A stretch of 23,068 bases of DNA, taken from NCBI GenBank assembly GCA_037133055.1, contig JBAXOY010000044.1:1-23068 (forward strand). Reading direction: 5' to 3'. Under the pieces are notes generated by a model. The model did not search any database and was not told the origin of the DNA. It saw only the letters and a list, made by a program, of their open reading frames with translations. Within the stretch, counting starts at the first letter, position 1. The number at the start of each line of letters is the position of its first letter. The position numbers were made by a program, and so were the translations under genes. The stretch comes from Chlamydiota bacterium (lineage in GTDB: Bacteria > Auribacterota > Tritonobacteria > UBA1439). This document shows positions 1 through 23,068 of the stretch, in pieces.

Positions 1-32
1 TGAACGCGGAGTGCATCAAGACGCGAGACAGC

Positions 33-713
33 ATGATCCGGAAAAACGAGTATCATCTTTTTGACAGTCTTGCGCGCGAGAAGCGGCTTGCGCACCTTTT
101 CACCACGAGACGCTTCGCCGAATGCGCCCCCCCGGGGATTGAGGGCCGGCGGGAGACGGTGATGCGGCTGAGGGAGACCCTCCTCCCCGGGGCCCGCGCG
201 TCGGCGTGGGGCGAGCAGGTGCATGGGAAAGGCGTCGCCCTCGTAGATGGAAGGGACGGGGCGTTTGCGGAAAAGCCGAACGCCGATGCGCTCGTGACGC
301 GCGAGGCCGGCGTCTGCCTGGTCGCGTTCGGCGCCGACTGCCCGATCGTCTTCATCGCCGACACGCGCACCGGGGCAATCGGGCTCGTCCACTCCGGGAG
401 GAAAGGGACGGAGGCGCGGGTCGCGACGGCCTGCCTCCGGAAGATGGGGGATGCATTCGGAACCTCGCCGGCCGACTGCCTGTGCGCGGTAAGCCCCTCC
501 ATCGGCCCCTGCTGCTACCCGGTCGATCTCTGGGCGCGCATCGAGGAGGAGCTTCGCTCCCTGGGGGCGGCGCGTGTCGAGAACCCCCGTTTGTGTACCG
601 CCTGTCATCCGGATCTCTTTTTCTCCTACCGAAGGGAGAAGGGTCGCTGCGGGAGGATGCTCGGGGCGCTGATGATCACGCAGAGGCAATGGCAAAGGAC
701 AAAATCAAAATGA
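33..713 (+). CDS. pgeF: PgeF/YfiH family purine nucleoside phosphorylase (polyphenol oxidase-like, peptidoglycan editing factor)
   Basis: Motifs QVHG, ADALVT, ADCPI, VHSGRKG, PSIGPCCY, CT...FFSYRR..GRM; pgeF-yggS synteny. Confidence 0.9.
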   Translation: MIRKNEYHLFDSLAREKRLAHLFTTRRFAECAPPGIEGRRETVMRLRETLLPGARASAWGEQVHGKGVALVDGRDGAFAEKPNADALVTREAGVCLVAFGADCPIVFIADTRTGAIGLVHSGRKGTEARVATACLRKMGDAFGTSPADCLCAVSPSIGPCCYPVDLWARIEEELRSLGAARVENPRLCTACHPDLFFSYRREKGRCGRMLGALMITQRQWQRTKSK

Positions 714-750
714 CAAACGAACGGCAAATTCCAAAACCAAATGTCAAAAT
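686..750 (+). repeat. Degenerate heptamer-periodic repeat (CAAA-NNN / AAATGAC-like), left arm of RM cassette
   Basis: gcaatgg caaagga caaaatc aaaatga caaacga ... caaattc caaaacc aaatgtc aaaat; contains the pgeF stop codon. Confidence 0.7.
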
Positions 751-810
751 TATAGATCCTGTGAATGATACTTTATTGGGCCAAATATCTTCCCTCGTTT
801 CCGCTAATGA

Positions 811-819
811 TGTCATAAT
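811..819 (+). promoter_or_regulatory. Possible extended -10 promoter for hsdM
   Basis: TGtCATAAT ~45 nt upstream of the hsdM ATG; no good -35. Confidence 0.3.
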
Positions 820-864
820 CCGCTCCTGAAACAGAAACCAAGCCATACCTCGGGGGCACCAACA

Positions 865-2844
865 ATGGAGCAACCGCAACTCGGTTGGATTGCCAACTTC
901 ATCTGGGGTATTGCGGACGACGTATTGAGGGACCTTTATAATCGTGGTAAATATCGCGACGTTATCCTGCCGATGACCGTTCTACGGCGGCTCGATTCCC
1001 TATTGGAGCCAAACAAGCAAGCCGTTCTCGACCAGAAGACCCGGCTCGATAAAGCGGGCGTCGTCCACCAGGACCAGGCGCTACGGCAGGCGGCCGGGCA
1101 GGCCTTCTACAATACATCGAAGTTCACCCTGCGCGACCTCAAGGCCCGGGCCAACCAGCAATAGCTCAAGGCCGATTTCGAGGCCTACCTCGATGGATTT
1201 TCGCCGAACATTCAGGATATTCTTGAAAAGTTCGAGTTCCGCAATCAGATTCCACGCCTCTCCAAAGCCGACGCTCTCGGCACATTGATTGAGAAGTTTC
1301 TTTCCCCCGACATCAACCTCAGTCCTAATCCCGTGCGAAACGGCGACGGATCAGTAAAACATCCGGGACTCGATAATCATGGAATGGGCACGATCTTTGA
1401 GGAGCTGGTGCGCCGCTTCAACGAGGAGAACAACGAGGAGGCGGGCGAGCACTGGACGCCGCGCGATGCCGTGAAACTCATGGCGAAGCTGATCTTTCTG
1501 CCGATTGCCGACCAGATCGAATCGGGGACCTACCTGCTCTATGACGGCGCCTGCGGCACGGGCGGAATGCTGACCGTGGCGGAAGATACGCTCCAGGATC
1601 TCGCCAGGCAGCACGGCAAACAGGTGGCCACCCACCTTTACGGCCAGGAAATCAACTCTGAGACTTACGCCATCGCCAAGGCGGACCTCCTGCTCAAGGG
1701 CGAAGGCGAGGCGGCGGACAACATCATCGGTGGCCCTGAATACTCGACCCTCTCAAATGACGCCTTTCCCTCTCGCGAGTTCGACTTCATGCTCTCGAAT
1801 CCACCATACGGCAAGAGCTGGAAAAGCGACCTCGACCGGATGGGCGGCAAGGACGGCATCAAGGACCCGCGCTTTCTGATCGAGCACGCCGGTGACGTGG
1901 AATACTCGCTGATCACCCGATCAAGCGATGGCCAAATGCTCTTCCTGGCCAATATGATCAGTAAAATGAAGCAGGGCTCCAAACTCGGCAGCCGCATCGC
2001 CGAGGTGCATAACGGCAGTTCCCTTTTCACGGGCGATGCTGGCCAGGGCGAGAGCAACATCCGCCGTTGGATCATCGAGAACGACTGGCTCGATGCCATT
2101 GTCGCCCTGCCGCTCAATATGTTCTATAACACGGGAATCGCCACATACATTTGGGTGCTCTCCAACCGTAAACCGATACACCGCAAAGGCAAGGTCCAGC
2201 TTATCGACGCCACGCAGTGGTTCAAGCCCTTGCGCAAGAACCTGGGGAAGAAGAACTGCGAGCTGTCGGACGAAGACATCCAGCATATCTGCGATACTTT
2301 CCTCTCCTTCAAGGAAACCGAACAATCGAAAATCTTCCCAACTGCCGCCTTCGGCTACTGGAAGGTGACAGTCGAGCGGCCGTTGCGGCTCAAGGGCATT
2401 GACCCGAACCGGGCCTACACGCCCAAAGAGATCAAGGCGCTCAAGGAAACCGCTGAGCGCAGCGACGATGCGCCGCCCGTCATCAAGAAGATTCACAAAC
2501 GTGGCACTGAGGCTAATCCATTGCACGGTCTAATCGCAGCGACCGTTGCCGGCAAACCCGCCGTCGTCGAGTACGAGCCCGACACCGATCTGCGCGACAC
2601 CGAGCAGGTGCCCCTGCTGGAGAAGGGCGGCATCGAGGCCTTTATCCGCCGTGAAGTGCTGCCCCATGCCGCCGACGCCTGGTATGACCCGGAGTGCATC
2701 AAGACCGGCTACGAGGTCAGCTTCACCCGCTACTTCTACAAGCCCCAGCCGCTGCGCACATTGGAAGAGATTCGGGCGGACATCCTGGCGCTGGAGAAGG
2801 AGACCGAGGGTTTGCTCGGTGAGATAATCGGAGGCGGCGCCTGA
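865..2844 (+). pseudogene. hsdM: Type I RM methyltransferase subunit HsdM, interrupted by one in-frame TAG at 1162-1164
   Basis: ORFs 865-1164 and 1285-2844 share a frame and read ...ANQQ*LKADFEAYLDGFSPN...; N-terminus FIWGIADDVLRD..YRDVILPMTVLRRLD; motif I DGACGTGG; motif IV NPPY (m6A); 659 codons if restored. Confidence 0.9.
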
Positions 2845-2847
2845 ACC

Positions 2848-3951
2848 ATGGAGAAGAAAGGCATTCCCAAAGCTAATACCGTCTTCGTAAAGGCAATGTC
2901 CCCCGCGCCGGTCGAAGCCTCCTTCGCAGAAGTCGTTAGCCTCATCGAGCGGGCGCGTCAACGCGCGTATCAGGCGGTCAACACCGAACTCGTCAATCTG
3001 TACTGGCAGATCGGCGAATACATCAGCGCCAAGCTATCCACTGCCGAATGGGGGGATGGTGTCGTGGACCGGCTGGCGCGGCATCTCGCCCGGACCATGC
3101 CCGGCCTGAGGGGTTTCACCCGCAGAAACCTGTTCCGGATGCGTCAGTTCTACGAGACCTACGCCAGGGATAAGAAAGTGACACCGCTGGTGACACAATT
3201 GCCCTGGACTCATCATCTCATCATCATGAGCCAGTGCAAGCGCCCGGAAGAACGGGAATTCTACATACGGCTGGCCATTCGCGAGTGCTGGGGAAAACGG
3301 GAACTGGAGCGTCAGTTTCGAGCCGCTCTGTTCGAGCGCGCCGTCCTGAATCCGCCCAAAGTCGCACCGGCGTTGCGACAAATTCACCCCGCAGCCGAGG
3401 CCGTATTCAAAGATGCCTATTTCGTCGAGTTCCTCCAGTTGCCCGAGACCCACACCGAAACCGATCTGCACCTCGGGCTCGTGACCGAACTGAGAGATTT
3501 TCTCATTGAGCTCGGCCGGGACTTCTGTTTCGTCGGTTCCGAGTACCCCGTGCAAGTCGGTGGGCGTGACTTCGCGATTGACCTTCTCTTTTTTCATCGC
3601 GGCCTCAACTGCCTGGTCGCCATCGAGCTGAAGGTGGATCGCTTCGAACCCGAGCACTTGGGCAAGCTCAATTTTTACCTCGAAGCCCTGGACCGCGATG
3701 TCCGCAAGCCCCACGAGAATCCATCCATCGGCGTGCTGATGTGCGCCACCAGGGACAGCGAGGTGGTGGAGTACGCCCTAAGCCGTTCGCTCTCCCCGGC
3801 GTTGATCGCCGAATACCAGACCCAGTTGCCCGACAGGAAACTTCTCGCAGCCAAGCTGCACGAGTTCTATGCCCTGAACGCATCGAAGGAGCCCGATGCG
3901 GCAATGCCTCGCGCGCGCCCGCAGCGCAAGCGCAAGGGGACGAAACCATGA
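2848..3951 (+). CDS. YhcG/DUF1016 family PD-(D/E)XK nuclease domain protein
   Basis: YWQIGEYI, GFTRRNLFRMRQFY, LPWTHH, KDAYFVEFL, IDLLFFHR..LVAIELK, GKLNFYL, VVEYAL. Confidence 0.9.
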   Translation: MEKKGIPKANTVFVKAMSPAPVEASFAEVVSLIERARQRAYQAVNTELVNLYWQIGEYISAKLSTAEWGDGVVDRLARHLARTMPGLRGFTRRNLFRMRQFYETYARDKKVTPLVTQLPWTHHLIIMSQCKRPEEREFYIRLAIRECWGKRELERQFRAALFERAVLNPPKVAPALRQIHPAAEAVFKDAYFVEFLQLPETHTETDLHLGLVTELRDFLIELGRDFCFVGSEYPVQVGGRDFAIDLLFFHRGLNCLVAIELKVDRFEPEHLGKLNFYLEALDRDVRKPHENPSIGVLMCATRDSEVVEYALSRSLSPALIAEYQTQLPDRKLLAAKLHEFYALNASKEPDAAMPRARPQRKRKGTKP

Positions 3952-5384
3952 TCGCTGACCTCAAGCCCTATCCAGCGATGAAGGACTCCGGCCTGCCGTG
4001 GCTGGGGGAGGTGCCGGGGCATTGGCACTTTCGACGCACGAAGACACTATTGCGTGAACGCGTGGGAAAGGGCTTTCCCGACGAGCCTTTACTTGCTGCA
4101 ACGCAGACGAAGGGGGTTGTCCGGAAGGATCAGTACGAGAACCGGACGGTACTTGCACTGAAGGATCTGCATCTCCTGAAGCTCGTTCGGATCGGCGATT
4201 TTGTCATTAGCCTACGATCTTTCCAGGGCGGCATTGAGTTTGCCCGAGAGCAAGGCATCATCAGTCCTGCATACACGGTCTTGTATCCGACTGACCCTGG
4301 AACACATGGCTTCCTAGCCTGGCTATTCAAGTCGAAGCCGTATGTCGAGAACCTATCCCTGTACGTGACAGGGATCCGACAGGGGCAGAACATTGACTAC
4401 GAGAAGATCAGCCGGTCCGCGATCCCTCTTCCCCCCCTCCCCGAACAAGCCGCCATCGTTCACTTCCTCGACCACGCGGATCGGCGCATTCGGCGCTACA
4501 TCAGCGCCAAACAGAAGCTGATCAAACTGCTGGAGGAGCAGAAGCAGGCGATTATCCACCACGCCGTCACCCGTGGCCTCAATCCCAACGTCCGCCTCAA
4601 ACCCTCCGGCGTGGAATGGTTGGGCGACGTGCCGGAGCATTGGGAGTTGCGGCGACTTCGCAACATGGCTCAAGTGTTGGTCAGCAATGTTGACAAGCAC
4701 ACCAATGCGAATGAGAGCCCTGTCCGGTTGTGCAACTACGTCGATGTTTACAAGAACGAACGCATTACCGAGGGGCTATCGTTTATGCGGGCCACCGCCT
4801 CACCGGTTGAGCTTGAACGGTTCCGCCTGCAAGCGGGTGATGTGATCATCACTAAAGACTCGGAGGAGTGGAATGACATTGGCGTTCCTGCTCTAGTTGA
4901 GCACTCGGCGCCGGACCTTGTCTGCGGCTATCACTTGGCAATTCTCCGCCCACGCAATGGCGTCGCGCTTGGTGAGTATATGCTACGAGCTCTAAAGAGC
5001 CGGGGAGTGGCTTCGCAGTTCTATGTGTCCGCAAATGGGGTAACTCGATACGGACTATCGCATGGCGCTATCAAGAGCGCTTTTCTTCCCGTCCCACCCC
5101 TCCCCGAACAATCGGTCATTGTCCGGTTCCTCAACGAGGCGACCGCGAACATCATTACCACCATCGACCGCGCGCAACGCGAAATCACCCTCCTCCGCGA
5201 ATACCGCATCCGCCTAATCGCCGACGTGGTCACCGGAAAAATCGACGTGCGTGAGGCGGCCGCGAGGTTGCCAGAAGCGATCGAAGAGCCGGAGGCACTC
5301 GACGACACCGATGCGCCGGCCGAGGGGGACGAAGACAACGCCGCCGGCGACCTTGACACCGCCCTTGAGGAGACCGCGACATGA
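3948..5384 (+). CDS. hsdS: Type I RM specificity subunit HsdS (two TRDs)
   Basis: ATG 3948 coupled to the yhcG stop (ATGA); duplicated conserved blocks DSGLPWLGEVPGHW / PSGVEWLGDVPEHW and PPLPEQ x2; LIADVVTGKIDVR. Confidence 0.9.
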   Translation: MIADLKPYPAMKDSGLPWLGEVPGHWHFRRTKTLLRERVGKGFPDEPLLAATQTKGVVRKDQYENRTVLALKDLHLLKLVRIGDFVISLRSFQGGIEFAREQGIISPAYTVLYPTDPGTHGFLAWLFKSKPYVENLSLYVTGIRQGQNIDYEKISRSAIPLPPLPEQAAIVHFLDHADRRIRRYISAKQKLIKLLEEQKQAIIHHAVTRGLNPNVRLKPSGVEWLGDVPEHWELRRLRNMAQVLVSNVDKHTNANESPVRLCNYVDVYKNERITEGLSFMRATASPVELERFRLQAGDVIITKDSEEWNDIGVPALVEHSAPDLVCGYHLAILRPRNGVALGEYMLRALKSRGVASQFYVSANGVTRYGLSHGAIKSAFLPVPPLPEQSVIVRFLNEATANIITTIDRAQREITLLREYRIRLIADVVTGKIDVREAAARLPEAIEEPEALDDTDAPAEGDEDNAAGDLDTALEETAT

Positions 5385-5547
5385 CCAACAGCGGGCTCAT
5401 CGCGCTCATCGACCGCCTGCGCGCTCTGCCGACGGAGACGGAGTGGTCCACAACCTGCTGCAAAAACTCCGCCGCTCAGGTAGCATCGCCAACAAAGGTA
5501 CTCGGTCGCATCCCGAGTGGGTTTCAGTGGAGGCACCCCATGATTGA
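5381..5547 (+). pseudogene. Internally deleted remnant, probably of an AlbA_2/Schlafen-like + HATPase + HTH accessory gene
   Basis: N-terminus MTNSGLIALIDRLRALPTETEW (start coupled to hsdS stop), joined out of frame at ~5446 to a C-terminus-like VHNLLQKLRRSGSIANKGTRSHPEWVSVEAPHD*; family assignment is from recall. Confidence 0.6.
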
Positions 5548-5865
5548 GCAAAGGAATTTGTCCTGGAAACGAACGAAAACTTCGGAAAAGTAGCCGCAAC
5601 TCTATGACAGAGAAGATGTTAGCCCTTTGCTAAACTGCGGTAGATGCCGACGTTCTAGCAAAGGATTTAGCAAACAGGTGTCGTTCTGGGCGGCGCCGAA
5701 ACGGGGCCGGGAGGAGATTGTTTGATCCGTTACCTGCAATCGATCCAGGGCTGGCCGTGGGGATGGCGTAATTCCCTTGGGATTAGAGCGTTATGACCAT
5801 AGAAATTGATTTATGGATGCTTGATTGGGGGCCGTTTTTAGACCCGGAATGGGAGTATCATCGCC

Positions 5866-8800
5866 ATGACCACCGACACCTCTGAACGCGGCCTTGAACG
5901 GCTGATCTGCACGGCGCTGACTGGCTCGCCCTGTGACCCGGGCACGCCACATACGAGGGAGATACAAAAGCCGGGCGAACCCTTCGGGGGCAGCGGCTGG
6001 ATTTGCGGGGATCCCAGCGACTACGATCGAGAGTACGCGGTAGACCTTGGCCAACTCCGCGATTTCCTAGGCGAGACACAGCGGGAGGTGGCAGAGGCCC
6101 TCGATCTCGATCAGGATGGCCCTATCCGGCGGAAGTTTCTGGCCCGGCTCCAGGGTGAGATTTCCAAACGCGGTGTGATCGACGTATTACGCCACGGGGT
6201 AAAGCATGGGCCGCGCCATATCGATCTCTTCTATGGCACACCCTCGCCGGGTAACCCTGCCGCAATCGAACGATACGCCCGGAATCGCTTCAGCGTTACA
6301 CGCCAGTTGAAGTACAGTCGTGATGAAACACAGCGTGCCCTTGATCTCTGTCTCTTCATCAACGGCCTGCCGATTGTTACCTTCGAGTTAAAAAATAGTC
6401 TGACCAAGCAGACTGTCGAAGATGCTATCCAACAGTATAAACGCGACCGTGACCCTCGGGAACGACTCTTCGAGTTCGGACGCTGCGTGGTACATCTCTC
6501 CGTGGACGACCACGAGGTACGTATGTGCACGCACCTCAAGGGCAAAGCCTCATGGTTCCTGCCGCTAAATCTCGGATGGAACGATGGGGCGGGGAATCCT
6601 CCGAACCCCGACGGCCTCAAAACCGACTATCTCTGGAAACGTATCCTCACCCGCGACGGCTTGACCGACATCATTGAAAATTATGCACAAGTTGTTGAAA
6701 CCAAAGACGAGAAAACCGGCCGCAAGAAAAGAGAGCAGATCTTCCCGCGCTATCACCAGCTTGACGTGGTCCGGCGCCTTCTGGCCGCGGCGGCAGAGGA
6801 CACTATCGGGCGACGCTATCTCATTCAGCATTCAGCGGGCAGCGGCAAATCGAACTCGATAGCCTGGCTCGCTCATCAGCTTATCGGGCTCAAGAAAGAC
6901 AATGTGGAGGTGTTCGATTCGATCATCGTCGTTACCGATAGAAAAATCCTCGACAGGCAAATCAAGGACACCATCAAGCAATTTGCCCAGGTGGGCGCAA
7001 CGGTAGGCCATGCCGAGCACTCCGGTGATCTACGCAAGTTTATCGAGGAAGGCAAGAAAATCATTATTTCCACCGTGCAGAAGTTTCCGTTTATCCTCGA
7101 CGATATCGGGAGCGAACATCGAGGGCGGAAGTTCGCCATTATCATTGATGAGGCCCATTCCAGCCAGGGTGGTCGGACCTCGGCGGCCATCAGCATGGCG
7201 CTCTCATCCGCGGGTGCGGAAGAGGACGACGAGACCACCGAGGACACGATCAATCGCATTATGGAGTCACGGAAGATGTTGCCGAATGCGAGTTACTTCG
7301 CATTCACTGCAACCCCCAAGAACAAGACGCTTGAGATCTTTGGCGTGCCCTACAAGGAAGGAGACCAGGTCAAGCATCGACCTTTCCATAGTTATACTAT
7401 GAAACAGGCGATCCAGGAGGGTTTTATCCTGGACGTCCTCAAGAGCTATACGCCGGTTGATAGCTACTATAAACTAATCAAAAAAATCGAGGGCGATCCC
7501 GAGTATGATATAAAGCGGGCGAAAAAGAAATTACGCCGCTACATCGAGGGCCATGACCATGCAATCCGGCTCAAAGCCGAAATAATGGTGGATCATTTTC
7601 ACGAGCAGGTGGTTGGTCTCAATAAGATCGGAGGACAGGCGCGGGCGATGGTGGTGACGAGCGGCATCGAGCGCGCCATCCAGTATCACCACGCCATTCG
7701 AGACTACTTGGAGGAGCGCAGGAGCCCCTACCGGGCAATCGTGGCCTTTTCGGGTGAGCATGACTACGGTGGCGCGCGGGTAAGCGAGGCATCACTGAAC
7801 GGATTTCCGAGCAGCCTGATCGCTGATAGGATCCAGGAGGAGCCATATCGATTCCTGATCTGCGCCGATAAGTTCCAGACCGGCTACGACGAGCCGCTTC
7901 TGCATACAATGTATGTGGATAAGCCGCTATCGGGCATCAAGGCGGTGCAAACGCTTTCGCGGCTCAACCGTGCCCGTCCGCAGAAATATGATGTTTTCGT
8001 GCTCGACTTCCAGAATGACGCGAAGGTCATCGAATTGGCATTCGCCGATTACTACCGCACAACCATCCTCTCGGAGGAGACCGACCCGAACAAGCTGCAT
8101 GATTTGAAGACTGATCTGGAGAGGCATCAGGTCTATGCACAGCCCCAGGTCGATCAATTGGTAGAACTTTATCTGGGCGGGGCGGACCGCGACAAGCTTG
8201 ACCCTATTCTCGATGCCTGTGTGGCGGTCTATAAGGAGCAACTGGACGAAGATGGGCAGGTCGAATTTAAGGGTAAAGCCAAGGCATTCGCTCGAACGTA
8301 TAGCTTTCTCGCTTCAATCCTGCCCTACACAAATGCGGAATGGGAAAAGCTGTCGATCTTCCTGAATTTTCTCGTTCCCAAATTGCCGGCGCCCGAAGAG
8401 GATGATCTTTCCCGGGGTATCCTCGATGCGATCGATATGGATAGCTATAGAGTCGAGAAGAAGGCCGCGATGAAAATCGCCCTGCTCGATAAGGATGGAG
8501 AGATCCCACCCGTGCCCACCAGCGGCGGGGGACATATCGCCGAGCCGGAGCTCGATCGGTTGAGCAATATCCTCAAGACATTCAATGACCAGTTCGGCAA
8601 CATCAAATGGACCGATGCGGACCGAATCCACCGCCTGATCACGCAGGAAATCCCCGCCAACGTGTCCAAGGATACCGCCTACCAGAACGCGATAAAAAAC
8701 TCCGACCGGCAGAACGCCCGCATCGAACACGATAAGGCGCTTGAACGCGTAGTGACCGCAGTGCTCAAAGATGACACCGAGTTCTTCAAACAGTTCAGCG

Positions 8801-8898
8801 ATAACGAATCATTCCGCAGATGGCTGACGGACTCGATGTTCGCGTTGACATATACCCAACCCAAAATAGTTCAAGATCGGGCTTCCGCTGTCATTTAG
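5866..8898 (+). CDS. hsdR: Type I RM restriction endonuclease subunit HsdR
   Basis: Nuclease LDLCLFINGLPIVTFELK..AIQQYK; Walker A HSAGSGKS; DEAH; FTATP; QTGYDEP; VQTLSRLNR; uninterrupted 1010 aa. Confidence 0.95.
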   Translation: MTTDTSERGLERLICTALTGSPCDPGTPHTREIQKPGEPFGGSGWICGDPSDYDREYAVDLGQLRDFLGETQREVAEALDLDQDGPIRRKFLARLQGEISKRGVIDVLRHGVKHGPRHIDLFYGTPSPGNPAAIERYARNRFSVTRQLKYSRDETQRALDLCLFINGLPIVTFELKNSLTKQTVEDAIQQYKRDRDPRERLFEFGRCVVHLSVDDHEVRMCTHLKGKASWFLPLNLGWNDGAGNPPNPDGLKTDYLWKRILTRDGLTDIIENYAQVVETKDEKTGRKKREQIFPRYHQLDVVRRLLAAAAEDTIGRRYLIQHSAGSGKSNSIAWLAHQLIGLKKDNVEVFDSIIVVTDRKILDRQIKDTIKQFAQVGATVGHAEHSGDLRKFIEEGKKIIISTVQKFPFILDDIGSEHRGRKFAIIIDEAHSSQGGRTSAAISMALSSAGAEEDDETTEDTINRIMESRKMLPNASYFAFTATPKNKTLEIFGVPYKEGDQVKHRPFHSYTMKQAIQEGFILDVLKSYTPVDSYYKLIKKIEGDPEYDIKRAKKKLRRYIEGHDHAIRLKAEIMVDHFHEQVVGLNKIGGQARAMVVTSGIERAIQYHHAIRDYLEERRSPYRAIVAFSGEHDYGGARVSEASLNGFPSSLIADRIQEEPYRFLICADKFQTGYDEPLLHTMYVDKPLSGIKAVQTLSRLNRARPQKYDVFVLDFQNDAKVIELAFADYYRTTILSEETDPNKLHDLKTDLERHQVYAQPQVDQLVELYLGGADRDKLDPILDACVAVYKEQLDEDGQVEFKGKAKAFARTYSFLASILPYTNAEWEKLSIFLNFLVPKLPAPEEDDLSRGILDAIDMDSYRVEKKAAMKIALLDKDGEIPPVPTSGGGHIAEPELDRLSNILKTFNDQFGNIKWTDADRIHRLITQEIPANVSKDTAYQNAIKNSDRQNARIEHDKALERVVTAVLKDDTEFFKQFSDNESFRRWLTDSMFALTYTQPKIVQDRASAVI

Positions 8899-8918
8899 AT
8901 CATGGCATCTGTCATTTT
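8889..8918 (-). repeat. Heptamer-periodic right arm of RM cassette, inverted relative to 686-715
   Basis: Reverse complement of 8889-8916 matches 688-715 at 21/28 positions ungapped; contains the hsdR stop. Confidence 0.6.
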
Positions 8919-9150
8919 ACATAGGGATTGACCCCCGCGGCGGGGCTGTAAGCTCTTGGGGTCAAACCTCGCCTATTGACTAAAGCAGGCAGTCCCTTTT
9001 TCTAACGGTGGCACGAGCCTCGGCGGGCTTCGACCTGCCCAGCAATAACCTGTCCGAACTGGATAGAAGAATCCGCGGCACGCGAGGCGGGAGGAAAGAA
9101 CGATAATGTGTCATTTCATCAAAAGGGATTGACCCCCGCGGCGGGGCTGT
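8910..9150. repeat. REP-like cluster (GGGGTCAA-N-TGAC hairpins) with a 27-bp exact direct repeat
   Basis: Copies at 8910-8935(-), 8958-8981(+), 9109-9136(-); AGGGATTGACCCCCGCGGCGGGGCTGT at 8923-8949 and 9124-9150. Confidence 0.7.
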
Positions 9151-9181
9151 GCTACACAGTGAGATCGGGACGGGTGCGGTC

Positions 9182-9856
9182 ATGATCGCCGACAATGTCG
9201 CACGGGTGAGGGAGAGGATCGCCGCCGCGGCGCGGCGCGCCGGGCGGCGCGCCGGGGACGTCGAGCTCCTCGCCTCCACGAAGGGGCGGTCGGTCGGGGA
9301 GATCGAGGAGGCGCTCAGCGCGGGCATTTGCGTAATCGGCGAGAACCGGGTGCAGGAGGCCGCGCGGAAATCCGCGGCGCTTCGCGGGCGCGCATCCCTA
9401 CACATGATCGGCCACCTCCAGCGCAACAAGGTCGCGGAGGCGCTGCGCCTGTTCGAACTCATCCATTCCGTCGACAGCCTCAGGCTCGCCGAGGAGATCG
9501 ACCGGGAGGGGGCGAAGGCCGGGCGCGTGGCGCCCGTGCTCGTGGAGGTGAATGTCTCCGGCGAGGAGCGGAAATTCGGGATCGCCGCGGGCGGGCTCCC
9601 CGCATTTCTCGACGCCGTCGGGCGCCTCGAGTGCGTCCGTGTGGAGGGGCTGATGACCATGGCCCCGTTCTCGGACAACCCCGGGGACTCGCGCCCCTTC
9701 TTCAGGCGCCTCCGCGAACTCGCCGCCGCCGCGGCGCGAGGGGAGACGCCGCGCGTCCGGATGCGGCATCTCTCCATGGGGATGACGCAGGATTTCGAGA
9801 CGGCGGTCGAGGAGGGGGCTACAATAGTCAGGATAGGGACCGCGATATTCGGATGA
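9182..9856 (+). CDS. yggS: YggS/PLPBP pyridoxal phosphate homeostasis protein
   Basis: ASTK, GENRVQE, HMIGHLQRNK, IHSVDS, GLMTM, LSMGMT.DF..AVEEGAT.VRIGTAIFG; ATG 9182 chosen over GTG 9149. Confidence 0.95.
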   Translation: MIADNVARVRERIAAAARRAGRRAGDVELLASTKGRSVGEIEEALSAGICVIGENRVQEAARKSAALRGRASLHMIGHLQRNKVAEALRLFELIHSVDSLRLAEEIDREGAKAGRVAPVLVEVNVSGEERKFGIAAGGLPAFLDAVGRLECVRVEGLMTMAPFSDNPGDSRPFFRRLRELAAAAARGETPRVRMRHLSMGMTQDFETAVEEGATIVRIGTAIFG

Positions 9857-9885
9857 TGTTTCGCCGAAGTGACAGGGGGGCCGTA

Positions 9886-10710
9886 ATGACGGCGAGGATA
9901 GACAGGAAGATAGGGTTCGTGGGCGGCGGGAACATGGCGGAGGCCATCATCCGCAGCCTCCTCGACGCGGGGCTGTGTCTCGCCTCGGATATCCGCGTGA
10001 GCGACACGCGGCGCGAGCGGAGCGCGCATCTTCACGGCAGCTTCGGGGTGGAGGCCGTGGAGGCGAACGGGAAGTGCGTCGCGATGAGCGACATCGTCAT
10101 CCTCGCCATCAAGCCCCAGAACATGGGCGCCGTGCTCGATGAGCTTTCGCGGGAGGGGATCTCCCCAGGGAGGCTCGTCCTTTCCATCGCCGCCGGGATC
10201 ACGACCGCGAGCATTGAACGGGCGCTCGGCGGAGAGGCCGCAGTGGTGCGCGTCATGCCGAACACCCCCGCCCTGATCGGGGAGGGGATGTCGATATGGG
10301 CGAGGGGGAGCCGGGTGGGGGAGCGCGACGCGGAGTACGCGCGGTGCATCCTGGGCGCGCTCGGGAAGGAGATCGAGGTCGGCGAGGAGCTGATGAACGC
10401 GGCCACCGCCCTGTCGGGGAGCGGCCCTGCGTACGTCTTCTACCTGCTCGAGGCGATGGAGAAGGCGGGAGAGGAGCTCGGCTTCACCGCCGCGCAGGCG
10501 CTCGCCATCTCGACACAGACCGTTATCGGCGCCGCGCGGCTCGTGGAGACTTCCGCGCAGCACCCGGATGAGCTCCGCAGGAAGGTGACCTCTCCCGGCG
10601 GCACGACGGCGGCGGCCATCAGGGTGCTCGATGAGAAGGGCGTCAGGAAGTCGTTCATCGCGGCGATCAAGGCCGCGTGCGCGCGTGCGGATGAGCTGAG
10701 TAAAATATAA
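9886..10710 (+). CDS. proC: Pyrroline-5-carboxylate reductase
   Basis: GFVGGGNMAEA, LAIKPQ, SIAAG, RVMPNTP, TALSGSGPAY, VTSPGGTT; ATG 9886 with upstream AGGGGGG. Confidence 0.95.
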   Translation: MTARIDRKIGFVGGGNMAEAIIRSLLDAGLCLASDIRVSDTRRERSAHLHGSFGVEAVEANGKCVAMSDIVILAIKPQNMGAVLDELSREGISPGRLVLSIAAGITTASIERALGGEAAVVRVMPNTPALIGEGMSIWARGSRVGERDAEYARCILGALGKEIEVGEELMNAATALSGSGPAYVFYLLEAMEKAGEELGFTAAQALAISTQTVIGAARLVETSAQHPDELRRKVTSPGGTTAAAIRVLDEKGVRKSFIAAIKAACARADELSKI

Positions 10711-10731
10711 ATCCCAAATCCCAAATCCCAA
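10709..10731 (+). repeat. Tandem heptamer (AAATCCC)x3
   Basis: aaatccc aaatccc aaatccc aa, starting in the proC stop codon. Confidence 0.8.
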
Positions 10732-10776
10732 CATAGCGGGCTAAAAGGACGGACACGATTTCCACCGAAGGTGGCC

Positions 10777-11064
10777 ATGCTCGATCTGCGCGAAAAAGAC
10801 GGTGCCGTTCTCCTCAAGGTCCGCCTCCAGCCCGCGGCGTCCCGGGACGAGATCGCCGGGGAGCATGGGGGCGCGCTCAAGGTGAAGGTGCACGCCCCGC
10901 CCGAGAAGGGCAGGGCCAACCGCGCCGCCATCGAGTTCCTTGCAACGTATTTCGGCCTGAGCAAATCCGCCGTGACGCTTGTACGGGGCGAATGCTCGAG
11001 GGATAAGCTTTTCGCCCTCAGGGGGCTGGATGTGCGCCGGCTCCTCGCCTCCCTCCCGGAGTGA
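10777..11064 (+). CDS. yggU: DUF167/YggU (UPF0235) protein
   Basis: VRLQPAASR, LKVKVHAPPEKGRAN, V.LVRGE.SRDK; follows proC. Confidence 0.85.
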   Translation: MLDLREKDGAVLLKVRLQPAASRDEIAGEHGGALKVKVHAPPEKGRANRAAIEFLATYFGLSKSAVTLVRGECSRDKLFALRGLDVRRLLASLPE

Positions 11065-11075
11065 CGCATTCTCTA

Positions 11076-11104
11076 TTGATTCCGTCGCTCGCTCCTGCTA
11101 TAGT
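11076..11104 (+). promoter_or_regulatory. Sigma70-type promoter for the ileS operon
   Basis: TTGATT-17 nt-TATAGT with extended TG at 11096-11097. Confidence 0.7.
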
Positions 11105-11193
11105 CCCCCTCCGTCATTCGCCCGAAGGCGAGCGGCGGGGAGGCCGGCCCCGCGGGCTTAAACATGTTATTACTTCCTTAGCTGGAATTGGTT

Positions 11194-13986
11194 ATGGAAA
11201 AAAACAACTACAAGGCCACGCTCAACCTCCCGAGGACGAGCTTCCCGATGAAGGCCTCTCTGAGTTCCCGGGAGCCCGAGTTCATCGCGTTCTGGGAGAA
11301 GGAGCATATTTACGATAAGGCCTGCGCGCAGCGGATGAACGGCCCCAGGTTCGTTCTTCACGACGGCCCCCCCTATGCGAACGGCGACATCCACATGGGG
11401 CATGCCCTCAACAAGCTGCTGAAGGACATGGTGGTGAAGTACAAGACCATGCGCGGATACTTCAGCCCCTTCGTGCCCGGGTGGGACTGCCACGGTCTCC
11501 CCGTCGAACACCAGCTCTTCAAGGAGCTCAAAATCGGGAAGCACCAGATCGACCGGGTGCAGTTCAGGAAGAAGGCGCGGGACTACGCGCTGAAGTTCGT
11601 CGGTGTCCAGCGCGAGCAGTTCAAACGGCTCGGGATCTTCGGCGACTGGGAGCGCCCGTATCTCACGCTTGACCCCGGATACCAGGCCTCCATCATCGAA
11701 TGCTTCGGGAAGATGTACCTGGACGGGTACATCTACCGCGGCATGAAGCCGATCCACTGGTGCGCGACCTGCGAGACCGCCCTCGCGGAAGCGGAGGTGG
11801 AGTACGACGACCACGCCTCGCCGTCGGTCTATGTCGCCTTCGAGGTCCTCTTCGGGATCGAGAAGGCGCTCCCGGGCGTCGGCAATGCCTCCATGCTCAT
11901 CTGGACCACGACGCCCTGGACGCTGCCCGCGAACCGGGCGGTCGCCGTGCGGGCGGAATTCGAGTACGCCGCGGTCCGCCTGAAGGGGCGCACGCTCATC
12001 GTCGCGCGGGACCTCGCGGGCAGGGTCGCGGAGGAACTGGGAGAGCCGGCGCCTGAGGTCGTGGGAGTCTGCCGCGGCCGCGACCTCGAGGGGGCGGTCA
12101 CCGCCCACCCGTTCACGGGCGGGAAATCCCCGGTGGTCCTCTCCGGCCACGTGACGCGGGAGCAGGGGACCGGCCTGGTCCACGTCGCCCCGGGGCACGG
12201 GGACGAGGACTACCAGATCGGCTGCAAATACGGGCTCGAGGTATTCGCGCCCGTGGACGCCCGGGGCGAGTTCACCGCGGCCGCCGGCCCGTTCGCGGGG
12301 ATGCGGGTCGACCGGGCGAACGGGGCGATCATCGAGCGCCTTCGCGAAAAGGGCGCGCTCCTGCTCTCTCGCGAGATCACGCATTCCTACCCGCACTGCT
12401 GGCGGTGCAGACGCCCGGTGATCTTCAGGGCCACGGAGCAGTGGTTCATCGGCGTCGACCGCCACAACCTCAGGAAGCGCGCGCTCGCCGAGGTGGACAC
12501 GGTGACATGGATCCCCGACCGGGGACGCAACAGGATCGGCAGCATGCTCGAAGTCAGGCCCGACTGGTGCATCTCCCGCCAGCGCTACTGGGGGGTCCCC
12601 ATCCCCGTGCTCTACTGCCTCGGCTGCGGGGCGCCGGTTCTCACGGAGGAGATCCTGGCCCGCGTCCGCGCGGCGGTCGCCGCGCGCAGCGCGGACGCCT
12701 GGTTCGCGGAGCCCGCCGCGTCGTTCCTCCCCGACGGGTTCAGGTGCCCCTCCTGCCGGGGAGTGGAGTTCCGCAAGGAGGAGGACATCATCGACGTCTG
12801 GTTCGACTCCGGCGTCAGTCACCAGGCGGTCCTCGCCGCGAGGCCCGAACTCGGGTTCCCCTGTGCGCTCTACCTCGAGGGAAGCGACCAGCACCGGGGC
12901 TGGTTTCAGACCTCGCTCCTCACCGCGGTCGCCCTTGCGGGCCGCGCCCCGTTCGCGCAGGTCCTGACCCACGGCTTCATCACCGACGGCGAGGGAAAGA
13001 AGATGTCGAAGTCCGCGGGGAACGTGATCGCGCCGCAGAGCGTCATCGAGCGGTATGGCGCGGACATCCTCCGCCTCTGGGTCTCGTCCGTGGACTACGG
13101 CGTGGATGTCCGCATCTCCCGGGATATACTCGAGCAGTTGATCGACGCGTACAGGAGAATACGCAACACGTTCCGGTACCTCCTGGGGAACCTCTACGAT
13201 TTTGCGCCGGAGGGCGACGCGGTGCCCCGGGAGCGGATGGAGGAGATGGACCGCTGGATGATGAGCCGCCTGCAGCGAATGCTCGCCGAGGTGACGGAGG
13301 CCTACGAGCGCTGCGACTTCTGCAGGGCGTACCACCTGGTGCACCAGTTCTGCGCCGTCGACCTGAGCAGCCTCTATCTCGATATACTGAAAGACCGGCT
13401 CTACACGGCCGGGGCGGCCTCGGCGCGGCGGCGCTCGGCCCAGACCGCCCTCTGCGCCATCCTCGATGTCCTGGTCACGGTCTCCGCCCCCATCCTCGCC
13501 TTCACGGCCGAGGAGGCGTGGCAGTCCTCCCCGTTTCTCCCGGCGCGGCGCGCGAGCGTGCACCTCGCGGACTGGCCGGCGGCGCGGGGCGAGTTCGTCG
13601 ACGCGCGCCTCGAGGGGGAATGGGACCGGCTCCTCGAGGTCAGGAGAGAGGTGGCGAAGGCGCTTGAGGACGCCCGGCAGGGGCGGATGATCGGCAACGC
13701 CCTCGAGGCGCGGGTGACGATCTCCTGCGGCGACGGCGAGGTCTTCCGCCTTCTGGACGGGAAGAAGGAGATCCTCGCGGACCTTTTCATCGTCTCCCGG
13801 GTCGACCTGGTCCTCGATCCCGCGGCGGCGGACGGGGCGGCCCCGCTCGGGGTCGCGGTGGCCCGCGCGGAGGGAGAGAAGTGCGGGCGCTGCTGGAAAT
13901 ATTCGACGACCGTGGGGCGCAGCGCTGCGCACCCGGCGATCTGCGGCAGGTGTGTCGTAGTGGTGGAATCTCACGGCCGCGCCTGA
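11194..13986 (+). CDS. ileS: Isoleucine--tRNA ligase (type 1)
   Basis: HDGPPYANGDIHMGH, GWDCHGLP, WTTTPWTLP, DWCISRQR, EGSDQHRGWF, KMSKS, C-terminal CGRCW..CGRC zinc finger. Confidence 0.98.
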   Translation: MEKNNYKATLNLPRTSFPMKASLSSREPEFIAFWEKEHIYDKACAQRMNGPRFVLHDGPPYANGDIHMGHALNKLLKDMVVKYKTMRGYFSPFVPGWDCHGLPVEHQLFKELKIGKHQIDRVQFRKKARDYALKFVGVQREQFKRLGIFGDWERPYLTLDPGYQASIIECFGKMYLDGYIYRGMKPIHWCATCETALAEAEVEYDDHASPSVYVAFEVLFGIEKALPGVGNASMLIWTTTPWTLPANRAVAVRAEFEYAAVRLKGRTLIVARDLAGRVAEELGEPAPEVVGVCRGRDLEGAVTAHPFTGGKSPVVLSGHVTREQGTGLVHVAPGHGDEDYQIGCKYGLEVFAPVDARGEFTAAAGPFAGMRVDRANGAIIERLREKGALLLSREITHSYPHCWRCRRPVIFRATEQWFIGVDRHNLRKRALAEVDTVTWIPDRGRNRIGSMLEVRPDWCISRQRYWGVPIPVLYCLGCGAPVLTEEILARVRAAVAARSADAWFAEPAASFLPDGFRCPSCRGVEFRKEEDIIDVWFDSGVSHQAVLAARPELGFPCALYLEGSDQHRGWFQTSLLTAVALAGRAPFAQVLTHGFITDGEGKKMSKSAGNVIAPQSVIERYGADILRLWVSSVDYGVDVRISRDILEQLIDAYRRIRNTFRYLLGNLYDFAPEGDAVPRERMEEMDRWMMSRLQRMLAEVTEAYERCDFCRAYHLVHQFCAVDLSSLYLDILKDRLYTAGAASARRRSAQTALCAILDVLVTVSAPILAFTAEEAWQSSPFLPARRASVHLADWPAARGEFVDARLEGEWDRLLEVRREVAKALEDARQGRMIGNALEARVTISCGDGEVFRLLDGKKEILADLFIVSRVDLVLDPAAADGAAPLGVAVARAEGEKCGRCWKYSTTVGRSAAHPAICGRCVVVVESHGRA

Positions 13987-14020
13987 CGCGGCCCGACCGG
14001 AGTCACAGGGGAGGTACACG

Positions 14021-14527
14021 ATGGCAAAGGCGAAGAAGGCCGCGGCGAAGGCGAAAGTGAAGGTGAAGAGGACGGCCGCCCCGGTGAAGGCGAAGCGCGC
14101 GCCCGCGGCCGCGAAACCCGCCCGCAGGGCGAAGTCGCCCATCCCGGCGGAGATGATCAAGAAGCTGAAGGAGATGCTGATCACGCAGAAGGATCGGATC
14201 ATGGGGGATTTCATGAGCCTCCGCGAGACGCACCTCCGCAGCTCGCAGCGCGAATCGACGGGGGATCTGTCGGGCTATTCGCTGCACATGGCCGACCTCG
14301 GCACCGACGCCTTCGACCGGGAGTTTGCACTCACCGTCGTCTCGAGCGAGCAGGATGTCCTGTACCGGATCGACCAGGCCCTCCGGAGGATGGAGGAGAG
14401 GACCTACGGACGCTGCGAGACGTGCGGCAGCGCCATCAAGCTCACGCGCCTGAAGGCCGTGCCGTGGGCCCGGCTCTGCCTCCCCTGCAAGGAGGCGGAG
14501 GAGGCGGGCGGCGGGGGGGAGTCCTGA
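14021..14527 (+). CDS. TraR/DksA family C4 zinc-finger transcriptional regulator with Lys/Ala-rich N-terminus
   Basis: HMADLGTD, IDQALRRM..TYGRCETCG..I...RLKAVPWARLCLPC; RBS GGGAGG. Confidence 0.88.
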   Translation: MAKAKKAAAKAKVKVKRTAAPVKAKRAPAAAKPARRAKSPIPAEMIKKLKEMLITQKDRIMGDFMSLRETHLRSSQRESTGDLSGYSLHMADLGTDAFDREFALTVVSSEQDVLYRIDQALRRMEERTYGRCETCGSAIKLTRLKAVPWARLCLPCKEAEEAGGGGES

Positions 14528-15025
14528 ATGGCGACTCTCGCGGCTGCGGCGCTCGTGCTCGCGGCGGACCAGCTCACCAAGCTCTGGGTGCGGAGCGCGT
14601 TCGCCGAGGAGGAGCTGACGGTGGTCATCAACGGGTTCTTCAACCTCACCTACGTCAGGAACCGCGGGGGGGCGTTCGGGATATTCCAGCACCGGCAGAT
14701 GCTCTTTGTCGTGCTCTCGCTGGCGACCATAGCCGCCCTCGCCTGGTTCTACCGGGGGTTCTCCCCGCGGCGCCGCGTGTGCAGGATCGCGGTAGGGTTG
14801 ATTCTCGGCGGTGCGCTCGGCAACCTCGCGGACCGTCTGCTGGTGGACCGCGATCGGTGCGTGATCGACTGGCTCGACGTCCACTGGGGCGCGTATCACT
14901 GGCCCGCGTTCAATATCGCCGACAGCGCGATCAGCGTCGGTGTCTTCGTGCTCCTCTACTATCTCCTGCTCAAGGCCGAGGGTGGCCCTGCGAAGGGCGG
15001 GGGCGGAGCGGCGCCGGCCGGCTGA
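14528..15025 (+). CDS. lspA: Lipoprotein signal peptidase II
   Basis: DQLTK, N.GGAFG, GGALGNLADR, VIDW, WPAFNIADSAI. Confidence 0.95.
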   Translation: MATLAAAALVLAADQLTKLWVRSAFAEEELTVVINGFFNLTYVRNRGGAFGIFQHRQMLFVVLSLATIAALAWFYRGFSPRRRVCRIAVGLILGGALGNLADRLLVDRDRCVIDWLDVHWGAYHWPAFNIADSAISVGVFVLLYYLLLKAEGGPAKGGGGAAPAG

Positions 15026-15047
15026 GGCGGCGGGCGAGGGAGTTCCC

Positions 15048-15869
15048 ATGCATCCGATCGTGTTTCAGTTCGGTCCCCTGACCGTGTACTCCTACGGGGT
15101 CTGCGTCGCGGCGGCATTCCTCGTCTCGCTCGCGACCGCGGCGTGGAGATTGAAGCGTTACGGGTGGAGGCCGGAGGTCGCCTACGACATCGGCATCTAC
15201 GCGCTCCTCGCCGCGATCGCGGGGTCCCGCCTTCTCTACATCATCGAGGACCCGGGCGAGTTCCTCGCCTCCCCGTGGGACGCGTTGAAGGTCTGGAGGG
15301 GCGGGCTCTCCTACCACGGCGGCCTGATCGCCGCCGTGCTCGCGGGGATCGTCTACCTGCGCTCACACCGCCTCCGCGTCGCCGAGGGGTTCGATCTTCT
15401 CATCCCCTCCGTGGCGCTGGGGCACGCGGTGGGGCGGATCGGCTGCTTTCTCAACGGATGCTGTTTCGGGGCCGTCACGCGCCTGCCGTGGGGGGTCGTG
15501 TTCCCCGAGGGAAGCACGGCGCACTCGTTCCAGCTCTGCGAGGCGGGGCTCCTGCCGCCGGGGACGGCGTGGAGCCTCCCCGTGCACCCGACGCAGTTGT
15601 ACGAATCGCTCGCTGAGTTCGGGATCTTCGTCGCGCTCGTCCTCGCCCTGCCGCGGAAAAAGTTCCAGGGGGAGATATTCTGGCTCTATATATTTCTGTA
15701 CGGGACTGCCCGGTTCCTGATCGAGTACTTCAGGGCCGACAATCCCGCGGTCCTCTCCGTGGGCCGGGCGGCCATGAGTTTTCCGCAGGCGACGGGCCTG
15801 GCGATGGCGCTGGCCTCGGGAGCGATCATCCTCGCGGCGGGCCGCCGATGCGCCGCGCCGGCGGGGTGA
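15048..15869 (+). CDS. lgt: Prolipoprotein diacylglyceryl transferase
   Basis: MHPI..GPLTVYSYG, WRGGLSYHGG, GRIGCFLNGCCFG, HPTQLYE, RFLIEYFR; ATG 15048 after GAGGGAG. Confidence 0.95.
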   Translation: MHPIVFQFGPLTVYSYGVCVAAAFLVSLATAAWRLKRYGWRPEVAYDIGIYALLAAIAGSRLLYIIEDPGEFLASPWDALKVWRGGLSYHGGLIAAVLAGIVYLRSHRLRVAEGFDLLIPSVALGHAVGRIGCFLNGCCFGAVTRLPWGVVFPEGSTAHSFQLCEAGLLPPGTAWSLPVHPTQLYESLAEFGIFVALVLALPRKKFQGEIFWLYIFLYGTARFLIEYFRADNPAVLSVGRAAMSFPQATGLAMALASGAIILAAGRRCAAPAG

Positions 15870-15878
15870 GCGCGGTCT

Positions 15879-16922
15879 ATGGACGACGGGCGGCGTGAAC
15901 GGCGGAAAACGGCCAGCGCGCGGTTCGCGGCGGGGGAGCGTGCGCGCCGGCATCCGGAGGCGGGCGCGGCACTGATTGCGGTTGGCGGGGAGAGCGACGG
16001 GGAGCGCCTGGACAGGTTCCTCGTCGGGCGGATGGACGGGTTCTCCCGCGCCGCGGTGCAGCGCCTGATCGAGGGCGGGCGCGTCCTCGTGAACGGCAGG
16101 GCCGTCAAGGCGCACCAGCGGGTACGCGCGGGCGACCGGGCCGAGGTCTCCGTCCCCCCGCCCGCGGAGACCGGGCTCCTCGCGGAGGATGTCCCGCTCG
16201 TGGTGCTCTACGAGGACGGCGATCTCCTCGTGGTGGACAAGCCGCCGGGGATGATCGTCCATCCGGCAGGGCGCATTGTCGCCGGGACGCTCGTAAACGC
16301 GCTCCTCGCCCGCTGCCCGGACCTTTCCGGGATAGGCGGCGAGCTCAAGCCCGGGATCGTCCACCGGCTCGATAAGGGCACGAGCGGCTGCATCGCCGTC
16401 GCAAAATGCGATGAGGCGCATCGCCTGATCTCCGCGCAGTTCGCGCGCCGGGAGGTGTACAAGGAGTACCTCGCGATCGTGCACGGTGCGCCGCCGGGCC
16501 CGCGGGGCATTGTGGAGGGGCTGATCGCGCGGCACCCGGTCGAGCGGAAGCGGATGGCGGTGCGGCGGGACCGCGGGCGGGAATCGGTCACCCGCTACGA
16601 GGTGATCGAGCGGTTCGGCGGATTTTCCTGGGTTTCGCTGCGCCTCCACACGGGGAGGACGCACCAGATCCGCGTCCACATGGCGCACCTCGGGTGTCCG
16701 GTGCTCGGCGACCCGCTGTACGGCCGGGGGAGGACGCGGACGGCGGCGGGCGTCGAGGCCGGGCGGCCGATGCTCCACGCGTGGCGTCTCGGGTTCGCGC
16801 ACCCAACTTCCGGGAGGGCGCTGCGCTTCGAGGCGCCGATACCGGGGGATATCGCCCGCGTCCTCGCGGCGCTGCGGGCGGAGGGTGCGGCGATCAAGGC
16901 TTCAACGCCGGGACGCAGATGA
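15879..16922 (+). CDS. rluD: RluA-family pseudouridine synthase with S4 domain (RluD-like)
   Basis: RLDRFL, VDKPPGMIVHP, GIVHRLDKGTSG, TGRTHQIRVH, GDPLYG; start codon uncertain. Confidence 0.88.
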   Translation: MDDGRRERRKTASARFAAGERARRHPEAGAALIAVGGESDGERLDRFLVGRMDGFSRAAVQRLIEGGRVLVNGRAVKAHQRVRAGDRAEVSVPPPAETGLLAEDVPLVVLYEDGDLLVVDKPPGMIVHPAGRIVAGTLVNALLARCPDLSGIGGELKPGIVHRLDKGTSGCIAVAKCDEAHRLISAQFARREVYKEYLAIVHGAPPGPRGIVEGLIARHPVERKRMAVRRDRGRESVTRYEVIERFGGFSWVSLRLHTGRTHQIRVHMAHLGCPVLGDPLYGRGRTRTAAGVEAGRPMLHAWRLGFAHPTSGRALRFEAPIPGDIARVLAALRAEGAAIKASTPGRR

Positions 16923-17229
16923 ACGCAGATAGTCAGGATGGACGCAGATACGACGATTGAAGGATGAATGGGACGCGGATCGGCGCGGATGCACGCGGAT
17001 GAGACAACAGCGTAACATTGAAAGTCCAAAGCAAAGAGGCATTCAGGACGCAGATGAACGCGGATGAACGCAGATAATGAACGGCTAAAAGGCGAATGGG
17101 ACGCGGATCGGCGCGGATGCACGCGGATAAAACAGGGAAACAGAATCTATGTTTCGGACGCGGATCGCCGCAGATGTGCGCGGATTGGGAAACAGCCTGA
17201 AAATATTTCAATGCCGGGACGCAGATGAA
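16901..17229 (+). repeat. Array of NNNCGCRGAT decamer blocks separated by 21-45 nt spacers
   Basis: Blocks at 16911-16949 (interrupted), 16971-17000, 17046-17075, 17099-17128, 17156-17185, 17217-17226; bounded by a 22/23-nt direct repeat. Confidence 0.85.
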
Positions 17230-17245
17230 AAGAGGCGGCACGGTC

Positions 17246-18172
17246 ATGGACTTGTATCCCCTGAAATTCACCCCGATCTATAAGGAGAAGGTGTGGGGCG
17301 GCGAATCGTGGGAGATCGCCGACCACGGGGCGGACGTGAGCCTCGTGGCGGAAGGGCCCTTGGCGGGGCGGTCCCTGCGCGCCCTGATCGTGGAGCATCC
17401 GGAGGGAATCCTCGGGTGCGCGATTGCGGCGCGGCGCCTCGACCGGTTCCCGCTCCTTTTGAAGGCACTCGACGCATCGGGGAACCTCTCCGTGCAGGTC
17501 CACCCCCCCGACGGCTATGCGGCGGGGCACGAGAAGGGGGAGTGGGGAAAGACCGAGCTCTGGTACGTGGCCGCCGCGGACGAGGGGGCGGAGATGCTCT
17601 GCGGCCTCCGGGACGGGGTCGGGCGGGGGGAGCTTGTGCAGGCGCTCGCGGAGGACCGCGTCCCCGGCTGTTTGAGGCGCATCGGGGTGAAGGCGGGCGA
17701 TGCCCTCCTCGTGCCGGCGGGGAGGATCCACGCCGTCTGCGCGGGCGCCCGGGTGATCGAGATCGAGGAGAACTCGGACGTCACCTACCGCCTCTATGAC
17801 TGGGGGCGCGACGGCCGTCCGATGCACCGCGAGAAGGCGATCGAGGTCATCGACTTCGAGGACCGGTCCGATCCGCGGATCGAGAAGAGGTGGGAGCGTG
17901 GGGACGGGTTCCGCAGGGCGCCGCTCGCGCGGTGCCGCTATTTCGCGACCGATCTGGTCGAGGTGGAGGGGCGTCTGCGCTCCGCCTGCGAGGGAGACCG
18001 GTTCAGGGTTCTTTCCGTCGCGTCCGGGGGCGGTATCCTCCGGCACGGCGGGCCGGGCGGAGAAACCGGGCTTCGCGGGGGCGACCATCTCCTGCTCCCC
18101 GCCGGGCTCGGCGGGTACACGATCGAGGCGGCCCGCGGGGGGTGCGCCCTCCTGCAGACGGAGGTTCCATAG
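17246..18172 (+). CDS. manA: Class I mannose-6-phosphate isomerase (cupin)
   Basis: KVWGG.ESWE, FPLLLK.LDA..LSVQVHP, GKTELWY, VPAGRIHA, ENSDVTYRLYDW. Confidence 0.85.
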   Translation: MDLYPLKFTPIYKEKVWGGESWEIADHGADVSLVAEGPLAGRSLRALIVEHPEGILGCAIAARRLDRFPLLLKALDASGNLSVQVHPPDGYAAGHEKGEWGKTELWYVAAADEGAEMLCGLRDGVGRGELVQALAEDRVPGCLRRIGVKAGDALLVPAGRIHAVCAGARVIEIEENSDVTYRLYDWGRDGRPMHREKAIEVIDFEDRSDPRIEKRWERGDGFRRAPLARCRYFATDLVEVEGRLRSACEGDRFRVLSVASGGGILRHGGPGGETGLRGGDHLLLPAGLGGYTIEAARGGCALLQTEVP

Positions 18173-18175
18173 CAG

Positions 18176-19051
18176 ATGAAGAGCATGACCGGGTACGGCG
18201 AGGGCGAGGCGAAAGGCGCGTTCGGCCGCTGCAGCGTGCAGATCCAGAGCGTCAACGGGCGGTACTTCAAACTGACGGCGAACATCCCGCGGGAGATCGC
18301 CCCGCTCGAGCCGAGGATCAGGGGCTATCTACAGGAGAGGACGGGCCGGGGCCAGGTCACCGCCTATCTGGTGTTCACCCCGCCCGAGGGGAGCATGGAG
18401 CGCGTGGTGATCGACCGGCGCGCCTGCAAAGAGCTTGCCTCGCAGTTCAGGAAAATATCCTCGTGGCTGTGTCTCGATGGGGGGCTCGACCTCCGGACGC
18501 TCGTCAACACGGGGGTGATCGTCCGCACGGAGATGGTGAGACTTTCCCGGAAGCCGGTCTGGGGGCTCGTGCGGCGGGCGCTCGCCGGCGCCTGCGACGA
18601 CTTCGCGAAGAGCCAGGAGCGCGAGGGGCGCGCGCTCGCGAACGATTTCGTCAGGCGCTGGAGGAGGGTGGATTCCCTGATCGCGAAGATCGACCTTTTG
18701 CGGGCGGGGAGCGCGCGCCGCTACGAGGAGAAGATCCGCGGGAAGGTGCGCGCGGTGCTCGAGGGGGCCTCCTACGACGAGGGCCGCCTGCTCGCGGAGG
18801 TGAGCATCTACGCGGACAGGGTCGACATTACGGAGGAGATCGTGCGGCTGAGGAGTCACATGAAGGGATTCCGAAAGCTTCTCTCCGCGGAGGGCGAGAT
18901 CGGGAAGAAGCTGGACTTCACCATGCAGGAGATCCAGCGCGAGGTGAACACCTCCGCGAACAAGGCGAACGACGCGCGCATCTCGGGCCTCGCCATCGAG
19001 ATCAAGGCCGAGATGGAGAAGATACGGGAGCAACTGCAGAATGTACAGTGA
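18176..19051 (+). CDS. yicC: YicC/YloC family endoribonuclease
   Basis: MKSMTGYG, SVNGRY, DITEEIVRL.SH, GKKLDF..QE..REVNT..NK, EKIREQLQNVQ. Confidence 0.93.
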   Translation: MKSMTGYGEGEAKGAFGRCSVQIQSVNGRYFKLTANIPREIAPLEPRIRGYLQERTGRGQVTAYLVFTPPEGSMERVVIDRRACKELASQFRKISSWLCLDGGLDLRTLVNTGVIVRTEMVRLSRKPVWGLVRRALAGACDDFAKSQEREGRALANDFVRRWRRVDSLIAKIDLLRAGSARRYEEKIRGKVRAVLEGASYDEGRLLAEVSIYADRVDITEEIVRLRSHMKGFRKLLSAEGEIGKKLDFTMQEIQREVNTSANKANDARISGLAIEIKAEMEKIREQLQNVQ

Positions 19052-19076
19052 CCCCGGGGGGAATGCCTCAGTCATG

Positions 19077-19260
19077 GTAACTGCTCAGGAGCCAGAATTC
19101 AGGAGTCAGAAGCCAGGAGTTGGAATGAGGACGCCGACGGCGATAGTCAAGAACTTGGGATATGGCGATGGTTCCGGGCTGGATTCAGTACGCTGTGGGA
19201 AGCGTATCCGCGACCCATTCTGGATTCTGGCTCCTGGCTTCTGACTACCTGAGTAGTTAC
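19077..19260. mobile_element. 184-bp non-autonomous MITE with TIRs, internal inverted heptamer arms and 8-bp TSD
   Basis: GTAACTGCTCAGG...CCTGAGTAGTTAC (12/13 inverted match); CAGTCATG directly on both sides (19069-19076, 19261-19268). Confidence 0.85.
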
Positions 19261-19284
19261 CAGTCATGGCGGGCCATCACATTA

Positions 19285-19325
19285 TTCCCCTCCCCCCTTG
19301 AGGGGGAGGGAAAGGGTGGGGGGTA
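19285..19325. repeat. REP-like hairpin (CCCCTCCCCC-TTGA-GGGGGAGGG type)
   Basis: TTCCCCTCCCCCCTTGAGGGGGAGGGAA followed by GGGTGGGGGGT. Confidence 0.6.
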
Positions 19326-19400
19326 AAAATACCCCATGAGACTGTCCCCTACCCCTGGCGTGAGTTTCCCGTTGATAGTTTCCCGGGATTGAGGTTAACT

Positions 19401-20021
19401 ATGGGGCAGAGACCTATGCGCAAGGGAATTTTGTTCGTCATGACGGCCCCCTCGGGGGCGGGCAAGACCACGCTCCTGGACCTCCTGCTGAAGGAGGTGA
19501 CTCGCCTCGATTACTCGGTCTCGGTCACCACGCGGCCCCCTCGGCGGGGCGAGGCCGACGGGGAGGCATATCATTTCACGACCCGCGCGGAGTTCGAGGC
19601 GATGCTCGCCGCGGGCGAGTTTCTCGAACACGCCGTCGTGTACGACAACTACTACGGCACGCGGCGGAGCGCGATCGAGAAGGCGCTCGCGGCCGGGAAC
19701 GACATCATCCTCGACATCGACGTCCGCGGGGCGCTCCAGGTCATGGAGAAGAGCTACCCCGGGGTCTTCGTCTATATTATGCCGCCCTCGATGCGGGAGC
19801 TTGAACAGAGGCTTCGGGGAAGGGCGACCGACTCCGAGGAGGTCATCCGGAAGCGCCTCTCGCTCGCCCGGGAGGAGATGGGGTACGCGGGGCGGTACGA
19901 TTACGTCGTGGTCAACGACAAACTCGATGCGGCCCGCGACGAGCTGCGTTCGATCATCGTCGCGGAGCGGCAGCGCGCGAGCCGCAACGGGGAGCTCATC
20001 GAAAGGATAACCGGGGGATGA
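19401..20021 (+). CDS. gmk: Guanylate kinase
   Basis: APSGAGKTT, SVTTRPPR.GE.DG..YHF, EHA.VY.NYYGT, LDIDVRGA, PPS..ELE.RL.GR.TDS; ATG 19401 after GAGG (19416 is an alternative). Confidence 0.96.
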   Translation: MGQRPMRKGILFVMTAPSGAGKTTLLDLLLKEVTRLDYSVSVTTRPPRRGEADGEAYHFTTRAEFEAMLAAGEFLEHAVVYDNYYGTRRSAIEKALAAGNDIILDIDVRGALQVMEKSYPGVFVYIMPPSMRELEQRLRGRATDSEEVIRKRLSLAREEMGYAGRYDYVVVNDKLDAARDELRSIIVAERQRASRNGELIERITGG

Positions 20022-20593
20022 AAAAGAGGCGGGTTGCGGCGGCGCGCGCTACGGCGCTCAAGGGGAGGAAGATCCTCGTCGGGGTCACGGGGGGTATCGC
20101 CGCCTACAAGGCCTGCGAGCTCGTGAGCAGGCTCTCTCAGGCCGGCGCCGAGGTGCGGGTGGTCATGACCCGCGCAGCGCAGGAGTTCGTCACGCCCCTC
20201 TCCTTCAGGGCGCTCGCCCGCGGGCCGGTGTTTACAGAGATGTTCGACGCCCCTCCAGAGTTCGACCCGGTCCACGTGAGCCTGGCGGAATGGGCGGACG
20301 CCGTCGTCGTCGCCCCGGCGACCGCGAACGTCATCGGGAAGGTCGCGTGCGGCATCGCGGACGACCTGCTCACCTGCACCGTGATGGCGACGAAGGCGCC
20401 CGTCCTCATCGCCCCGGCGATGCACGAGGCCATGTGGCGCGGCCCCGCCGTCCGGGCCAACGTCGCCGCCCTGAAGCGCCGCGGTTTCCGCATAGTCGGG
20501 CCCGACGAGGGGCACCTCGCCTGCGGCGCCGAGGGCCCCGGGCGCCTCGCGGATACGGCGCAGATCATCGAGTCGATCGAGAGGCTGGTGTAA
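20018..20593 (+). CDS. coaC: Phosphopantothenoylcysteine decarboxylase (stand-alone CoaC)
   Basis: GVTGGIAAYKA, HVSLAEWAD, APATAN, GIADDLL, PAMH..MW, LACG.EG.GR. Confidence 0.92.
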   Translation: MKKRRVAAARATALKGRKILVGVTGGIAAYKACELVSRLSQAGAEVRVVMTRAAQEFVTPLSFRALARGPVFTEMFDAPPEFDPVHVSLAEWADAVVVAPATANVIGKVACGIADDLLTCTVMATKAPVLIAPAMHEAMWRGPAVRANVAALKRRGFRIVGPDEGHLACGAEGPGRLADTAQIIESIERLV

Positions 20594-20594
20594 G

Positions 20595-21317
20595 GTGAAT
20601 CCCCGTTTTCTCATCACCGCGGGCCCCACCCGCGAGTATCTCGATCCGGTCCGTTTCCTCTCCAACCCCTCCAGCGGGAAAATGGGCTACGCCCTCGCCC
20701 GCGCCGCTCTCCGCGCAGGGGCGCGGGTCACCCTGGTGAGCGGCCCCGTCGCGCTGAAACCCCCGGCGGGGGCGCGCCTCGTGGGGGTCGAGAGCGCGGC
20801 GGATATGCGCCGCGCGGTGCGGCGTTTCTCGCGCGATGCCGACGTCATCGTCATGGCGGCGGCGGTGGCCGACTACAGGCCCGCGCGGCGGCTCCGGCGC
20901 AAGATGAAAAAAGGGGCCTCCGCCCTTTCCGTGAAAATGGTGCGGACGCGGGACATCCTCGCCGAGCTCGGGCGGCGCCGCGGGCGCGCCGTGCTGGTCG
21001 GGTTCGCGGCGGAGACGGGGAGGCTCGTCCCGGAGGCGGAGCGGAAACTCAGGGCGAAGCGTCTCGACCTCATCGTCGCGAACGACGTCTCGCGTCCGGG
21101 CGCGGGGTTCGGAAGCGACTTCAACGAGGCCTTCCTGATCGACCGGCACGGGGCGCGCGACCGCGTTCCCCGGATGACGAAGGGCAGGCTCGCGCGGCTG
21201 ATCGTGCGCCGGTGCCTGGAGATGCGGGCGGAATTTGAGAAGCGGGAAGGGCGGGGATCTGGTGCCGGAGGCCGGACTCGAACCGGCACGGCTACTCACG
21301 TAGCCTCGGGATTTTAA
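20595..21317 (+). CDS. coaB: Phosphopantothenate--cysteine ligase (stand-alone CoaB)
   Basis: ITAGPTREYLDPVRFLSNPSSGKMG, AAAVADY, VGFAAET, IVANDV...FGSDFN; GTG start. Confidence 0.92.
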   Translation: MNPRFLITAGPTREYLDPVRFLSNPSSGKMGYALARAALRAGARVTLVSGPVALKPPAGARLVGVESAADMRRAVRRFSRDADVIVMAAAVADYRPARRLRRKMKKGASALSVKMVRTRDILAELGRRRGRAVLVGFAAETGRLVPEAERKLRAKRLDLIVANDVSRPGAGFGSDFNEAFLIDRHGARDRVPRMTKGRLARLIVRRCLEMRAEFEKREGRGSGAGGRTRTGTATHVASGF

Positions 21318-21350
21318 GTCCCGTATGTCTGCCAATTCCATCACTCCGGC
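21260..21350 (-). tRNA. tRNA-Leu(TAA)
   Basis: GCCGGAG acceptor stem, anticodon arm CGGGA-CTTAAAA-TCCCG, long variable arm, GGTTCGAGTCC T-arm, encoded ACCA. Confidence 0.97.
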
Positions 21351-21369
21351 GCGCGCATATCCCGGGAGC

Positions 21370-21398
21370 ATTATCGCATCCCGGGTATCCTTTTCCAA
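21370..21398 (-). promoter_or_regulatory. Sigma70-type promoter of tRNA-Leu
   Basis: TTGGAA-17 nt-GATAAT with extended TG on the minus strand. Confidence 0.6.
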
Positions 21399-21400
21399 GA

Positions 21401-21422
21401 GCTAACAGGGGGCTAACAGGGG
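21401..21422 (+). repeat. Exact 11-bp tandem duplication GCTAACAGGGG x2
   Basis: 21401-21411 and 21412-21422 are identical. Confidence 0.85.
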
Positions 21423-21431
21423 GACGGGTGG

Positions 21432-22550
21432 ATGGAACATGTCGACGTCACGGTCATAGGCGCGGGCGTTGTCGGGCTCGCGGTCGCCGCGGAGCTCGCC
21501 GGCGCGGGGCGAGAGGTCACCCTCGTCGAGCGTCACGACTCCTTCGGGCAGGAGACGAGCAGCCGCAACAGCGAGGTGGTCCACGCCGGCATCTATTACC
21601 CCGCGGGCTCCCTCAAGGCCTCGCTCTGCGTGGAGGGAAGGCCGGAGCTCTACCGGCTCCTCGAGGCGAACGGCATCCCGTTCCGCAAGACCGGCAAGAT
21701 CATCGTCGCCTGGGACGGGGCGCAGGTGCCGCTGCTCGAAAAACTGAAAGCGCAGGGCGACGCGAACGGGGTCGAGGGGCTTCGCCTCCTCGACCGGGCG
21801 GAGGTCGCGTCGCTCGAGCCGGATGTCCGCGCCGTGGCGGGCCTCCTGTCCCCGGAGACGGGGATATTCGACACGCACCGCGCCATGGCGTTTCTGGAGA
21901 AGAAGGCGGCTCGCCGGGCCACGCTCGCCTACCGCTGCGAGGTCATCGGTGTCGCCGGGGGGCCGGGCGGCTACACGGTCTGCATCAGGGACGCGGACGG
22001 GGAGGAGTACCGGTTCGCGAGCCGCATGGTTGTGAACGCCGCCGGGCTCGGGGCCGAGCGCGTTGCCCGGATGGCGGGCATCGACACGGCCGCGGCCGGC
22101 TATACGGTCTACCCGTGCAAGGGAGAGTACTTCAAGCTCGGGGGCCGCAAGGGCGGGCGGCTTCGGCACCTCGTGTACCCCCCGCCCACGCACATCAGCC
22201 TCGGGGTGCACACCGTCATAGACCTGCAGGGGGGCGTCAAGTTGGGGCCGAACGCGTTCTACGTGGACGCGCTGGACTACTCCGTGGACGAGCGGCACTG
22301 CAGGGAATTCTACCTCGGCGCACGGGAGTACCTCCCGTTCATCGAGGAGGAGGACCTTACCCCCGACATGTCCGGGATCCGGCCGAAGCTCTACCGGGAC
22401 GGCGAGCCGACAAGGGATTTTGTCATCCGGCACGAGGCGGACAGGGGGCTCGAGGGGTTCATCAACCTGCTCGGAATCGAATCGCCCGGCCTCACCGCAT
22501 CGCTCGCCATAGGGAAACTTGTCGCGGGCATGGCGAAGGGCCTGGCGTGA
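21432..22550 (+). CDS. FAD-dependent oxidoreductase, L-2-hydroxyglutarate oxidase (LhgO) family
   Basis: VIGAGVVGLA, ETSSRNSEVVHAGIYY, VNAAGL, KGEYF, LGVH, GPN, SGIRPKL, GIESPGLTASLAI. Confidence 0.88.
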   Translation: MEHVDVTVIGAGVVGLAVAAELAGAGREVTLVERHDSFGQETSSRNSEVVHAGIYYPAGSLKASLCVEGRPELYRLLEANGIPFRKTGKIIVAWDGAQVPLLEKLKAQGDANGVEGLRLLDRAEVASLEPDVRAVAGLLSPETGIFDTHRAMAFLEKKAARRATLAYRCEVIGVAGGPGGYTVCIRDADGEEYRFASRMVVNAAGLGAERVARMAGIDTAAAGYTVYPCKGEYFKLGGRKGGRLRHLVYPPPTHISLGVHTVIDLQGGVKLGPNAFYVDALDYSVDERHCREFYLGAREYLPFIEEEDLTPDMSGIRPKLYRDGEPTRDFVIRHEADRGLEGFINLLGIESPGLTASLAIGKLVAGMAKGLA

Positions 22551-22568
22551 CGCCGCGCGAGTCCCGCC

Positions 22569-22787
22569 TCACTTGACGAGTTCGGAGGGCTTGATCCCCT
22601 CGGGGGCTTCCCTGAGCATGGGCGAGGCCGTCTCCGGTACGACTATCTCCTCCCCGTAGGGCGCGCCCGGCACCCCCTTGAATGCGGGTATCCGCGGCGC
22701 TGCGACCCTCGGGACGCATCCCCCCAGTGCGGCGGCGGCGAGAGCTGCGATGAGGAGCAATGCCTGCGTGACGCGGTGTGTCTTCAT
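22569..22787 (-). CDS. Small hypothetical lipoprotein (72 aa)
   Basis: MKTHR + hydrophobic stretch + lipobox-like LGGC; RBS AGGGGG; starts just downstream of tRNA-Cys. Confidence 0.65.
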   Translation of the reverse strand: MKTHRVTQALLLIAALAAAALGGCVPRVAAPRIPAFKGVPGAPYGEEIVVPETASPMLREAPEGIKPSELVK

Positions 22788-22815
22788 GGATATGTGCCCC
22801 CTGTGCGTGCAATGA

Positions 22816-22891
22816 TGGAGGCGGCGGTCGGAGTTGAACCGACGAATAGAGGTTTTGCAGACCTCCGCCTTAGCCACTTGGCTACGCCGCC
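22816..22891 (-). tRNA. tRNA-Cys(GCA)
   Basis: GGCGGCG acceptor, anticodon arm GAGGT-CTGCAAA-ACCTC, GGTTCAACTCC T-arm, TCCA end. Confidence 0.97.
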
Positions 22892-22907
22892 GCGATTATC
22901 TGGCGCA

Positions 22908-22937
22908 AGGATAGCACAGGCGGGGGCGGTTTCGCAA
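22908..22937 (-). promoter_or_regulatory. Possible sigma70 promoter of tRNA-Cys and the lipoprotein gene
   Basis: TTGCGA-18 nt-TATCCT with extended TG. Confidence 0.5.
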
Positions 22938-23068
22938 TACCCTTGCGACACACCCTTGCGGCCCTTTCGGGCGGCGTAGGTGCGGGCGCAGTTGAGGATG
23001 TGTACTTGGCGTATGGTAACGTCAAAAGATTTATGCAAATAAGATAACCTCTCCATCACTGTTCGACC

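Follow-up and report, generated by a model that had tools for sequence, protein, structure and literature searches.

A type I restriction-modification (RM) cassette lies between the host genes pgeF and yggS in the 23,068-nucleotide stretch of DNA that we analysed (the window), and the two inverted arms that flank it are both members of a dispersed AATGACA heptamer-hairpin family. We found no larger insert between arms of this family than the RM cassette, but this is a single case. We consider it probable that a small AATGACA hairpin was resident at the pgeF-yggS junction first and that the acquired RM cassette then landed in its loop without needing the arms. The locus would then be a single example of nesting: a tiny repeat makes space where two tightly spaced operon genes meet, and that space is afterwards taken by a defence cassette.

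The pgeF-yggS island and its decayed RM cassette

HMM segmentation placed a low-GC segment at 590-9132, between pgeF (33..713, forward strand; TIGR00726 with E 1e-33, below the curated cut-off) and yggS (9182..9856, forward strand; TIGR00044 over the cut-off), in agreement with the earlier note, which had set the arms at the edges of a low-GC island between these genes. GC3 was 0.67-0.76 within the island versus 0.81-0.91 in four flanking genes, and the island runs about 200 bp beyond the right arm. The earlier note had also reported that integrase, transposase and tRNA were absent. No such gene was found among the island ORFs and no tRNA lies nearby (the nearest is at 21260, and two tRNAs were the only Rfam matches), so the locus does not look like an integrase-driven island, but the end of a Y1-transposase element was found beyond the right arm. 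This isolated end of the Y1 (HUH) type (8955..8984, forward strand), of which full elements are present in this genome (G000:C17 and C88; PF01797 over the cut-off), lies 40 bp beyond the right arm and is flanked on each side by a copy of a 45-bp direct repeat. The first copy (8907..8949, forward strand) comprises the arm tip and the upstream half of a putative yggS promoter and is 39/45 identical to the second (9106..9150, forward strand), which is continuous with a conserved promoter-like stretch before yggS that has the same TTGACC...ACAC layout as in two relatives, G001 and G002. Promoter scans gave no sigma-70 site at either island edge, and the promoter-like stretch at 9106-9150 was also left unscored by them. 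The duplication encloses just 156 bp and leaves the cassette outside; since it contains the arm tip, it is likely later than the hairpin.

The cassette has the gene order hsdM-yhcG-hsdS-stub-hsdR, with hsdM, hsdS and hsdR occurring together (Pfam matches over the cut-offs). It had been described as whole; we found it to be foreign and patchily distributed, yet not whole, given an in-frame TAG at 1162-1164 in hsdM (865..2844, forward strand; HsdM_N and N6_Mtase) and an internal deletion in an accessory AlbA_2/HATPase_c_4 gene. The TAG site is Q in 47 of 51 aligned homologues. TAG is also present in contigs of sequencing runs X1, X2 and X6, with C instead in a small X7 contig and in the X8 contigs. 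The HsdM reading frame is thus interrupted from position 1162, and the RM system would now be off, HsdM being truncated. Read-through of the TAG was considered and rejected, as no CTA-anticodon tRNA was among those found in the assembly, which is 92% complete. Behind hsdM lie yhcG (DUF1016; 2848..3951, forward strand; PF17761 and PF06250), a cassette accessory gene of the PD-(D/E)XK nuclease family, and hsdS (3948..5384, forward strand; PF01420 in two stretches). The stub (5381..5532, forward strand) is a remnant that joins the two ends of a 555-aa AlbA_2 + HATPase_c_4 gene after the loss of about 1.5 kb between them, as judged by tblastx matches to both gene ends at the loci L073, L074 and L090 and by Pfam on L074. 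hsdR (5866..8898, forward strand; HSDR_N and SWI2_SNF2, with TIGR00348 below the cut-off) has an open frame whose stop codon lies within the right arm, and its DNA homology to relatives stops at 8817-8861. The right arm adjoins the hsdR end: no more than 28 bp separate it from the point where homology stops, a closer fit than a random landing would require. On the opposite side, a 112-bp linker (753..864) separates the left arm from hsdM and is kept in X8; upstream of 863 it gave no blastn match to 80 homologous RM loci, and it held no four-helix remnant. The cassette with its arms is present as a single copy in this genome.

Arms of the AATGACA heptamer-hairpin family

The arm match given in the earlier note was re-measured: 688-715 and the reverse complement of 8889-8916 agree ungapped at 21/28 positions. 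In dinucleotide shuffles of the flanks, 1000 trials at each of three window sizes, a score of at least 21/28 was reached in 0/1000, 2/1000 and 1/1000 trials. The score alone is weak evidence, because 21-22/28 was also attained somewhere within 400x400-bp flanks at 3 of 46 unrelated RM loci; family membership is the stronger evidence. With a scoring matrix built from 10 other genomic arms and the reversed genome as null, the left arm (688..752, forward strand), which is full length and decayed, scored 44.9 bits and the right arm (8889..8916, reverse strand) 32.5 bits, against a reversed-genome maximum of 24.3. Comparison with complete empty elements showed that the right arm consists of the outer 28 bp only, the inner part being missing. 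The arm-to-arm identity is that of empty family elements (20-22/28) and, like the 4 empty pairs of the family, the two arms are inward-facing.

The arms are degenerate in several respects. The 7-nt periodicity ascribed to them is present but modest (lag-7 matches 11/21 in the left arm and 8/21 in the right), and a strict tract detector missed both. A general repeat finder did not have them among its longest pairs, because they are too degenerate, and at 21/28 with a truncated right arm they are not near-perfect terminal inverted repeats. When joined in silico, the arms fold weakly (z -2.0 to -3.0) compared with real empty elements (-4.4 to -6.6). A second arm close to the left one, with which it would pair, was considered and rejected, since 688-830 does not fold (z 0.6). 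No target-site duplication was seen by eye at the outer ends, where old duplications decay and no empty site serves for comparison; at the inner arm edges, the best local match for a short duplication was no better than shuffles (P 0.55). No direct repeat was found on both sides of the RM genes, the best direct match being 19/28.

Elsewhere in this genome, the AATGACA family occurs at about 10 other loci in 3 Mb, including the 4 empty pairs and six solo or miniature arms. Members of the family may be empty, solo or gene-bearing and occupy sites that are specific to a lineage; their loops carry other small nested elements (L239 and L240). The idea that heptamer tracts surround four-helix-bundle genes was supported at three loci of relatives (G007:C80, G007:C50 and G003:C211), where the gene-bearing form holds a PF05635 gene. 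None of the 4 four-helix-bundle genes found in this genome has AATGACA arms, and the pgeF-yggS copy holds neither such a gene nor a short empty loop, only the 8.1-kb RM cassette with no four-helix remnant by tblastn. A further element at 19077..19260 (forward strand), to which the arms had been likened, does have inverted heptamer arms, but its unit differs (CAGGAGT type). It is a separate internal-deletion copy of a four-helix-bundle element, aligning to both ends of the G000:C135 element, whose gene is PF05635, and it has several 80-94% copies in this genome.

The comparison with relatives proposed in the earlier note was borne out in part, in that pgeF adjoins yggS without the cassette in relatives, but no empty site was found in the same or a sister species. 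We therefore infer the order of events, hairpin before cassette. The two genes are adjacent in 5 of 7 family genomes, where the spacer is either empty or holds a small repeat of another kind; at the remaining two loci the junction is not visible. Several comparison loci are interrupted by contig ends. The spacer of G005 contains a degenerate arm of the AATGACA family that scored 26.3 bits once a nested 30-bp element was removed, just above the null of 24.3. In G002, the pgeF stop overlaps a -35-like hexamer of yggS. The relative in X8 (about 92% identity, with 59 differences plus 5 gaps in 759 bp), whose data cover the left junction only, shares that junction and carries a consensus arm there, so the insertion is old and decaying. 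This arm has family consensus letters at positions 692, 697 and 707, and its first heptamer supplies an earlier in-frame TGA to pgeF, whose stop codon in the window lies within the left arm. No contig joining the two sides of the island as an empty allele was found in 8 sequencing runs, the contigs of which drop rare variants. A metagenome scan with a PgeF alignment yielded at least two family-level loci among the matches listed, one of them with the spacer of G001. As a point against a resident hairpin, the arm pattern had no match in the two same-genus genomes.

Routes by which the cassette could have entered

The earlier note had proposed that heptamer-armed elements act as cargo cassettes or landing pads. 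Small elements nested in the loops support a passive landing pad, but not the further part of the proposal, mobilising ends that load defence genes in trans. The scan for paired inverted arms with cargo found no second large foreign cargo bracketed by arms in any set examined. AATGACA arms were absent from the edges of all 46 homologous cassettes that had both ends; homologous cassettes occupy many contexts without arms, and two have direct repeats (24 and 43 bp) instead. This negative result is weak, because heptamer tracts are sparse (12 in 1.33 Mb) in most genomes that host the 80 homologous cassettes. Arm-bracketed type I loci numbered 0/5 in the phylum and 0/3 in the family, and all 33 arm pairs sampled in the arm-rich G005 (256 kb of 2.7 Mb, selected for arm density) span 57-166 bp. 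Among the 42 low-GC islands of this genome, only the pgeF-yggS island is bounded by arms on both sides, and island boundaries showed no enrichment, with a tract at 4 of 118 versus 5.6 expected. Transposase or integrase domains neighboured 2 of 33 homologous loci, in a scan that is weak because only 20 of 87 ORFs had any match. If the arms did the loading, bacterial heptamer repeats and the PF05635 protein family would serve to transfer defence genes where no integrase acts; these tests give that idea little support. We regard it as unlikely that four-helix-family heptamer hairpins are recombination anchors or trans-mobilised ends that can deliver defence cassettes of several kilobases to closely packed housekeeping operons with no integrase involved, this locus being an old, decayed example.

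Donor DNA from an arm-rich genome, in which gene ends on either side of the cassette bore arms, could have replaced the loop of a resident hairpin via crossovers in shared heptamer arrays, the arms serving as recombination anchors. Near-identical arms are common to three other family genomes (with 221 pattern matches in G005), many gene ends bear solo arms, and the hsdR stop codon and the loss of the inner right arm fit such an exchange; with 112 bp of non-arm DNA between the left arm and hsdM, island edges without arm enrichment and no arm-bearing donor cassette among 80 + 5 + 3 loci, it is rather improbable. It is improbable, too, that two independent solo arms came to lie at the pgeF end and the hsdR end, inward-facing by chance. 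Solo arms do occur in this genome, and in G007 they flank the housekeeping gene glyA; inward pairs from more abundant heptamer families span 1.6-11 kb of host-like genes here, and both arms lie on stop codons, the usual position for the AATGACA family. Two correctly oriented arms at one island are nevertheless unlikely because the family is so rare in this genome; a rough estimate is below 1 in 1000 across the 42 islands, although solo arms do cluster (two on C23).

Joint movement of arm, cassette and arm as a non-autonomous unit, driven in trans by the same agent that spreads the four-helix-bundle elements, would suit the several forms of the family at lineage-specific sites and the position of the arms at the island edges, and transposase-less RM genes between inverted repeats have a precedent (PMC2853133). 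We consider it quite improbable, since no second site was found anywhere searched, only four-helix-bundle genes were seen within true pairs, the right arm is truncated in a unit that is old and decaying, and viral contigs gave one arm-pattern match, without an inward partner. Delivery by the Y1 (HUH) element is very improbable: although two full Y1_Tnp elements of this genome carry inverted ends that match the one found here, which lies close to the right arm, the left edge has no matching end, and the 45-bp duplication does not enclose the cassette and likely postdates the hairpin.

Under the reading that we prefer, a resident hairpin followed by the cassette, the arms were likely once the two halves of a single small element that was at the junction before the cassette, and the horizontally acquired cassette likely landed in its loop by an arm-independent route. 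The hairpin would have supplied the only harmless room at the junction, as the overlap of pgeF stop and yggS hexamer in G002 suggests. Illegitimate or microhomology-led recombination may have been the means of entry, with loss of the loop and of the inner right arm; the arms would then be passive scars rather than mobilising ends.

Comparison with known systems

A literature search, with subscription journals mostly outside it, found no report of RM or other multi-gene cargo between heptamer arms. STRR2 sequences, short tandemly repeated repetitive heptamers of cyanobacteria, are direct-repeat arrays of a similar kind. Like the arms, intergenic TAACTGA repeats are patchy 7-base arrays at gene ends and starts whose mechanism of spread is not established, but they are described as direct repeats rather than as the flanks of a divided element (PMC4679880). 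The paired heptamer/octamer sites of Geobacter metallireducens are likewise intergenic, opposite-strand 7-8-mer arrays at variable distance and are lineage-specific, some with IS elements inserted beside them, and their class 3 consensus, MTYCTGA, resembles the element at 19077 (PMC2700814). They differ in being proposed regulator binding sites, with no link to four-helix-bundle genes or multi-gene cargo in the accessible text of that report (PMC2700814). ORF-bearing 23S rRNA intervening sequences (S23p / PF05635) share a four-helix-bundle gene within terminal inverted repeats that contain tandem heptamers, and their mobility has been proposed, not demonstrated, in the portion of the source at hand; they lie in rRNA genes, whereas the AATGACA family is intergenic and its RM-bearing copy has no four-helix remnant (PMC4990558).

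The 'transposon-like structures' of Furuta, Abe and Kobayashi (2010), RM systems flanked by inverted repeats, resemble the locus in having RM genes between imperfect inverted repeats without need of a transposase in the unit, in operon-like insertion sites and in repeats across start or stop codons (PMC2853133). In their clear cases the repeats match at 26/26 or 60/65, are lacking at the empty site and come with target duplications of 8 bp, and the authors excluded high-copy repeats from the set, whereas the arms here are a multi-copy genomic repeat matching at 21/28 with no duplication seen (PMC2853133). The cassette itself belongs with hsdM-(accessory)-hsdS-(accessory)-hsdR cassettes, in which HsdR is 66-84% identical across many phyla and accessory genes vary, and some of which adjoin housekeeping genes (for example L069); the pgeF-yggS copy differs from these relatives in the nonsense codon in hsdM and in its position between heptamer arms.

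Heptamer arms and their repeat family

The type I RM cassette lies between pgeF (33-713) and yggS (9182-9856), with a left arm at 688-752 and a right arm at 8889-8916. The 28-mers at 688-715 and on the reverse complement of 8889-8916 shared 21 identical positions, as the earlier note had counted, and at least 21/28 was reached in 0, 2 and 1 per 1000 trials with shuffled flanks (three window sizes). Because 3/46 unrelated RM loci carried a 21-22/28 match in their 400-bp flanks, the arm-to-arm score alone is modest. A matrix trained on 10 arms elsewhere in the genome of the window (G000) scored the arms at 44.9 bits (left) and 32.5 bits (right), with a reversed-genome maximum of 24.3. Both arms are copies of a dispersed AATGACA heptamer-hairpin family, and this membership decides that they are real. 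In G000 the family comprises four pairs that face inward, are empty and span 50-160 bp, plus six solo or miniature arms; three of the empty pairs showed 20-22/28 arm identity and folding z of -4.4 to -6.6. The left arm is complete, whereas the right is reduced to its outer 28 bp. The left arm supplies the pgeF stop codon (688-713); loss of the first TGA makes PgeF 7 residues longer than in the allele of sequencing run X8. A 96-letter contig of run X6 was exact to the left arm over 56 letters (683-738), leaving 22 letters at its start and 18 at its end unaligned, so that the arm may there stand in another context.

The link that the earlier note drew between heptamers and four-helix-bundle genes gained support at the loci compared. 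Such a gene or remnant lay between or beside AATGACA arms at three loci in family genomes G007 and G003, and most of 30 four-helix loci from eight genomes were judged by eye to have 7-base arrays on either side, with units that varied. The 19077-19260 element aligned with a PF05635 element (G000:C135) at both ends and has lost the part in between. It is of CAGGAGT type and occupies the yicC-gmk spacer, where G007 and G003 (L236, L238) carry elements of AATGACA type that hold a four-helix gene or its remnant, so that one site holds different heptamer families between genomes. A G/C-run palindrome family of many copies adjoins it at 19280-19340; one of the same type is nested within an AATGACA hairpin in G003 (L239). 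Short tandemly repeated repetitive heptamers are known as STRRs. The window also holds, where proC ends (10700-10740), a solo heptamer tract (AATCCCA/GGGATTT), one of about 66 in G000, and a multi-copy element of ACGCAGAT/ACGCGGAT units between rluD and manA (16900-17230) with many related genomic copies.

A foreign, old and decaying cassette

The cassette consists of hsdM, yhcG (DUF1016), hsdS, a stub and hsdR, and is foreign in origin, old and decaying. GC3 was 0.67-0.76 in island genes versus 0.81-0.91 in host genes. HsdR relatives at 66-84% were found across many phyla; at E < 1e-100, HsdR was detected in 5/78 other phylum genomes and in 0/7 family genomes. The earlier note had called the cassette whole, which is contradicted by two lesions. 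Codon 100 of hsdM is TAG (Q in 47/51 homologues); contigs of runs X1, X2 and X6 match the TAG, and a short contig of X7 reads C. In the stub, the two end pieces of a 555-aa AlbA_2/HATPase_c_4 gene are fused; L073, L074 and L090 have this gene whole. Given type I subunit structure, truncated HsdM is predicted to leave the enzyme inactive.

At the pgeF-yggS junction, the two genes were adjacent in 5/7 family genomes; the G006 and G007 loci as fetched do not reach it. In G002 the pgeF frame terminates at a TGA within a TTGACC hexamer ahead of yggS, and thus there is no free room. Other spacers carry different small repeats, and that of G005 holds a degenerate, interrupted AATGACA arm (26.3 bits after leaving out a nested 30-bp piece). 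Arm-pattern matches numbered 0 in both same-genus genomes, 29 in G003, 45 in G007 and 221 in G005. An X8 contig aligned over 400-1158, where it differed at 59 positions and had 5 gaps. Because X8 has an identical pgeF-arm-hsdM layout, carries family-consensus letters at all three positions where the window's left 28-mer departs from consensus, and has a likely sense codon at 1162 (read in a second contig that overlaps the first and is of similar depth), the insertion predates the separation of two lineages of about 92% identity and has decayed in the window lineage. No empty allele was seen in eight sequencing runs.

Order of events and competing accounts

The feature is real, and its cause is most likely ordinary: an RM island that sits inside a repeat element and is decaying there. 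We infer that a small hairpin element would first have settled on the pgeF stop codon, making dispensable DNA at an otherwise room-less junction. The cassette would then have entered the hairpin loop without needing the arms; in the process the loop and the inner part of the right arm would have been lost, and the cassette would have remained. We consider this order, without arm function, probable. Two independent solo arms, an unlikely account, have a parallel in G007 (L237, C78), where two inward solo arms, separated by 1.5 kb, flank glyA and one of them overlaps the 5' end of the gene.

That AATGACA arms load defence cassettes, as the earlier note proposed, is doubtful; that they acted as recombination anchors is rather unlikely, and mobilisation of an arm-cassette-arm unit in trans is very unlikely. 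Among 80 homologous cassettes, none of the 46 with both ends in view had an AATGACA arm at an edge, a result weakened by hosts poor in heptamers (12 tracts in 1.33 Mb), and the sole arm-like match in all 80 sits within hsdR. DNA homology to the island begins at the hsdM start (863-898) and stops at 8817-8861. Arms bracketed 0/5 phylum and 0/3 family type I loci, several of them interrupted by contig ends; at the locus of phylum genome G048, heptamer tracts lay about 5.7 kb away. In 256 kb of arm-rich G005, all 33 inward pairs (86 arms) spanned 57-166 bp. Across 12 arm-pair regions retrieved from arm-bearing genomes, what lay between the arms was a four-helix gene, a small nested repeat or, flanked by two solo arms, glyA. 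In G000, arms stood at both edges of 1/42 complete low-GC islands, and tracts at 4/118 island boundaries versus 5.6 expected; in commoner heptamer families, inward pairs enclose 1.6-11 kb of genes that we take, from their N-termini, to be host-like.

The right edge bears an arm, as claimed, but is not the simple edge implied, since a 45-bp duplication and a Y1-transposase element end are also present. Positions 8907-8949 recur at 9106-9150 (39/45 identical), comprising the arm tip and half of a putative yggS promoter. Because the copies cover the arm tip and bracket only 156 bp, the duplication is likely a later event, not a target duplication of the cassette. The 156 bp open with a solo end of the Y1 element, and delivery of the cassette by that element is highly improbable. 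Its two full copies in G000 carry Y1_Tnp (PF01797) genes at C17:11362-12440 and C88:5003-6083, each within 22-26 bp inverted ends, which are unusual for HUH transposases. A similar tandem repeat of the end occurs 181 bp apart at C17:11184 and 11365, a number of host genes have a solo end in front of them, and an empty hairpin lies at C41:1912.

Comparison with described systems

The literature searched yielded no description of multi-gene cargo held between heptamer arms. In L127 and L140, homologous type I cassettes lie between exact direct repeats. These measure 24 bp (one copy 98 bp ahead of hsdM, the other on the hsdR stop) and 43 bp and are candidate long target duplications, a pattern known around RM genes from passages of PMC2853133. 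The same passages describe RM genes that lie between inverted repeats and have no transposase with them; those units, however, have near-perfect repeats and target duplications, neither of which was seen at the window island. Intergenic heptamers at gene ends appear in passages of PMC4679880, and a 23S rRNA intervening sequence with heptamers and a four-helix gene within inverted repeats in passages of PMC4990558. Judged from passages and supplement legends of PMC2700814, the window arms resemble the paired inverted heptamer arrays of Geobacter, which lie at variable distance with IS elements alongside.
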